DNA of 64,000 nt from a virus, in the IMG/VR virus record IMGVR_UViG_3300025362_000005, positions 1 through 64,000 of that record; one strand, 5' to 3'. Positions 1-64,000 of the stretch are shown piece by piece (positions within the stretch are counted from its first letter, which is position 1; each line of letters starts with the position of its first letter). A program made the position numbers and the translations under genes. The notes beneath the pieces were generated by a model. It did no database searches, was not told the origin of the DNA, and worked only from the letters and a program-made list of their open reading frames with translations.

Positions 1-139
1 GGGCTATCCGTCTGATTTGATCAAATTGATGCCTATAGCACACCATTACACCTCCGTGAGCTATAGCTTCCAACGCCATTGTGTGTGTCTTTCCTATTGC
101 TATTCCTCTTGCATCTACTATCATAATTCTCTCCTTTTA

Positions 140-535
140 TTAGTAGCGTATTTCCATCTGTATATTCTCTGTATTAGTGCTTTGTACTCTGCTTTTTAAA
201 AAGTCCTGAACATAACTATCTAGTGTATAGGGTGTTATCAACGCACTTACTTCACTTCCCATAAAACTGTATATGGCATTTTTACGCTCTATTTGTTTAA
301 CAGATCGTACATGAAATATATTATTATTACCATCTTTAATTTCCTGTTTCTGATGATTTATTTTGCAGTTATTTAACCTGTGTGCGTAAAATTCTAGGTT
401 TTCATCACCAATAACTATATTAAATGAGTTTGTATTTACATGAGATAACAAACCAATTACTTTGGTTATAGCCCCTTCAGGACTCATCATTGCATCCATG
501 TCACCTATTATTTCAAGTTCCTTTTTTAAATCCAT
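140..535 (-). CDS. hypothetical protein
   Basis: ORF in operon orientation; start moved to MDLKKEL, which follows a GGAG RBS. Confidence 0.6.
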   Translation of the reverse strand: MDLKKELEIIGDMDAMMSPEGAITKVIGLLSHVNTNSFNIVIGDENLEFYAHRLNNCKINHQKQEIKDGNNNIFHVRSVKQIERKNAIYSFMGSEVSALITPYTLDSYVQDFLKSRVQSTNTENIQMEIRY

Positions 536-548
536 TATTCTCTCCTTT

Positions 549-1055
549 TTATAATTTATGTCTACGTGCATATTCTGCTATTAGTATTCCATCAGCATCT
601 TTATGCTTAGTAATCAGTGCTTTGTGTTCTGGGAAAAAGCGAATACCCACATCCTTACTAGCACTTTTTAACATCTCACTTCCCTTTGTACCATTAGGTA
701 GTAAATCGTGTTGCCATGCGCGACTGTCGAGATAATCATAGGGTATTTCTAATTCTTCAAATACAACAAGAGTGACTTCTAGTGCACGTACCGCAGATAA
801 ACTAGCAGAAAATCTAGCGCTGTTGATCATAGGTCTCTCCAAAAACGCTCTTACACTATACTTTCGGGATAACGGTATCAAAATATCCCTTAATTTATTT
901 ATATCAATTCTTGATATGTTCTTGGGTTTCGTTTTCTGAAATGATAGTTGTTTAAAGGTGGGTACTTTGAAAAACAGTGAGGGAAAATTGTCCCCCACTA
1001 TGCCCCAAGTTGCTGTTACGCCGTTATCACATCCACAGTAAATTGTTGGTTTCAT
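549..1055 (-). CDS. RuvC-like Holliday junction resolvase
   Basis: N-terminal CGCDNGVT (xxGxDPG-like), central LERP, W in DSRAWQ, C-terminal DADGILIAEY: RNase H-fold resolvase pattern. Confidence 0.75.
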   Translation of the reverse strand: MKPTIYCGCDNGVTATWGIVGDNFPSLFFKVPTFKQLSFQKTKPKNISRIDINKLRDILIPLSRKYSVRAFLERPMINSARFSASLSAVRALEVTLVVFEELEIPYDYLDSRAWQHDLLPNGTKGSEMLKSASKDVGIRFFPEHKALITKHKDADGILIAEYARRHKL

Positions 1056-1056
1056 T

Positions 1057-1434
1057 TTAAAACCCCATATGCTTGCCAACGGTACTCGCCTGCTCCACAT
1101 ATGCATCATCTTCTACCATTGCATCTATAATGTCTTTCAAATTCAACAAATCCTCACGCCTTAAAGCGTATACCATATTAACATAATCAACACTGATCAT
1201 ATCTATGAATCCCCGTTGCTGTACTGAGTGTATATGATAATTGCTACAGGTTTTGCTATAAGCAACATCTGCTTTGTGTGATTTAGTTGTAAGTTCTTTT
1301 CTGTGTTCATCATCATGTTTTGTGCCCGTTATTTGAATATACCCGTCATCATGGTGATTACGTGCTTCCAACCAATATATGGGGGTATTGTCATTATTTA
1401 TTGCCTCTTGTATTTCTTTATCAATTTCTTTCAT
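1057..1434 (-). CDS. hypothetical protein
   Basis: ORF with RBS, tightly packed in operon. Confidence 0.6.
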   Translation of the reverse strand: MKEIDKEIQEAINNDNTPIYWLEARNHHDDGYIQITGTKHDDEHRKELTTKSHKADVAYSKTCSNYHIHSVQQRGFIDMISVDYVNMVYALRREDLLNLKDIIDAMVEDDAYVEQASTVGKHMGF

Positions 1435-1445
1435 ATTAAACTCCT

Positions 1446-1730
1446 TTATTCATTAGCAAACGCAAAAACACCTTCTTTCGTTTTTGTTTTAAGTTTCTCT
1501 GTAAATGATTGTGTGTGCCCATCTTCATATTTAAACGTTAATTTGTCAAGAGTATCAACTGAAAGGGGTTCGAGAGCGTAAACAGGACACACTGTTACTC
1601 CTTCTTCTTTTAACCAATCCTTTTCAGTCCAATCGTAGTATTTCTTATATATTTCTTTTGCTCTTTCAGGTGATACAGCACATATCCATGTGTAATCCTC
1701 TTCAACTTCATATACATTAAATTTACTCAT
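1446..1730 (-). CDS. hypothetical protein
   Basis: ORF tightly packed in operon. Confidence 0.6.
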   Translation of the reverse strand: MSKFNVYEVEEDYTWICAVSPERAKEIYKKYYDWTEKDWLKEEGVTVCPVYALEPLSVDTLDKLTFKYEDGHTQSFTEKLKTKTKEGVFAFANE

Positions 1731-1731
1731 A

Positions 1732-2832
1732 CTAAAACCTCGGTTTCCTTCTATTTACTAAACTTGCTTCAATCTCTTCCCACTTAGTAATAACTTTATT
1801 TCGTAAAGCTTCCTCTAGTTCATTATCATATACATAATCACACATTTCCTCTCGTGTGTACTTATCTTCAGAACTTTCATCCCATTGCAACTTGTTTTTT
1901 TCAACCTTTGTGCCCCTCAATTTTCCCGTGGGCGAACGCAGATCATACAAAAAGTCTATGTTACCTGCAATGTCATCAATGCCTATTGAGTAGTCGAGCA
2001 CCATATTTGCTACTCTAAATGGACGCGCAGTTTTGCTCTTTATGTTTGTTGATTTAATGGGTATTCCTGCACGGCGTTGATACTTTTCATCTTCCATTTC
2101 TTTTTTATCTAGTATACCCAATTCTTCAATAGTATGACAATAAAAATCTAATGCTTTTCCACCTGCACGAGTGCTTTGTTTATCATACTTACTTGCACCT
2201 ATATTAGAACGTAACTGACTAATTATTACCAACACAATATTCTTCTCAGCCAATATAGACATAATTTGTGGGAAAAACTCACCACTTAAAAACTTTGCTT
2301 TACTCATAGCATAGGTGCCTTCATCAAAAGCTTTGTCTTTCTTAAACGCTTCGTACCTTTTATCACCACGTTCTATCATTTCTTTTGAAGTGATACCATC
2401 TAATGAATCCAGTGCATAAAATCCTATTTCATCTTTTTTAATCGTGTCTGCAAATGCACGTACATTAGTATAAAAGTCCTCAACAGTATCAGATACAAGG
2501 GTATCTTCATCTATAAAAGGCCTGTCCATTCCATATATTTTAGCTGAATCAAATGAATCACCTCGTTCAGCTATATCTAGATTCCATTTGAACTTTTTAC
2601 CTAGTTTTAAGTAGTTTACTGCTATTGACTGTACAATTAAATAGCTTTTACCAACACTCGACCACGAAATTATGTTATACCCTTTACCCACTTTATAGCC
2701 CATACCTTCACCACCACCTATCTGTAAATCTCTGATGGTATTTCCCGTAGTGATATATTTTGCTACTTTTTTCGTCTTACCTTTTTCTAATTCTGCTACA
2801 ACTGTTTTTGCCACAGGTTTCTTTGTTGCCAT
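1732..2832 (-). CDS. recA: RecA/UvsX-like recombinase
   Basis: ITTGN..DL.IGG, Walker A-like SWSSVGKS, Walker B ALDSL, IISQLR, GGKALDFY motifs. Confidence 0.9.
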   Translation of the reverse strand: MATKKPVAKTVVAELEKGKTKKVAKYITTGNTIRDLQIGGGEGMGYKVGKGYNIISWSSVGKSYLIVQSIAVNYLKLGKKFKWNLDIAERGDSFDSAKIYGMDRPFIDEDTLVSDTVEDFYTNVRAFADTIKKDEIGFYALDSLDGITSKEMIERGDKRYEAFKKDKAFDEGTYAMSKAKFLSGEFFPQIMSILAEKNIVLVIISQLRSNIGASKYDKQSTRAGGKALDFYCHTIEELGILDKKEMEDEKYQRRAGIPIKSTNIKSKTARPFRVANMVLDYSIGIDDIAGNIDFLYDLRSPTGKLRGTKVEKNKLQWDESSEDKYTREEMCDYVYDNELEEALRNKVITKWEEIEASLVNRRKPRF

Positions 2833-2888
2833 ACTTTTTGGTCTCCTTATGCAACAACATAACATTATTGCTATGTTGTTGCTATGAA

Positions 2889-3968
2889 TTAACTAGCTTT
2901 AATACAGTTCTTAAAGTTCTCTTTATGCTCGGCTTTGCAGGTCATACAATCTTCCATGTTAGCATCTTCCATGTTGTCATCACCAAAAACGTGGCCATAT
3001 AAACATGTCTTTGTGTCTACAACTTCAGGTTCTGGCTCTGGCTCAACTTCTTCTTCAGGTTCAGGCTCTTCTTCAGGCTCTGGTTCTGTTTTAGGTTTTC
3101 TCGTAGTTCGTTTCTTTTTAGGAGTCTCTACAGCCACTTCGTTTTCATCATCATCGTCCTCTGGTTCTTCAGGAGCCTCACGTAGCATAGCTTCAATTTC
3201 CTCATCACTATGAATATGAAGTAACCCGTCTAAACTGAAGGCACCATGATCAAGCATTTCGTCTTTGAACTCAAAGTCTATTATGCCTTCATCATAAGGT
3301 TCTTCTCTGTCTTCAAAATCGAAGTCTTTGTAGTTAAAGAACTTTCCACTCTTAAACGTTTTTGCTTTTGCACGAAAAACTACAGACTGTCCGTCTTCAG
3401 GGTCTGTGTAATCAATAGGGTCTCCTGTTTCTGCTTTTGCGGCGGCCTTCTCAAGTAGTTCAGCCATGAAAAAGAAATGCACTTCATCTATAATTTGAAT
3501 CTGTCCACCATTCTCATCTTCTTCATCGGGTTTTAAATTGATGCCATTCATAATAGCACGTCTTTTTGGTTTGTAGTTGTCTAGTAAATCATCATACTCT
3601 TTTTGTGTTAGATTCAAATCCTCTGCTTCTAGTTCTTGTAGTCGTGCTCTTTCTGCACAAATTTTACAAGGTTTGCCAAATGTTCGTTTCTTACAAATTA
3701 CTTTGTCAAAGCTTTGATTGAAATTCTTGTGTACATACAAATCCAACATGTACCCGTGCTTTCCTGCTTTCTTACCGGGCATTAGATTCGTGGTGTAGGT
3801 GAACGGTATAATGTCAACTGCATTATTTCCTGCCCGTGCTTTGAAATATGAACGGTCTTCTCCATCCATATTCAAATAGTTCTGTGCTTTTACTCCACCA
3901 CTCTTTATATTGTTGGTGTTGGTAATTACTTCCTGTTGTAACTCTTCTTTTAAATTAAATTTTCCCAT
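2889..3968 (-). CDS. single-stranded DNA-binding protein (gp32-like)
   Basis: N-x-VDIIPF, VHK, C..TFGKPC.ICAE zinc motif, DPEDG, long acidic tail with a terminal Cys cluster; lies beside recA. Confidence 0.75.
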   Translation of the reverse strand: MGKFNLKEELQQEVITNTNNIKSGGVKAQNYLNMDGEDRSYFKARAGNNAVDIIPFTYTTNLMPGKKAGKHGYMLDLYVHKNFNQSFDKVICKKRTFGKPCKICAERARLQELEAEDLNLTQKEYDDLLDNYKPKRRAIMNGINLKPDEEDENGGQIQIIDEVHFFFMAELLEKAAAKAETGDPIDYTDPEDGQSVVFRAKAKTFKSGKFFNYKDFDFEDREEPYDEGIIDFEFKDEMLDHGAFSLDGLLHIHSDEEIEAMLREAPEEPEDDDDENEVAVETPKKKRTTRKPKTEPEPEEEPEPEEEVEPEPEPEVVDTKTCLYGHVFGDDNMEDANMEDCMTCKAEHKENFKNCIKAS

Positions 3969-3980
3969 TTCTTTACCTCT

Positions 3981-4487
3981 TTAGTTATTTAGTTTTGCTT
4001 CTATAGCGTCATTAGTTTTTTGTTGTCTTGCTTCTTTACTGTCTTTAATGCCATTTGTTTTGTCCCTTGGTGTAGCGTATTGCTCACGTCCGGTGAGTAT
4101 TACTGCATTCTCTAGCCCTTTCTTTCGTTGATCAAAAGCTATTTCTACTTTCTTCATTAACGTAGCATCTTTCTTGGCGTGATTGTACTCCTTCTTCAAC
4201 GCAATTACTAAGGGGTCTGAGGTAACAAGAGCCAGTATAGCCTTATCTGTTACCTTCATTCCTTCAGGTGCTAACGCATACTCCCCATTCCTAATACTTA
4301 GTTCTGTCTGTGCCTGTAGCACGTCTAACTCATCCTTTTTGTTATCTGCCTCCTCTTGTACCTCTGTGCTTGTTTCCGCATATGACAAATACAAACCGGG
4401 TTGTGCCTGCCATTCCTCTAGTAGATTATATGAATCTACATCCAAATCGTCATAATAGCTTCCTGTGTCTACTTCTTTGGTTTTCAT
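3981..4487 (-). CDS. UvsY-like recombination mediator
   Basis: Helical protein with L.EEW..QP.LY..YA, KVTDKAI and AFDQRK..LE; SSB/RecA neighbourhood. Confidence 0.55.
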   Translation of the reverse strand: MKTKEVDTGSYYDDLDVDSYNLLEEWQAQPGLYLSYAETSTEVQEEADNKKDELDVLQAQTELSIRNGEYALAPEGMKVTDKAILALVTSDPLVIALKKEYNHAKKDATLMKKVEIAFDQRKKGLENAVILTGREQYATPRDKTNGIKDSKEARQQKTNDAIEAKLNN

Positions 4488-4675
4488 GTTTTCTCCTTAG
4501 TTCTTCCCATGTTTAAGCCTCTTTACACCTGTTTTTGCCCACATACGTCTTATTTCACCATTCTCCATAACAACATAAGCAGGTTTTGATTTACCTTTAT
4601 CTGCTACAATTTTAGTTTGCTCTGCCATAGTATGTGTTAGCCCAAAATGGATACCTTTTTTGTTTACGTGTTTAT

Positions 4676-4903
4676 TCATAATACTTCCTTTAAATTCCAA
4701 TCAATATACGTGTCTACGTTAAACCACCGTGTTACCCCATCTCCCACTACTTTTATGGGTTCAGTAAATAGATTTGTGTAGTTGTGCTCTTCTTCAGGCG
4801 TATTGTCTATACACTGTGCTACATAATCATTCACCACTAGCTCCATTACCAGTGCATTGTCTACATACACTGGTTCATTCTTGTAAAATACTTCAAATTT
4901 CAT
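4676..4903 (-). CDS. hypothetical protein
   Basis: ORF with RBS. Confidence 0.5.
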   Translation of the reverse strand: MKFEVFYKNEPVYVDNALVMELVVNDYVAQCIDNTPEEEHNYTNLFTEPIKVVGDGVTRWFNVDTYIDWNLKEVL

Positions 4904-5076
4904 ACATTCTCCTTTAGTTCTCTACCACACATAGGGCAATAATTAATTGATACACTAGTCCATTCGGTTGTAAACACAGACAATTTAGCGCTCTTCGCAG
5001 TCAGTCGAATGGAAATATCATCCCGATCATATAATGGCTTTGCCCAACATATAATGTCGTTACAATACTCACACAT
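4900..5076 (-). CDS. small zinc-ribbon protein (not in ORF track)
   Basis: Translated by hand as MCEYCND...SINYCPMCGREL; paralogous to 46868..47050. Confidence 0.6.
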   Translation of the reverse strand: MCEYCNDIICWAKPLYDRDDISIRLTAKSAKLSVFTTEWTSVSINYCPMCGRELKENV

Positions 5077-5089
5077 ACTTGCCTTCCTC

Positions 5090-6409
5090 CTATTTAAATA
5101 TATTATTTCGTCTATAAAACTTCTTCACATATGGACTCAATTTATTATCGGACGCTCGTATATACCGTGCAAACCCAATACCATCAAGTGTACGTACACG
5201 GCTTATCGCGCAATAACATTGGCCACTAGCAAATGTACGGCGTTCTAAATCCACAAAAGCTCTATCAAGTGTCAATCCCTGTGTCTTGTGTGCAGTCAGT
5301 GCATACCCTAGCTTGAGTGGAATTTGTTTGTACTCACCACTACTGGTTGCCGTAATCTCTTTTTTAGTTTTGTCATATTTGTGGGTATAACGCTTCCACG
5401 TGTAGGGTTCAATAGTATATGTACGGTCATTTACTTCTATTACTACTGCGCCACTGTACATCTCCTTTACTACTCCTATCATCCCATTGTAATAGCCTTT
5501 TGAGTGGTTATTTGCACACACCATTACTTGTGCCCCTTTCTTTAGCTCCACACAGTTTGGTGCAATCTTATCTTCATCAGGAAAATTGGTACTATTGCCA
5601 TAATAGAACTTTGATGGATTGTGATTTAATTGCATCTCTCTACTATTTATACCATTTACTGTCGCGTTTGTCAAGGCAACATGGATAAAAGGATGAGGAG
5701 ATAACGCACGGAATTCTGACTCGCTCATTACTCTAGTATTCATGTAACTCAGGTCTGAATCCTCTATGGTATTGAATCGAAAAGAATTGAGCACATCTAC
5801 AAAAGCAGGGTCTCGTTGTCGAAACACTTTATTAAAAGCTATTATCTCAAAATCAAGATCAATAAATGGTGTGGCGTGAAAAAAGAACTTACTCCCATAC
5901 GTGTCAGCAACATAACTTTTTTCCTCTTTGGTCTTAATAATAGGTGACAACTGACTAGGGTCTCCAATTAATATTAGTCGTACATCAACCCCATTAGTGT
6001 AGTTTCTAATCATGTAAACAATCTTGGTGAGTAGGTCACTGTTCACAGCCCCTATTTCGTCTACAATCAAGGTATGCAAGTTTTTGAATAACGGTATAAG
6101 GTCTGCTTTAACACTTAAACTATTAACAGGTATTATGGACAACGCGGGTAGCCTAAACAAACTATGAATTGTTGTGGCTTTTATCCCATCTGAGCTCGCA
6201 TTTACTGCCGCTACTCCTGTGGGGCAACAAACAACCGTGGAATGAGGGTAGAAGGTTTTATTGCAACACATTTTTATAAACTCTGTTTTTCCACTTCCTG
6301 CCATACCTGTTATACACATGTGTTTATCCGTATTCTGCAACACGGTTATAGCATGTTCTAGCTTATCATGCATCTCAATATAGTCGAACTCTGGTGGTAG
6401 TTTAATCAC
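5090..6409 (-). CDS. Pif1/RecD-like SF1B helicase
   Basis: GMAGSGKT, CPTGVAA, TIHSLF, IVDEI, GDPSQL, FRQ, QIPLKLGYALTAHKTQGLTL, SRV motifs. Confidence 0.93.
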   Translation of the reverse strand: MIKLPPEFDYIEMHDKLEHAITVLQNTDKHMCITGMAGSGKTEFIKMCCNKTFYPHSTVVCCPTGVAAVNASSDGIKATTIHSLFRLPALSIIPVNSLSVKADLIPLFKNLHTLIVDEIGAVNSDLLTKIVYMIRNYTNGVDVRLILIGDPSQLSPIIKTKEEKSYVADTYGSKFFFHATPFIDLDFEIIAFNKVFRQRDPAFVDVLNSFRFNTIEDSDLSYMNTRVMSESEFRALSPHPFIHVALTNATVNGINSREMQLNHNPSKFYYGNSTNFPDEDKIAPNCVELKKGAQVMVCANNHSKGYYNGMIGVVKEMYSGAVVIEVNDRTYTIEPYTWKRYTHKYDKTKKEITATSSGEYKQIPLKLGYALTAHKTQGLTLDRAFVDLERRTFASGQCYCAISRVRTLDGIGFARYIRASDNKLSPYVKKFYRRNNIFK

Positions 6410-6672
6410 ATTTTTCTCAATTGAGGAACCCTGTACTCCATTCGATTAGTTCCACTAGCGTTAAACACAAGTACCTCACCTGATATTCTATTTGCGTAAT
6501 TATCCATGGCTTCAACAGCAGTTTTCCCATCTCCATAGGTACTTGTTAACATATTGTCGTTAAGCACCTCAGCAAGGCTATCAAAAGAACACGCATACCT
6601 TCCATTCTGTTCTACATAATATATTATCCTTAGACCCTGTCTAATCATCTCTGCAAATTCAACTATATTCAT
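6406..6672 (-). CDS. hypothetical protein
   Basis: ORF with RBS, overlapping stop/start. Confidence 0.55.
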   Translation of the reverse strand: MNIVEFAEMIRQGLRIIYYVEQNGRYACSFDSLAEVLNDNMLTSTYGDGKTAVEAMDNYANRISGEVLVFNASGTNRMEYRVPQLRKM

Positions 6673-6681
6673 ACTTTCTCC

Positions 6682-7104
6682 TTATTCAATTACTTTGATC
6701 GTTCTATGTAACGCAATTATTGTATCCATAAGAATTGCAAAATTTGTTTCTGCCTCATTCTTACTACACTCTTCCCACTGACTCAAGTGCTCTCTATCTT
6801 CTTTTATTTTCTTTACATGCACTTCACCATCGGAATCAATATACCATTCAATACCAAAAATGACTTCAAATTCATAGTCTCCAAATCTATCAGTACCCAT
6901 GTATTGGTATTTTCTATATATGTCCCAATAATCATCATCATTCTCTGGACAAGAATAAGAGTTATTTGAGTATTTATAATATTTACCAATATAGTTTTTT
7001 ATAGTTGCTACAGTGCCTACCCGTTTTCTTTCACTTAACTCACTACTTGCTTTTCTTCCCTGTGCCACAATAACATCTAATTCCCTTTCGTTTAATTCTT
7101 TCAT
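6682..7104 (-). CDS. hypothetical protein
   Basis: ORF with GGAGG RBS. Confidence 0.6.
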   Translation of the reverse strand: MKELNERELDVIVAQGRKASSELSERKRVGTVATIKNYIGKYYKYSNNSYSCPENDDDYWDIYRKYQYMGTDRFGDYEFEVIFGIEWYIDSDGEVHVKKIKEDREHLSQWEECSKNEAETNFAILMDTIIALHRTIKVIE

Positions 7105-7117
7105 ACTTCCTCCTATT

Positions 7118-8023
7118 TTACTTATTCACACACAAATAACACGCGGTAACGAATTCCGCTTTAGTATACAACATATTAGAAAACATGTCAACCACTACTA
7201 CAGCCCGTCTATGAAACTTAGTAGAAGCAGGATTCAAAAGTACTGAACACATATACCCTAGTATAGCGTGTCGCATACCTTCTATGTCCTCAGTCGTTTC
7301 TTTAATAATTTTTATAACAGCTTTCCAACTACTCTCTCCATATAAAAAAGCTCTACATAAATCTATAACAGTCTTACTCGCTATTTCTTCTTCCAGTATT
7401 TTTAATTGAGTGACTTCATCAAATCCGTGGAGTTTATCAAGTGCTACAAGTGCAAGTGCAGGACTACCTTCCGCCTTTACTACAATGACATCAACAACAT
7501 CAGGAGTAACAATAATGTCATGCTTCTTAGCTGTCTTTACAATATACTTGAAAAGCGTGGGTTTGTCAATAGGTTCAACTTTATATTCTGTAAAACGGCG
7601 TCTCAACGTAGGCAATATTTTTGAGGGTGCAGTAGTGCAGATAAAGAAGTATGTCCATGCGTTTGCTTCTTCTGTAGGTTTTAGCATAGCTTCTTGAAAC
7701 TTACCAGTAGCCCCTTGCGTTTCATCAAGAATTATAACCTGTGCTGTTCCAAGAGGCATATTACCAGCTATCTCTGTAATTTCTCGTGCTATATCTATTC
7801 CACCTTTACCCGCTAAATTGTACTCATGAATGTCAATACTCATAGCACCCAATTCTTTCGCCATTATACGTGCTGTAGTTGTTTTACCAACACCCTTTGG
7901 GCCTTTTAGCATATAGCAATGAGGGCGATCAGGATTAGCCAAGTGCATGGTCATAGAGTCTTTTAGTAGTTTATTGCCAAGAAGGTCTTTAAAGCTATCG
8001 GGGCGTTCTGTTATGTGTAACAA
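7118..8023 (-). CDS. dnaX: clamp loader, DnaX (gamma/tau)-like AAA+ ATPase
   Basis: RPDSFKDLLG, GPKGVGKTTTARI, IILDE, MLKPTEE, CTT..KILPTLRRR. Confidence 0.88.
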   Translation of the reverse strand: MLHITERPDSFKDLLGNKLLKDSMTMHLANPDRPHCYMLKGPKGVGKTTTARIMAKELGAMSIDIHEYNLAGKGGIDIAREITEIAGNMPLGTAQVIILDETQGATGKFQEAMLKPTEEANAWTYFFICTTAPSKILPTLRRRFTEYKVEPIDKPTLFKYIVKTAKKHDIIVTPDVVDVIVVKAEGSPALALVALDKLHGFDEVTQLKILEEEIASKTVIDLCRAFLYGESSWKAVIKIIKETTEDIEGMRHAILGYMCSVLLNPASTKFHRRAVVVVDMFSNMLYTKAEFVTACYLCVNK

Positions 8024-8026
8024 CGC

Positions 8027-8371
8027 TTATCTCCTTTTCCATTTTCTAAATTCATGAGAACTCATATGTAAAAAAGACATTTGTAATCGCCTATCTTCTG
8101 CTTGTATTTCTCGTAATTCTTCTTGTAATTCATTTATAGTCTTAATATGTTTTTCTACCCTTTTCTCATCATCTTCTGAATCACGCATTAAATCAGCAAT
8201 AAACTTTGTTTTCTCCCCTGTATTTAATACGATAACATTTTCATCACACCCACAGAACCCTCCACTCCATTGGTGCTTAATCATTATACAAGGGGCATCC
8301 TCATATGCCTTTCGATATTTATCAAACAACTCCACACTTATGGTTACACTTCCATCTACATTTGTTTTCAT
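8027..8371 (-). CDS. hypothetical coiled-coil protein
   Basis: ORF with GGAGG RBS. Confidence 0.55.
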   Translation of the reverse strand: MKTNVDGSVTISVELFDKYRKAYEDAPCIMIKHQWSGGFCGCDENVIVLNTGEKTKFIADLMRDSEDDEKRVEKHIKTINELQEELREIQAEDRRLQMSFLHMSSHEFRKWKRR

Positions 8372-8382
8372 ACTTCCTCCTA

Positions 8383-8673
8383 TTAATCTATTAAATCACT
8401 AAAATCTGTCCAATTTTGTGTAATACACAACAGCATCAAATACCCCATCAAATCAGATACATCGTTCTTACGCAATTCACTGCTATTCATAATACGTTTT
8501 AATTTATCATCTAGCCTAATTTTTATTCCCTCTGCACCATCAAGTTTACTAAAACAGGTTAAAGGGTTTGTAGCAGAATTACCGTAGCGTTTGTTTTTCT
8601 CTATCAGCATCTGCATATGTGATTCATATGTCTTGGTTATTATCGCTTTCAATCTCTTCCTCCTCGTATTCAT
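8383..8673 (-). CDS. DUF1599 / nucleotide-modification-associated domain 1 protein
   Basis: KN..YGNS..P...F.....I.IRLDDKL.RI.....D..DL.GY pattern. Confidence 0.75.
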   Translation of the reverse strand: MNTRRKRLKAIITKTYESHMQMLIEKNKRYGNSATNPLTCFSKLDGAEGIKIRLDDKLKRIMNSSELRKNDVSDLMGYLMLLCITQNWTDFSDLID

Positions 8674-8690
8674 CTTCCATTTCTAGTTCA

Positions 8691-9815
8691 TCATATAGTT
8701 CTGAAGCTGTTAAATCGGGTTTCACCATGTGCCCCCACTATTTGTACCTGCGTTTTAGTAAATAAATCCCAAAAGTAACTTTGTGCAGTAACAGTTGTAT
8801 TATTCAGTTTTTTATATACATACCCCGAATACGGTTTCTTAATAATACGGTTTATATCAGCACGACTCAACCCATACTCTATCACGTGTTCAAATGCTTG
8901 TCCACACACAGTTACATATGCTTGTATAGCTTTTTTAACATTTAAAAAATCATCTGCATATTCAGGAAAATAACTTAAAAACTCTACGTCTTCTCCACTT
9001 TGAAGCAACCCAAGTACCTTCCTAACAGTTAGAACCCCTTCCCCCTTTATATGATGAGCGAGTACGTACTCAGGAGACTTTATTTTAATTCTATTGAAAT
9101 TTTCATCACATACCACATAGCCTTCCTCATCATACCCTAGTTTAGTGCTTGCAGTTATACAATCATCAGCATTGCTAAAAGTATAACTTCGTGGACGATC
9201 AAACCCTAAAACACTTGCACCATCTTCAATACCAGTATAATTAAGTATACGACATAAGAAATACATATTAGTTTCGTCATATGGCACTACTACACGGTTA
9301 TAAACACTTACTATTTCAAAAAGATATGTAGCGTTTTTATTGAATTGCTCAAATATAGGTATCTGATTTGCATAGGTATTTAGCATGTGGTTAGTAACCA
9401 GCTCACCAAAACTATTATACTCCCCTATCTGACTCGGTAAATCACTATCAAAGGCATCTATACATCCACTAGTAGCTATACACCATTTATTGTCGTGGTA
9501 ATAAAAACGGATTAAACTGCCATCTATTTTCTCGGTAATTGTAGCAGAATTCCAATCAATAGCATGTGCTTGGGGTTCGCCTACATTAAAGAAACGATAG
9601 AATCCACGACACACAATATCGTAGGTAACAGCGTTTAAAATCACACCCCTACATTGATTTGTTAAATGACATTTAGGGGAGTTAAACTGATGATATTTCA
9701 GTAATATCAAACCGTTTTTCTCACTTATTTTCATATTGTAATCGTTTCGCAGTACCTCTAATGCATTTTCTACAGTTCTTAAAAATGTTTGCAAGTCATA
9801 ATTATCGTATTTCAT
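8691..9815 (-). CDS. RNA ligase 1 (T4 Rnl1-like)
   Basis: CRG, RFFN.GE, motif I EKIDGS, FE, EGYVV, RIKIKS.EY; adjacent to PNK. Confidence 0.88.
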   Translation of the reverse strand: MKYDNYDLQTFLRTVENALEVLRNDYNMKISEKNGLILLKYHQFNSPKCHLTNQCRGVILNAVTYDIVCRGFYRFFNVGEPQAHAIDWNSATITEKIDGSLIRFYYHDNKWCIATSGCIDAFDSDLPSQIGEYNSFGELVTNHMLNTYANQIPIFEQFNKNATYLFEIVSVYNRVVVPYDETNMYFLCRILNYTGIEDGASVLGFDRPRSYTFSNADDCITASTKLGYDEEGYVVCDENFNRIKIKSPEYVLAHHIKGEGVLTVRKVLGLLQSGEDVEFLSYFPEYADDFLNVKKAIQAYVTVCGQAFEHVIEYGLSRADINRIIKKPYSGYVYKKLNNTTVTAQSYFWDLFTKTQVQIVGAHGETRFNSFRTI

Positions 9816-9823
9816 AAACCCTC

Positions 9824-10675
9824 CTAGAATTCAGTTAAATACATTCGTTGATCAGCGCAAAGCACAGGTAATCCGAGTTTCTTCCACATACGTACAACTG
9901 AAGGACGATCGTCAATAACCATTGTTACATTGTGCTTGTCTTTCACATAGTTTTCATACATTTCTTGTTTCACAACAGTGTCAGGTCGGTTATCTCCTTC
10001 ATCTCTCATGTACAATTCATTGTACTTAATCATGTTCTCATCTAACCACTTTATGGTAGCGTCACGCCCACTTGTGTCTCGTCCACTAAAAAGTATTAAT
10101 GTCTCTTCAGTAACAAGTGCATCAAGTATAGTTGCTATATGCCAATACACAGTGTCTTCCCCTACTTTTGTCATATCATATGGACTACGATTTCCTTTAC
10201 AAGCAAGTGTACCATCTATATCACAGATAACACAGTCATCAAGCTCTTCATCATATTCTACAACAGGTCGTTTATCCATGAACTGATTATAGGTATCTTG
10301 AATAACTTTTGCACCCACACCATTAGCTCTTTTGTTGTCTCTAGTAACACATGTCTGTACCTCTGTAGTAAATACTTCTACATTAAAACTCGCATTACAT
10401 TCATCAGCAATATCTTTCAACACATTGTAATGTTTTTGTGCTAGGTTTGTATCATCAACAACGACGTTATATCCTGTAGTGAGCCAGTGCCTTATAAGCA
10501 TATTTCTAATACGTAACACTTCTTTTTCATTGCCAGTGGTGTAACGCCCTCCATCTACCATAGCACGTAGATCGTCTTTGTTCACTCGCTTCCACTCAGT
10601 TTTTTCACAAAGCTCTTTCGCCATTTTTGTTTTCCCCGATGCTTGTAAGCCCTGTAGCATTAATAATTCTTTCAT
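9824..10675 (-). CDS. pseT: polynucleotide 5'-kinase/3'-phosphatase (PseT-like)
   Basis: GLQASGKT, NKDDLR, DDTN kinase motifs; DIDGTL, SGR, DDR HAD phosphatase motifs. Confidence 0.92.
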   Translation of the reverse strand: MKELLMLQGLQASGKTKMAKELCEKTEWKRVNKDDLRAMVDGGRYTTGNEKEVLRIRNMLIRHWLTTGYNVVVDDTNLAQKHYNVLKDIADECNASFNVEVFTTEVQTCVTRDNKRANGVGAKVIQDTYNQFMDKRPVVEYDEELDDCVICDIDGTLACKGNRSPYDMTKVGEDTVYWHIATILDALVTEETLILFSGRDTSGRDATIKWLDENMIKYNELYMRDEGDNRPDTVVKQEMYENYVKDKHNVTMVIDDRPSVVRMWKKLGLPVLCADQRMYLTEF

Positions 10676-11313
10676 ATCTCTACTCCACAAACAGCCCCAC
10701 CAAGATATGTGTAGTATTCAAGTAACTGACTAGGGGTAATTGTACGATCATAACTTAGTTCTAGGCTCCCAAGATGCTGTATACTCTCGTAGTATTTTGT
10801 AATTTTTCTAGGTGGGTACTTTCCCCCCTTGTATATTACTTTGCATCCTAGTAAATCTCGTAATTCTTCATTATTTAAAGGTCTGTATTGTTTAACAGGT
10901 TCTATGTACTCTGCTATAAATTTATAACGCACAGTACCCGTGCTGAATGGGTATGGGCTACTTCTACTTACTCGTAATAACTCAAAAGGTTCTATTTCAC
11001 AAATCCTTTCAAAATCCTCAAGGTAATCACTTCCATATACTTTTTTACCAATTAGCCCTGTTACTCGTTTATCAAGTGGATGACAGATAATGTCTTCTGG
11101 TTTAATATTCACTTCTTTCTCCTTTATTTTTTCTAAATAGACTTCAGCACATACATAAAGCCAATTGCTACACCCTTCTATACCGTAATTAGTAAATATA
11201 TTATGGGGGTGCATACTAACGGTTGTTTCTGTTGATACTATTGTTACTACCGCATTTTCATGCCCCGGCTGTGAACCCACATACCTTACTCTCTCACCTA
11301 TTTCAAACTTCAT
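10672..11313 (-). CDS. hypothetical protein with N-terminal SH3/KOW-like module
   Basis: Begins MKFEIGERVRY. Confidence 0.55.
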   Translation of the reverse strand: MKFEIGERVRYVGSQPGHENAVVTIVSTETTVSMHPHNIFTNYGIEGCSNWLYVCAEVYLEKIKEKEVNIKPEDIICHPLDKRVTGLIGKKVYGSDYLEDFERICEIEPFELLRVSRSSPYPFSTGTVRYKFIAEYIEPVKQYRPLNNEELRDLLGCKVIYKGGKYPPRKITKYYESIQHLGSLELSYDRTITPSQLLEYYTYLGGAVCGVEI

Positions 11314-11612
11314 TTTCCCTCCACTGCTACACTATTTATAAAATGACAATTATCAAACATTACTGGCTGTAGCCATTGAGACTTCAACACAGCTTCTAAA
11401 TCATTGGTGTGAAAGAAACCAAGTAACACATTTACATCTATTTTAGCAAATATATATTGTAGCTTTTCCCTCGATATTACTTTACCTGTCATGGTTCCGC
11501 GATAAAACACAAAGTCTTTGGCAAGTATTTTATCAGTGCCATGGGTTACATATTCCACTCCGTCTTCTTCTATAATGTCGTAGTAGTCTACTGTAACAAG
11601 TTTACGTGTCAT
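11310..11612 (-). CDS. hypothetical protein
   Basis: Packed ORF. Confidence 0.5.
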   Translation of the reverse strand: MTRKLVTVDYYDIIEEDGVEYVTHGTDKILAKDFVFYRGTMTGKVISREKLQYIFAKIDVNVLLGFFHTNDLEAVLKSQWLQPVMFDNCHFINSVAVEGK

Positions 11613-11613
11613 T

Positions 11614-12276
11614 TTAAATCCTTACTTCTTTTATCTGTTGCTTGATACTTAAAACTACTGCTTCAGCCTCACTTAATTCATTTTCTAACCTTTTACTTTC
11701 AGTTGTAACAGGCATGGCATACCGCCACCCCATACCATTCATTTGTCGATACCTATTTACTGCAAATTCAATAATGTATATCTGAGAGCATTTATTTGTA
11801 ACAGGGGCTATATCAGAGACATAGCATAGCATAGCACGCCCTCTAGGTAAACCCCGCATCCATTCAGGATAGTCTTTAATATCCACTGTAATATCCACTG
11901 TAACATACTCTGGTTTCACAGGGTCTAGCCATTCATCTGAGCATGTGTGTGTATCTTTTAAATTAAACTGTATAACGTATTCGTCGTTAATCTCATCACA
12001 ATATATAATCACTGCTACTTCATTATTATGTGTTATTTCACCATACCCTGTGTACACCACTTTGTCGCCTTTTCTATATTTCATTTCTTTCTCCTTAACT
12101 ATATTTAACCGACTTTCATGACATTCCCACGTATCTTTATCAGCAAACCGTATTATACATATACTTGTGTTACTGTTATAATTAGTAGAGTACCCTATTA
12201 CTGTAGCGGTTTCTCTATTTCGTCCTTTTACACAACGTCCTGTGTATTTTACTTTGTCACCTACGTTAAATTTCAT
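11614..12276 (-). CDS. hypothetical protein with two SH3/KOW-like modules
   Basis: KFNVGDKVKYTG and KYRKGDKVVYTG repeats. Confidence 0.6.
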   Translation of the reverse strand: MKFNVGDKVKYTGRCVKGRNRETATVIGYSTNYNSNTSICIIRFADKDTWECHESRLNIVKEKEMKYRKGDKVVYTGYGEITHNNEVAVIIYCDEINDEYVIQFNLKDTHTCSDEWLDPVKPEYVTVDITVDIKDYPEWMRGLPRGRAMLCYVSDIAPVTNKCSQIYIIEFAVNRYRQMNGMGWRYAMPVTTESKRLENELSEAEAVVLSIKQQIKEVRI

Positions 12277-12500
12277 ACTGTCTCCTTTGGAAAAAGTCTA
12301 TTCATTTCGTTTGTGATAGTTTTATAGCAACTAAGGGGACTGTCTTCCCATCTCCCTATTTCCACACACAGACTAGAGTTAACTACAAGTGTGCTTATAT
12401 CCGAATTATCATACTCTATTTGATTGATAGCATCAACTACATGATGCAAAAATCCCATGTCTTCATCAATCACTAAAACCTCTAACTTACATACTTTCAT
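12273..12500 (-). CDS. hypothetical protein
   Basis: Packed ORF with ATGA overlaps. Confidence 0.5.
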   Translation of the reverse strand: MKVCKLEVLVIDEDMGFLHHVVDAINQIEYDNSDISTLVVNSSLCVEIGRWEDSPLSCYKTITNEMNRLFPKETV

Positions 12501-13063
12501 TTTCTACCCCTTTTCTTTATCTCAGCTATTTCCCAATTCTCAGGCAAGTTCTTCATTTCTTCTAAAATAGTATCAAAAGCTACGGGCTTATAATCCCAAA
12601 ACTCACAATTCATATTTAGCATCTTTCCCACAGGCGTGATGCGTGGGGTATTGTTGTGTATGTGTCCATATAGATTAAATGATGTAGCTACATGGCTTCT
12701 GTACCATGTCATCATAGGATGGTGACTTAGTGTTAAATGGTGCTCCCCAATTTTTACTACCTTTTGCATAGCCACTGAATCCCATGCTTTATGGTGAATT
12801 ACTTTCCCCATACGATGATCGTGATTACCTATTATAAGGTGCATAGTAATCCCATGTGGTTTTCGTTTCATGAACTCTAGCGCAGTAGATTGGTTCCACG
12901 CTAAATCACCTAGAATATATAAATTACTTCCCTTAGGGATATCAAATATATTTGTCATCAATACTTCATTCATTTCCTCTATAGAATCAAAAGGTCTATC
13001 CGACATTTTAATCACATTCTTATGTGAAAAGTGGGGGTCACTTAGGTAATAACTATCACTCAT
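12497..13063 (-). CDS. calcineurin-like metallophosphoesterase
   Basis: SDPHFSH, LGD, GNHD, SHHP, LYGHIH. Confidence 0.9.
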   Translation of the reverse strand: MSDSYYLSDPHFSHKNVIKMSDRPFDSIEEMNEVLMTNIFDIPKGSNLYILGDLAWNQSTALEFMKRKPHGITMHLIIGNHDHRMGKVIHHKAWDSVAMQKVVKIGEHHLTLSHHPMMTWYRSHVATSFNLYGHIHNNTPRITPVGKMLNMNCEFWDYKPVAFDTILEEMKNLPENWEIAEIKKRGRK

Positions 13064-13251
13064 ATCATGGTCTCCATAAATGCTTCTGTGGTTTGCTCCC
13101 AACAACTAGGTTTAGTCCCAAATTTATCTACTGGTAATCCAAATGCATGGGCATCAGCAATTACTTTTGGGGTTAGTGCGCGAGCACAATCAAGTGCATA
13201 TAAACAAGTTTTATAAAATGGGCAAAAACTTCGGTCTCGATAACATATCAT
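13060..13251 (-). CDS. small Cys-rich hypothetical protein
   Basis: MICYRDRSFC...C...C.RALT, with RBS. Confidence 0.55.
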   Translation of the reverse strand: MICYRDRSFCPFYKTCLYALDCARALTPKVIADAHAFGLPVDKFGTKPSCWEQTTEAFMETMI

Positions 13252-13446
13252 AATTTTCTCCTTTTACTATCTCTATTCTACACGATACAGCAGGTTGTGT
13301 CAACCCCAATTTCAAGAACTGATAAACCTTCCTGTGTTGCTAACTCATTTTCTACATAAATATAGGCAATATCCATAGTGTTCAGCTTCTTAACATTTAT
13401 CCATCGTTTGTTCTGCTTATAGCTTTTAGGCATTTCATGGTTCTCA

Positions 13447-13818
13447 TCAACAACTATCGGACTGCCATCCTGTTTGCGTAATATCCTTCCTGTGTTGTAA
13501 TCGTATAATATAATCAAGTTTTTTTGTCCTTTTTGTTCTCATAATTTCTACATCGTACTCAAAGTACTTTTGTTGTGCTTTTTCATCTAAAAAATCATAT
13601 AGTATCCCACCTATAATCATGCTACGTGCCATTGACTTAGCAGGTGGCAAATCCTCATATACCTTCTTCCAGTATTCGTCCCATCCACTGTCTTCATATA
13701 TGTTGTATATTTTCATTCTAAAATTATATGCATGACAAACATGACGGCTATAGTTCTGTCTAAAGTGTGTCCACGCTATTACAGACACGGCTAGTGCGAA
13801 ACCAATTACTATTATCAT
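13447..13818 (-). CDS. hypothetical protein with N-terminal membrane anchor
   Basis: Hydrophobic N-terminus; start overlaps the polA stop. Confidence 0.45.
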   Translation of the reverse strand: MIIVIGFALAVSVIAWTHFRQNYSRHVCHAYNFRMKIYNIYEDSGWDEYWKKVYEDLPPAKSMARSMIIGGILYDFLDEKAQQKYFEYDVEIMRTKRTKKLDYIIRLQHRKDITQTGWQSDSC

Positions 13819-16800
13819 CTACTTCGTATTGCTCCCTTTTCAGCCATCTTATTCCATGGCTCTCCTACTTCTGCTTGCTCATATTTTAACTCTAATGGTA
13901 CTATAATCCATTTCCACTCATTAGTCAAGTCCTGTAAACACTCTTTTACAATAATATGAAAAAAGTCTTCTTCAGCAGGTACTACACATGCTACAATAGA
14001 GTCATGTACTTGTCCTGTTAAACGAGTATCCATTTTCAACTCTTTTAATCTCGCATCTATTCTCAAATATAAACTCAATAAACAATGAAAAGCACTACCC
14101 TGTGTTTCAATATTATGTACTTGATTACGAGTACGAAATGTTGTTGACCTAAAACCTGTATTGAAATCTATATACCCTGTTTTCAAATACCGTTTATAGT
14201 TGGCTTCTCTCCATTTACCAAATACCCCAAAGCGTTCTTCCCAAAACACTCGTTCAGCCTCCATCACTAATAACGTATATTGTCTCAACGTCTTATACCC
14301 TTTTGATGCCAAATGGATTTTGCTTTCCTTAGGCATAGTATCCCACAGCGTTTTCGCACAATTCACATAGTACGAACCAAATTGTTGACTAAAGGTAAAG
14401 CCCCCCTTTGTTGCTTGACGTTCCTCTTCTAATAAATCCTTTTCAGTTCTTAAAAATAAATCATAAGCGGTATCAGTATGCATATTGTTTAGTTCAGGAT
14501 GGGCCAAATATTCTAGCATCTGTGGGTCTTTGTGTAAACAAGCCCCTATATTCACTTCTAATGAACTAAAATCCAACTCTTCTAAAAACGTGTTCTTATC
14601 GGGAATAAACGTAGAGCGTATATACCTTTTTGCTGATTTGTTTCGTTTGGGTAAATTTTGGAAGGATATAGCTCCACTCGAAGAATTGTGTACACATATC
14701 TCGTTTGCAAAAAAGTTATGAAATTCTTCTACTTCTATATCGTATACATCTACCACTTTATTTATCCACTCTACATTCGTTATTACATGATTTCCGGGAA
14801 CAAATTCACCAAACTGATTAGCCCATTTTCTGTTGTATTCTATTCCATAAATTTCACATAGTTTTTTTAATTTATAATAATTGTGCCCTATTACTTTACT
14901 TGTATCAGTTAAACCCATAGTTTTTAAATACTTGAGTAACTTATTCTTAGAAATATATCCACCATTTTTGTCATACCTAATCTTTATGACATCATATTTT
15001 ATATTGTATAGTTTTATTGCTCTTTTCATTACATCGTAACTATACTCAGCATGAGTGGGTAGCCCTTTTGCCTTAACCAAAGCACGTATACATTGTATTT
15101 TATTTATCTTAAATCTTGGTACTGGTACATACACAATATCCCTTGCTTTTGGATGTGAGTTATCTGTAGTAAACATCATAGCATCTTTGTCATAAACATA
15201 TTTATCCAGATGTTTGGCAACCCCATGATGATACCCATGTGCTTCCTTTGTTGTTTTCATTAAATTGGTAAATGAGTTGTCTTTATGATTCCAATTCAAA
15301 TGGTGAATCACATCGTCTGTAATTAACTTCTCTTTTGAAAATTGCTCATATATTAATCTATGCTCTATTACACCTTTTCCATGTTTTAGATGCCCTGTAA
15401 AATTTAATTTATCCCCACTGCGAGAACATGATAATGTGCGTGTCTTAGCACTGTGCTTGCTATCTGCTTCTGTTCTGTGGTCTTTATCAAGTAAATGCTG
15501 TGCTTCTACATAGCTTCCGTCTATTAACCTTATTTTATGCTCAGGTGTTACATCAACATACCCACCACCATGTTTCCCACCACCTTTTACACTGTAGTGA
15601 ACACGTACCACTTCCCTGTGTCCAGTCTTCCCCGCCCACAACACTTTTCTTATAGCAGGCTGTTTCGTATCTGAAAAGCAGTAAACATAGGCCCCTTCAC
15701 GTACTTTTTCTATGGGAATACCATCAGGATGTTTTTCATTATCTTTACAAACAAGCACCTTAGTCCCTTCTGCTACGCAAGACCTGAACGTAGGCACTAC
15801 ATTGAAATTAAAACTAGGATGTATGTAATTATCAAGAGTGTTTTTCTGTATACCATCTAAATATGTTGATTTGATCTTCTCCAACTTCCTATATTTTAAT
15901 AACACATCCAAAAACTCTGAGGGCTCAATCTCCCCTAGTTTCTCCAATGCTTCTGCATCTGTTGATGGTTGTTCTTTCTTTGTGAACTTGGTCGGCGTAC
16001 AACCCATGATAGTATATAACAAATGACTTAAATCAGGAGGGGATGCATGATTAAAAGGGGTTGGTTTATCCCATAGGGCTACTTCAGGTGTCTCATACAA
16101 TATCTCATGCATTACCTCTAGTTTTACACCCACTTCTTTGAGATTACGCTCAACAGCTACAACATCTATCTTCATGCCTCTGTACTCTGTGTCAGCAAAT
16201 ACTTTTGTAGCATCCATAAACAATTTAATACCTGTTGCTATATGAGGCATAGTGGCTATAGCTTTCAACTGTGCTTCATATAACCACGCTGTGAACAAAC
16301 TATCGTATGCACAATAGGTGAGTAGTTTATCGGCAATGAGATGTAGCTCCCCTCTTTTCTTATAATAGTAGAGTTGATTAAATGCGTGTATAGTGTCTTC
16401 ATTGGATTCCCATAAATATTTTATGTCGTCATCATACCCTATTATACCAAAATGTAGAAATGACTGGTATTTTAAACTCGTGATGCCTTTAGTGTTATTT
16501 ATACAATGAGCATTTATCATAGTGTCAGCAACAATACCTTCCGGAAAACGTCCTGTCAACGCCTTACTCCATATCATCTCAAATTTAGCATTATGTGCTA
16601 CCTTAGAAGTGTCAGACTGTAAGAACTTGGTCACAATTTCTTTTATCTCAGGAGTAAGCAAAAATACAATAGATTTATGAATCGTGGCTATACTCATACA
16701 AATGACTTCATGACCCTTTCTATAGGGCTGTAGTCCAGTTGCTTCATAGTCAAAAGATTTCACCAATGGACTGTCTATCATTTCTGTTATACCTGCTATA

Positions 16801-17471
16801 ATATCCTTGGTATTACTGAGTATGTGTATTCTTTCATCAGCAAGAGTTTGGTAGTTTACAAAAGAAGTGAAACGTATTGCTTTACGAAATGCCTGCCCCA
16901 TCTTTAATAAAATTACATTGTTTCGCTTCTCTACCACGAAATCATGTACGCTATATGTGGGGTATACAATAGTGGAGCAATCTAACAACGGTATAGCATT
17001 ATTTTCTAGTTTAGCCATTTCTCCGCAAGGTGTACTATTTCCAAAAAGCACAGTCATAGCAGTAACGCCCATAGCTACTACACTTTCAAAATTATGATCG
17101 TTTATGAACGTTTTTAATCTATTCCTACAGACGGGTATCGTAGATTTGTTAAGAACTGAGTGACGGCATTGTATTGCATTTATTACACAAATATCCGAGA
17201 ACTCAATACCTGATGAAACACACAATTCTTTGAGTACTTCTAAGGTTTCTCCACTAGCAACCTTGTGGCGTCTGTCAGCAAGTCTGCTAGGACTATCTAT
17301 AACAACTAACAACTTGCTATTTACATTCCCCATAGGCACCATCTTGGGACTGTCACACTGCTTATAGAGTCCACAACTCTCACAACTATACTCCACTTCT
17401 CTCACGGTTTTAACTGCTTTAGGTTTTACTAGTGTGTCTGTCTCAGGCATTATGTCGAAAAAGCTTTCCAC
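13815..17471 (-). CDS. polA: family A DNA polymerase with N-terminal UDG-like domain, 3'-5' exonuclease and intein
   Basis: CESCGLYKQC UDG-like N-terminus; FDYEATGL, AHNAKFE and YCAYDS exonuclease motifs; LDFSSLE, RQATK..F.F..QFG and QVHDSI polymerase motifs. Confidence 0.93.
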   Translation of the reverse strand: MESFFDIMPETDTLVKPKAVKTVREVEYSCESCGLYKQCDSPKMVPMGNVNSKLLVVIDSPSRLADRRHKVASGETLEVLKELCVSSGIEFSDICVINAIQCRHSVLNKSTIPVCRNRLKTFINDHNFESVVAMGVTAMTVLFGNSTPCGEMAKLENNAIPLLDCSTIVYPTYSVHDFVVEKRNNVILLKMGQAFRKAIRFTSFVNYQTLADERIHILSNTKDIIAGITEMIDSPLVKSFDYEATGLQPYRKGHEVICMSIATIHKSIVFLLTPEIKEIVTKFLQSDTSKVAHNAKFEMIWSKALTGRFPEGIVADTMINAHCINNTKGITSLKYQSFLHFGIIGYDDDIKYLWESNEDTIHAFNQLYYYKKRGELHLIADKLLTYCAYDSLFTAWLYEAQLKAIATMPHIATGIKLFMDATKVFADTEYRGMKIDVVAVERNLKEVGVKLEVMHEILYETPEVALWDKPTPFNHASPPDLSHLLYTIMGCTPTKFTKKEQPSTDAEALEKLGEIEPSEFLDVLLKYRKLEKIKSTYLDGIQKNTLDNYIHPSFNFNVVPTFRSCVAEGTKVLVCKDNEKHPDGIPIEKVREGAYVYCFSDTKQPAIRKVLWAGKTGHREVVRVHYSVKGGGKHGGGYVDVTPEHKIRLIDGSYVEAQHLLDKDHRTEADSKHSAKTRTLSCSRSGDKLNFTGHLKHGKGVIEHRLIYEQFSKEKLITDDVIHHLNWNHKDNSFTNLMKTTKEAHGYHHGVAKHLDKYVYDKDAMMFTTDNSHPKARDIVYVPVPRFKINKIQCIRALVKAKGLPTHAEYSYDVMKRAIKLYNIKYDVIKIRYDKNGGYISKNKLLKYLKTMGLTDTSKVIGHNYYKLKKLCEIYGIEYNRKWANQFGEFVPGNHVITNVEWINKVVDVYDIEVEEFHNFFANEICVHNSSSGAISFQNLPKRNKSAKRYIRSTFIPDKNTFLEELDFSSLEVNIGACLHKDPQMLEYLAHPELNNMHTDTAYDLFLRTEKDLLEEERQATKGGFTFSQQFGSYYVNCAKTLWDTMPKESKIHLASKGYKTLRQYTLLVMEAERVFWEERFGVFGKWREANYKRYLKTGYIDFNTGFRSTTFRTRNQVHNIETQGSAFHCLLSLYLRIDARLKELKMDTRLTGQVHDSIVACVVPAEEDFFHIIVKECLQDLTNEWKWIIVPLELKYEQAEVGEPWNKMAEKGAIRSR
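14685..15779 (-). mobile_element. intein with HNH homing endonuclease in PolA
   Basis: TFRS|CVAEGTKV...TPEH...VYDIEVEEFHNFFANEICVHN|S; internal EHRLIY...IHHLNWNHKDN..TNL HNH motif; 365 aa. Confidence 0.93.
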
Positions 17472-18484
17472 TATTTCTTCCTTAATATTTTAATAAATAA
17501 AGAACTGACTTCATTACGTGCACACAAAAAACATCCTATCTTATCCTCTAGTAAATACATGGTACCTTCTCCTGCTTTCAAACACTTTAAAAACATATCC
17601 ACTGGTATAGTATAAATATTATCTTTTACATTTTCACTGACGTAATCCACGTGCTCAGTAATTTTATCACCACTTATAGACGCTATAGTCAGGTCTTTAT
17701 TAGTGCGTAGTGAAAATACTTGATGTTGATCATCATTCACACTGGTACTAATTTGTACACGGTTGATAGCATCAAGCACAGCCTGTGTGTCGGCAATAAC
17801 TATTTTATGAGTAAAATCTGACTTAGGAGCGAGGACTTGATTAATTACATTTAATGGATACTCCATACCAATACGTAGTTTAAACCCTATTATTGCTTCA
17901 TCGGTATACACATATAGAAATCCTTGGGTAATGGCATAATGTGTGAGATTTTGTAGATTGATGATTGTTTCACAGGCTTCACGTGGTAGCCAAAACGATG
18001 TGCCAAAAGGAGAGGCTATTTTATACACTCCTATATCACGTGCATTCAACATATATGCTGTATCGTCATCGACATAAACCCCACTTACTGCTTTCTTGTG
18101 ATTCTGAAATCTGACTATTCCCAACATTTCCAAGAAATCTGTGGGTAGTGGTGTGCGTACAAGGTTATCAGGGAATACTGTTTTCTTATAGAGTGCTAAT
18201 GCATCTTCTTGCTTACGAAAACTTGCTTTATTTCTGCCGTATTTCACGAGTACAAGACTTGGGTCATCAATAAATATAGAATCCTCTACTGTAATTCTAC
18301 TCAGTAGTGTACCAAATTTCTGTGCATCGATACTACCTGTTACTGTTAAATCTGTTACTGCTTTTACTGCCATCAACCCATTGTATGCAAACACTTCCTC
18401 GTTTTCAAAATACAGGGTGTTACTACCTGCTAGTTGTGTGGCGTTCTTAGTTGTTGCTTTTAACGCTAATTCAATACTGTTCAT
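17471..18484 (-). CDS. putative sliding clamp (DnaN-like)
   Basis: 337 aa beta/alpha repeat pattern, AYNG, SGVYV, EYP; directly upstream of polA with a DnaX-like loader elsewhere in the arm. Confidence 0.6.
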   Translation of the reverse strand: MNSIELALKATTKNATQLAGSNTLYFENEEVFAYNGLMAVKAVTDLTVTGSIDAQKFGTLLSRITVEDSIFIDDPSLVLVKYGRNKASFRKQEDALALYKKTVFPDNLVRTPLPTDFLEMLGIVRFQNHKKAVSGVYVDDDTAYMLNARDIGVYKIASPFGTSFWLPREACETIINLQNLTHYAITQGFLYVYTDEAIIGFKLRIGMEYPLNVINQVLAPKSDFTHKIVIADTQAVLDAINRVQISTSVNDDQHQVFSLRTNKDLTIASISGDKITEHVDYVSENVKDNIYTIPVDMFLKCLKAGEGTMYLLEDKIGCFLCARNEVSSLFIKILRKK

Positions 18485-18499
18485 ATTTTCTCCTTTATT

Positions 18500-18967
18500 T
18501 TATCTTAACACCATTTGTGGAAACATGTCAACACATATTTCCATATAGCGTTTCGTATCCATAGAACATATTACACATGGGTCAAGCACATTGCGTATCT
18601 GTTGTTGTTTGTCAATACTATATGTTTTCAGTAACTTTTGTACACGCTTTTCCCCTGCTTCACTCAACACATACCATTCTTGGGTCTCAAAGAAATCAGA
18701 ATTAATTATTGTGTCCAATTTATTAGTACCTTGTAACGCCATGATCTGTTTACTTATAAACCCCTTTTTATTTAATAGCGCTATAACATCTATAGTTTTT
18801 TTGGTGTACGCTCCATAGTCTGTGGCTACAAACTTTGTTGGTCTCATGGGTATACAATCGCTTAACCACATGTATGTTAAAAACACATTAGCATTCCATA
18901 AGAACTGAGTAGACGCTTTGTGTGTGAAATAAAGTACAACTAAAAAAGTATCCTCTAATGACAGCAT
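18500..18967 (-). CDS. winged-helix protein, YwgA/SocA(Panacea)-like
   Basis: VFL...F.ATDYGAY....D.I..L.KKGFI...Y.LSEAG pattern. Confidence 0.4.
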   Translation of the reverse strand: MLSLEDTFLVVLYFTHKASTQFLWNANVFLTYMWLSDCIPMRPTKFVATDYGAYTKKTIDVIALLNKKGFISKQIMALQGTNKLDTIINSDFFETQEWYVLSEAGEKRVQKLLKTYSIDKQQQIRNVLDPCVICSMDTKRYMEICVDMFPQMVLR

Positions 18968-19266
18968 AATAATTTCCTCATGTCGTCACTACGTCTCCAT
19001 TCTAAAATAGCCTTGTAGTCATACTCTTCATAGGGGATTAAACTGTATAGCCGAGGATTTGTGTTATTAAATCTATATAATGATATAATTGAAGCCTGTG
19101 TTTCATCTGTGTAAATATACAAAGATGATGCATTCCAATTGTAATCTCTGTCTACATATATTTCATACCCTAAATCATGTAAATGATTCAACACATCTAC
19201 TTCATATATACAAGGTATGTGTGCTTTAAACGGTATAAATTGCATTGCTAATCGACTTATTATCAT
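18955..19266 (-). CDS. hypothetical protein
   Basis: Packed ORF. Confidence 0.5.
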   Translation of the reverse strand: MIISRLAMQFIPFKAHIPCIYEVDVLNHLHDLGYEIYVDRDYNWNASSLYIYTDETQASIISLYRFNNTNPRLYSLIPYEEYDYKAILEWRRSDDMRKLLCCH

Positions 19267-19267
19267 A

Positions 19268-20632
19268 TTATTCTCCTTGGTATTCGGGTATATCTTTCTT
19301 CCACCTACTATCTATATACGTTCTTCCCGTGCCATAGCTATATAGCACTACTACTTCATCCATTTCCGTGTATTCTCCAAATCGTTCAGCGGTAGCCGTA
19401 ATTCTCATAATACCTTGTTGCTTTTCTTCTATAGTTTGATTCAATATAAATAGTCCTGACACATGGTGTAACTTCCTTTTGTCTTCAGCAACATTTGCAC
19501 CATCACCATCTTTGCGAATAGCTTCCCCATTTAAGTGACTAGCTGTTATTACTGCACAGTCAAACTCTTTAGCCCAACCTTTTAGTCCCAACCATGTGTT
19601 GTTTGTTCGGTCTCGTGCATCATAGCCCTGTCCCACAATCATATCCGCGTAGTCAACAAGAATAACATCAGGAATAAACCCATACAGGTATTCAAGTGCT
19701 AGGATTTCATCATGTAATTGCTCCAACGTAGTACTATTTCGTACCACTAATCGTAGTGGACTACAGCGTACCCGTGCTTTCTTCTGCCACTTCGTAAAAT
19801 TGGTTTCTGTTCGTTGATCAAACTCTACTTCTTTATGTAGTATTTCATTGGTGTCATCAGCAAAAAAAGGGAGAGTATATGCTCCTTCGTTACGTGGCTT
19901 ACGTACAAAATTATTAAGCAGTACTTCACTCACTTCTGGTTTAGTCATTTCAAGTTCAAAAAGCAGTGCGTTACATCCTGACAAGCTTGCTATATTAGCT
20001 GTTTGTGCCAGCCACCGCGTTTTACCCCGTTTAGCAATTCCTGCATAGGAGTAAAGATTTCCTCGTCTAAACGCCCCCATGTATTTGCCAAGCACTCCGG
20101 GCATAGAAAATACTTCTTGTTGCTCATTGTTGAAAATATCTGAAACTATTTGTGTGTCTTCCCATAAATTTGTTTCTTCATGATCAATACGTGCTACTTT
20201 GTTATAGGACATCACCAAATTCTCGGCTTTGGCTATATTTGATGTCAACAACGATTTCTCAAGTTCTTCTATGAGTAACGTAATCTTTCTTTCACTTATA
20301 TAATGACGCGCACGGTCTATCATGTAGGGTACATTGTATTTGTCTTTAATAGCATAGGTATCACTCACGTGCTTCAACACTTTTGCGATAATAGCACTAT
20401 CTGCTTCTGTTAAACTAGTTTTATGTTGCGCATAAATCTCTTGTATGAATTGCTTTGGGGCTTCGTTGTACTGTTCATAATACCCTAATACCCAGCCAAG
20501 TATGGTTTTACTGCTATTAGCCTGCAAGTGCTTTGCCAACACAATCCCATTTATTTGTTTAATAAACTCATCTGATACTATCAAGCCAATAAGCAGTTCT
20601 TTCTCAGGTGTCATGCGTAGTGCTTTTGCCAC
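19268..20632 (-). CDS. dnaB: replicative helicase (DnaB-like SF4)
   Basis: AGIAKRGKT, LEM, PDVILVDYADM, ITASH, AEDKRKL. Confidence 0.88.
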   Translation of the reverse strand: MAKALRMTPEKELLIGLIVSDEFIKQINGIVLAKHLQANSSKTILGWVLGYYEQYNEAPKQFIQEIYAQHKTSLTEADSAIIAKVLKHVSDTYAIKDKYNVPYMIDRARHYISERKITLLIEELEKSLLTSNIAKAENLVMSYNKVARIDHEETNLWEDTQIVSDIFNNEQQEVFSMPGVLGKYMGAFRRGNLYSYAGIAKRGKTRWLAQTANIASLSGCNALLFELEMTKPEVSEVLLNNFVRKPRNEGAYTLPFFADDTNEILHKEVEFDQRTETNFTKWQKKARVRCSPLRLVVRNSTTLEQLHDEILALEYLYGFIPDVILVDYADMIVGQGYDARDRTNNTWLGLKGWAKEFDCAVITASHLNGEAIRKDGDGANVAEDKRKLHHVSGLFILNQTIEEKQQGIMRITATAERFGEYTEMDEVVVLYSYGTGRTYIDSRWKKDIPEYQGE

Positions 20633-21132
20633 TATTTATTTCCTTTATGTATTAGTTTTGCTACCACCCCATTTACGGTACGTATCTTAAAACAACTTTG
20701 TAATGGGTTGCGTTCTACCACGTAACCACGTGCCCACAAATCAGCAAGTGACGCCGCAGGTGTTGAGCCACGAGGATACCCATCCCATTTGTCTACTACA
20801 ATTATAGAGGCGAGATGTGCCCAAAAAGCATTACGTGCATCTGCGGTAATATCCGTCCCTAGTGTATAGCATAAAGCCTCTGTAACGCATAAGAAGTTCC
20901 AGTAGCACATCTTTTTACCTAAAGTGGTGCATACACACGTTTCTGCGTCTTCGAGCCAGTCAGCACCGATTATGTGCGTCTCACAGGGTGTGGGTACAAC
21001 TTTCATAGGATTTATTAACTTAGAGGGCAAATATAGATATTCATCCCATTTGCAATTACTAGCATTATCACACTCTTTTCTATAAGGACATTTTTTCTTC
21101 AACACAGCTCTACTATCTTGTACATACTTCAT
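20632..21132 (-). CDS. Cys-rich hypothetical protein
   Basis: ORF with RBS, coupled to the dnaB start. Confidence 0.5.
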   Translation of the reverse strand: MKYVQDSRAVLKKKCPYRKECDNASNCKWDEYLYLPSKLINPMKVVPTPCETHIIGADWLEDAETCVCTTLGKKMCYWNFLCVTEALCYTLGTDITADARNAFWAHLASIIVVDKWDGYPRGSTPAASLADLWARGYVVERNPLQSCFKIRTVNGVVAKLIHKGNK

Positions 21133-21873
21133 ATCTACTTCCTTTATACAAAAGAGGGGTGCTTTATTTAGCTCATGTTGTTGCCCACACCCCTCTAATG
21201 CTTTATACCATAGTCTTCCCTACAATGCAGAGAGTAATGGCTTTCCACACGATTAATGGCAACTCTTTTAAAATGAAACCAATTCAATAAAATATACAAG
21301 AACATCACACACATATTCTTTACTAGGTGTGTCACCTGTACTAGTGTTAAATATAATAGTCACTTTATCCCCTACTCTTTCGATAGACCCTACAGTTTCT
21401 ATTGGAAACCATATTTCATGATCTTTTGTTAATGTAATTTTAATCATTTCTTTCTCCTTTTAATCTTAATTATTTTTCAAGTACTCCACAAGGACTACCA
21501 TCTAAAAAAGTCCAGCTATCTAATAATTCTTGCAAAGACATTTGTCTCGCACTATTACTAGTGATTATGTTATAAGCACCTACCCATATAACAATTGCAA
21601 AATATTGAGGTTTTCCCTTCATCATAATAGGACGCCCAATAATATTTGCCCCATCTGCCCATGAAAAAGGTTTGTATACTTTTAGTGGTATGGGTTCAAC
21701 TACTACACAGTCACACTCTCTTACACAATATGTACCCGTGGTTTCCCCTATTGCTACCTGATAAGTGTCATAGCCATCACGTGCAGTTACTTCAAATACA
21801 CATCCTACTAACTATCTATACCAGAATACTTTATCACTACATCCTGTAATCTTAATTTTCATACTGCCTCCTT

Positions 21874-22149
21874 TTAATAATGCACCATCATAAATTCATA
21901 TCCACTTTCAAACCCTCTGCTGTAGTACTGTGGTGCAAAAAGTGGAACACTAAAGTTCTGGCTAAGATTTTCTGCACTTGAGTAATTATAAAACATTGTC
22001 TCCTCATCTAATAGCAATACTGCATTGTGTGTCCCATATACGGGGGTATTTAACAATGTAGTATTGGCTCTTAATTGCCCAACTACTTCATTAAACTGTG
22101 GCTCAGTCAATGTACTGAAATCCATTACTCCGTCACCTTTGTACATCAT
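21874..22149 (-). CDS. hypothetical protein
   Basis: Packed ORF. Confidence 0.45.
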   Translation of the reverse strand: MMYKGDGVMDFSTLTEPQFNEVVGQLRANTTLLNTPVYGTHNAVLLLDEETMFYNYSSAENLSQNFSVPLFAPQYYSRGFESGYEFMMVHY

Positions 22150-22526
22150 ACGAGCTCCGCGTATTTACCCATAATATGCTTTATTTCTTTAATAGCCTCA
22201 ACACGCGCTTTTAATGTGTTATCATACATGACGCTATTTCTATTATATAGAACAGCAGGTGTCTCACAATTACTATCTGCCCCATCATACGTTTCTGTTG
22301 ATACGCTTAATAGTATATTATGTTTATTAAAAACGTATTTTATTACATGTTTTGTATCATATTTTGTAGAAACATAGGTTTTATACACCTTTATCTCATT
22401 ATCATGTAATACATATTGCGTTTCTTTAAACCCATCACTATCTACCTTTCTGTACTTCATATAATCTAATCCATCTAGTTTATACTCTACCAAATCACAG
22501 GGTCTAACCCCTTCATTTACTTTCAT
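22146..22526 (-). CDS. hypothetical protein
   Basis: Packed ORF with RBS. Confidence 0.5.
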   Translation of the reverse strand: MKVNEGVRPCDLVEYKLDGLDYMKYRKVDSDGFKETQYVLHDNEIKVYKTYVSTKYDTKHVIKYVFNKHNILLSVSTETYDGADSNCETPAVLYNRNSVMYDNTLKARVEAIKEIKHIMGKYAELV

Positions 22527-22822
22527 ACTAACTCCTTTTTTGCTACATCAATAACTTCATTAAGATACCCGTTTCCACAAATATAGTCAATAGGTCGTAC
22601 ATTCTTATTTTTAGCACGTTCCACAAAATCTATGTGCATGTATAGTCTACACATTCTATATAAATCCATCCAAGCATAATCAAACCCCAAGTCATAGGTA
22701 TTACAGTATTTGGCGACAATGTCGTGTAGTGCTCTACGGTGTTTGGGTACGTCTTTAGTAGTGCTTTGAATTCCTAGTCGTTTCTCTATTGCTGTTAAAC
22801 GATCTAATATTTGTTGTTCCAT
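22523..22822 (-). CDS. standalone antirepressor C-terminal-like domain protein
   Basis: R..L..IV..Y.......AW..LY.......I....RAKN.....IDY....G.L pattern; GGAGG RBS before MEQQ. Confidence 0.45.
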   Translation of the reverse strand: MEQQILDRLTAIEKRLGIQSTTKDVPKHRRALHDIVAKYCNTYDLGFDYAWMDLYRMCRLYMHIDFVERAKNKNVRPIDYICGNGYLNEVIDVAKKELV

Positions 22823-22844
22823 GCTTCCTCCTTGTAAAAATAAA

Positions 22845-22918
22845 AACGCCATAAGAGATTCGAACTCTTACCCTGAGATTGGAAATCTCACATGCTAACC
22901 GTTAAACACCAATGACGC
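22845..22918 (-). tRNA. tRNA-Gly(TCC)
   Basis: Acceptor stem GCGTCAT/ATGGCGT, anticodon arm TGAGA-TTTCCAA-TCTCA, T arm AAGAG-TTCGAAT-CTCTT; CCA not encoded. Confidence 0.93.
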
Positions 22919-22993
22919 GTGGTCGGGCAATTTTGTCAATCTCTCTACGGCTACCCCGAATCTCCTTAGTTCATTTGGGAATGACCCAACCTC

Positions 22994-23064
22994 TAACAGG
23001 AACAGAGTACGATTCTGTATCTACGGGTCTATGAATCCCGTGCTCTACATTGAGCTATCCTGCT
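22994..23064 (-). tRNA. tRNA with CAT anticodon (Met/Ile2), atypical
   Basis: Acceptor AGCAGGA/TCCTGTT, D arm GCTC-AATGTA-GAGC, anticodon arm CGGGA-TTCATAG-ACCCG, T arm ACAGA-ATCGTAC-TCTGT. Confidence 0.8.
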
Positions 23065-23108
23065 ATGAATCAGTTTTATCCCACCCACCTATAGAAAGTG
23101 GGACTAAC

Positions 23109-23528
23109 AATACACTGGCATACCGGAAGCCTTATGTTTTTTACATGGGGCGTGTCTACCGCCATAACATTCAAGATTTAAGCCACACCATCCACCGTGT
23201 ACTTGAAACGACCCGTCCATCTTTGGTAGCTTATAACGAAAGCGTTTTTAAACCAACATCTTCAAACGCCCTTTCGGGTAAAGGCTACAGACCCATAGGC
23301 TATGTAGCTCAATCCACTTTGTAGAACCTAACAGCTCATCTAAGCCATTACAACTTTGATTTTGGATTCTATACCTCAAGGACTCTGGTTTGTTCTACAG
23401 TACTATAGTCCCTTTTTCTGCGACTTTAATTGTATGGGGGTGGTAAATTGCTACCCTTATAAAACTCCACCAACACAGCTTCCATACACTGTGGTGGCTT
23501 CAACGTCTACTAAATACAACTAGTGTAC
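23109..23528 (-). ncRNA. large structured ncRNA (~420 nt), possibly ROOL-like
   Basis: No convincing ORF; closing stems TACACT/AGTGTA and GAAGCC/GGCTTC, many internal helices, two pseudoknots, GAAA tetraloop; lies between tRNA-like genes. Confidence 0.7.
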
Positions 23529-23532
23529 TTAC

Positions 23533-23632
23533 TGGAAGTGAGGGCATTGCAGCCCTGTCCTATAAAATCTCAGGCTGTTTTCTCGTGCATTTAACCTTCA
23601 AATGACTTTATAGTCGAAACTATTACACTCCC
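23533..23632 (-). ncRNA. miniature tmRNA (tRNA-like domain only)
   Basis: 5' GGGAGTGTAATAGTTTCGAC; P2 CTATAAAGTC/GATTTTATAG; GAC-AGGGC-TGCAAT-GCCCT-CACTTCC-A 3'; G3.U70 pair and discriminator A. Confidence 0.8.
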
Positions 23633-23637
23633 TTCTT

Positions 23638-23925
23638 CTAAACGATTCTCCATTCATACACACTATTACCTGTTTTAAACTTTATGTAGTTTTCAGTTTC
23701 CTCAATAATTTCAGTTATGTAGCTTGTTTGCCACCAGTCTTGATGGCACATTGTACGCCCTATAATACTTCCTACTCTTATTGCTACCCCTACTCGTGGG
23801 CGTCCACTGTTTTCAAACTCTATATCCCCATCTGCTTCCCACAGTAAAGTACTCATACCACCCCTGTCGCCAGCATCATCTCCAACTCTTTTTAAACTAT
23901 ACATCTTACCCATTCCTTTTCCCAA
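23638..23925 (-). CDS. hypothetical protein
   Basis: ORF ending WWQTS.I.EI.......FKTGNSVY, a pattern seen in phage proteins. Confidence 0.55.
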   Translation of the reverse strand: MGKGMGKMYSLKRVGDDAGDRGGMSTLLWEADGDIEFENSGRPRVGVAIRVGSIIGRTMCHQDWWQTSYITEIIEETENYIKFKTGNSVYEWRIV

Positions 23926-24131
23926 AAATGATTATTCCACTTCTTTATCTGTAGAAAATGTTTTTGTTCAATTTCCAATTTATACTTAACAACTACTGTC
24001 CACCAAGTTTCATCCCCACCCAGTGTTATCCTAGTGTCTGTTTTAACATCCTTTTTGTTAGGTAGCCACACAACCGTTTCTGTAGTCAAATCAGTTTCGT
24101 GTCTTTGTAACAAATACTGTACAACTTTCAT
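23892..24131 (-). CDS. hypothetical protein
   Basis: Packed ORF. Confidence 0.5.
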   Translation of the reverse strand: MKVVQYLLQRHETDLTTETVVWLPNKKDVKTDTRITLGGDETWWTVVVKYKLEIEQKHFLQIKKWNNHFWEKEWVRCIV

Positions 24132-24581
24132 TTAATTTGCCGTTATAACAAAAACCAGATCATATTCATACAAATCTGGACTTAATTCATAAGCAACTAT
24201 AGTATAACTGATTGTAAATATTTTGTCAACCCCACTTGTTTTTACCCCATTAGCAAGTATTTCTACTGCTGTACTGCTTAGTGTTATAGCTACTCCATCA
24301 TACTTCGCGGTGTAAACAAGTTCCTCTGCTGTGGCATTGCCAATTAATTTACCTGCGTTTGTTGAACTCACTGTTATATTATATCCAGTGTTTGCCTTTT
24401 CAGTAATAACTCCTATAGTTGTATCAACCACAGTTGTTGTTAAATCCAATGGTAGGTTTTGCTCTGTAAACGTAATCTCCACCGCACTAGGTATAGTGCC
24501 TGTTAGCGACACTGTTGCTGTTGCCCCAAATAAACCCATAGACAACAGTATTACTACGCCTATCATTATTAATCTTTTCAT
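24132..24581 (-). CDS. secreted pilin/fimbrial-subunit-like beta-sandwich protein
   Basis: Sec signal peptide MKRLIMIGVVILLSMGLFG|A; Thr-rich beta strands; N-terminal ATVSLTGTI and C-terminal LY.YDLVFVITAN strands. Confidence 0.65.
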   Translation of the reverse strand: MKRLIMIGVVILLSMGLFGATATVSLTGTIPSAVEITFTEQNLPLDLTTTVVDTTIGVITEKANTGYNITVSSTNAGKLIGNATAEELVYTAKYDGVAITLSSTAVEILANGVKTSGVDKIFTISYTIVAYELSPDLYEYDLVFVITAN

Positions 24582-24642
24582 ATAATCTCCTTTTTGCATT
24601 TATACCCTATAAGACATATCTTTGCAATATACCCCACAGGGG

Positions 24643-24897
24643 CTATGTAATCTCTATCTGTTCTCCTGTTTCTAGTACTCGTACTTTTAGGGTACACCTA
24701 TAGTCATAGTGATTTCCAAGCCGATCCCCAATTATTACAAAATAAGGGAGCTCACACTTATATTTTTTTACACACTGCACGATACTACCTGCTCGTGCGC
24801 TTGAATGCATGGCAACAATAACTGCTACTTGACCACCTTCCAATTCATTCATTGGAATAATCCGTTTACCAATCTCTTCTACTAATTTACTTCCCAT
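24643..24897 (-). CDS. hypothetical protein, paralogue of 33412..33693
   Basis: Shared E..xGQ.A...G..VQ...IG...VR.LE.GE pattern. Confidence 0.55.
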   Translation of the reverse strand: MGSKLVEEIGKRIIPMNELEGGQVAVIVAMHSSARAGSIVQCVKKYKCELPYFVIIGDRLGNHYDYRCTLKVRVLETGEQIEIT

Positions 24898-25014
24898 TTG
24901 TTTCTCCTTTTTAATTACACATATACCCTTGGATTGCTGTGAGACGCACGAGGTGAACCCACACCAGACTTTATACAGAAAGTTATACAACTATACTACT
25001 TTAGTTATAAAGTC

Positions 25015-26115
25015 TCATAGAGTAGCGTTTTTACGCTCAAACTCAACAGCATATTTTCTGCTCTTTGCTTTAAAACCTATGTGCTGATCTGTAGTACTTC
25101 TCCACACCACGCCTTCACGTTTGACGACCTTGCCATTGTTTTTAAACACAGAGTCGCCATCGGCTTCCGCAAGTATTTCTTCAAGTGTTTGTGGTAATTT
25201 ACTAGGGAGTATAAAAGGCACCATTTGCAATTTAGTTATTTCACAGAAACGTATTAAATCATCTACATTGAGTACTTGACCCGTATCCACCTTAGTTACT
25301 TTGTACACAAATAGTTTTTTGTTGGTAAATCCATAGATATTGCCTTGAATACCTGTGCCACAGATTTCACCCTGTATACACCAATTACCTCGTATGTCTT
25401 TTAGGATGGCCTCTATATTTAGTTCACGTCCTAATGTCTCCCATGTACCACCGCCTTTATTATCTCGCATTACATTATGAGAATACACACGGTATTTCCC
25501 CTTAACCAACATATAGCTTACTGCTTGACCCTCTAGTTTCTCTGTTTTGTAGAAAAGAGTGTCACCATAGTTAGCCTTGTATTTATTGAACAGCTTTTGT
25601 ATGTTTGTTTCATCAGATTTCTGCACTGTAGCGGGATAGTTTTTATTCACACGCTTCTTTAAAAACAGTTTTCTGAAAAAGCTATAACGCAATAACATCT
25701 TCATAAATCGTGAACGCTTCTTAGTGCTACTGGTTGCCCTTTCTTTCAGTTCCTCAACATCATACTTTTGTACCCCCAATATTTCAGTGACATCTACCCC
25801 TTCTTTTACCTTCGTGGATTCGGGTAAAATAGATGTATTAAACACAATACCACTGCTGTATTCTCCTGACATTTTCATATTTTTGATGCGAAAGCCTTGG
25901 AAACCCTCACTCCAACACCGTTTTCTTAAAAACTCAAACTCAGGTCTTACAGGTAAAATGGTATCGTATTCACAAAATACTACTAAATCACCTACTTGAA
26001 ACTCATTTTTCCCTACTATTACTGGATAGTTTTCTACTGTTGCAAGCTCAATTCTATCCTTGCCTTCTATAGGGCGCAGTGTTTGTATGACTGCTATTTT
26101 TGCTAAATCTCGCAC
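25015..26115 (-). CDS. RNA ligase, DRB0094 family (OB-fold + Rnl2-like)
   Basis: PIEGKDRIELATV...F.VGDLVVFCEYD, KSDE..IQ, TEKLEG, IQGEICG.GIQGN, REGVV, FKAKS. Confidence 0.88.
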   Translation of the reverse strand: MRDLAKIAVIQTLRPIEGKDRIELATVENYPVIVGKNEFQVGDLVVFCEYDTILPVRPEFEFLRKRCWSEGFQGFRIKNMKMSGEYSSGIVFNTSILPESTKVKEGVDVTEILGVQKYDVEELKERATSSTKKRSRFMKMLLRYSFFRKLFLKKRVNKNYPATVQKSDETNIQKLFNKYKANYGDTLFYKTEKLEGQAVSYMLVKGKYRVYSHNVMRDNKGGGTWETLGRELNIEAILKDIRGNWCIQGEICGTGIQGNIYGFTNKKLFVYKVTKVDTGQVLNVDDLIRFCEITKLQMVPFILPSKLPQTLEEILAEADGDSVFKNNGKVVKREGVVWRSTTDQHIGFKAKSRKYAVEFERKNATL

Positions 26116-26588
26116 CCCATCCCCCTTACTATTTCAATACCATTCGCTTCTAGTTGGTTTTTTTCTTTCTTTGTCACATCTATAACAATTGTTTGTTTTA
26201 TTTCAGAGTAATTGTCCCAAACTTCACAAACAAAAGCTAACTGAGCCAAATAAGCAGTTTCAGTATCACCACTTACAGCCATAACTTTTTGTTTATAGAA
26301 CCCCACAAGAATACGACTCACGGCTTCACTCTTATTTTTATTCCATACCAGCACTCTTTTTCGCAGTAGTAGTGAAGCAGGGTTAATACGGGTAACTTCA
26401 GTTATTGAACGTACTGTCCAATCAGCCCTCCATTCATCACGTATCTCAGCATTTCTTTGAGAAGAAAATGTATATAGTTTTACTGATACTCCACGTCCAT
26501 CATATTTACCAATTAGTCCTTTATAATAGCCTACAGCCCCGTCACTTACTCTTTTATAAATTTGTCCCGTGAATAGTTTACTACTCAT
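26103..26588 (-). CDS. hypothetical protein
   Basis: Packed ORF. Confidence 0.5.
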   Translation of the reverse strand: MSSKLFTGQIYKRVSDGAVGYYKGLIGKYDGRGVSVKLYTFSSQRNAEIRDEWRADWTVRSITEVTRINPASLLLRKRVLVWNKNKSEAVSRILVGFYKQKVMAVSGDTETAYLAQLAFVCEVWDNYSEIKQTIVIDVTKKEKNQLEANGIEIVRGMGCEI

Positions 26589-27679
26589 TTTAATGCCTTT
26601 ATTGCCTCTTGTGCAACTACCACCATTGCTTGAGCATCAATAAGAGCTTTTTCAGCAATAGCTTTTTCTGGACTTATTACAGGAGTTGTTACAGGAGTTG
26701 TTACAGGAGAAGCAAACAACCATTCCTCACCATCAGTATCCGTAAAATAACCCTCAGTAAATGAATGAATATCTTCTACACATTCACAGCTTTCTTCATC
26801 AAGAATATTATTTACATCAGATACCCAACAACTAATAACTTCATCACGCGGAATAGCTTTCAACCAATCAGGAAAATCTTCTATTTTTGTGGTAGTATAT
26901 GATGGGATTAGTTTAATGTTTGGAGGATTTTTCACTTCCACATACCCTGTGTCATCACGTTTTACCCATACAGTGCTTTTTTCTACTTTTTCAACCACTC
27001 CTGTATCTCCTTTACTTCCATTATACCCACCACTATCACCATCATTAGTGTACACTACTCTATCACCTTTCTTAAACACATCGTCCTCCTCTGTTATTAA
27101 ATCAATTCTGAATTCATACATATTAAGTACTCGCCCTTTGTCTGTTTTTATGTTCACAAATGGCATACCTTTATTACTACCTGTACCTACATCACCATCG
27201 TATTTTACAAATGTAGCCTTTTCACCCGCTTCAATAGCCCCGTACTTACAATTTATTACTACTCTGTCACCTGCTTTGAACCTCATAATTTCTCCTTTGT
27301 TATTAAATATTCTATGCATTAATTTCAATGAATCAAACATGTTTTTGCCCACAGCTTTTATTTCTTGGGGTATAGTGCTTTGTACCCCTCCAATAAATTT
27401 AGACGCTATTTCACAATTCTTATATATGTCGGGAATAGGTAGGGGTTCATCTATTACAACATTTGTGTATGATTGTCCTTTCATGAGGGGTACTGCTTCA
27501 AACCATGATTCACGCACATGATTTTCATTTAGCCATTTATTTGCATATTTTAATGATTCTTGATCGTTTTCACAACCCTTAGACAATGCATATAATGGAC
27601 AATCATCACAGGCATAGCCATAATTATCACACGTGCCTTCCCTTGCTTTAATGTCTTCAACTATTTCTCTGTTTGTCAT
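26585..27679 (-). CDS. modular hypothetical protein (Cys module + two SH3/KOW-like modules)
   Basis: C..C..CP module, FKAGDRVV and FKKGDRVVY repeats, C-terminus shared with 11614..12276. Confidence 0.6.
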   Translation of the reverse strand: MTNREIVEDIKAREGTCDNYGYACDDCPLYALSKGCENDQESLKYANKWLNENHVRESWFEAVPLMKGQSYTNVVIDEPLPIPDIYKNCEIASKFIGGVQSTIPQEIKAVGKNMFDSLKLMHRIFNNKGEIMRFKAGDRVVINCKYGAIEAGEKATFVKYDGDVGTGSNKGMPFVNIKTDKGRVLNMYEFRIDLITEEDDVFKKGDRVVYTNDGDSGGYNGSKGDTGVVEKVEKSTVWVKRDDTGYVEVKNPPNIKLIPSYTTTKIEDFPDWLKAIPRDEVISCWVSDVNNILDEESCECVEDIHSFTEGYFTDTDGEEWLFASPVTTPVTTPVISPEKAIAEKALIDAQAMVVVAQEAIKALK

Positions 27680-27876
27680 ATGTTCTCCCCCATAATATCA
27701 TCGTAATATTTGGACACTGCTTTTCTTATATTGTAAGAAGGGTATCTCACCCTTATTGCCTTTGCTATTTTAGTCAGCTCTCTCTTACCTTTATCAGTAG
27801 TTAAATGCCCACAAAAGTTCTTAACAAAATCTTCTGTTGCACCAACATCCTTATCAAACAATTCTTCTTTAGTCAT
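27676..27876 (-). CDS. hypothetical protein
   Basis: GGAG RBS before MTKEEL. Confidence 0.5.
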   Translation of the reverse strand: MTKEELFDKDVGATEDFVKNFCGHLTTDKGKRELTKIAKAIRVRYPSYNIRKAVSKYYDDIMGENI

Positions 27877-27889
27877 ATGTTCTCCTTGT

Positions 27890-28168
27890 TTAAAGTGGAT
27901 AATTTCCCACTGTTTTTGGAATATGTAATGATTCTTTGATTGAATAATGTACATAATCAGCATCAGTTACACAAGAAGAAGGTATAGAAGCACTCCTACT
28001 TTCAATACAACTCATGTCATTTACATCTTCTTGATAAATTGGCTTTACATCTGTCATTATTGTCATTATCCCTTTATTTATTTTTGAAAAACAAATATAC
28101 ATTCCTGTAAAATCAGCCCACTCCTGTAATGAGTGTTTTGTATATCCTAATTCTGGTAGTAATTTCAT
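27890..28168 (-). CDS. hypothetical protein
   Basis: ORF with RBS. Confidence 0.5.
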   Translation of the reverse strand: MKLLPELGYTKHSLQEWADFTGMYICFSKINKGIMTIMTDVKPIYQEDVNDMSCIESRSASIPSSCVTDADYVHYSIKESLHIPKTVGNYPL

Positions 28169-28203
28169 TGGTTCTCCTTGTAATCTAAATCAAGTATACT
28201 GTA

Positions 28204-29085
28204 TCAGCCAAACTTTGTCAATAGCTGATTCATGTATTCTTGAGATTGTTTTTCACTTAGTTCTCCGGGGTCGTTTACGCCACACTCTGCTAGTAGGGTG
28301 TTATTGACAGATACTGAGCATCCCATCATGTCCAGCTCGATTGCTAGTTTATTTGCTGATCTTTGGGCTGGTTTTTCGTTATCAAAAAGGATGATTGTGT
28401 GTTTGTCTAGTCTAGCAATTTCATAAGATTGGGCTTTGGTATATGATGTACCGAACGTACATACGCTATTGTCTCCTAAACGCCAGACATCGGTTATACC
28501 CTCTACGATTACAATTACATTATTAAAAATATTGTCAATATTATATAAAATCTCCTTATTATTCATTATGGCTGACTCTAAAGGACAGTTTTTGTAAAAC
28601 TTTTGCCTAACGTCTCTTTCCTGAAAGGATACGATTTGATGTTGGTAGTACACTGGTATTACTATTTTATAACCATCGCTACGCAAATCGTACTTGGTTT
28701 TGATGACCCCTGCATTAAACCCCCTACTTCTCAAGAAATCTCCGTGACTCTTTTTGATTGGTTTATTAGAAATTTTGAATTCTGATTTCTTTATAGTTTG
28801 GGCTTTATCAACATAGACAACGTCATCACTTGAATACTCAGCAATTATCTTATACGCTTCTTTAGCACTTACATTGAGTATATCTTGTATATAGTTGTTT
28901 AGTGAGTGCCACCCCGTTTTCCAGCTTGAAAGGTATCCCTTGCTTTTGTGAAAACCGAGGTGGTATGAGGTGTCATTTACAGCATAGATGTCCATCAGCC
29001 CAACATAGTTTTGAGAGATGTTCTTGCCTGTTAATGAGTAAAGAATTGAGTGGTCGTCACAGAATTGTACCATATCAAAGGCCAT
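28204..29085 (-). CDS. DNA primase (TOPRIM)
   Basis: FLRSRG, IVIP, FQER, LYN, IVEGITDV, FGT, FDNE, DPGEL. Confidence 0.88.
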   Translation of the reverse strand: MAFDMVQFCDDHSILYSLTGKNISQNYVGLMDIYAVNDTSYHLGFHKSKGYLSSWKTGWHSLNNYIQDILNVSAKEAYKIIAEYSSDDVVYVDKAQTIKKSEFKISNKPIKKSHGDFLRSRGFNAGVIKTKYDLRSDGYKIVIPVYYQHQIVSFQERDVRQKFYKNCPLESAIMNNKEILYNIDNIFNNVIVIVEGITDVWRLGDNSVCTFGTSYTKAQSYEIARLDKHTIILFDNEKPAQRSANKLAIELDMMGCSVSVNNTLLAECGVNDPGELSEKQSQEYMNQLLTKFG

Positions 29086-29540
29086 AATTGTTCTTCCTAT
29101 TTGTTTCTATTAGTAGTAACACTAGATGAGTAACTGATTCTCAACCAACCACACAGTATCTTTTATGATTTAAATTGAAGTAGTAACACTATACTATTGT
29201 ATATTCATTACTATAGGTGTCCCAACACATAACGTGAATTAGTTACTTCCACATCCCAACCGTGCACACACAATATCGTTTATTTAACAACACTAGGGTT
29301 TTTCTTCTGGTATCTATACTAGCATTTTTATTTCTTAGGGTTCCCTAGTCTAATTGCCTACCCTATTCCACGTATTTCGTAACTGTGCTTACCCGTAACG
29401 ATCAGGACATAAAAAAGACTATATATAGCCCCTTTGGGAACTACCCCTGTCAACCAATAGTATAAAACTGACAAGAGGCTACATATAATCTCTATGACAT
29501 ACTATTTATTAACACAGGGTAGTTAATTCCTGATAACTAT

Positions 29541-29569
29541 ACTATATAACAATTATTAAATTTCATCAA
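29541..29569 (-). promoter_or_regulatory. sigma70-like promoter upstream of a structured leader and primase
   Basis: TTGATG-17-TATAGT; flanks nearly identical to the promoter at ~42420-42448. Confidence 0.55.
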
Positions 29570-29576
29570 GGTACCT

Positions 29577-30062
29577 CTAGGGTCTCCACTTTTCACTGTA
29601 ATCATCACTTTTCCCATCATTACAGCGTTTACATAAAATTTGCAAATTTTCTATATTATAGGAAAATTCTGATTCGGGGTGAGCACTGCGAGGTACAATG
29701 TGGTCTACAGTCAATTTAGCACCATCTTCAACCCCTCTTCCGCAAAGACAGCATTTACGACCATACTTAATAAACGCCTCCACCCGTAGCTTCTTCCACC
29801 TCTTACTTGAATAAAAGTCCGTTTTAGCCTTTGGTTTTGGCTTTGTCTCTACAGGTTTACACCCTTTAAAATTACTAACACTATTTATATGTGCCCATAA
29901 ACAACTACACACATTTGATTTAAGCGCATGATTGCCTGTAAGATGTCTATAAATTTTTATAAGGGTTTTGTTGCTGACATTATTATTAGTTGTACATAAC
30001 CCCTTCTTGAAAACCCAATTTACTATCATCTGACGCCGTTCTGCGGTTATTTTATGACTCAC
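29577..30062 (-). CDS. HNH endonuclease
   Basis: FYSS.RW.KLR, C.LCG, VDHIVPRS, NLQILC..CN.GK. Confidence 0.9.
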   Translation of the reverse strand: MSHKITAERRQMIVNWVFKKGLCTTNNNVSNKTLIKIYRHLTGNHALKSNVCSCLWAHINSVSNFKGCKPVETKPKPKAKTDFYSSKRWKKLRVEAFIKYGRKCCLCGRGVEDGAKLTVDHIVPRSAHPESEFSYNIENLQILCKRCNDGKSDDYSEKWRP

Positions 30063-30072
30063 ATATACCCCT

Positions 30073-31086
30073 TTAGTTAAATAACGTATCCACTATTTTC
30101 TTAGCACTTAACAACCTTTCTAAATATGTGCCTGTAATTATATGACAAGGCATATGTCTCCTCGTGTACATATCTTTTAAAGTACGGTTATTTCGTTCTC
30201 TCTCAGCAACCTCTCCTTGGAATCTTAACCCATCATCTACCCACGGCACATCTGGCTCTAAATATAATATGAGATCAAACTCTTGCTGATCAATAATGTT
30301 CTCAACCACCTTAGAGGTTCTGTCATGATACATTCCCAAATAGTACTGTGTGATAACTGCATCAGAATCAACAAACAATATTTTATTGCTTTCATACGCT
30401 AATTTATTTTGTAGTAGTATATGTTCCATTGCTATTTGTGGAAACATTTCGGTTGTTAGATTGTTTTTATACCGCTTGCAGTAGTCACGTCCGACTTCAT
30501 GACAGTAATTAGTGTAGTAAAGATTAGCAAGCTGTTTTGTTAACGTACTCTTACCACAGCTCTCTGTGCCCACAATAGCTACTTTTTTAGTAAAGAACTG
30601 CCGTGCTGATTTTGTTAAATACTCCCAATTACTGTATATATCTTTTTTTATTTCCGTAGCACTTATGTTTACCGTGTCGCGCCTGCTATCAATTACAATG
30701 TGTTCAGCATTTGGGTAATACTGGGCAAAGAAAGGGGTATAACTGTGTTCTGAACTAAATACATGAGTGATGGGTTCAACTATAATATTCCTTACATCCC
30801 TAGTACCATTTTCCCAATCGTATTCAGACTCATCAGCACTACAGGTATCGACAATTTCCACTACTTCTATGTTTTCAAAATTATTTAGTTCTTCACTTAT
30901 CCATGATTTTCTCGTACTACCCGAAATATACTTAATACCTGCTCGTTCACATAATGCCCGATCTCGTTTTATCGAAGAAATCAATACAACATATAGTTTA
31001 TCCACAAAGTTGCTTGCGTACATTATAGCATATAAATGACCAATATGGAAAGGCAGGAATTTACCACCGATAAAACCTGTTTTCAT
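30073..31086 (-). CDS. nadR: NadR-like NMN adenylyltransferase / ribosylnicotinamide kinase (no HTH)
   Basis: GKFLPFHIGH, ISATEI, GTESCGKSTL, E.GR.Y, DSD, PWVDDGLR. Confidence 0.93.
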   Translation of the reverse strand: MKTGFIGGKFLPFHIGHLYAIMYASNFVDKLYVVLISSIKRDRALCERAGIKYISGSTRKSWISEELNNFENIEVVEIVDTCSADESEYDWENGTRDVRNIIVEPITHVFSSEHSYTPFFAQYYPNAEHIVIDSRRDTVNISATEIKKDIYSNWEYLTKSARQFFTKKVAIVGTESCGKSTLTKQLANLYYTNYCHEVGRDYCKRYKNNLTTEMFPQIAMEHILLQNKLAYESNKILFVDSDAVITQYYLGMYHDRTSKVVENIIDQQEFDLILYLEPDVPWVDDGLRFQGEVAERERNNRTLKDMYTRRHMPCHIITGTYLERLLSAKKIVDTLFN

Positions 31087-31940
31087 TATTTACTCCTCTT
31101 TTTATTTTTACTTCTGCCCTGAGTATATTCTATAGGGCATTCATATCGCATCACATCTTCTTTGCCGTTAGTAAACCATTTTTTCCCTTTATTTACACAT
31201 GTTTGTCCTTTTAGAGCATTACTAATCTTTTTCTTGTGTTCTTCACTGTGTGGCTTACCTTTATTAGCTTTTAATAACGCTTCTTTTACCGAGTCAGGCA
31301 TTGCATGCCCCTTTAAAGCATTACTTATTTTCTGTCTGACATCTTCTGGGGGGTTATTCCCATAAAGGTGGTGTTCCTTTCCCCTTTTATACTCTCTATT
31401 TTTTGCTCTAATTATTAAATTTTTTCTATGCTCTTTAGTAATTAACCTTCCTAGAGTAAACCCATTAGGGCACCCTCCCTTAGTATATATATTCGTTATT
31501 CCATCATTATAATATTTCTTCCCTAAATTTGGATTGTCATTTTCTATATACCAATTTCTTATTTTTTCAGAAGCCCTTTTCAATCTATCAGGGTCTCTAT
31601 TCTCTTTTAGTCTTGACTTTGAAAACCCTTTTTTAAGACGCTCATATTCTTTGGAATTCCTTACACAATAATTATTCTGACCATCGTTTGCTAACCACCA
31701 TAAAGACATAAACATCCCTATTCCCGGATATATTTTATCTAACAATTGATGACAGATATAGTGCTCTCGTGCTGTTAATAACGTAATATTTCCTTTTCTC
31801 TTTGCCCAAAGGGGAAACAATGATTTTGGTAAAATATGGTGTTTTTCATAGTAATTCCCCTCTTTCTTTTTAACCCCCCTTTCTTTTTTATTTTTAATCG
31901 AATTTCTTATTATAGAAATATAAATCTTCCTGTATTCCAT
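31086..31940 (-). mobile_element. free-standing HNH/NUMOD3 homing endonuclease
   Basis: YYEKHHILPKS...LTAREHYICHQLL plus HSEEHKKKIS NUMOD3 repeats; sits between pnuC and nadR. Confidence 0.85.
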
Positions 31941-31992
31941 TCCCTCTCCTATACAAATTGTTTAGTTTGTATATATAATAATACAAAAACGT

Positions 31993-32754
31993 TTATTTAC
32001 TAGACCCCTTCAGCCAATTAACATAACCATAGGTAGCATTTACTAAAAATGCAATCCACATTAATAAGATTCCTATTGCAAAAAGCCCACCTTCGTTTAT
32101 AACTATGTTAGCCCACATATATACCGTTACCAAATCCACAATTATCCACAAAATCCATTGCTCGGCATATAAATAAGCCATTAATATCATTGCAATAACA
32201 GATAACACGGTACTCATGGAGTCAAAATAAGGAGTTAGTCCCCCCATGGCTTTTAATATAACACCATACCCTATTACACCAATAATAGATACTATTCCCC
32301 ATGTTACTGCACCACGTATACTCAGTCGCTTCATTACTACCGTGTCTTTAGCTTCTACATTCTTTGGAGAAACCCACAAATACCATCCATAAAACTGCAT
32401 AGGTAGAAAATAGAATGCGTTAAGCATAGCATCCCCATATAATCGCCATAAATAAGCAGAATATGCATACGCAATTACATTTATTAACCCAAACACGTAA
32501 TTACTTATACGTCCTTTGGCGACAAGTATTACACACCATATACCTGTTATGCTTGAAACCAGTGCTACCCATGACGCAAGTGCATTTGTGGTATCCCATG
32601 TGAAAATAGATGCCACGAGTATAACTACTGTTGAAACACTTATCCACAGTTTTTCCCATAGTGTCCAATCACGGAAATAGTCTGCAACAGTTACCCCTTT
32701 CTGTGCACGGAAATAATTCTTGCTATTGTCTATAAAATTCCTACATACTTTCAT
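31993..32754 (-). CDS. pnuC: nicotinamide riboside transporter PnuC
   Basis: About 8 TM helices, GRISNY.FGL, Q.YGWY.W, PYFDS, EQW..WI.VD, G..NW. Confidence 0.93.
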   Translation of the reverse strand: MKVCRNFIDNSKNYFRAQKGVTVADYFRDWTLWEKLWISVSTVVILVASIFTWDTTNALASWVALVSSITGIWCVILVAKGRISNYVFGLINVIAYAYSAYLWRLYGDAMLNAFYFLPMQFYGWYLWVSPKNVEAKDTVVMKRLSIRGAVTWGIVSIIGVIGYGVILKAMGGLTPYFDSMSTVLSVIAMILMAYLYAEQWILWIIVDLVTVYMWANIVINEGGLFAIGILLMWIAFLVNATYGYVNWLKGSSK

Positions 32755-32772
32755 AATTTCTCCTATTATATT

Positions 32773-33081
32773 CTATCTAACAAAGTAAAACCCTATCCAC
32801 GCCAATCCCCAAACTATAAATGGTTTCATTATTGCTTGTGCAAGTTTTTGCAAGTTTTCCTCTGTAGATTCATCAACATGTATTGCCTCTAGTTTACTAA
32901 ACATCATTTGTATAGCCATGATAAAGAAAGTCACACCTACTGCATACCAATATGTTATAAGAGGTGTGTTCACCCACAACACTATATAGTGATTGTATAC
33001 CCACATTATAGGTAATGCCCATAACAGATATATAGAAAATGCAAACAACGCCCCTACTACAAATTTACCAATTATTTTCAT
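32773..33081 (-). CDS. membrane protein
   Basis: Three hydrophobic segments. Confidence 0.6.
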   Translation of the reverse strand: MKIIGKFVVGALFAFSIYLLWALPIMWVYNHYIVLWVNTPLITYWYAVGVTFFIMAIQMMFSKLEAIHVDESTEENLQKLAQAIMKPFIVWGLAWIGFYFVR

Positions 33082-33410
33082 TTTGTCTCCTTATTTAACA
33101 ACTTTAATGCACTATTTAGACAATTTCTACACACTTTTATTACTTTCTTACCGCCTCTTAACGCCACTAATGCGTCTGCATCTTTATGACACTCATCACA
33201 AAGGTAGTCTGTCCAACTATGGTTTCCAATAATGTCGTCTATTTGTTTTCTATTAGGGGTTGCTCCTAATGCCACTAATTTATTATACACTGCTTCATCA
33301 GTTTTGATTATCCACCCCTCCCCTGTAAAATACATTGATTCCCATTGTTGTTTTTTAAACGTTTTTGCAATTATATTCAGCACACCTTCTTGCCTTGTTA
33401 TTACATGCAT
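33078..33410 (-). CDS. hypothetical zinc-finger protein
   Basis: SW...CDEC...C.NCL. Confidence 0.55.
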   Translation of the reverse strand: MHVITRQEGVLNIIAKTFKKQQWESMYFTGEGWIIKTDEAVYNKLVALGATPNRKQIDDIIGNHSWTDYLCDECHKDADALVALRGGKKVIKVCRNCLNSALKLLNKETK

Positions 33411-33411
33411 T

Positions 33412-33693
33412 TCAATCGTCCTTTTGATTATCAGACACTACAAGGCATTCACCTTCTTCAAGAATACGTACATTTCCACAAACATCATTTTTATGTTCTG
33501 CAACAAACGCTTGATCTGCCCATTCGCCTATTTCAATCCATCTGTATTTATCCCCTTTGTTTATAGGGGCTACATATTGTACTACCGTACCGCTGGGCAT
33601 TCCACCTAGGGTTAATACCTCTGCTAACTGCCCATCTTTCATTTCACTTAATGACACAATTTTGCTTTCTATTGATCTTTTCAATACTATCAT
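33412..33693 (-). CDS. hypothetical protein, paralogue of 24643..24897
   Basis: Shared motif pattern with 24643..24897. Confidence 0.55.
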   Translation of the reverse strand: MIVLKRSIESKIVSLSEMKDGQLAEVLTLGGMPSGTVVQYVAPINKGDKYRWIEIGEWADQAFVAEHKNDVCGNVRILEEGECLVVSDNQKDD

Positions 33694-33721
33694 CTCGTCC
33701 TCCTATTTCTTTCAGTGTATA

Positions 33722-35275
33722 CTATTTTCTATTTTTAGTCAAGTCCTTTACCAATTCTTTTAAGAAATTAATTTCATCTACTTCTTTACCGTCTATTATT
33801 TGCTCAACCATCTTTCTACTACGATCTAGTAAAGTCATTATTCGTTGCTCAATAGAATTCCTTGCCATAAAAACAAACACGTTTACATTTGCTTCTTGTC
33901 CAATTCTCCACAACCTGTCTGTTGCTTGATCAAAAGTAGTGCTTGTCCAAGGCAATTGTACAAATCCCACATTTGAACAAACCGCTTGAAAACCATCTAA
34001 ACCCGTTGCCATTGCCGCCGTATTCCCAATGATTAACTGCTTATCTCCTAGAAACTGTGCTTTGGCTTCGTCCTTCTGCTTTTGGCTCATGCCCCCATAG
34101 TATTTTACAGCAACATCTTTAAATGTTTCTTGTATATTTACAACAATTTTCCTGTGATTAGCAAACAATACTAGCTTTTCACCAGTACTTAAAAAATCTG
34201 TTATCCAAGCAATCATAGCATCTCGTTTACCTAAATATGCAAGATACTGTAAATATGTCATAGATGCTTTGCTTTGTAGATAATTACCCTCTCCAAACAC
34301 TTCCTTTATCGCTCGTTGTTTCTCTGTGTTATATTCTTCTAACACGGCTTTATCCATATCAAATAACAATGGAATCACTACTTTTGATGGCATGTCCATA
34401 GAATCTTCTTTTGTACGCCTTATCATAATATTAGCTAAATGCTCACGTAGCTCCTCTACATTTGACAACCCCGTCACATCCCAGCCATTGCGACCTATCT
34501 TTCTATCGCAGTAACGTGCAGTAAAATGAAAATAATCAGTAAAAACTACAGGATTTAAAATATGGAGAATTGGGTAAAATTGCGCCGTGTGAGATGCTAT
34601 GGGAGTTCCTGATAGCCCTAGTGTTCTGCCTATATTCATAGCTATAGCAGTGAAAGCCTTTGTACGCTGTGCTTTTGTATTACTTACAAACTGCACCTCA
34701 TCCCCTACTAAAATGCTAGCATTTAATGTCTTCAGCACCTTTTCATGATAACTTAGTATTTCGTAGTTTATAATAATATACTTACAACGTGGGATGTTAT
34801 AAGGCTTTTGTCCATAAACTATATGATAATCTGTGGAATCAACCCATTTAGTTATTTGATCACCCCACTGAGATTTTATCGAAGCTTGACAAACAATAAT
34901 AGTGCATTCAGCTTTTAGAAAGTGTTTTACATACAACAAAGCAATAGCAGTCTTTCCCATGCCCATCGAAAAACTCAATAAGCAATTGCCCTCAGTATTA
35001 TACAAAAACCGCAATGCCTCTAATTGTGCATTATACAAATTAGGAGGCAAAGTCTTCAATATCTTATCAGGAATTGGTTTGATTTCTAACCTTTTTATCT
35101 GTTGTACAAACCCACGTTTTTGCAATACCAACCTATTCATCTCAGTTTTTGGTATATTCCACGTCTTTGTTTTTGCCAGATATTTAGCATCTTCTAAAAA
35201 GTGAATGAGTTTCCCTATATCAGCCTTACGATGAACGGGTACAAAATACCCATTAGTGTGTTCAATAAAACGCAC
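33722..35275 (-). CDS. SNF2/SWI2-family helicase
   Basis: MGMGKT, INYE, DEVQ, LSGTP, MIRRTK, GLD, QATDRLWRIGQ. Confidence 0.9.
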   Translation of the reverse strand: MRFIEHTNGYFVPVHRKADIGKLIHFLEDAKYLAKTKTWNIPKTEMNRLVLQKRGFVQQIKRLEIKPIPDKILKTLPPNLYNAQLEALRFLYNTEGNCLLSFSMGMGKTAIALLYVKHFLKAECTIIVCQASIKSQWGDQITKWVDSTDYHIVYGQKPYNIPRCKYIIINYEILSYHEKVLKTLNASILVGDEVQFVSNTKAQRTKAFTAIAMNIGRTLGLSGTPIASHTAQFYPILHILNPVVFTDYFHFTARYCDRKIGRNGWDVTGLSNVEELREHLANIMIRRTKEDSMDMPSKVVIPLLFDMDKAVLEEYNTEKQRAIKEVFGEGNYLQSKASMTYLQYLAYLGKRDAMIAWITDFLSTGEKLVLFANHRKIVVNIQETFKDVAVKYYGGMSQKQKDEAKAQFLGDKQLIIGNTAAMATGLDGFQAVCSNVGFVQLPWTSTTFDQATDRLWRIGQEANVNVFVFMARNSIEQRIMTLLDRSRKMVEQIIDGKEVDEINFLKELVKDLTKNRK

Positions 35276-35667
35276 TAAGTGTTCTCTATAATAGTTTTCA
35301 ACATATTCACAACAGTGTATGCATTGCAGTCATAGTTCTCACTGTACTGTGTAATAATGTCATCTAAGGTTTTCTGGTTTTGTTCCTTACTAGCTACTGC
35401 TATTGTTGAACCCAACACAGCTATAGCAGTTTCCATATGCTGTTTAGACACATACCCTATAGTTATAGAAGGGGCGTCTGTAAACCTGTACGTGTAACTA
35501 CTAAAGTTATCAATAGTATCCACATCAATAACCACATCTTTCATTTGTTTAGCAAACCAATCAACACTAGCTTTTATTGCACGGTCATCAAATGACGTAT
35601 ATACATCTGTGCTTTTTAACAAAAACTCTATGTATCGCTTTAGCACTACACTACCTCTTTTAAACAA
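35275..35667 (-). CDS. hypothetical protein
   Basis: Packed ORF. Confidence 0.5.
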   Translation of the reverse strand: MFKRGSVVLKRYIEFLLKSTDVYTSFDDRAIKASVDWFAKQMKDVVIDVDTIDNFSSYTYRFTDAPSITIGYVSKQHMETAIAVLGSTIAVASKEQNQKTLDDIITQYSENYDCNAYTVVNMLKTIIENT

Positions 35668-35827
35668 GTGTCTATAAATTCATAACACTCTTTACGGGTA
35701 TCAAAACTCCCAAAATAATCTTTGCTTCGCCATATCTCCCACTTGCTGTTCACCGGGTTTTTAAATACACGAAATCCATTGTGTGTATACTTCGTAAATG
35801 TTTGAATTTTAAAATCGTTTGAACCAA

Positions 35828-36202
35828 TCATGTTGTCTCCTCTGGTATAGGTAGCCATTTAATAACATTTGTAGGTGAACCAAACTGAAAACTTGTGGGC
35901 TCAAAATAGCGTAGCCCCACCCATTCAATTATCTCATCACTGTCTTCATCCTGACTGACACCACGCATTATGGCTATTACGTTACCCTTTACCTCTGGTT
36001 TATTTTCAACACTTCGCCATGTAACCATACCAAGCAATTCATTTCGTTGGTTCTCATACAACTTACATCGTTTTGCCTTAGATATTCCCCAACGTTTTGT
36101 TATTGATAACATATCCTCATCACCACTTAGTTCTCGATACTCTTTAAGTAGTTCTGCATCCAATGCTTCTTCTTGCACTTTAAATCGTTTTTGTGTATTC
36201 AT
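35828..36202 (-). CDS. DUF551-like protein
   Basis: W.SVE.KP...V..W.P.PE pattern. Confidence 0.55.
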   Translation of the reverse strand: MNTQKRFKVQEEALDAELLKEYRELSGDEDMLSITKRWGISKAKRCKLYENQRNELLGMVTWRSVENKPEVKGNVIAIMRGVSQDEDSDEIIEWVGLRYFEPTSFQFGSPTNVIKWLPIPEETT

Positions 36203-36338
36203 GAGGTCTCCTTATACTTCTTTTTATCTTTATACGGTATTGCTTTCCAATCACTGCAACCATGCCCGCAATCATCATTGTGGAGTCCGTCATATCCGTG
36301 GTACTTTAACCATTGAACTAAAATACTTTTTGCTGTTA

Positions 36339-36644
36339 TCATACCGGTTCTCCTTGTATGGCTTCTGCTATTATTATATCTATATCATCTTCCGAAATAC
36401 CCTGCTCATTTTTATAGTAAGATAGTACGGATACAATCTTATTCAACGCTGTCAGTAGTGCTTGATTTTCTGATCTTAACTCTTTTATCTGCCTTCTTAA
36501 TGATGTTTCTACTGTTTTGAATAGAACTAAATCATTAGCCATTGTTTCGCCAGTATGTACATATCTAGGTTTACAAAATCCGCAATATTCATGCTCAGCT
36601 AAATTAAGGTTTACTCCACATCCTAAACAATATTTCTCACTCAT
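36339..36644 (-). CDS. hypothetical zinc-finger protein
   Basis: C..CG...YCGFC; RBS GGAGGGG before MSEK. Confidence 0.5.
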   Translation of the reverse strand: MSEKYCLGCGVNLNLAEHEYCGFCKPRYVHTGETMANDLVLFKTVETSLRRQIKELRSENQALLTALNKIVSVLSYYKNEQGISEDDIDIIIAEAIQGEPV

Positions 36645-36895
36645 TCCATCCCCTCCAATGCTAAATATTCCGGTGTATAACAATGGTTTGTTTTTATCGG
36701 TTTGCCATCTTCGGTAATGCCCTTGTCATATTCTTTTGCTCTTAGTACTCTGATGTCGGCATAATCAACATTTGTATAACACGCATCAAGTGCAGTTATC
36801 CTTGTTATATGTCGTGCCTTGCTTGCTGTTTCTGCGTAAACTATAGATACAACATCATCTAATTCTGTTCTAAATGCTCTTATCATCACATCCAC
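36641..36895 (-). CDS. hypothetical protein
   Basis: IVYAETASKAR...DIRV.RA..YD pattern. Confidence 0.55.
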   Translation of the reverse strand: MDVMIRAFRTELDDVVSIVYAETASKARHITRITALDACYTNVDYADIRVLRAKEYDKGITEDGKPIKTNHCYTPEYLALEGME

Positions 36896-37077
36896 TCCTT
36901 TTTATGGGTGTACCGACAAAACCGTTTTAATATCTTTTACTTCGCCATCTTCCCAACATAGTTCATCGTGAGTCTCTTCAACCTCTTCAATAGTTCCCTC
37001 TTTATCTAGTAATACAATTGCAATTTCTGTAACGGTTCTTGTTATCTTTGCTTTTACTCTTCTTGGTTTCGGTTCAT

Positions 37078-37395
37078 TCATTTTTTATCTCCTTGTATGG
37101 CTTTTCTGGCTCGCTTGTTAATACATTTCAAGCATAAGCATTTCTGAGATACATCTGCATAATGCATTGAGTCTTGAGACATCCCTTGAATAATTCCAGA
37201 GTTTAGATAGTCTTTCAACGCTTCCAGTAGTGCTTTCTCAATAGGTCGTGTGTTCCAAACATTTATCGCTTCTTCCTCTGTGTTGAAACAATCGGTTGAA
37301 GCATTACACTTTGTGCATTCCATCCAAAAAACCACTATATTATTTCTTTTTATTGGTTTACTTCCGCAAAATGGACAATTCTTTAATTCACTCAT
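37078..37395 (-). CDS. Lar-family (restriction alleviation) zinc-ribbon protein
   Basis: LKNCPFCG...C..C.A......EEAI..WNTR. Confidence 0.8.
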   Translation of the reverse strand: MSELKNCPFCGSKPIKRNNIVVFWMECTKCNASTDCFNTEEEAINVWNTRPIEKALLEALKDYLNSGIIQGMSQDSMHYADVSQKCLCLKCINKRARKAIQGDKK

Positions 37396-37676
37396 TCCAT
37401 CCCCTCCAAATTGGTTGGTTGTATGGCTTTTTCTGCCAAAGCATACATTTCCATTGCTGTTTCCCTAGTTACACTTGCACAAGTATTTCCACAAATTAAC
37501 ATATAAAAGTTTAGTGCCGTTAGTAGTACTTGCTCTCTGATATGTGCTCTTTCAATAATATCGGCTGCTTCATGTAGCTGTTTAAATAGAACCGTGGCCA
37601 CCGGTTCTGACATTGCTAGAAAAACACATTTTGCAGACCTTCGCAATTCTTCTGTAACTGTATCACTCATTACCAA
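37392..37676 (-). CDS. hypothetical protein
   Basis: Packed ORF. Confidence 0.5.
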   Translation of the reverse strand: MVMSDTVTEELRRSAKCVFLAMSEPVATVLFKQLHEAADIIERAHIREQVLLTALNFYMLICGNTCASVTRETAMEMYALAEKAIQPTNLEGME

Positions 37677-37901
37677 CTCCCTCTATTATTTATATGAGTG
37701 TAATGAAAGTAATCGTCAATCAGTTTTTGCCTTGTATCATGTGTTATGTCTGCTCCACGTAATATATACAACCAACTGTTGAAATGTAATATACAACGCT
37801 CCATAGTGTGTAATTGCATACATATACATGCCTGTTCTGTGAATTGACTAATAGATTGACCTGCTTCTGCGTATAATAACGGTGTTGATGTAATTATCAT
37901 C

Positions 37902-38651
37902 CTAATTCTCCTCTGTATAATTTGCGTAAAACCCTATAAGCTCACGTGCTTCGGGAAAGAACAACTCATGGTCAACACACATACCCACTTTATCTACAGG
38001 TGTGTACAAATATGTACCGTTTTTCCACTGGGGCTCAAGTGTGTGCCAATCACTCCCTTTTTCAAAGCACATGTCAATCATTTGTTGTGTGTTTTTCTTA
38101 TGAAGCTCGCCATGACTGAATAAACTTTGTGCCAACATCTGAATAGAATTACGCTTCCAGTCAATTTGTCGCCAGTAAAAGTAATTAGCTACTTCTTCAC
38201 GTGGAATATTAAATACTCGTGCATCAAAAAGAGCAGGTGGAGGTAAAACGCCCTTTCCTACTATTTCTGGATGTGTTTTTATAAGTTGAGACTCTATATA
38301 TCTAGTGAATTCAGTACTAGCAATAGCACTTGCTACAGATACCATTTTCTGTACATTGTAGTCAAACCACCCCTGTGACCCAAACTTTGTATAATCGCAC
38401 AGCAGTAAACTTATTTCATCTGACTGCGTATAAGCTATGCGTGTGCCCTGTATTTGATTCATTAATACGCGAGTAGTATACGTCATAGCATCTTTTAATA
38501 AATCACTATAAGGTTTATCAAATCCACGTGTGTACGTGTGAAATGCCTTACCATCTAATCTCATGATAACGGGTGTACGTGCGGTTAAAAAGGTTTTAGC
38601 ACGGTTCTCATAGTTGTTCTTCATTCTATTGCCTATGTCGTCTTTCTTCAT
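37902..38651 (-). CDS. tRNA(His) guanylyltransferase / Thg1-like protein
   Basis: RMK..YE, RLDGKAFH, YTQSDEISL, FDAR, YF.WRQ.D..RNS. Confidence 0.93.
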   Translation of the reverse strand: MKKDDIGNRMKNNYENRAKTFLTARTPVIMRLDGKAFHTYTRGFDKPYSDLLKDAMTYTTRVLMNQIQGTRIAYTQSDEISLLLCDYTKFGSQGWFDYNVQKMVSVASAIASTEFTRYIESQLIKTHPEIVGKGVLPPPALFDARVFNIPREEVANYFYWRQIDWKRNSIQMLAQSLFSHGELHKKNTQQMIDMCFEKGSDWHTLEPQWKNGTYLYTPVDKVGMCVDHELFFPEARELIGFYANYTEEN

Positions 38652-39280
38652 AAAGCTATTCCCAGTGCAATACAAACTGCTAAATATATTGAACCCCCAT
38701 GTGTGTTGCCCCTATGGTTTTCACTCATTTTGGGCATATCAGGGTGGTCGTTAAACCCATGCACATGTTCTTTATAAATTGTTGTTGCTTCATCACATTC
38801 ACCTGTAATACCTTTTTCAGCAAATAAGGTTTTGAAATACTCAATAAGCTTAGATGCTTCAACACAGCAAAACAGTTCATAATCTGCACCATCTAAGAAA
38901 GCTGGTTTAAATCCACCATGATCTTGTATAATCCTGTTCATACGAATTTTAAGAGGAGTAGGTAGATTAGCGATATCAAGTAACCACATTTCTTTCGACA
39001 AATTATATTTATCAAGTTTCTGTTGTGCGTACTTGATTTTCCACTCTTTGCGTTCCCGTGCTATGTCTTCCTCAGTTTTCAGCATAATGATTAGCCCATC
39101 AAGCTTTACCCCCACAACATAACTAGCACCTTGAATCGCTAACTCTACTTCTTGCCCCTCACGCACTTCACCAATAAATTCAACACTAAATCTGGTACTG
39201 CTTGTGGTTGTAATACGCCATCTACTTCCTGATTTCGTAGCTTCTTTTACAAATCCTTCATTTCTCCAATTATATTTCAT
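38648..39280 (-). CDS. hypothetical protein
   Basis: 210-aa ORF with RBS. Confidence 0.6.
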   Translation of the reverse strand: MKYNWRNEGFVKEATKSGSRWRITTTSSTRFSVEFIGEVREGQEVELAIQGASYVVGVKLDGLIIMLKTEEDIARERKEWKIKYAQQKLDKYNLSKEMWLLDIANLPTPLKIRMNRIIQDHGGFKPAFLDGADYELFCCVEASKLIEYFKTLFAEKGITGECDEATTIYKEHVHGFNDHPDMPKMSENHRGNTHGGSIYLAVCIALGIAL

Positions 39281-39293
39281 ACCATCTCCTATT

Positions 39294-39593
39294 TTACTTA
39301 AATACGTGTACTAATTTCCATTTATCCATATAACCAAACAATGTTTCAAGCCTTGTTGTGGCTTCATATACCCCATTTTCATCTGCAATAATCCATTCAG
39401 ATTCCCCTGATGCAAACCTACAGAGTCCCACATAACTAGTAACAAGCGCTTTAATAATCTTATCATCTTTATCATGGTGTAAACTACGAGTGAAATCACG
39501 TTCCACCCAAATACTCGCTACATCATTCGCAATATCAGGTTCTATATCTGTTTCCCAAGGCCATGGAGTTAATAACCCAAATTTGTATTTCAT
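39294..39593 (-). CDS. hypothetical protein
   Basis: ORF with RBS. Confidence 0.55.
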   Translation of the reverse strand: MKYKFGLLTPWPWETDIEPDIANDVASIWVERDFTRSLHHDKDDKIIKALVTSYVGLCRFASGESEWIIADENGVYEATTRLETLFGYMDKWKLVHVFK

Positions 39594-39609
39594 AACTTCT
39601 CCTACCTAT

Positions 39610-39831
39610 TTATGCCGTGCCTAATGGCATTCCTAGTTTAATATAACAATTGGTACACCAAAACTTACCCGTCATTGCATTAAAAGTACCTTCCTCTTTA
39701 ATAACATATTGACGCGGTGTGCAGTTGTTTTCTACTGCTTCAAGAATATATTCCATAATCTTATTAGGTGTCTTATCACATCTTTTACATCTAATATCTA
39801 ATGTTGCTACCCATGCTTCTTTATCTGTCAT
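39610..39831 (-). CDS. small zinc-binding hypothetical protein
   Basis: C..C..TP....EY...EEGT.N...G.F.C..CY...GMP. Confidence 0.6.
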   Translation of the reverse strand: MTDKEAWVATLDIRCKRCDKTPNKIMEYILEAVENNCTPRQYVIKEEGTFNAMTGKFWCTNCYIKLGMPLGTA

Positions 39832-39833
39832 AT

Positions 39834-40088
39834 TTACGCCACCTCTACTAATTTATACTTCTTCACAAATGCCTCAAACTCTTCCCATACATACCAACCT
39901 GTAAGAGTACAGTTTTGAAAGTCCATTACACAAACAACAGGGAGAGTGTCGTCATGTATATAACACAAATAAGGAATGTCTACAAAGATTTTCCCGCTTT
40001 TATTACTTGCACGAATACTTAAAAACTGATCTTCTTTCTCTGTAATTAGTAAATCGTATGCCCTCTTTACCTTAGTTATTAAATCCAT
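39834..40088 (-). CDS. hypothetical protein
   Basis: ORF with RBS and upstream TTGACA promoter. Confidence 0.55.
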   Translation of the reverse strand: MDLITKVKRAYDLLITEKEDQFLSIRASNKSGKIFVDIPYLCYIHDDTLPVVCVMDFQNCTLTGWYVWEEFEAFVKKYKLVEVA

Positions 40089-40146
40089 AATTTCTCCTTG
40101 TTAATACAATACTGCATATAACTAATTTTGTCAACCCCAATACCTA

Positions 40147-41541
40147 TTATTTATACAAATCATCAAAATCATCATCACCATACAGTTCTTCAGCATTATA
40201 CACCACATGAGCCTCTTCATGTTTCTTTTTAACCACGTATTTATCATTTACTCCATGGAGCTGACACACATGATTTACAAAATTGTCAAAAATAGTTCCG
40301 GTATCAAAAGAACTAGGATATAGTTCTGGTAAACGCTCTATGTATGCTATCCACTGCTTTGTTACTTCCTTCTCACTAGTCGTATAAGGACTGCCACCTT
40401 GGGACTTAAATACAGCTATGAGCCTTAGTATCTCCTTTTGTGTATTAAGGGCTTTTACGTAGATTTGAGACAGTGTGTTGTCACTTGCATGGGGCATCCG
40501 TCTGTTAATGAGTTTACTTACAGCCTTTCTCATCACAGGACTCAGGTAGTTGAAAAACACTGAGGGCACTACAGCATCACTTTTTGTTATTCCATGACGT
40601 GCAAGGTATAAAAATGTGCTATAACCATTTCTATTACAGAAGAAATCTTTTAAACTTTTAGGTGATTTTGCCTTGTCTCCGGTATGATCAGCATCAAGAC
40701 TTTTATCAAATAAATCTATTATGTCAGTTATGTATACAAAATCTATAGGCGCTTTATAAAGGTTTTTCAAATGATTATCAAGCATAAATGGTTTATTCAA
40801 TTCAGGTTTATATGTTCCTTCAAGAATTTTATTAATTATTTCATTTGTTTGTTTATATAGTTTAGTGCTGTGATTCAAGTGCTTTACAACATTATTCTTT
40901 TTATTCCAGTATTTAATTATTTTATTATCAATACATATATTCTTATTTATATCAAATAGATTTATATTATTTTTATCAGGTTTATCTTTTATTTTATTTT
41001 CAGATTTATTATCTTTATTTTCAGATTTATTTATGTTTTTATTTAAATCATCCAGAGAGGACACATCTGCGACAGCAGGGTGTGCTATCAGGAAATTACT
41101 GTTTCCTGTCTTAAGAGAATCTACGTCAGTAGTATTCGATATAGGATAATCATTATTAATATAGTATTTATTATTCTCTGACAGGTTTTCAGACTTACGG
41201 GTTTCTGGTAAGTCGGCTTTCTTGCATGTTAAAGGCTGTGCAAAATCATATACTACATAATCCCATCCTGTAAACTGTTTAGTATCTTCACTTTTAACAG
41301 GGGTTTTTGTAACATAGCCCCTTTCTTCTAATTCCTTAAAAGCACTTCTTGTTGCTTCTCGTCCTTCTGTTGCACGGTTTTTTAGATCATATAACTTTAT
41401 ATTCCAATTAGGAGGAAGGGACATAAAATAAAAGTACAGTCCTTTGGCTCTGAATGATATTGTATTGTCTCTTAAGATAAGGTTTGGTGTTAATGTATAG
41501 TTTCCTGTAATAGTGATGCTTCTTGTAATGTTTCCACTCAT
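40147..41541 (-). CDS. replication initiator-like protein (N-terminal wHTH)
   Basis: NYT..PN...RD..IS..AKGL....MSLP.NW...EGREA.RSA.KELE..GY; low-complexity N/K linker. Confidence 0.7.
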   Translation of the reverse strand: MSGNITRSITITGNYTLTPNLILRDNTISFRAKGLYFYFMSLPPNWNIKLYDLKNRATEGREATRSAFKELEERGYVTKTPVKSEDTKQFTGWDYVVYDFAQPLTCKKADLPETRKSENLSENNKYYINNDYPISNTTDVDSLKTGNSNFLIAHPAVADVSSLDDLNKNINKSENKDNKSENKIKDKPDKNNINLFDINKNICIDNKIIKYWNKKNNVVKHLNHSTKLYKQTNEIINKILEGTYKPELNKPFMLDNHLKNLYKAPIDFVYITDIIDLFDKSLDADHTGDKAKSPKSLKDFFCNRNGYSTFLYLARHGITKSDAVVPSVFFNYLSPVMRKAVSKLINRRMPHASDNTLSQIYVKALNTQKEILRLIAVFKSQGGSPYTTSEKEVTKQWIAYIERLPELYPSSFDTGTIFDNFVNHVCQLHGVNDKYVVKKKHEEAHVVYNAEELYGDDDFDDLYK

Positions 41542-41948
41542 GACAAATGCCTCATTCTCTTATTAAGTGTATTTGGTTTTAAGTAGTTTATAGTGTATCG
41601 TTTTTGGTCAATAAAAGGGTACACGCCTTTTTCTATATCTCCTCCATTCGTTATAAACATATCTCTTAAATAAATGAATCTTTTTTTTCTATTTTTATCT
41701 GTTTCAAAGGTAACAACACTTATAATAAGATTATGTTCTTCAAGGGTTCTGAGGCTTCGTTGTACAGTTCGTGTAGATACCCCTAAATTTTCTGCTATGT
41801 ATTTGTTCGTTTTCCAAGTGTACCCCTCTTTGTAAGACAATCCTGCTAAAATACCATAAAGTATTCTATCTGTTAAAGACAACGTGGTGTCGTGCATAAC
41901 AAAATGGGGTACAACCATATAATAATTTTCCATTGCTGTATTACTCAT
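41538..41948 (-). CDS. HTH_36-like winged-helix protein
   Basis: Y..VP..V..D..LS...RILYG.L..L...GY.W.TN.YIAE.LGVS.RTV.R.L..LE. Confidence 0.8.
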   Translation of the reverse strand: MSNTAMENYYMVVPHFVMHDTTLSLTDRILYGILAGLSYKEGYTWKTNKYIAENLGVSTRTVQRSLRTLEEHNLIISVVTFETDKNRKKRFIYLRDMFITNGGDIEKGVYPFIDQKRYTINYLKPNTLNKRMRHLS

Positions 41949-42270
41949 GGTGTACCCTCATATATTGTGTAAATTCATTAGTAAATGCATACCATTTTGT
42001 TTTATCTAGTGGGTGTTTATTATAATTATGTGCTAATAATATTTTGTCAGTAGATACTAACTCTTGTATAAGTCTACTTATTTTTTTAATGGACATATAG
42101 GGTATTAATCCAGACAGGGCTTTATATGTTGTCGCTGTCCAATACCGCCCATCATGAAGATTTTCTTTGTGTAACCTGTCTATTTGTAGACACAACTCAA
42201 ATGTATTTATAATTACTGCTTTTTCTACTCCGTACTTTTCTGCTAGTTTTGTTGAGAAATAATGTATCAT
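41941..42270 (-). CDS. replisome-organiser N-terminal-like winged-helix protein
   Basis: H.F...LA.KYGVEKA....DGRYW......L....PY.S...I.R....L...NYNK...D.TKWY. Confidence 0.7.
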   Translation of the reverse strand: MIHYFSTKLAEKYGVEKAVIINTFELCLQIDRLHKENLHDGRYWTATTYKALSGLIPYMSIKKISRLIQELVSTDKILLAHNYNKHPLDKTKWYAFTNEFTQYMRVHHE

Positions 42271-42419
42271 GAAAATTTTCCTTGCAAAAGAAAAGGGATA
42301 ATGTATGCAGTGATCAAACCACACAATTTATAAGCTGTCCAACACAACAAGCTTCTTATAAATATTCATTATCCCTCTTCGTTTGTGTTGTATTTGCTGT
42401 TGATCAGTCAGTAACTATA

Positions 42420-42448
42420 CTCTATACCAATTATTAGTTTTTGTCAAG
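42420..42448 (-). promoter_or_regulatory. sigma70-like promoter upstream of a structured leader and wHTH genes
   Basis: TTGACA-17-TAGAGT. Confidence 0.6.
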
Positions 42449-42454
42449 GTACTG

Positions 42455-42934
42455 TTATTCGTAGTTTCTTGTTCGTTTAAAAAACCGTTGAACCCTATAA
42501 GCTATGGTGTCAGTGAGGCCATATAACCCGTCAATATTAAAGTAGTTAAGGCGTTGCCAGTATAGTATATCACTATCATCATCCAATATTACATAGTCGT
42601 TAAATTCTGATGGAGTACACGGTAACATATCAGCATTATCATGTAACCATTTATAGATAAGGTTGCCTCGTAGTACATGGAAAGGGATATTGTGTTTATC
42701 CGTCATTCCCACTATTTCACCGGTAAATCCTTTTGTCTCTAGTAACGCTTGTATTTCAATAATGGTGTCAAAACTCATTCTCCATGTAGATGTAATTACT
42801 ACTTTTGCTTGTGTTACATCCATAAGTTTATTTAGTGTTGTCATACATCTAGGCAATATGGGGCGTACTTCTCTAGGGGTCTCAGTTGTACATGTGTTGA
42901 GTACCCCATCTATGTCTAAAAATATAAGTTTCAT
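42455..42934 (-). CDS. HAD-domain protein (RNA-repair-associated type)
   Basis: IFLDIDGVLN, VITSTWR, RG..I..WL, YVILDDDSD, GLT. Confidence 0.85.
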   Translation of the reverse strand: MKLIFLDIDGVLNTCTTETPREVRPILPRCMTTLNKLMDVTQAKVVITSTWRMSFDTIIEIQALLETKGFTGEIVGMTDKHNIPFHVLRGNLIYKWLHDNADMLPCTPSEFNDYVILDDDSDILYWQRLNYFNIDGLYGLTDTIAYRVQRFFKRTRNYE

Positions 42935-43075
42935 CCTTTACTCCTGTTTGCAATAAATGCTTCTAAATTCTCATAAAATGATTTACTGTCTTTTGAAATA
43001 CCAACAATACGTATTACTTCATCATATTCCATATCATAATCATTTGCTGTTTGCCATATATTAAATTCTGCCATT

Positions 43076-43300
43076 TTAGTTCTCCTGTAAGCCAACAATA
43101 GTTTGTGCTAGTCGCAATGCTTGTCTTTTATTGGGGAACTCATTTAATTCATCTGCCAAGTCGTTAGCACGTTCAACATCTTCAAACTGTATTTGTATAA
43201 ACTTACGTGTTTCAGCTATACGTGCGACTTCAAACCAACTAAACCCAATTACTACAAATTTATCATCCTGTAATTTTACTGCATATTTACGGTCACTCAT
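43076..43300 (-). CDS. hypothetical protein
   Basis: ORF with RBS. Confidence 0.5.
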   Translation of the reverse strand: MSDRKYAVKLQDDKFVVIGFSWFEVARIAETRKFIQIQFEDVERANDLADELNEFPNKRQALRLAQTIVGLQEN

Positions 43301-43736
43301 TTATTTCTCCTGTGTATTGATATTTGTATGCTCTATCTACTTCACGTTGTTCCTCTAATATAGCTATTTTTATTTGCTTAATGATAAAGATAACAAGAGT
43401 CACAAGTAAATATATAATAAGCGATGCAACAGTGAGTAAAATCACTAATGCAATTCCTAAATTTGTTTCATCTGCTAATGATGCAGAGCTGTATATAAAA
43501 CCAGTGCTCCATGGCACAAAACTATTAGAAAGTAATTGTACAAAGGTAATAGGGGTGTCTACAGCCCAAAAACTACCTCCAAAAGACGCTACTACCATAC
43601 CTATTGAACCCAACAGGAAAGCGACTATCATCCCTACTATAAGTATAACTATAATGAGTACTGCTATGGATAATAACACTACTACAAGTTTTTTTGTCAG
43701 ATTCCATACTATTCTCGCAATTAATTTTAATCCCAT
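43293..43736 (-). CDS. membrane protein
   Basis: Two long hydrophobic segments. Confidence 0.6.
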   Translation of the reverse strand: MGLKLIARIVWNLTKKLVVVLLSIAVLIIVILIVGMIVAFLLGSIGMVVASFGGSFWAVDTPITFVQLLSNSFVPWSTGFIYSSASLADETNLGIALVILLTVASLIIYLLVTLVIFIIKQIKIAILEEQREVDRAYKYQYTGEINE

Positions 43737-43984
43737 AACATTTCCTCTCCCTTTTTATCAAAACAATGCCAAAAGGATTTCCCTAGTCTCGATATACTCC
43801 AAGTAAACATACTGCTAAAACTACCATCTAGCATATATTCTATGTAGCTCATAGTTCTTTTTTGTGCTATCATCTCATCAAACGCGTGTCCAAACAGCTT
43901 ATAAGCATACCCACCATACCGTTTTACATATAATGCTCCTAAATCTGATACACTATACTTTTCAATAAATTCTTGTTTGTTCAT
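43727..43984 (-). CDS. hypothetical protein
   Basis: ORF with RBS. Confidence 0.5.
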   Translation of the reverse strand: MNKQEFIEKYSVSDLGALYVKRYGGYAYKLFGHAFDEMIAQKRTMSYIEYMLDGSFSSMFTWSISRLGKSFWHCFDKKGEEMLWD

Positions 43985-44267
43985 AATTTCTCCTATTGTA
44001 TATTACATTCTATGGTTCTATTATACTGATATTTAAAAGTATTACAAGTACTACAGTATAAAATTTGTCCTTCAGTTCGACTACTGCCACATAATCTATA
44101 CAGGGTGTCGCACGTGGTGCAAATACTCTTCTTGTCGGGCTTTGGCTTTTTCGTGATCACGAACCCCCTTTACATAATCTAATCGTATGTATACACAATA
44201 TCCGAGTGGTACTCCAAAAACTGCTAATAATACTATGGTGATTGCTATCAAATTTCTTCCTTTTTCA

Positions 44268-45032
44268 TTAATAACTCTCTGCTTCTGCTTTTGTAAGGAA
44301 AAAATGTATACCGCTTGAACACTCGTTCCACCTGTTTTTGTCAAAATCTTTTACCTCTACCGTTTCACCTTTTTTATAGGTAAAATTACTATTGTAATTT
44401 GATATGCCGACATCTGCACCAATTACTTCTAATACTTTTGCTTTTGAACATCTACATTTTCTTGACGTACCACTGCTTCTTTTTGCACTTGATGGTATTC
44501 TCAATTTTACGAGTACATTAGATGTACATTTTTTCCACGCATCAAAGCTACCTGTTTCTGGACATTGTAATGCATAATGAGATGTACATTCATTTACTTT
44601 AATATTACTGAGATCAGCATACCTGAGATCAGCATACCTGAGATTAGCATACCTGAGATCAGCATCACTGAGATTAGCATACTTGAGATTAGCATCACTG
44701 AGATTAGCACCACTGAGATCAGCATACCTGAGATTAGCATCACTGAGATTAGCACCACTGAGATCAGCATACCTGAGATCAGCATTACTGAGATTAGCAT
44801 ACCTGAGATCAGCATACCTGAGATTAGCATCACTGAGATTAGCACCACTGAGATCAGCATACCTGAGATCAGCATTACTGAGATTAGCATACCTGAGATT
44901 AGTATCACTGAGATTAGCACCACTGAGATTAGCATCACTGAGATCAGCACGTTTACCACTACTTCTATTTATTAGCCACATTTCGTGTTGTTTTAAAATA
45001 AGACTTAATTCTTTTTCTGTATACGTTTTCAT
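44268..45032 (-). CDS. pentapeptide-repeat protein with C-terminal DUF5758-like domain
   Basis: About 22 A(D/N)L(S/R)x repeats, then CPETGSF..WKK...RSS.T.RKCR.SKA...FD..RW.ECS.GIHFF. Confidence 0.92.
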   Translation of the reverse strand: MKTYTEKELSLILKQHEMWLINRSSGKRADLSDANLSGANLSDTNLRYANLSNADLRYADLSGANLSDANLRYADLRYANLSNADLRYADLSGANLSDANLRYADLSGANLSDANLKYANLSDADLRYANLRYADLRYADLSNIKVNECTSHYALQCPETGSFDAWKKCTSNVLVKLRIPSSAKRSSGTSRKCRCSKAKVLEVIGADVGISNYNSNFTYKKGETVEVKDFDKNRWNECSSGIHFFLTKAEAESY

Positions 45033-45747
45033 AATTTCTCCTATTTCATATAGTTATAATTAACTATTACTAGCTTTAATCTACTTTAAACCCTGTTCCT
45101 GTGCGAGAGTTGTTAGCCCATAATCAGTATAATTTCCATAAAATGTATATGCTCTGAAATTCTCCTCATACTGGAACACTTTTCATGTCCCATTATTGTA
45201 CTCTACTCTAAACCCATTTTCTTCTAATAACTCAACTGTTTTCATTTTGTTACCTCTTTTAGTGTCACTTCAAGATTATAATATTCTCTGCGTAGTGCTT
45301 CAGCACGTTCATGTGCATCATACAATCCAATAATTGTAGCCACTTTCTTATTATCTAAATAAATGTCATATGTTTTATTCATAATCATTACCCCTTTCTA
45401 GCTCATGTACTTTGTCCTCTAATACATCATTACTCCCCCATACTGTAGTATGGCCATCAACACAATGGCGTTCAACCCACTTTGCTAAAATGTTTATTGC
45501 AAGTTCATCCATTACCAACCACTCCCCTCTAAATCCTCTATACATTCTTGTAGATAATCTACTTTTTCTTCTAACCCTTTAATCTCTTTTTCATATGCTT
45601 CATGAATTTCCATAGCAAGCATTTCCAGATCAACAACTCTAACTTATTTTAAGTTTAACACATCACAGCTACCCCACGTTACACTACTGCCATTATATGC
45701 GTTCCACTGTATCCACTGTCTTACACGTTTTACTGCTTTGTTTAAAA

Positions 45748-45948
45748 TCATTTCGTTTTCTCCAAATAGTTTTTTGCAATTTTTACACATTCTGCATCCG
45801 TTTCTGAAGTATAAAGGGTAACATCACAATAAGCAGAGCATGGACATTCATTCAGTGTGTCTTCTTCACACATCAAACCCGTTACTATCCCACTAAAACA
45901 ATTACCATTTAATTCAATTAATAATTCTGCCTTTTCTTTTTTATTCAT
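45748..45948 (-). CDS. small Cys-rich protein
   Basis: G.C...C...CP...C....A..YL, similar to the N-terminus of 26585..27679. Confidence 0.5.
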   Translation of the reverse strand: MNKKEKAELLIELNGNCFSGIVTGLMCEEDTLNECPCSAYCDVTLYTSETDAECVKIAKNYLEKTK

Positions 45949-46116
45949 TAATTACTCCTTACTACATAGTATCTTACTTTGCGATTATTGTCAAACATAA
46001 CTCGTGCAATTACTTTGTTTTCACTATTTATATGCAGTAGCAGGTCGTGAGTAGCTTGTACGGGTTTATTAAAACAGTTACAGATGAAGGTTTGATAAGT
46101 TTTTTTGTTTACTTGT

Positions 46117-46404
46117 TTAAGACTCATTTTGTACCTCTAAATTTAATACAGTGATTAATGATCTGTGCTGTCCCACTGTGTATTGACTAAAACCTGTCGG
46201 TACTGGTTTATCCCATCCATTTCTTCGTGCTTCGCTTACTGAGCTAAACAAATTAGCGCGGTGCATTAAATGAGCTAGTACAAGTTTGTCAAAGGGATTA
46301 TACACCATTGTTACTTGCCCATTGTCTACAGGAGATAAAAACAAGTCTATGTCTGCTTGATTTGTACCCGTTTTAATAAAATTAATATCTATTCTACCAT
46401 TCAT
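46117..46404 (-). CDS. S4-like (TyrRS C-terminal-like) domain protein
   Basis: LAHLMHRANLFSSVSEARRNG...F....VG. Confidence 0.5.
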   Translation of the reverse strand: MNGRIDINFIKTGTNQADIDLFLSPVDNGQVTMVYNPFDKLVLAHLMHRANLFSSVSEARRNGWDKPVPTGFSQYTVGQHRSLITVLNLEVQNES

Positions 46405-46637
46405 GATTGTTTCTCCAATAAAGCTATAAGCCAAGTGACAAACTCCGGTTTATAAAATACGTGGTGTGCTTCACATATCCATACAGTTTGCGTAGCACTT
46501 TTATTTGTAGCTTCAAGATATTGTTGTGTATAAGATTCCATATTATTAAAATCTCTGTCTTCTGTGTAAATCTCATAATCATTTTTGTTTAATGCTCTCA
46601 TCAGTTCAATTACTTTGTTTTCCTGTTCTTTTGTCAT
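46401..46637 (-). CDS. hypothetical protein
   Basis: ORF with RBS. Confidence 0.5.
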   Translation of the reverse strand: MTKEQENKVIELMRALNKNDYEIYTEDRDFNNMESYTQQYLEATNKSATQTVWICEAHHVFYKPEFVTWLIALLEKQS

Positions 46638-46646
46638 GATAAACTC

Positions 46647-46871
46647 CTATATAACTTCTAATACATACCCAATTGATAATAATTCATTGTATAAACTATA
46701 ATATTCTCGTGGTGATACGGTTTCTAGCTCAGTTATTAAATTTACATCTGCACCTCCGTGTTGCCCTACGTGCTGATATGATTCTATAAAAATGTTATTA
46801 GTAATAACTTCTGGAAATAATGCTATGACATCACCTTCTGGAAATTTACGGAAACATACTTTTGTTTTCAT
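46647..46871 (-). CDS. hypothetical early protein
   Basis: V.FRKF..GDVIALFP...SY.HVGQH...EY..L..EL..IGY pattern. Confidence 0.6.
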   Translation of the reverse strand: MKTKVCFRKFPEGDVIALFPEVITNNIFIESYQHVGQHGGADVNLITELETVSPREYYSLYNELLSIGYVLEVI

Positions 46872-47050
46872 AATTCTCTCCCACACATAGGACAATAATT
46901 AATAGCAACTTTTACTTGTATGCTCCTATTAGAATTCAATAACAACAAAGTAGAATCTAAGGTTATATTATAGCCACAGATATTTTCAAAGCTACTTAAT
47001 ATATCTTTATCTGCTACTGTTATTTCTGTACTATTACAATATTTACACAT
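46868..47050 (-). CDS. small zinc-ribbon protein
   Basis: MCKYC...INYCPMCGREL. Confidence 0.65.
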   Translation of the reverse strand: MCKYCNSTEITVADKDILSSFENICGYNITLDSTLLLLNSNRSIQVKVAINYCPMCGREL

Positions 47051-47052
47051 AA

Positions 47053-47283
47053 TTATATCCTTTTTAAGTTGTTAAAATCTCTGATATTACCCTTACACCA
47101 TTTTTCAGCAACACGCTCAATACTAGCTCTAATTATAGTTGACTTGCTCTCGTTGCCTATGTCAACTGCACCGCTAAGATATATATGGTTTAATTCTTCA
47201 ATAATTTCATCACCTATATTTTTTAATCGTGCTGTATAAATTTTCTGATCTTCTTCACAAATTCTGTCTGTAAATTTTGTCAT
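47053..47283 (-). CDS. hypothetical early protein
   Basis: ORF with GAGGAG RBS. Confidence 0.55.
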   Translation of the reverse strand: MTKFTDRICEEDQKIYTARLKNIGDEIIEELNHIYLSGAVDIGNESKSTIIRASIERVAEKWCKGNIRDFNNLKRI

Positions 47284-47462
47284 GATAAACTCCTCTGTTA
47301 ATTTAATTAAAATATCCGTATAGTTACACTGTGCTAAGTTATTAACACAGTGTATTAATATAGTTATTCAAACGGTAAATTAGGGCATGATAGCACCTCC
47401 TATTTAAATCACTTTGCAATCTATTTAGCATCATGTATTCAAATTTCTGCATAATATACCCC

Positions 47463-47897
47463 TTAATTATCGTAACTTAATACAATTGCTTTGGCTTCTC
47501 TCAATGCACTAAGCATCAACGGGTTTTTATTTACTTCTTCAATACTTATTCCCAAGCTATCAAGCGTGTCTGTCAAGTCATAAGTAACACAAAATTCGTG
47601 ATTAGCTAATTCGTATGTGAACATATCCAACATATAACCTGTTCCAGTTTTATCATTTTCAATAGCTTGTGATTTTTCAGTGTGAAAACGTTCAAAAGTA
47701 TCATGTATTACTTTGCTGTCGGTTTTTAAATAGAAACTTCCTGCAATACCACGTACCAATTTATCTTTGCAGTTTTCTGTTGTTAAATTCATTTCAGCAA
47801 GTGCTTTTTTGAATTGGTCATTATTAAAAGCGAAGTGCATTGGTAGGGCGTTCATTTCTTTTTCTTGTCTGTTTCTTAATTCACTGTATTTATTCAT
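47463..47897 (-). CDS. conserved hypothetical early protein
   Basis: FAF..DQF...M......G.F...MF.YELANHE. Confidence 0.7.
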   Translation of the reverse strand: MNKYSELRNRQEKEMNALPMHFAFNNDQFKKALAEMNLTTENCKDKLVRGIAGSFYLKTDSKVIHDTFERFHTEKSQAIENDKTGTGYMLDMFTYELANHEFCVTYDLTDTLDSLGISIEEVNKNPLMLSALREAKAIVLSYDN

Positions 47898-47927
47898 TTG
47901 TTACTCCCTTAAATTTGTTTATACTCT

Positions 47928-47955
47928 ATTATAACATACTGACAACTGGTGTCAA
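47928..47955 (-). promoter_or_regulatory. sigma70 consensus promoter
   Basis: TTGACA-16-TATAAT with TG extension. Confidence 0.8.
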
Positions 47956-47960
47956 GCTTT

Positions 47961-48299
47961 TTATTCTCCAATATGCCATATCCTATAACTATCTTCATAA
48001 TCGTGTAATTCAAGAGCTAAATTATAGTCAGTATAGTGTACACCATGTAAGTCATTTTCAGCATAATCTGGTAGATTCACCCAACTACTATTAGTCATTA
48101 TAAAATCACCTAAATAATATATGCTATGACTAGTTTTTATAAACTTACCACATATTAATTCTGTGTCATCATCATCATAATCATAATTAGCAAACTCCTG
48201 TTGATAAATTTGCTCTGATTTTGTTAAGTCATCCCATGTATAAAACTCAACAAATTTCCCGTTGCTAGTAGCTGATAAGTTATTAATATTTTTCTTCAT
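47961..48299 (-). CDS. hypothetical early protein
   Basis: ORF. Confidence 0.55.
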   Translation of the reverse strand: MKKNINNLSATSNGKFVEFYTWDDLTKSEQIYQQEFANYDYDDDDTELICGKFIKTSHSIYYLGDFIMTNSSWVNLPDYAENDLHGVHYTDYNLALELHDYEDSYRIWHIGE

Positions 48300-48651
48300 T
48301 TTCTGTGTCCTCTATATAATTCATCCATAATAAAGCTTGTAATGCTGTTTTATCACTAAGCATAACGGCCTTTCCAGCACTATCATCTTCATTCATAGCG
48401 CGTGAAGCTTCCCAAAAATCAATATATATTGACTTGTTATCATCGTTATTTAATCCACTTTCAATAAGTTTATTACGGTATAAGTTACCAAGATAATCAG
48501 CAATGGCATATTTACTATGAGTAAACTCTAGCCATTCAATTTCCCATGCTGTTAATTCATAATGACAATAACCACTTTCAAATTGTAAGTTATACATTTT
48601 TTCATCATCATGAAACATTTCTAATACTTCTTTACTTGTGTAAATTCTCAT
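48283..48651 (-). CDS. hypothetical early protein
   Basis: ORF with RBS. Confidence 0.55.
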   Translation of the reverse strand: MRIYTSKEVLEMFHDDEKMYNLQFESGYCHYELTAWEIEWLEFTHSKYAIADYLGNLYRNKLIESGLNNDDNKSIYIDFWEASRAMNEDDSAGKAVMLSDKTALQALLWMNYIEDTENEEKY

Positions 48652-48752
48652 TACATACTCCCTTTTAAATTTGTTTCTAAGCCATGAGGATTGCGTGTAA
48701 GCTCATAACTTTAGAAAGCTATAGAACTATACCACTAACTTGTTTAAATAGC

Positions 48753-48953
48753 TTACAGTTCGTTTATATAAAAATCTTCAGGTTTCTCATTCATAGTAAC
48801 GTTATCAGCCCACGTCAGAAAACAACAACAACTATTATTGGGAGTACACTTAATCATGTAACCTGCTTTTCCGAGTATTACTTGATAGTTGTCATTTTTC
48901 CAGTGTACAATCATACCTTTATTTACTGCATCTTTAATTTCTTGTAAGTTCAT
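48753..48953 (-). CDS. hypothetical early protein
   Basis: M.L.EIK.AV..G..V.W.N..Y.V pattern; own promoter. Confidence 0.6.
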   Translation of the reverse strand: MNLQEIKDAVNKGMIVHWKNDNYQVILGKAGYMIKCTPNNSCCCFLTWADNVTMNEKPEDFYINEL

Positions 48954-48979
48954 TTGTTACTCCTCTAAATGTTTAAGTA

Positions 48980-49008
48980 ATTATAACATAGCACTAGGTA
49001 CTAATCAA
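48980..49008 (-). promoter_or_regulatory. sigma70-like promoter
   Basis: TTGATT-17-TATAAT with TG extension. Confidence 0.7.
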
Positions 49009-49264
49009 GAATTATTTCAATATTTTTATGGATTTGTTTCCATGTTATATGAGACTGCCAGTAATCGCGTAATGATGAGATATGAATAATTACAAAATTA
49101 GGGAATCCGCGTTTACTCATGCACTCTATAGTTGATTGCATATGCTTTTGTATGTTTTCACGGCCATCTAATTGTAATATGTGACAACTACCGCATGGTG
49201 CAATATAAAAATGTTCTCCAGTTGTGTCTATTCTTTCATCTAATCCTACTGCGTAAGTTTTCAT
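49001..49264 (-). CDS. hypothetical early protein
   Basis: ORF with RBS. Confidence 0.5.
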   Translation of the reverse strand: MKTYAVGLDERIDTTGEHFYIAPCGSCHILQLDGRENIQKHMQSTIECMSKRGFPNFVIIHISSLRDYWQSHITWKQIHKNIEIILD

Positions 49265-49276
49265 TATTTACTCCTT

Positions 49277-49477
49277 TTATTTACATGCGTATGCTAGGAT
49301 TGACGCATCAACCCCACAAAAAACACTTATTGAACCATCTGCGTATTCGAAACTAGTTGTTTCGTTTTCATAATCTTGTTTATAAGCATCAGCAATTTCA
49401 GAAGTTTCAATCAGTAATTCCGTGAAACTCATTCTTTTTTGACTGTATGCCAGTGTTGTCTGTTCTGCTCTGTTCAT
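49277..49477 (-). CDS. hypothetical early protein
   Basis: ORF with RBS. Confidence 0.5.
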   Translation of the reverse strand: MNRAEQTTLAYSQKRMSFTELLIETSEIADAYKQDYENETTSFEYADGSISVFCGVDASILAYACK

Positions 49478-49891
49478 TTTATACGCTCCTTATTAGTGTA
49501 GTAATATTTATATGACCATTGTTGTAATCTTCTATTAAGTGTTGATGTTTTAAAGCAGTAATTATTTCATTAGGAGTCATAGCCATATTAAATAAGACAT
49601 AACATTCATTCAATTTCAATTGATCATTTGCAATTGCATACAAGTCATTAGCACTTTTATTTTCTTTCATTTTGTAACCCCTTTATATATCATATTCGCA
49701 AGTAAATACTAGTAATACATATTTGTGTATAACCTCTTTAGGAATATCAACACAATAACTTTGTTTTATATTTGATACTATGCAAGGTATTAAATATTCT
49801 TTTAGCCATATGTCTTTAATTTCACTTGTTACATCTAGAAATGCCTTTTTCATTTTCTCTATTGTTTCCATTGTAAACTCCTTATTAATTA

Positions 49892-49920
49892 AGTATATCA
49901 CAGTACTATGTACTATGCAA
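49892..49920 (-). promoter_or_regulatory. sigma70-like promoter
   Basis: TTGCAT-17-TATACT. Confidence 0.65.
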
Positions 49921-50350
49921 GCTTTAAATCTTTTTTAGTTTTAATCTTTTTATAACCATGCTTATTTTCTATGTCAATAAGTGTGCATTTACTATAAGTA
50001 TTTCTTTTACGTGTTCCAGTATATACCCAAGCTTTATGCTTAGAACTAAACCAAAAACCTAAAGTCTTTAAATAGTCTTTGTCATTATATGCATTGAAAC
50101 AGTAAACCCATGTTCCAATAATTTCTATAGTTATATCTAGCTTGATAATTTTAGAAAGTATAATCATGTAAGTGTCAGTAAATTCAGTAAAATGTTCATA
50201 AGAGTAGTTTTTTATAGCCGTTTCATATTGATTATTGAGTGTTTTAAAGTCTTCTGCATTCCCGCCAGTGTCGGGGTGCAGTTTTATGGATAGTGTTCTA
50301 TAAGTTTTTTTAATATCCTCTATAGTACGGCAATTGCTAAAATAATTCAT
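49913..50350 (-). CDS. J-domain protein
   Basis: YF..C.T....KK.YR.L...LHPD.GG....F..LN..YE, then IE.IG.W...LK..GF.FS.K..AW. Confidence 0.85.
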   Translation of the reverse strand: MNYFSNCRTIEDIKKTYRTLSIKLHPDTGGNAEDFKTLNNQYETAIKNYSYEHFTEFTDTYMIILSKIIKLDITIEIIGTWVYCFNAYNDKDYLKTLGFWFSSKHKAWVYTGTRKRNTYSKCTLIDIENKHGYKKIKTKKDLKLA

Positions 50351-50569
50351 AATAAACCCCTTAAATTGTTATAAGTAATTATTGTGTTACTTTATTAAAA
50401 ATGTATTGCTCATGTTCTGGTGTCAGTTTATAGCCATAATCCTGTAAGTTATCGCTACAAGTAGTTATAAAACTTAATCCAAAACACAATGCGGTATCTA
50501 TAGAATCGTCAATAATTATTTGCTCTTGTTTAGTCATAATAAACCCCTTAAATTGTTATAAGTAATTAT
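50347..50569. repeat. 36-bp direct repeat pair (-10 box + RBS + start)
   Basis: tcataataaaccccttaaattgttataagtaattat at 50347 and 50534. Confidence 0.9.
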
Positions 50570-50593
50570 AAACCCTAGTAGTTGGGTTGTCAA
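50565..50593 (-). promoter_or_regulatory. perfect sigma70 promoter
   Basis: TTGACA-17-TATAAT. Confidence 0.85.
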
Positions 50594-50663
50594 GTAAAAT
50601 GTACTGTATATAGTAAAATAAATAAAATAATGTAAGTAGTAAGTTTGTGCATATAAGTAAACC

Positions 50664-50862
50664 AGTAAGTTTTTATGTATTACTTACACTATGTAAGTAT
50701 GATAAGTAACAGAAATAAATAATAAGAAATAAGGCAATAAGTAAGTTTTTATGTATTACTTACACTATGTAAGTATGATAAGTAACAGAAATAAATAATA
50801 AGAAATAAGGCAATAAGTAAGTTTTTGCGTGTATAATGGTCAATAAGTAAGTTTTTGCGTGT
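50664..50862. repeat. 76-bp tandem duplication plus 30-bp-period repeat
   Basis: agtaagtttttatgtattac...ggcaata starts at 50664 and 50740; caataagtaagtttttgcgtgt at 50811 and 50841. Confidence 0.92.
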
Positions 50863-51005
50863 GCTTAAAATTATAAAGGTATACTATATAAGCAATAAGC
50901 TTTTGAGCGTGTAAGTTTTTGGGTAGCCTGCCAACCGTACGTAATAGCGTACGGTTGCTTAAAATTGCCCTTTTTGGGAGTATAGTCCTACTTTTAGCCT
51001 ATTTA

Positions 51006-51057
51006 TAGCACTATTCTGTCAATTATGTGTAATAGTTTTATTGACAGAATAGTGCTA
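51006..51057. repeat. perfect 18-bp inverted repeat
   Basis: tagcactattctgtcaat ... attgacagaatagtgcta; directly after the stop of 51063..51323. Confidence 0.85.
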
Positions 51058-51062
51058 GTTTT

Positions 51063-51323
51063 TTAATCTTCAATAAAATCTATAATATCCATATATGGAT
51101 AGAGTGCCAAAAGCATGCAATCATCATAGCAGAAATTATCCTGGTTATATAATATTGTTACTTCCTGCATTAAATGTAAATATTCGTAGTCTTGCATAAT
51201 AAAATTACTGTTGGTTACTGCTAAATAGTCAGCAGTAAAATTGTTGTCAATTCTTTGGTTATTCTCTGCTAAGCTTAAACTCACATAAGTAATCATGGGT
51301 TGTTGTGCTTCTTTTAATGTCAT
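51063..51323 (-). CDS. hypothetical early protein
   Basis: ORF with AAGGAG RBS. Confidence 0.5.
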   Translation of the reverse strand: MTLKEAQQPMITYVSLSLAENNQRIDNNFTADYLAVTNSNFIMQDYEYLHLMQEVTILYNQDNFCYDDCMLLALYPYMDIIDFIED

Positions 51324-51338
51324 AATAATACGCTCCTT

Positions 51339-51713
51339 CTAAAATGTTTTTATAATAAACTCAGTTATTTGCTGTTTATGTACCTCATTCAAACACAACC
51401 TATATTTATTTACAGGGCTATTACAGTATGTTCTATCCATACTTGTTATAAACCAATCAGAGAAGTATTCCACCGTGAATTGTGTTGATTCAGGAATCCC
51501 ACTATAGCGGTTAGGAAAGTGTTGTGCATGTACATCAACAATTACTTTTATACCTTTCCAAGTACTTTTAGGTAGTAGTTTTGTAAGTTTTGACTCAATA
51601 GCTTCTATTGCAGATTGAATACTCATGGAATCAATTGTTCTGACTCTAGATTTTTTTTGAATTAAAGCAAGTTTTTCATTAATTTCTTGTGAGTTTGTTT
51701 TATTAATCTTCAT
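51339..51713 (-). CDS. hypothetical early protein
   Basis: Q...RVRTI...AQ.FP..Y.G.PEST.F pattern; RBS supplied by the repeat. Confidence 0.65.
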   Translation of the reverse strand: MKINKTNSQEINEKLALIQKKSRVRTIDSMSIQSAIEAIESKLTKLLPKSTWKGIKVIVDVHAQHFPNRYSGIPESTQFTVEYFSDWFITSMDRTYCNSPVNKYRLCLNEVHKQQITEFIIKTF

Positions 51714-52330
51714 AATAATATGCTCCTTCTGGGAAAGTTTTTTAAAGCTATAATATAGCTGTACAACCCCACTATAGCGGTTATAATGGGGTAATATAGA
51801 TATACTATAATAACAACATTAGTTTTTTTAGTACTTTCATTGACGGCATGCCAAATGGATTCACATATAAGCGGGTTTTGTGTTGATGTATTATATCATT
51901 ATTAAGTGTGTTTCTAAAATATGTCGTAAAATCACTTCTATAGCCGTCAAGCTCAAGTGTGCTTTCAATAAATAGTATCTTATTCTCTTTATCGGGTGCA
52001 TAGATGTTCATTACTGTAATATGTAAGTTATACCCAGTTTTGTTATTATGGGACAATAAACTAAAGAATTGCCGTTGCTCAATCCCTGTATCGTTATTAG
52101 GGGTGAATAAGTCGTCAAACATCGCAAGTATTTTTTTCTGTTTTTCTGTACAGAATTCAGTAAAAACCTCTTTACTACTGTGGTATAATTTTAAGCTGTT
52201 TACACTGTACTCCACTTTTAATTTAACATTTTTCATAATAATATGCTCCTTCTGGGAAAGTTTTTAAAGCTATAATATAGCTGTACAACCCCACTATAGC
52301 GGTTATAATGGGGTAATATAGATATACTAT
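51709..52330. repeat. ~100-bp intergenic direct repeat, 2 copies (51709-51808, 52232-52330)
   Basis: Identical except for one T; each copy has a stop codon, hairpin, RBS and ATG. Confidence 0.95.
51805..52236 (-). CDS. hypothetical early protein
   Basis: ORF exactly bracketed by the two repeat copies. Confidence 0.65.
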   Translation of the reverse strand: MKNVKLKVEYSVNSLKLYHSSKEVFTEFCTEKQKKILAMFDDLFTPNNDTGIEQRQFFSLLSHNNKTGYNLHITVMNIYAPDKENKILFIESTLELDGYRSDFTTYFRNTLNNDIIHQHKTRLYVNPFGMPSMKVLKKLMLLL

Positions 52331-52734
52331 TTTATACACTTGTCAATTATCTGTTTCAGTTTATTACATGTTAGAGCACAAGTAGTGTCTTTAAATAAAG
52401 TTGTTGACATATCTTGATTGTTGTCTTTAATGTCAGAAACTACCCGTATAGTGTGGATTAATCGTGTACGGTCTTTTGAAACGTGTAGCCAGTATTCTAT
52501 GTATACTCTATCTCCATTATTTACGTAATCATAGTTGATAGAAATATCCACTCCATGCACTTTAGGAATATCATCATATGATAGCTTGGGAGTAATATGC
52601 ACTTCTCTATTCTCAGTATCATAATAAGAAGTAAAACACTCAACTAACTTAATGTACTTTGCTGATAATATCGTATACATAGTACCTTTACTGACTTTAT
52701 CCATACTAATATAATAAGTAATATTTTTTTCCAT
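52327..52734 (-). CDS. hypothetical early protein
   Basis: ORF with GGAG RBS. Confidence 0.6.
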   Translation of the reverse strand: MEKNITYYISMDKVSKGTMYTILSAKYIKLVECFTSYYDTENREVHITPKLSYDDIPKVHGVDISINYDYVNNGDRVYIEYWLHVSKDRTRLIHTIRVVSDIKDNNQDMSTTLFKDTTCALTCNKLKQIIDKCIK

Positions 52735-53080
52735 TTTTTCACTCCATTTGTTGAGGTAAACCTCAATTTGTATAAATGCTTATTAAGCATTTAGTTATCA
52801 CAAGTTTATAAAATTATACACCATAGTTGGTACTGATAATTTTATAAGCTGTTGCGTTATACCTCAAAATAGGGTTGCTAAATTGAGGTATACATCGATA
52901 TAGGTTATTTCTTGTTTAATCTATTCATTTTATAGCCTCAATTCTTTGCAATTCTACAAGCTCTTTTTTCCACTCAAGTAATAAATCATCTGCGTGGTAC
53001 CCCGGGTGCGCATTATTAATTGTCGTCGTCAATTCTGCAATACTTTTTTTCTTGTTATCGATTGCTCTTTTTATATCGTA

Positions 53081-53476
53081 CATATTATCACTCCATTAAT
53101 TGAAATATAGGCCGATTATACACCGGCCGTTATAGTTATAGTACTTCCCATGCTCCAGCGTTAAAATACTGAATGCTTGTCACTCCCAGATCGTACATGT
53201 AAAAATTAAGAGGCTGAAACGCGCGTTCGTTATTATAGTGACTACACAAGCCGTACAGATAGACGTGGCCATCGTCATCTAATAACCTGAATCTATATAT
53301 ACATTGTTTCCTCATTTTAGCAGTCAATTCTTTTAATTCAGTACCCGTTTTACTCGTTCGTAGAAAAGTAAAACCATTGAATTCGCCATTGCAGATTACA
53401 TCTTTCGTTATTATAAACATATTATCACTCCATTAATTGAAATATGGCCGATTATACACCGGCCGTTATAGTTATA
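53081..53476. repeat. ~60-bp intergenic direct repeat, 2 copies (53081-53140, 53418-53476)
   Basis: catattatcactccattaattgaaatat(a)ggccgattatacaccggccgttatagttata. Confidence 0.95.
53136..53420 (-). CDS. hypothetical early protein
   Basis: FRL.DDDG.VY..G....F.PL......G.T.IQY pattern; bracketed by the repeats. Confidence 0.65.
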   Translation of the reverse strand: MFIITKDVICNGEFNGFTFLRTSKTGTELKELTAKMRKQCIYRFRLLDDDGHVYLYGLCSHYNNERAFQPLNFYMYDLGVTSIQYFNAGAWEVL

Positions 53477-54143
53477 ACCAATTAACAGCATAGGAACTGT
53501 TTCTATGTAGAATTCTGTCAATTTCTGTATTGACATTTTCTATTGTTGATAGTGTGCAGCTATAGTGGTTATTTATAAAAATACTATAACCTTTTCCGAA
53601 TCGCGCAGAATCCTTGTAAATGTTTATCATGGTATCACTCCCTAAAATAAAATAAATATACTGTACAGTATATAGAGTAGTACACAAATGTATACTTGTG
53701 TACTACTCAATAAACTGGTTTATAAAATCCACTCCAATGATGCCATGCACGGCTGAAACCGCTGGCCTAGGCGGTGGATTCTGATGAACCCGCGAGCGAT
53801 ATACACGCTCGACTATGAACCGCACGGATAATTTAATATTTCCGTTACCCACCCTAAACTATCAAAAAACATTGACACTCGTCTATTAATTATAACATAC
53901 ATATGGTAAAAATAGGTAAAAAACTTTATTTATTTTACGATAGATATGTATAAAATTAGCCAGTAACAACAGTATTCTATTGTATTTTATTGTATACAAA
54001 ATATGGGAAATTGTATATATCAGTAGTTTATTGCATGGCGGGGTATACCGGGGTTACTCAGTGTATACAATGGTATACAAAATATGGGAAATTGTATATG
54101 ATGGTATACAATGGTATACAAACAGAACCGGGTTGATGCGTGT

Positions 54144-54207
54144 ACTAGTTGGGTAGTACACTAGTTGGGTAGTACACTAGTTGGGTAGTACACTAGTTGG
54201 GTAGTAC
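54144..54207. repeat. 4 x 16-bp perfect tandem repeat
   Basis: actagttgggtagtac x4. Confidence 0.95.
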
Positions 54208-54689
54208 AGTGGAACAGCCCCCCTACATAGACGTGAGTACACAACCACCCCCCTGTCCCTAGCCTAGCCCCCCCAAACTGTCTCCATATTATTGTTCTTT
54301 ACACCCCACTGTGGTATATATTTTTTTACACTTTTACCCATAAGGTTCATTAAACCCATAGCCACATAAACGCTGTCATTCGCACGTAAATAAACTTGTT
54401 ATACATTTATACTACTTTCAATACTTATTGCACTACACCGCGTTCTCATGCGTCTCACAGTAATATGGAATACCTGTACTCCTTGGGTTCTTTACGCTAC
54501 TATATAAATTTCCTCTACTACACGTAAAAGAAATAGATAACGTATTACCCCACTTTCAATACTTATTGCACTACACGTAATCCTCGTGTGTCTCATCAAG
54601 TTCTACAGCCTTATCTAACACTATATATTATCAATACTAGTATCTTGTAAAGAAGTTGGTAAAGAGGTAGTATAAGGCAGGAGGAAACA

Positions 54690-54926
54690 ATGACAGAAGC
54701 AAAAAACACGAGCACAGATTACAATGAATGGTATAGCAAGGTTGAGAGCATAAATGAAAAGTTTACCTGTGATAAATGCGGTAAAAAGTGGCGTATGGTG
54801 GAATTAAGCCGAGTAGCTATTAATTGGGCAACACCTGAGAATTGTGTAGACAGGGTGTATGAGTTATGTCCTAATTGTCAAAAAGCTGTATTTAATTTTA
54901 TAGAGGTAAATTATGAAAATAAATGA
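54690..54926 (+). CDS. zinc-ribbon hypothetical protein
   Basis: CDKCG...ELCPNC; AGGAGG RBS; first rightward gene. Confidence 0.65.
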   Translation: MTEAKNTSTDYNEWYSKVESINEKFTCDKCGKKWRMVELSRVAINWATPENCVDRVYELCPNCQKAVFNFIEVNYENK

Positions 54927-55191
54927 ATCAAACAAAGCTCCACAGCGATCACCATCATTGTTAGCAAACGAAGCCAAGTGGAAAACTATTTTTAAGAAAC
55001 ACATGGGGCATAGCTTAAGTGTAGACATACCACGAGTAGGTATTGACCCCTATCTTGATAACGGTACACTTATGTGCCTTACCTGTGATAAGGTGGGAAA
55101 TGCAGAGATTGTGGTTGATGAAGTAATAGAAAGCAGTATTGCTTTTAAAACCCTGCCTATATACAGGTACAGCTTATGGAATGTGGTTTAA
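54913..55191 (+). CDS. hypothetical protein
   Basis: ORF with GAGG RBS. Confidence 0.5.
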   Translation: MKINESNKAPQRSPSLLANEAKWKTIFKKHMGHSLSVDIPRVGIDPYLDNGTLMCLTCDKVGNAEIVVDEVIESSIAFKTLPIYRYSLWNVV

Positions 55192-55259
55192 TACCACTCA
55201 AATGAAAGCACTACGATCAGTGCTTGACACGATTATAGAAAATTCGGAAGGAGAAACAA

Positions 55260-55469
55260 ATGGCTAAAAGCACACAACCACGTATAGAAGTGGTTCAGCA
55301 CGAGGAATTCGTGGTAAAGATTGGAGAGGATAAATTAAGGTTAAGTCGAGATGAAGCACTAAAGCTTTATAACGAGCTACAAACCGTATTGGCAATAGAA
55401 ATAAAATGTGAAGAGGTAGAAATTACGCTAGACCCCGTTTGCCCTTGTATACCTTGGTATAGGCCATAA
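55260..55469 (+). CDS. hypothetical protein
   Basis: ORF with AAGGAG RBS. Confidence 0.55.
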   Translation: MAKSTQPRIEVVQHEEFVVKIGEDKLRLSRDEALKLYNELQTVLAIEIKCEEVEITLDPVCPCIPWYRP

Positions 55470-55604
55470 AACCCATATATAACTGTGTAAAAACAGGTGA
55501 CATCAAACAGCATTTAAACCACCTGTATTGCAGTTATTGTCGGGGTACAAGTGAGAAAAGTAGTGACACCCACTTTTATGGGTATTACTGTGTAAGGAGA
55601 AAGA

Positions 55605-55961
55605 ATGAATTTCAGAATAAAGCTACCAATATTTAATGTAGACTGTGAATTTTATATAGGGGTTGAAAACATACCCACGTATTATAAAGCACTTGTTAAA
55701 GAAGGATATAAAGGTACACAGCCTGAAAACGTTGATAGCAAGGGACTCGCATGGGGCAGTTATGTTTACTTGAAAGACATGACTGATGACAGCAATATAG
55801 CACATGAGCTCGTGCATTTAGTGACAAATATACTAGAGGACAGAGGAGTTGAGTGTGATGAAACTCGTGCATATATCACAGGATATATAACAGGAAAGTT
55901 TTATAAGAAAGCTAAAGAATTAAAAGAAAAGGAGAAGAACGATGCCTACGTACAGTTATAA
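55605..55961 (+). CDS. HExxH-motif hypothetical protein
   Basis: IAHELVH...E..AY..GY. Confidence 0.6.
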   Translation: MNFRIKLPIFNVDCEFYIGVENIPTYYKALVKEGYKGTQPENVDSKGLAWGSYVYLKDMTDDSNIAHELVHLVTNILEDRGVECDETRAYITGYITGKFYKKAKELKEKEKNDAYVQL

Positions 55962-56127
55962 ATGCCCAAATTGTGGCAAGATAATAGAAGAGTTTCACGC
56001 TATGAGTGACACCCCGGTTTTTGTTTGTGACACCTGTGGAAATAAATTTGTGAGAGTAGTCAGTGGAGGCACCGCTACACTCTATAAATCGAGTGGTTTT
56101 ACAAAATACAATGGACGAAGCAATTAA
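55942..56127 (+). CDS. FmdB-family zinc-ribbon protein
   Basis: MPTYSYKCPNCG...C..CG....RV.S......K.SGF. Confidence 0.85.
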   Translation: MPTYSYKCPNCGKIIEEFHAMSDTPVFVCDTCGNKFVRVVSGGTATLYKSSGFTKYNGRSN

Positions 56128-56267
56128 CAGGACATGAATAGGACAGCAAATCATGTATTTAGGCGTATAAAACAGCGTTAACAGGACATGAATAGGACAA
56201 TAAACAGAAATGAGACAGATGACTCATTAAGTGGGTTAGTGAGCATATATGGGGCAAAGGGGAAACA

Positions 56268-56999
56268 GTGGAAACAAGTCTTACAAAAGAAATAAAATAC
56301 AAATTACTTGAACACTATAGAACCAAGCGTGATATGCGTGTGGCACAAGAATGTGGAAACATGGATGTACTCGCTATTAGCAAAGAAGGAATTAGTTATG
56401 AGTTTGAAGTAAAAATCAGTAAGAGTGATTTAGTAGCTGATAAGAAAAAGACAAAACATAAACGAAGACACATGACACATTTCTTCTATTACGTGGTTAC
56501 ACAAGAGCTAGGGGAAACAGCGTTATTACAAGCAAGTGCATTAAGCGATTCCTATGGAGTCATGACATATAACGGCACGGGGTTTGAAACGCTTAAACGG
56601 GCTAAAAAACGCAAGACAAGCGTAGATTTAGAGAATCTGTTATATGGACATATTAGTTATGCTTATTTACGTAACTACAAGAAGGTTTGCTTATATGAAA
56701 CCGATAGAGAATTGTTTATTCCACACGGGGTTTCTAAAAGAGCGGAAACCGTTTACAGGAACTTATTGAAAACTTACTCCATAGACATTGTAGAGCTATT
56801 TCTCTATAATGTAGATAAAGATGTTATTACATACAACAACAAATACACTATAGTGTTTAAAGAGAAATCATGCTATGTGGCACAAAAACTAGTACACTAC
56901 AAAAAACCTGTGTATGGTGATAGTTGGGTGGAGACAGTATTACAGGGGGTAGATAAATGGATAAACGACTCAAAAAAAGACATAGTATTCACGATGTAG
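56268..56999 (+). CDS. PD-(D/E)XK nuclease-like protein (MmcB-like)
   Basis: E....DV.......EFEVKISKSD...D..K.KH...FYYVV. Confidence 0.65.
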   Translation: METSLTKEIKYKLLEHYRTKRDMRVAQECGNMDVLAISKEGISYEFEVKISKSDLVADKKKTKHKRRHMTHFFYYVVTQELGETALLQASALSDSYGVMTYNGTGFETLKRAKKRKTSVDLENLLYGHISYAYLRNYKKVCLYETDRELFIPHGVSKRAETVYRNLLKTYSIDIVELFLYNVDKDVITYNNKYTIVFKEKSCYVAQKLVHYKKPVYGDSWVETVLQGVDKWINDSKKDIVFTM

Positions 57000-57256
57000 C
57001 AGTGTTATGTAGAGTACAGGACTATATCGTTCGCGACTATGAGCAAGGCGTTATAGACTCATTAGATTTTACTACATGGATGTCATTAGCGTCCTACTAT
57101 GGCAGAGATATGCTACTCATTCCATTTTATATTCACAGTTTGGAAAGGGATTTGAGTGATATATATTTTATGCACTTACGGGCTGGTGAGCCGATACAGT
57201 TCAGTTGCCTACAGACTATGAAGGAAATGAAACAAATGAAGGAGACAGAATGTTAG
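56957..57256 (+). CDS. hypothetical protein
   Basis: Packed ORF. Confidence 0.45.
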   Translation: MDKRLKKRHSIHDVAVLCRVQDYIVRDYEQGVIDSLDFTTWMSLASYYGRDMLLIPFYIHSLERDLSDIYFMHLRAGEPIQFSCLQTMKEMKQMKETEC

Positions 57257-58491
57257 AAAATATTCCAAATTCAAGATTAAAAGAAGTGAGCGAGTATACA
57301 GAGACTTTTGGCATAGAGAAAGCTGAAATTTTCTTTGGTATACTGCGTGATACTATTAAGCGATACATTAGATTGTATAAGAAGAGAATGGAAGAAGGAG
57401 AAAAAGTGGAAGGAATAGATGGAGTCAAAGAAGAGGTTGTTGAAAAAAACACTATTAAACAAACAGTGTTGTCATCAACCAAATTCACAAATGCTGAACA
57501 ACTAGCAGAGTTTTGTAATATAGATTTGAGTATTTGGGAAGCATCTAAAATTGTAACCAATCAATGGGGTAAAACAGATCAACCTATGTGGCAGTTCAAG
57601 GTCATATGGAATAGAATCAAGGGACTCAGCCCACTGAATGTTGTTGAGTTACTGGAAAAAAACTTAGAGAAATATGATGCACCCGTACTTCCTGTGTATG
57701 AGCAAAAACAGGGAAATGTTACAATTGAGGTGGAAATTCCGGACATACATTTGGGGCGTTTATCGTGGCATCGCGAGACAGATCACGACTACAACTCAGA
57801 AATTGCGTATAACGAATGGATAAAAGCTCATCAGTATTTTTATAATCAAACATCCCATTTAGCAGTAGAGAAAATGGTGTGCGTTATTGGTTCAGATTTT
57901 TTTAATTGTGAAGGAGCATCGGGAGAGACTACAAAAGGTACACGTCAAGTAGAAGATGGGAGATGGCAACGTAGTTTTGAAATAGGCTGTAGAGCCTCTG
58001 TAGATGCAATAGAGTTTTGGCGTTCAAAAGGGATGGCTGTAGAAATAAAGATTATTCCCGGAAATCACGATATGGAACGAATATATTATCTAGGAGCTTA
58101 CTTAGTGGCTTGGTACAAAGACGTTGCTGAAGTTACAATAGACAACGCACCAACAGTAAGAAAGTATTTTGTATATGGACGTAACATGATCGGGTTCTCG
58201 CACGGACAAGCAGATTATAAACGATTACGTACTGTGTATCAATCAGAAATGAGAGAACATTTGTCCACATGTGACTGTATTGAATTTCATGTAGGGCATA
58301 CACATCAAGAAAAAGTGGTAGAGGATTTTGGTAGTGTAATTATACGTACTATTCCGTCATTGGCACAACATGGAAATTGGGAATATGAAATGGGGTATAC
58401 AGGTAATAGACGAGCACAAGCATTTATATGGCATAAAACCAAGGGATTGATGAACATAGAGTATTACACGCCTGATTTTTTAGATAAATAG
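57250..58491 (+). CDS. calcineurin-like metallophosphoesterase / nuclease
   Basis: DIHLG, GSDFFN, GNHD, SHG, GHTH. Confidence 0.85.
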   Translation: MLENIPNSRLKEVSEYTETFGIEKAEIFFGILRDTIKRYIRLYKKRMEEGEKVEGIDGVKEEVVEKNTIKQTVLSSTKFTNAEQLAEFCNIDLSIWEASKIVTNQWGKTDQPMWQFKVIWNRIKGLSPLNVVELLEKNLEKYDAPVLPVYEQKQGNVTIEVEIPDIHLGRLSWHRETDHDYNSEIAYNEWIKAHQYFYNQTSHLAVEKMVCVIGSDFFNCEGASGETTKGTRQVEDGRWQRSFEIGCRASVDAIEFWRSKGMAVEIKIIPGNHDMERIYYLGAYLVAWYKDVAEVTIDNAPTVRKYFVYGRNMIGFSHGQADYKRLRTVYQSEMREHLSTCDCIEFHVGHTHQEKVVEDFGSVIIRTIPSLAQHGNWEYEMGYTGNRRAQAFIWHKTKGLMNIEYYTPDFLDK

Positions 58492-58499
58492 GAGAAGAA

Positions 58500-59393
58500 A
58501 TGAATGTACTGAGTTTATTTGATGGGATGAGTTGTGGGCAAATTGCGTTGGAAAGAGCAGGGGTTAAAGTAGATAATTATTATGCGAGTGAGATAAAAGC
58601 TCATGCGATTAAAGTAGCACAATATAACTACCCAAGTACGATACAATTAGGGGATGTAACAAAACTAAATACTAGTCAGTTACCTAAAATTGATTTACTA
58701 ATTGGGGGCAGCCCTTGCCAAGATTTTTCAAGGCTAAAAGTAGGGGATGATAGAAGTGGTTTACGCGGTAGTAAAAGTAATTTATTTTATGAGTATTTAC
58801 GTATTTTAAAAGAAGTGCATCCTACATACTTTTTGTTGGAAAATGTGAAGATGAAAAGGGAACATAAAGAGGAGCTTGATAACTATTTAGGTGTACGTGG
58901 AATTAATATTAATAGTAATATGTTTTCGTTCCAAAACAGAGATAGATTTTATTGGACAAACATATCTATAGCACCTTATATAGATAAAAACATAAATTTT
59001 CAAGATTATAAGGACACTGATACGACTTATTGTTTTAATTTTAAAGCAAATAAAACTCCGAGTAGGGTGAGGATGTATGAGAAGCAGTGTCCAAATGTTA
59101 CTTATAGAAAGAAGATAAATTGTGTAACATGTAAGCAGGATAGGTGGAGTAATTCAGGATTAATTGATTTTGATGGATTTTGTAGGTATTTGACTACAAG
59201 GGAATTGGAATTAGCGCAAACAGTGCCTATAGGGTACACAAAATGTTTAAGTATGAGACAAGCGGAAAATGTATTGGGGGATGGATGGACAGTGGATGTC
59301 ATAGCACATATTTTAAAAGGAATTGAACATCCTTATGAATTGACAGATGAGGAAGAACAAAACAAGCCTTTATTCGATTTAGGGGACAAATAA
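58500..59393 (+). CDS. C5-cytosine DNA methyltransferase
   Basis: LSLFDG, GGSPCQ, LENV, QNR.R.YWTN, LGDGW. Confidence 0.93.
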   Translation: MNVLSLFDGMSCGQIALERAGVKVDNYYASEIKAHAIKVAQYNYPSTIQLGDVTKLNTSQLPKIDLLIGGSPCQDFSRLKVGDDRSGLRGSKSNLFYEYLRILKEVHPTYFLLENVKMKREHKEELDNYLGVRGININSNMFSFQNRDRFYWTNISIAPYIDKNINFQDYKDTDTTYCFNFKANKTPSRVRMYEKQCPNVTYRKKINCVTCKQDRWSNSGLIDFDGFCRYLTTRELELAQTVPIGYTKCLSMRQAENVLGDGWTVDVIAHILKGIEHPYELTDEEEQNKPLFDLGDK

Positions 59394-59459
59394 TCACCTA
59401 CATTGCATTTAATTAATTTATAAGATAGAGTATAGTAAATAACAAGAAAGGAGAACAAA

Positions 59460-59747
59460 GTGATAGTAAAAATAGTAGGAAAAGTAAATGGTACTTATAC
59501 AGAGAGGGTTGAGGACGATGTAAAACGGTATTTATTTGAAAATAGGTGTGACGAATTAGAGACCCTAGTATTCACTGGGCCGAGAGATGTTCCTTATTCA
59601 CGTGTAACACTTATATTTAAGGATAAGGATGAAGACAAGGGAGACCCTCCTATTAGCATTTCTTTCAATGACAAAGTATTTTGTATGGAGGGCTCTAACG
59701 GGCGTACAATAGACATACTCAAATATGATGCTCGAAAGGATTACTAA
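59460..59747 (+). CDS. hypothetical protein
   Basis: ORF with RBS and upstream TTGCAT-17-TAGAGT. Confidence 0.55.
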   Translation: MIVKIVGKVNGTYTERVEDDVKRYLFENRCDELETLVFTGPRDVPYSRVTLIFKDKDEDKGDPPISISFNDKVFCMEGSNGRTIDILKYDARKDY

Positions 59748-60388
59748 TGTCTGATGGGCAAGAAGTAATAACCAAATTAGAAAAAGACTCGACATGGTTT
59801 AAGACATTAAAGCCACAGGAAAAGCTGTATGTAGCATATGTATGCACAAATGGTGGGAGTGCTTTAAAGGCGGCGAAGAAAGCAGGTCGTAAAAGTGTGG
59901 GTGCATTGGCATCTAGTGAAGCAATCATGGAAGCCAAAAAGGAATTTATGACCGCGGTACTTGCTGACAGAGTTTCGGAACTAGAGTCAAAGATAACGCA
60001 TGTACTATGGACACGAGCATTTTATAATCCATTTGATTTGATTGATGAAATGGGACAGCCACTGACTGCGGATGGTTTCCCCTATGATTCTGATACCTTT
60101 AGTTTAAAAGAGTACAAAGAACGTATTGGGGATTTGGCGGTATGTATTGAAGGCGTGAAACGATTAATAAACCCACGGAGTCCTGATTCGATTATTATAA
60201 CATTAGAACTAGCAGATAGACGACAGGCACTAAAAGAGCTAACAAATTACATTGGTATGAGCCATGAGGACACTGCTGAAAAAGGTAGTTCATTTGTGGT
60301 TAATGTAACTGTTGATACAGAGCATGTGAAAAAAGAGGCTTATAAAATAGCTGAGTATAAACCTGACCCTAAAGTTAAGGTTTTGTAG
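59747..60388 (+). CDS. terS: terminase small subunit
   Basis: L...E..YV..Y....G.A..AA..AG HTH, AF....DL.DE.G, I.G.K, L.D...AL..L....G; immediately upstream of TerL. Confidence 0.75.
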   Translation: MSDGQEVITKLEKDSTWFKTLKPQEKLYVAYVCTNGGSALKAAKKAGRKSVGALASSEAIMEAKKEFMTAVLADRVSELESKITHVLWTRAFYNPFDLIDEMGQPLTADGFPYDSDTFSLKEYKERIGDLAVCIEGVKRLINPRSPDSIIITLELADRRQALKELTNYIGMSHEDTAEKGSSFVVNVTVDTEHVKKEAYKIAEYKPDPKVKVL

Positions 60389-60406
60389 AATATAAGGAAT
60401 GAATGA

Positions 60407-63400
60407 ATGGCATTAGATATAAAATTACACCCAAAGCAACTACTCGCACTCAACACACCTGCAACAGAAGTGTTATATGGCGGAGCTGTAGGCGGTGGAA
60501 AAGCATTAGATGTACATACACCTATACTCACTACGTGTGGTTGGAAAACTATGGAGACACTTGTTGTAGGGGACAGGGTATTTGATGAGTTGGGACTTCC
60601 TTGTAATGTAGTAGCTAAATCCAAAGTAGATAAAAAAAGTGCTACGTATGAAGTTGAGTTTGATGGCAACAAAGACAAAGTTGTGGCATGTGATGGACGA
60701 CATCAGTGGAGCACGTTGACACGCACAGATAGAACAGCAAAGATTGAAAGGTTTCCCACTCCTAAAACCACGAATGAAATACGTCATAGTCTAACAGCAG
60801 AACGTGGTAAACGAAACAATCATTCTATACAGGTGACAGAACCCCTACAGTTTGTGGAGAAATTACTTGACATAGACCCTTATATTTTAGGGGTATTTCT
60901 TGGTGGGGGCATGTATGATCGTAAAGCAAAGAAAGGTATGGTTATTACAAGCAAGTGTGCTTCAACAACAACCAATTTAGCTACGTATAAAGGTGGAAAA
61001 TATTACGACAAAGAGCATTGGAAAGACTTACTAAAGATTGTGGGGTTATATGGATTAGAACCACGTGACCATTTTATACCCATAGATTATCAACTTGGTT
61101 CAGTAGCCCAACGCACAGAGTTACTTAAAGGTATGTTAGATGTACGGGGCACTATTTACAGTGATAGTTTTAAGTATAAGCGTTCAGCGGGACAAGTAGA
61201 GATGTATACCGATGGGCAACAGCTCTGTAAAGATGTTCATTTCATGTTGTTGTCACTGGGGCAAAAATCATGGATGTATGAACGAGAAGAGAATAATCGT
61301 AAAAGAAGACCAAGTTGTGCATGGCGTGTACGTGTATATGCTGATATGATATTGTTTAATAGTCGTGATAGGGCCACACAACAACGCCATAGCATGGGTA
61401 GTATTAGAACAGCTCGTCAACGACATTATATTTCTGATGTACGTAAAGTAGAAAAACGTGCGGTACAATGTATACAGGTTGACAGTCCTTCTAATTGTTA
61501 TCTTGCCGGTGAATATTTAATACCTACTCACAATAGTTATTTAATGCGAGTAGCATCTATTGTTTGGGCTATGGAGGTACCGGGCATACAAATATATTTA
61601 TTTAGATTAACACAGAAAGAATTGGATGACAATCACATGGTAGGTAGCGGTGGATATTACACCCTACTTCTTGATGCAGTTCATTCCAAATATGTGAAGA
61701 TAAACAGCTCTAAAAACATTATACAATTTAGGAATGGAAAGCACAATAGTTTTATGGGTGGTTCTATAATTCATTTATGCCATTGTCAGCATGAGGATGA
61801 TAAATACTTATACAAAGGTGCGGAGATGGATGTGCTGATGATTGATGAAGCCACTCACTTTACCCATACAAAATATGAGTATTTGCGAACACGTGTTAGA
61901 CGCCCCAAAGACAATCCACTTCCCGATGCAGTAATAAAAAAATACGGGGAAAAATACTTCCCACGTATATTGCTTGGAACTAATCCGGGCGGTATTTCAC
62001 ATTGTGTAAGATTTGGTAATGTATTGACAACAAAAGGGTTTGTACCTATACAAGATGTTGTTGTTGGTGATATGGTGTTATCTATGAACGCAGACACATT
62101 TGATATTGAACGAAACAAAGTAACAGAAACGTTTGAATATGATTACACAGGAAACATTGTTCATATAGATAATAAAAAGATTAATATAGAGTGTACGCCG
62201 AATCATAGTATTGCTTACATACCTGACCCAAAGAAGAACAAGTATTTTAAGATGAAACCTTTTACTGAACTACCGAATCAAGCAAATGTTGTGAGAGCAG
62301 GGAACAAAATAAAAGGGGGGAGTAGGCGTAGAGTATTTAAAATTGCTGATGAATATCATTTAAAACAACAGAGGGCAAATCAGCCATTAAAGATAAAGTA
62401 TAGAGACTACGCTGAATTAATGGGATGGGTATTATCAGAAGGATTCTTTGTTGCTGATAAAAAGTATGGGTCTCCACGATTTGCTATAGCGCAGAGTAAG
62501 AAGAATACACGGCTTATTATTGAGGACTTGCTAGATAGGTGTGGGTTTACTTATAATTATCATTCACAGGCGTACACAATGTACTCTTATGAGTGGGCAC
62601 ATTATATTAAGCAGTTTGGTAAATGTGAGGACAAATTTATACCACGTGAGTTACTTAATTCCACGGATATTGATGCTGTTTTTACATCGTTGATGTTAGG
62701 TGATGGTCATTGGATAACGGATGAAAGCGGAAATTACTCTACTTACAGCACTAGGCTACGAGACGATGTTATGGAGCTGTGTGTTAAATTAGGATACACA
62801 GTACATTATACAATTCGTCAGCAAGAGGATAGAAGACTTCCTACACAAGTGGTACATTTTCACAAAACGAAACAACCTGTTACTGAAATATTTACGGGGA
62901 ACAAACGATACAAAAATAGAAAAGAAGTTACAGTACATGATAGTAACTGTTCTGAAGAGTACGTAGAAAACGAAAAGATTTATTGTATTGAAGTAGAAAA
63001 TAACCATAACTTCTTCTTAGAACAGAATGGGCATGTATGGTTATCTGGCAATTCGTTTTGGAGACGAGAATTTGTAAAAATAGCTGAACCAATGACGATT
63101 ACGCAGATGCCAAACACGAAAGGCGGTATGTTACGACAGTTTATACCCGCACAATTATCTGACAATCCTTCAATAGACAAAGAAGAGTATGAGGGCAAGG
63201 TAATGGGTGTCGGTAATGAAGCCACGGTACGTATGTTGCTTGAAGGTGATTGGGACGCAGTTGCAGGTGGAATGTTTGATGATGTATGGGATGAAACCGT
63301 GCATATGATACCGCCATTTGAAATTCCTTATACATGGTATTGTGACCGATCTTTTGATTGGGGACACACAGACCCGTTTAGTGTTGGTTGGTGGGCTCAG

Positions 63401-64000
63401 TCAGATGGTAGTTCAGTAAAATTGGCTGACACCGTAGCAGAAGATGGTACAGTAGTAAAAGGAGAAACAGTAGTATTTCCAAAAGGTAGTTTATTTCGTA
63501 TAGCAGAATGGTATGGATGGACAGGTGAAGAAAATATCGGCATAGGACTTACTGCCTATGAGATTGGGCAAGGTATTGCTAAAATGGAAAGAACAAATGA
63601 TGTATTGAAAAACATTGAGAAGATAGTGCCGGGCCCCGGAGATCATCAGGTATGGAATAACAGCCCCAAGCAGGACTCTAGTTACCGTTCACTTATTCAT
63701 GAATTAAACTCAGGGTATTATGGAAATGACCACTATATGCTGTTTGATATATTCACAAAAGCAGATCAAACAGCGGGTAGTCGTCCACGAGGATGGGACA
63801 TATTAAGGACTCACTTGAAAAATTCTGTAAATTATCCTAAGATAGATAGACCATGTTTATTTGTGTTCAACACATGCCCTACACCAAATAGGATATTACC
63901 GACATTAATCAGACATGATAAGAAGATTGAGGATATCGCAGACCATCTTGAAGATCACGTTGCGGATGAAATAAGATATCGAGTACAGCACTCTGTACAT
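60407..64000 (+). CDS. terL: terminase large subunit with two inteins (3' end beyond window; absent from ORF track)
   Basis: Hand translation of in-frame segments: LHPKQ...LYGGAVGGGK|S, IDEATHF, TNPGG, FIPA.LSDNP, LEGDW, FDWG, EDHVADEIRY. Confidence 0.93.
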   Translation, partial: MALDIKLHPKQLLALNTPATEVLYGGAVGGGKALDVHTPILTTCGWKTMETLVVGDRVFDELGLPCNVVAKSKVDKKSATYEVEFDGNKDKVVACDGRHQWSTLTRTDRTAKIERFPTPKTTNEIRHSLTAERGKRNNHSIQVTEPLQFVEKLLDIDPYILGVFLGGGMYDRKAKKGMVITSKCASTTTNLATYKGGKYYDKEHWKDLLKIVGLYGLEPRDHFIPIDYQLGSVAQRTELLKGMLDVRGTIYSDSFKYKRSAGQVEMYTDGQQLCKDVHFMLLSLGQKSWMYEREENNRKRRPSCAWRVRVYADMILFNSRDRATQQRHSMGSIRTARQRHYISDVRKVEKRAVQCIQVDSPSNCYLAGEYLIPTHNSYLMRVASIVWAMEVPGIQIYLFRLTQKELDDNHMVGSGGYYTLLLDAVHSKYVKINSSKNIIQFRNGKHNSFMGGSIIHLCHCQHEDDKYLYKGAEMDVLMIDEATHFTHTKYEYLRTRVRRPKDNPLPDAVIKKYGEKYFPRILLGTNPGGISHCVRFGNVLTTKGFVPIQDVVVGDMVLSMNADTFDIERNKVTETFEYDYTGNIVHIDNKKINIECTPNHSIAYIPDPKKNKYFKMKPFTELPNQANVVRAGNKIKGGSRRRVFKIADEYHLKQQRANQPLKIKYRDYAELMGWVLSEGFFVADKKYGSPRFAIAQSKKNTRLIIEDLLDRCGFTYNYHSQAYTMYSYEWAHYIKQFGKCEDKFIPRELLNSTDIDAVFTSLMLGDGHWITDESGNYSTYSTRLRDDVMELCVKLGYTVHYTIRQQEDRRLPTQVVHFHKTKQPVTEIFTGNKRYKNRKEVTVHDSNCSEEYVENEKIYCIEVENNHNFFLEQNGHVWLSGNSFWRREFVKIAEPMTITQMPNTKGGMLRQFIPAQLSDNPSIDKEEYEGKVMGVGNEATVRMLLEGDWDAVAGGMFDDVWDETVHMIPPFEIPYTWYCDRSFDWGHTDPFSVGWWAQSDGSSVKLADTVAEDGTVVKGETVVFPKGSLFRIAEWYGWTGEENIGIGLTAYEIGQGIAKMERTNDVLKNIEKIVPGPGDHQVWNNSPKQDSSYRSLIHELNSGYYGNDHYMLFDIFTKADQTAGSRPRGWDILRTHLKNSVNYPKIDRPCLFVFNTCPTPNRILPTLIRHDKKIEDIADHLEDHVADEIRYRVQHSVH
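60503..61534 (+). mobile_element. class 3 (Ala1, WCT) intein in the TerL Walker A, degenerate LAGLIDADG
   Basis: GGGK|ALDVHTPI...GDRVF...ACDGRHQW...VQCIQVDSPSNCYLAG..LIPTHN|S; 344 aa. Confidence 0.9.
62003..63052 (+). mobile_element. class 1 intein with LAGLIDADG endonuclease in TerL
   Basis: NPGGISH|CVRFG...TPNH...LMGWVLSEG...LMLGDG...IYCIEVENNHNF...WLSGN|S; 350 aa. Confidence 0.9.

Follow-up and report, generated by a model that had tools for sequence, protein, structure and literature searches.

A 100-nt element in a salt-lake phage is very probably, judging from its sequence, a real gene for the tRNA-like domain (TLD) of tmRNA, encoded in one piece and tag-less. It lies within a 64,000-nucleotide stretch of viral DNA (positions 1 to 64,000 of IMG/VR record IMGVR_UViG_3300025362_000005), here called the window. 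The best explanation of its role, to which we give a probability of about 0.6, is that it is a tag-less mini-tmRNA gene that interferes with trans-translation in the host. The TLD-only kind is already known from mycobacteriophage DS6A, mitochondria and plastids, and the window RNA is a divergent member of it that is 100 nt long, has an atypical T-loop, lacks an encoded CCA and has an orthologue of the alphaproteobacterial type.

The locus in independent assemblies

The window belongs to an IMG/VR record of 90 kb, 76% complete, that comes from salt-lake metagenomes. The RNA is present unchanged in an independent contig (L122), one contig from a further run (X2) spans the entire stretch with zero differences, and shorter contigs in three other salt-lake runs (X5, X7 and X9) cover parts of it, also with zero differences; the RNA is therefore not an assembly artefact. 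A single variant contig among the four salt-lake DNA runs differs in the adjacent ORF and not within the RNA, so these runs provide no population-level covariation. No RNA sequencing runs carrying the locus are listed.

Anatomy of the RNA

The initial annotation set out the parts of this RNA, and the sequence reads exactly as it described (Table 1). The minimum free energy fold agrees, giving a three-helix junction plus a 5-bp hairpin in the insert at -28.4 kcal/mol (z -2.87), and two of 200 shuffles are as stable. All 27 predicted pairs are intact in this fold: the acceptor has 7 bp, G3.U70 included, P2 has 10 bp with one G.U, and the T stem has 5 bp. Three G.U pairs, G3.U70 among them, fix the strand as minus, the same as that of the neighbouring genes. 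The acceptor strands are in the standard (unpermuted) order, and the mRNA-like domain (resume codon, tag ORF, stop and pseudoknots) is absent, the two P2 strands lying only 34 nt apart.

Several of the parts can be set beside those of the family described below. The D-loop analogue ends in UUUCGA, and its length of 12 nt is that of most family members. The insert ranges from 14 to 45 nt across the family, and the 34 nt of the window RNA is longer than in most members. The 6-nt T-loop, UGCAAU, resembles the 7-nt loops UGCAAUU, UGCAAAU and UGCAACU of about 14 distinct members. The discriminator A73 is followed by GUA and not by CCA, which is thus not encoded. The insert also contains UAAAUGCA, which is like the resume context of the permuted tmRNAs of relatives and had been put forward as a relic resume codon. 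The motif is missing from the orthologue L094 and from most of the family; because of this, and because no in-frame stop follows GCA when the 34-nt insert is read from the sequence, UAAAUGCA is possibly a relic of a resume codon and not a functional codon.

Table 1. Position and strand of the RNA, its parts, its neighbours and its orthologue (window coordinates unless stated).
Feature	Position	Strand	Evidence and remarks
Probable mini-tmRNA (TLD-only) gene, whole, 100 nt	23533..23632	-	Sequence; fold; model R3, 49.3 bits, E 1.7e-9 (rough)
Acceptor 5' strand GGGAGUG, with G3 of G3.U70	23626..23632	-	Sequence and fold; acceptor covaries across the family
D-loop analogue UAAUAGUUUCGA, 12 nt, D stem absent	23614..23625	-	9/12 positions equal to the Rfam alpha_tmRNA consensus AAAuAGGAUCGA
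P2 helix 5' strand CUAUAAAGUC	23604..23613	-	Fold; family P2 pairing (MAFFT, 50 members)
Insert, 34 nt, with 5-bp hairpin AGGUU/AGCCU	23570..23603	-	Fold; stands in for pseudoknots and mRNA-like domain
P2 helix 3' strand GAUUUUAUAG	23560..23569	-	Fold; family P2 pairing
GAC junction preceding the T arm	23557..23559	-	Equal to GAC of the tmRNA consensus
T arm AGGGC, UGCAAU, GCCCU; loop 6 nt	23541..23556	-	Sequence and fold
Acceptor 3' strand CACUUCC and discriminator A73	23533..23540	-	Sequence
Upstream 88-95-aa ORF, phrog_38150, unknown function	23638..23925	-	Synteny anchor; stop 5 nt before the RNA
Drum-like structured RNA	23423..23508	-	RF02958, 31 bits, under the gathering threshold of 43; conserved in L094
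tRNA(CAU)	22993..23065	-	Same RNA cassette (ARAGORN, Rfam)
tRNA-Gly(UCC)	22845..22918	-	Same RNA cassette (ARAGORN, Rfam)
Orthologue of the window RNA	L094:3487-3567		Single-sequence model

Standard detectors

ARAGORN (tRNA, tmRNA, intron and mitochondrial settings) does not call the window RNA at normal thresholds and finds no tag; at -ps70/80 it gives only nonsense permuted tmRNAs or intron tRNAs. No Rfam family matches the RNA at gathering or E-value thresholds, even at E 10. The tmRNA models RF00023, RF01849 and RF04321 have no match at E<=10 in either the window or the 90-kb record, the mitochondrial tmRNA model RF02544 scored 29 candidates in the window record with none at E<=10, and the Rfam tRNA model (RF00005) is silent on the window RNA. 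Comparison of the RNA and its surroundings with isolate phages by blastn returned nothing relevant, and an exact 23-mer scan of IMG/VR gave 0 matches. The loci reached via the RNA ligase contain no homologue of the window RNA by nhmmer, ARAGORN or covariance model, and the DnaB-like helicase and a single 95-aa protein returned no loci as queries.

An orthologue in a sister phage

Homologues of the upstream ORF were aligned, and 160 loci encoding such homologues were fetched. A single-sequence model of the window RNA finds an 81-nt match in L093/L094 (36.8 bits, E 2e-8; the E-values of our own models, here and below, are rough because calibration was short). The flanking L094 proteins are in the same order as in the window and are 92% (hypothetical protein), 76% (RNA ligase), 68% (88-aa protein) and 66% (downstream ORF) identical to their counterparts, and L094 is a true sister phage. 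The drum-like RNA (RF02958, 32.3 bits in L094) and tRNA(CAU) come after the RNA there also. The initial annotation allowed that all close relatives might carry a full-length tmRNA at this locus, but the closest relative has the mini form.

The two RNAs have GGG, G3.U70, A73, AG-NN-UCGA and GAC in common and differ by at least eight compensatory pair changes (two in the acceptor, three in the T stem and at least three in P2); each of the L094 differences in the acceptor, T stem and P2 changes both sides of a pair. The insert is 34 nt in the window RNA versus 15 nt in L094, and the T-loop of L094, GGCAGUA, is that of the alpha_tmRNA consensus (GGCgGUA).

A family of phage-encoded RNAs

A degenerate pattern drawn from the window and L094 sequences yielded a third member (L174). 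A general pattern (GGG, RGNNTCGAY, GAC, a KGCARTA loop and TCCA, with the stems all N) matches 35 viral contigs in IMG/VR, where we estimate that about one is expected by chance. When the T-loop is loosened to KKCRRNN there are at least 119 IMG/VR contigs, in a census that is biased by the patterns used. At the pattern-free (N) positions, 128 of 145 loci have 7/7 acceptor and 5/5 T-stem pairs, and these 128 comprise 97 distinct sequences, mostly of 77-82 nt; a length of roughly 60 to 105 nt is expected of DS6A-type mini-tmRNAs, and the 100 nt of the window RNA fits this. ARAGORN calls none of the 97 distinct members. CCA is encoded in 36 of them and C74 is present in most, neither being required by the pattern.

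Because the search patterns demanded G1-G3, U70-C72, A73, RGNNUCGAY and GAC, the invariance of these positions in the pattern-derived set is by construction (partly so for GAC), and the only independent witnesses of G3.U70 are the window RNA, L094, DS6A, LuckySocke and Shaeky. The four members found without forcing (L094, DS6A, LuckySocke and Shaeky) all keep the pattern-demanded positions. The AG that replaces GG in the D-loop had been listed as a possible sign of decay; AG-NN-UCGA is instead the family norm and fits the alpha-tmRNA consensus.

The initial annotation also proposed a search for phage homologues with covariation, and covariation proves to be abundant in the family. A 12-sequence model-fitted alignment has 97% of its cells paired versus 67% in shuffles, with 18 pairs changed on both sides; in none of 500 shuffles does the paired share or the covariation score come up to that observed, and slid controls are 36-48% paired. 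A MAFFT alignment of 50 members has a covariation score of 0.889 versus 0.195, and across both alignments 97-97.5% of cells are paired compared with 63-67% in shuffles. P2, whose pairing was never a criterion for selecting members, is 93% paired in the MAFFT alignment, with double changes at 7/7 pairs.

A covariance model of 50 IMG/VR members (R3), from which the window, L122, L093/L094, DS6A and all isolates were left out, matches the window RNA over its full length, and this is its sole match in the 64-kb window (Table 1), so the match is not due to chance. R3 also scores L094 at 55.8 bits, the DS6A TLD at 62.7, LuckySocke at 69.3 and Shaeky at 69.8. DS6A contains the interior module of the family as well (AAAR, a 3-4-bp hairpin and then GGA). 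Since R3 finds both, the window RNA and the TLD-only tmRNA published for DS6A belong, on these model matches, in a single family.

LuckySocke and Shaeky are cultured Streptomyces phages, and GiJojo is a third such phage by sequence match; in the GiJojo record the stretch that matches is overlaid by an annotated hypothetical protein. Pseudomonas phage SM1, Ruegeria phage RpAliso and Mycobacterium phage Shandong1 were rejected as members, having weak R3 scores and tRNA- or attP-like sequences. In the whole records of 50 relatives of the upstream protein, the permuted tmRNA of L017 was the sole match of a further model (R2), and R3 on 100 upstream-protein loci found one tRNA-Ala only.

Relationship to tmRNA

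The window RNA has the features of a tmRNA TLD (G3.U70, A73, a stemless D-loop ending in UCGA, P2, GAC and a T arm), although its T-loop is atypical. The initial annotation expected Rfam tmRNA models to match both ends of the RNA, which fails for the window copy and succeeds elsewhere in the family: RF00023 matches end to end (model positions 1-374, gathering threshold 47) in L306 (73.9 bits), L230 (72 bits) and LuckySocke (57.1 bits), with L263 at 34.9 bits. DS6A comes close, Rfam finding the TLD at 28478-28560 in an alignment that covers both ends of RF00023 and passes over its middle (43.2 bits, E 7e-14); the DS6A record has no annotation of this gene. A restricted-range Rfam search on L306 gives only a partial alignment. 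The RF00023-positive members are those with canonical T-loops, and the model built from the window and L094 RNAs matches them too (e.g. L306 at 38.9 bits, E 2e-8). Homology and covariance models thus bear out the earlier identification of a tmRNA-derived TLD with neither tag ORF nor pseudoknots.

The alpha_tmRNA consensus, shown on a Novosphingopyxis ssrA gene, reads GGGGgCG-AAAuAGGAUCGA-CG... on the 5' side and ...CG-GAC-CCGGG-GGCgGUA-CCCGG-CGcCUCC-ACCA on the 3' side, and its architecture is that of the mini RNAs, including the odd GGCAGUA T-loop of L094 and many others. The two-piece tmRNAs of this group (RF01849/RF04321) resemble the window RNA in the D-loop analogue (AAAuAGGAUCGA and UAAUAGUUUCGA respectively), the C-G start of P2, GAC and G3.U70/A73, and their GGCgGUA T-loop recurs in L094 and many family members. 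However, they are permuted, are about 320-400 nt long and carry a tag with resume and stop codons, whereas the window RNA is in one piece and has neither ORF nor pseudoknots. Two-piece tmRNAs are also known from phages, as in the OM43 phage Melnitz (PMC9004378).

A pattern scan of the genomes of 185,579 species returned 14 stretches, twelve of which are on contigs of Erythrobacteraceae, other Sphingomonadales or an unclassified alphaproteobacterium. All twelve have a near-identical 3' half ending in GGCAGUA-CCCGG-CGGCUCC-ACCA, and the one put to a test, in Novosphingopyxis (L209), proved at 237 bits to be an ssrA gene in permuted order. Of the other two, one is on a phage-like contig that was mis-binned and one is a chance match, and the one-piece mini form is therefore essentially phage-specific.

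TLD-only forms were taken in the initial annotation to be mainly organellar, but a phage case had already been published: mycobacteriophage DS6A is listed as 'TLD only' by Hudson, Lau & Williams 2014 (PMC4131195), and a 2025 database paper gives it ('Phage__Mycobacterium.9') as the sole phage case (PMC11915505). Like the window RNA, the DS6A RNA (JN698994 28478-28560) is phage-encoded and in standard order, with a G3.U70/A73 acceptor, a T arm, a stemless D-loop analogue and, where pseudoknots and a tag ORF would be, a short P2 hairpin. It differs in being 83 nt long with the T-loop UUCGAUU and nearly passing RF00023, as against 100 nt, UGCAAU and no Rfam tmRNA match. The T-loop of the window RNA's orthologue is of the alphaproteobacterial type (GGCAGUA) and that of DS6A is canonical; the DS6A host is an actinobacterium, whereas the window phage comes from salt-lake metagenomes. 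Mitochondrial tmRNAs of jakobids and oomycetes (RF02544) and CDS-less plastid tmRNAs (PMC11915505) are likewise TLD only, with no tag frame and with SmpB supplied in trans, but they are organellar in origin and belong to a different sequence family.

Genomic context

The window RNA heads a gap-poor run on the same strand that continues with the drum-like RNA, tRNA(CAU) and tRNA-Gly, and no promoter or terminator signal above chance is found between the cassette RNAs. The phage also encodes two RNA ligases. The 76%-complete record contains no SmpB, full tmRNA, CCA-adding enzyme, Pth or RF-1/ArfB domain, and SmpB is likewise absent from 50 other family records, 12 of them at least 90% complete. 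The commonest type of family member is in T7-like contigs, between the replication genes and the small terminase. The upstream 88-aa protein was considered as a dedicated partner and rejected, as it is absent from other mini-tmRNA loci. More distant phages with this protein have full permuted tmRNAs with tags such as AANDNSSVEFALAA (...ALAA); in one of these, L017, the permuted tmRNA has a GGCAGUA loop.

Proposed function

Under the identity rules of tRNA-Ala, a minihelix with G3.U70 and A73 meets the needs of RNase P, the CCA-adding enzyme and AlaRS, and structures of TLD-SmpB complexes show that SmpB contacts tmRNA at its elbow, its D-loop analogue and the top of P2. The parts of tmRNA bound by SmpB are kept in the window RNA. 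We propose that one transcript carries the RNA together with the upstream ORF and the RNA/tRNA cassette downstream, and that the RNA would be excised by RNase P and 3' processing enzymes, receive CCA from the host enzyme and be charged with alanine through G3.U70/A73. It would then bind SmpB, presumably that of the host because neither the phage record nor the 50 other family records encode one, and compete with host tmRNA for SmpB (and for AlaRS and EF-Tu), leading to less ssrA tagging of nascent proteins during infection. The route could be that of a pure decoy, or the RNA could enter stalled ribosomes and accept the peptide without a degradation tag.

In either case no tag would be added, since a closed loop of 34 nt cannot be a template. 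Hudson, Lau & Williams, citing Mao et al. 2009, state that a molecule similar to the DS6A TLD 'strongly inhibits tmRNA, perhaps by titrating SmpB' (PMC4131195), and this published result for the DS6A type points to probable dominant-negative interference with trans-translation. We rate the odds that the window RNA has the proposed mode of action as about even. Since the charging determinants are kept, and CCA often is, entry into stalled ribosomes with tag-free rescue may be possible as well. By either route, ssrA tagging would on balance be reduced in the infected cell. The two RNA ligases and the tRNAs are consistent with conditions under which RNAs are damaged and ribosomes stalled by host nucleases.

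Alternative explanations

The reading that overlaps most with the one proposed makes ribosome entry, and not titration, the point of the RNA: an alanyl-TLD with host SmpB and EF-Tu would enter stalled ribosomes and take the nascent chain, with drop-off and hydrolysis freeing the ribosome. We regard this as a tentative possibility. It would help a phage whose host cleaves mRNAs or tRNAs, and the ligases and tRNA cluster hint at such RNA-damage stress. G3.U70 and A73 are kept in every unforced member, and the frequency of encoded CCA and C74 in the family also speaks for this reading. Organellar CDS-less tmRNAs co-occur with SmpB and are thought to aid with incomplete mRNAs (PMC11915505). Against it, a TLD-only molecule is reported to have inhibited tmRNA whether chargeable or not (PMC4131195), and the record encodes no release factor-like, ArfB or Pth protein to complete the reaction.

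A tRNA-shaped processing signal (RNase P/Z punctuation of the cassette), or a tRNA mimic acting as a decoy for host nucleases, seems unlikely. The position of the RNA invites such a reading, as it starts 5 nt past a stop codon at the head of the gap-poor run of structured RNAs and tRNAs, which no above-chance promoter or terminator separates. However, an acceptor/T-arm minihelix would suffice for this purpose, which leaves unexplained the tmRNA-specific D-loop analogue, GAC and P2 common to DS6A and the RF00023-positive members, and many members stand alone, away from tRNAs (e.g. in T7-like contigs).

We consider it quite unlikely that the RNA is a functionless, drifting remnant of a tmRNA gene whose middle has been deleted, because its helices are intact and the orthologue has evolved by compensatory change. 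The 6-nt T-loop and the missing CCA were noted in the initial annotation as possible decay, and both observations stand; they could be joined by the silence of the Rfam tmRNA models, the full permuted tmRNAs of distant relatives of the upstream protein and the resume-like UAAAUGCA in the insert. Against decay, 27/27 predicted pairs are intact and every helix is kept in L094 through at least eight compensatory changes at a locus whose flanking proteins are 66-92% identical. The RNA is also invariant in contigs of the four salt-lake runs, in one of which the adjacent ORF varies. Further, as the tmRNAs of the relatives are permuted, a simple internal deletion cannot yield the gene order seen in the window.

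Three further identities are very improbable, and are refuted as far as sequence analysis reaches: a tRNA(UUG) with an intron, a tRNA-Ala without a D stem, and a host ssrA fragment copied as attP. A D stem could be drawn from AUAG/CUAU, and an anticodon stem from AAGUC...GAUUU with AUUUGA as its cap. However, ARAGORN is empty at normal thresholds (intron and mitochondrial settings) and gives nonsense when these are lowered, RF00005 yields no match, L094 does not conserve the alternative D stem, no family member has a 7-nt anticodon-like loop, and R3 gives a real phage tRNA-Ala 24.3 bits as a control versus 49.3 for the window RNA. The window RNA does share with tRNA-Ala the G1-G2-G3.U70 acceptor, A73 and the T arm, and as such would be an expected substrate of AlaRS, RNase P and the CCA-adding enzyme, but it lacks the D stem and anticodon arm and has GAC in place of the variable loop. 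For attP, ssrA-like 3' fragments do adjoin integrases in some isolates (Shandong1), but a tyrosine integrase is encoded in no more than 4 of 50 family records, and this, with the T7-like placement of the commonest type, does not fit such an origin; both acceptor strands are moreover present with lineage-specific compensatory changes, which are unexpected for an attP core.

Significance

Nearly all bacteria use trans-translation, which is also a target for antibiotics, and to our knowledge the dealings of phages with it are poorly known. Among the literature searched, DS6A appears to be the sole described phage TLD-only tmRNA, and the breadth of the family appears to be unpublished. The DS6A-type device is also found in an unrelated salt-lake phage, in a form invisible to ARAGORN and Rfam, and tracing it led to well over a hundred relatives without annotation, some of them in cultured Streptomyces phages. 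As these isolates carry the RNA, the choice between a decoy and tag-free rescue is testable at the bench. More speculatively, and we hold this to be possible but doubtful, TLD-only mini-tmRNAs may be a widespread and overlooked phage counter to trans-translation, in which phage lineages copy the TLD style of their hosts, the halves are re-fused into one small RNA where the host tmRNA is in two pieces, and rescue coupled to tagging becomes tag-free or blocked by way of host SmpB, AlaRS and EF-Tu. If so, the styles of different lineages would be accounted for, with canonical T-loops in some and the alphaproteobacterial GGCRGUA in others, and phage proteins would be shielded from ssrA-directed proteolysis during infection.

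Structure and distribution of the mini-tmRNAs

Alignment of the mini-tmRNA family (A6) reveals an interior module 3' of P2 (columns 27–47) composed of AAAR, a 3–4 bp hairpin (frequently CCG-CAUG-CGG), and then GGA(A). It is common to most members, including the tRNA-like-domain-only (TLD-only) tmRNA of Mycobacterium phage DS6A, and the variant in the window copy is larger. L193 has a second, degenerate TLD-like copy (acceptor GAAGCCG/CGGCUUC, T-loop GGCGGUA), apparently the product of a tandem duplication and now undergoing divergence or decay; with A3-U70 as its acceptor pair, this copy lacks alanine identity.

Clear mini-tmRNAs sit within the tRNA clusters of cultured Streptomyces phages. 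They are not annotated in the LuckySocke and Shaeky records, and the GiJojo record places gene 44, a hypothetical protein, over the stretch that matches by sequence. There are also matches on contigs assigned to cells. The archaeal-binned example (L216) has four bacterial-type tRNAs following the mini-tmRNA, and is probably a wrongly binned phage contig. The T-loop GGCAGUA is present on alphaproteobacterial contigs (L209–L215, L217–L219, L221, and L222), mainly of Erythrobacteraceae and other Sphingomonadales; the L209 locus is confirmed to be a permuted ssrA gene, and on these contigs the 5' half of the search pattern is mimicked by an upstream hairpin in the acceptor piece (GCCGG-UUUCGA-CCGGC).

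Features at and near mini-tmRNA loci
Feature	Location	Strand	Remarks
Degenerate TLD-like copy	L193:~2012-2114		directly downstream of mini-tmRNA
mini-tmRNA, LuckySocke	L334:1491-1568 = OR725497 ~17977-18054
mini-tmRNA, Shaeky	L338:391-469 = MT701595 ~42932-43010
mini-tmRNA-matching stretch, GiJojo	PP725410 17035-17102		sequence match
mini-tmRNA, 106 nt	L216:6023-6128		contig binned as Methanobrevibacter MAG
88-aa protein, phrog_38150	window 23638-23925	-	relatives in L013-L172
drum-like RNA (RF02958)	window 23423-23508	-	Rfam, 31 bits (below gathering score of 43)
drum-like RNA (RF02958)	L094:3631-3723		Rfam, 32.3 bits (below gathering score)
RNA ligase, PHA02142/RNA_ligase type	window 25015-26115	-	1.4 kb upstream of mini-tmRNA
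RNA ligase, Rnl1-like, phrog_562	window 8691-9815	-
PHA02142/RNA_ligase-type homologue	L094:1706-2809
PHA02142/RNA_ligase-type homologue	L234:1451-2521

Genes and RNAs adjoining the mini-tmRNA

The upstream phrog_38150 protein belongs to a family with the invariant motif DWWQT..ITEI that is common across aquatic phages, frequently adjoining tRNA clusters. Full permuted tmRNAs lie within 1–2 kb of its gene in L017, L018, L021–23, L029, L116, and L120, and the other mini-tmRNA loci lack the protein. Immediately 3' of the mini-tmRNA, a drum-like RNA is kept in both the window phage and its syntenic sister (L094), within a non-coding stretch of ~470 nt that precedes tRNA(CAU).

The window phage has two RNA ligase genes, DS6A has an RtcB-like ligase, and in an unrelated 208-kb contig (L234) the PHA02142-type homologue is ~2 kb from a mini-tmRNA. 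These ligases may tie the mini-tmRNA to RNA repair.
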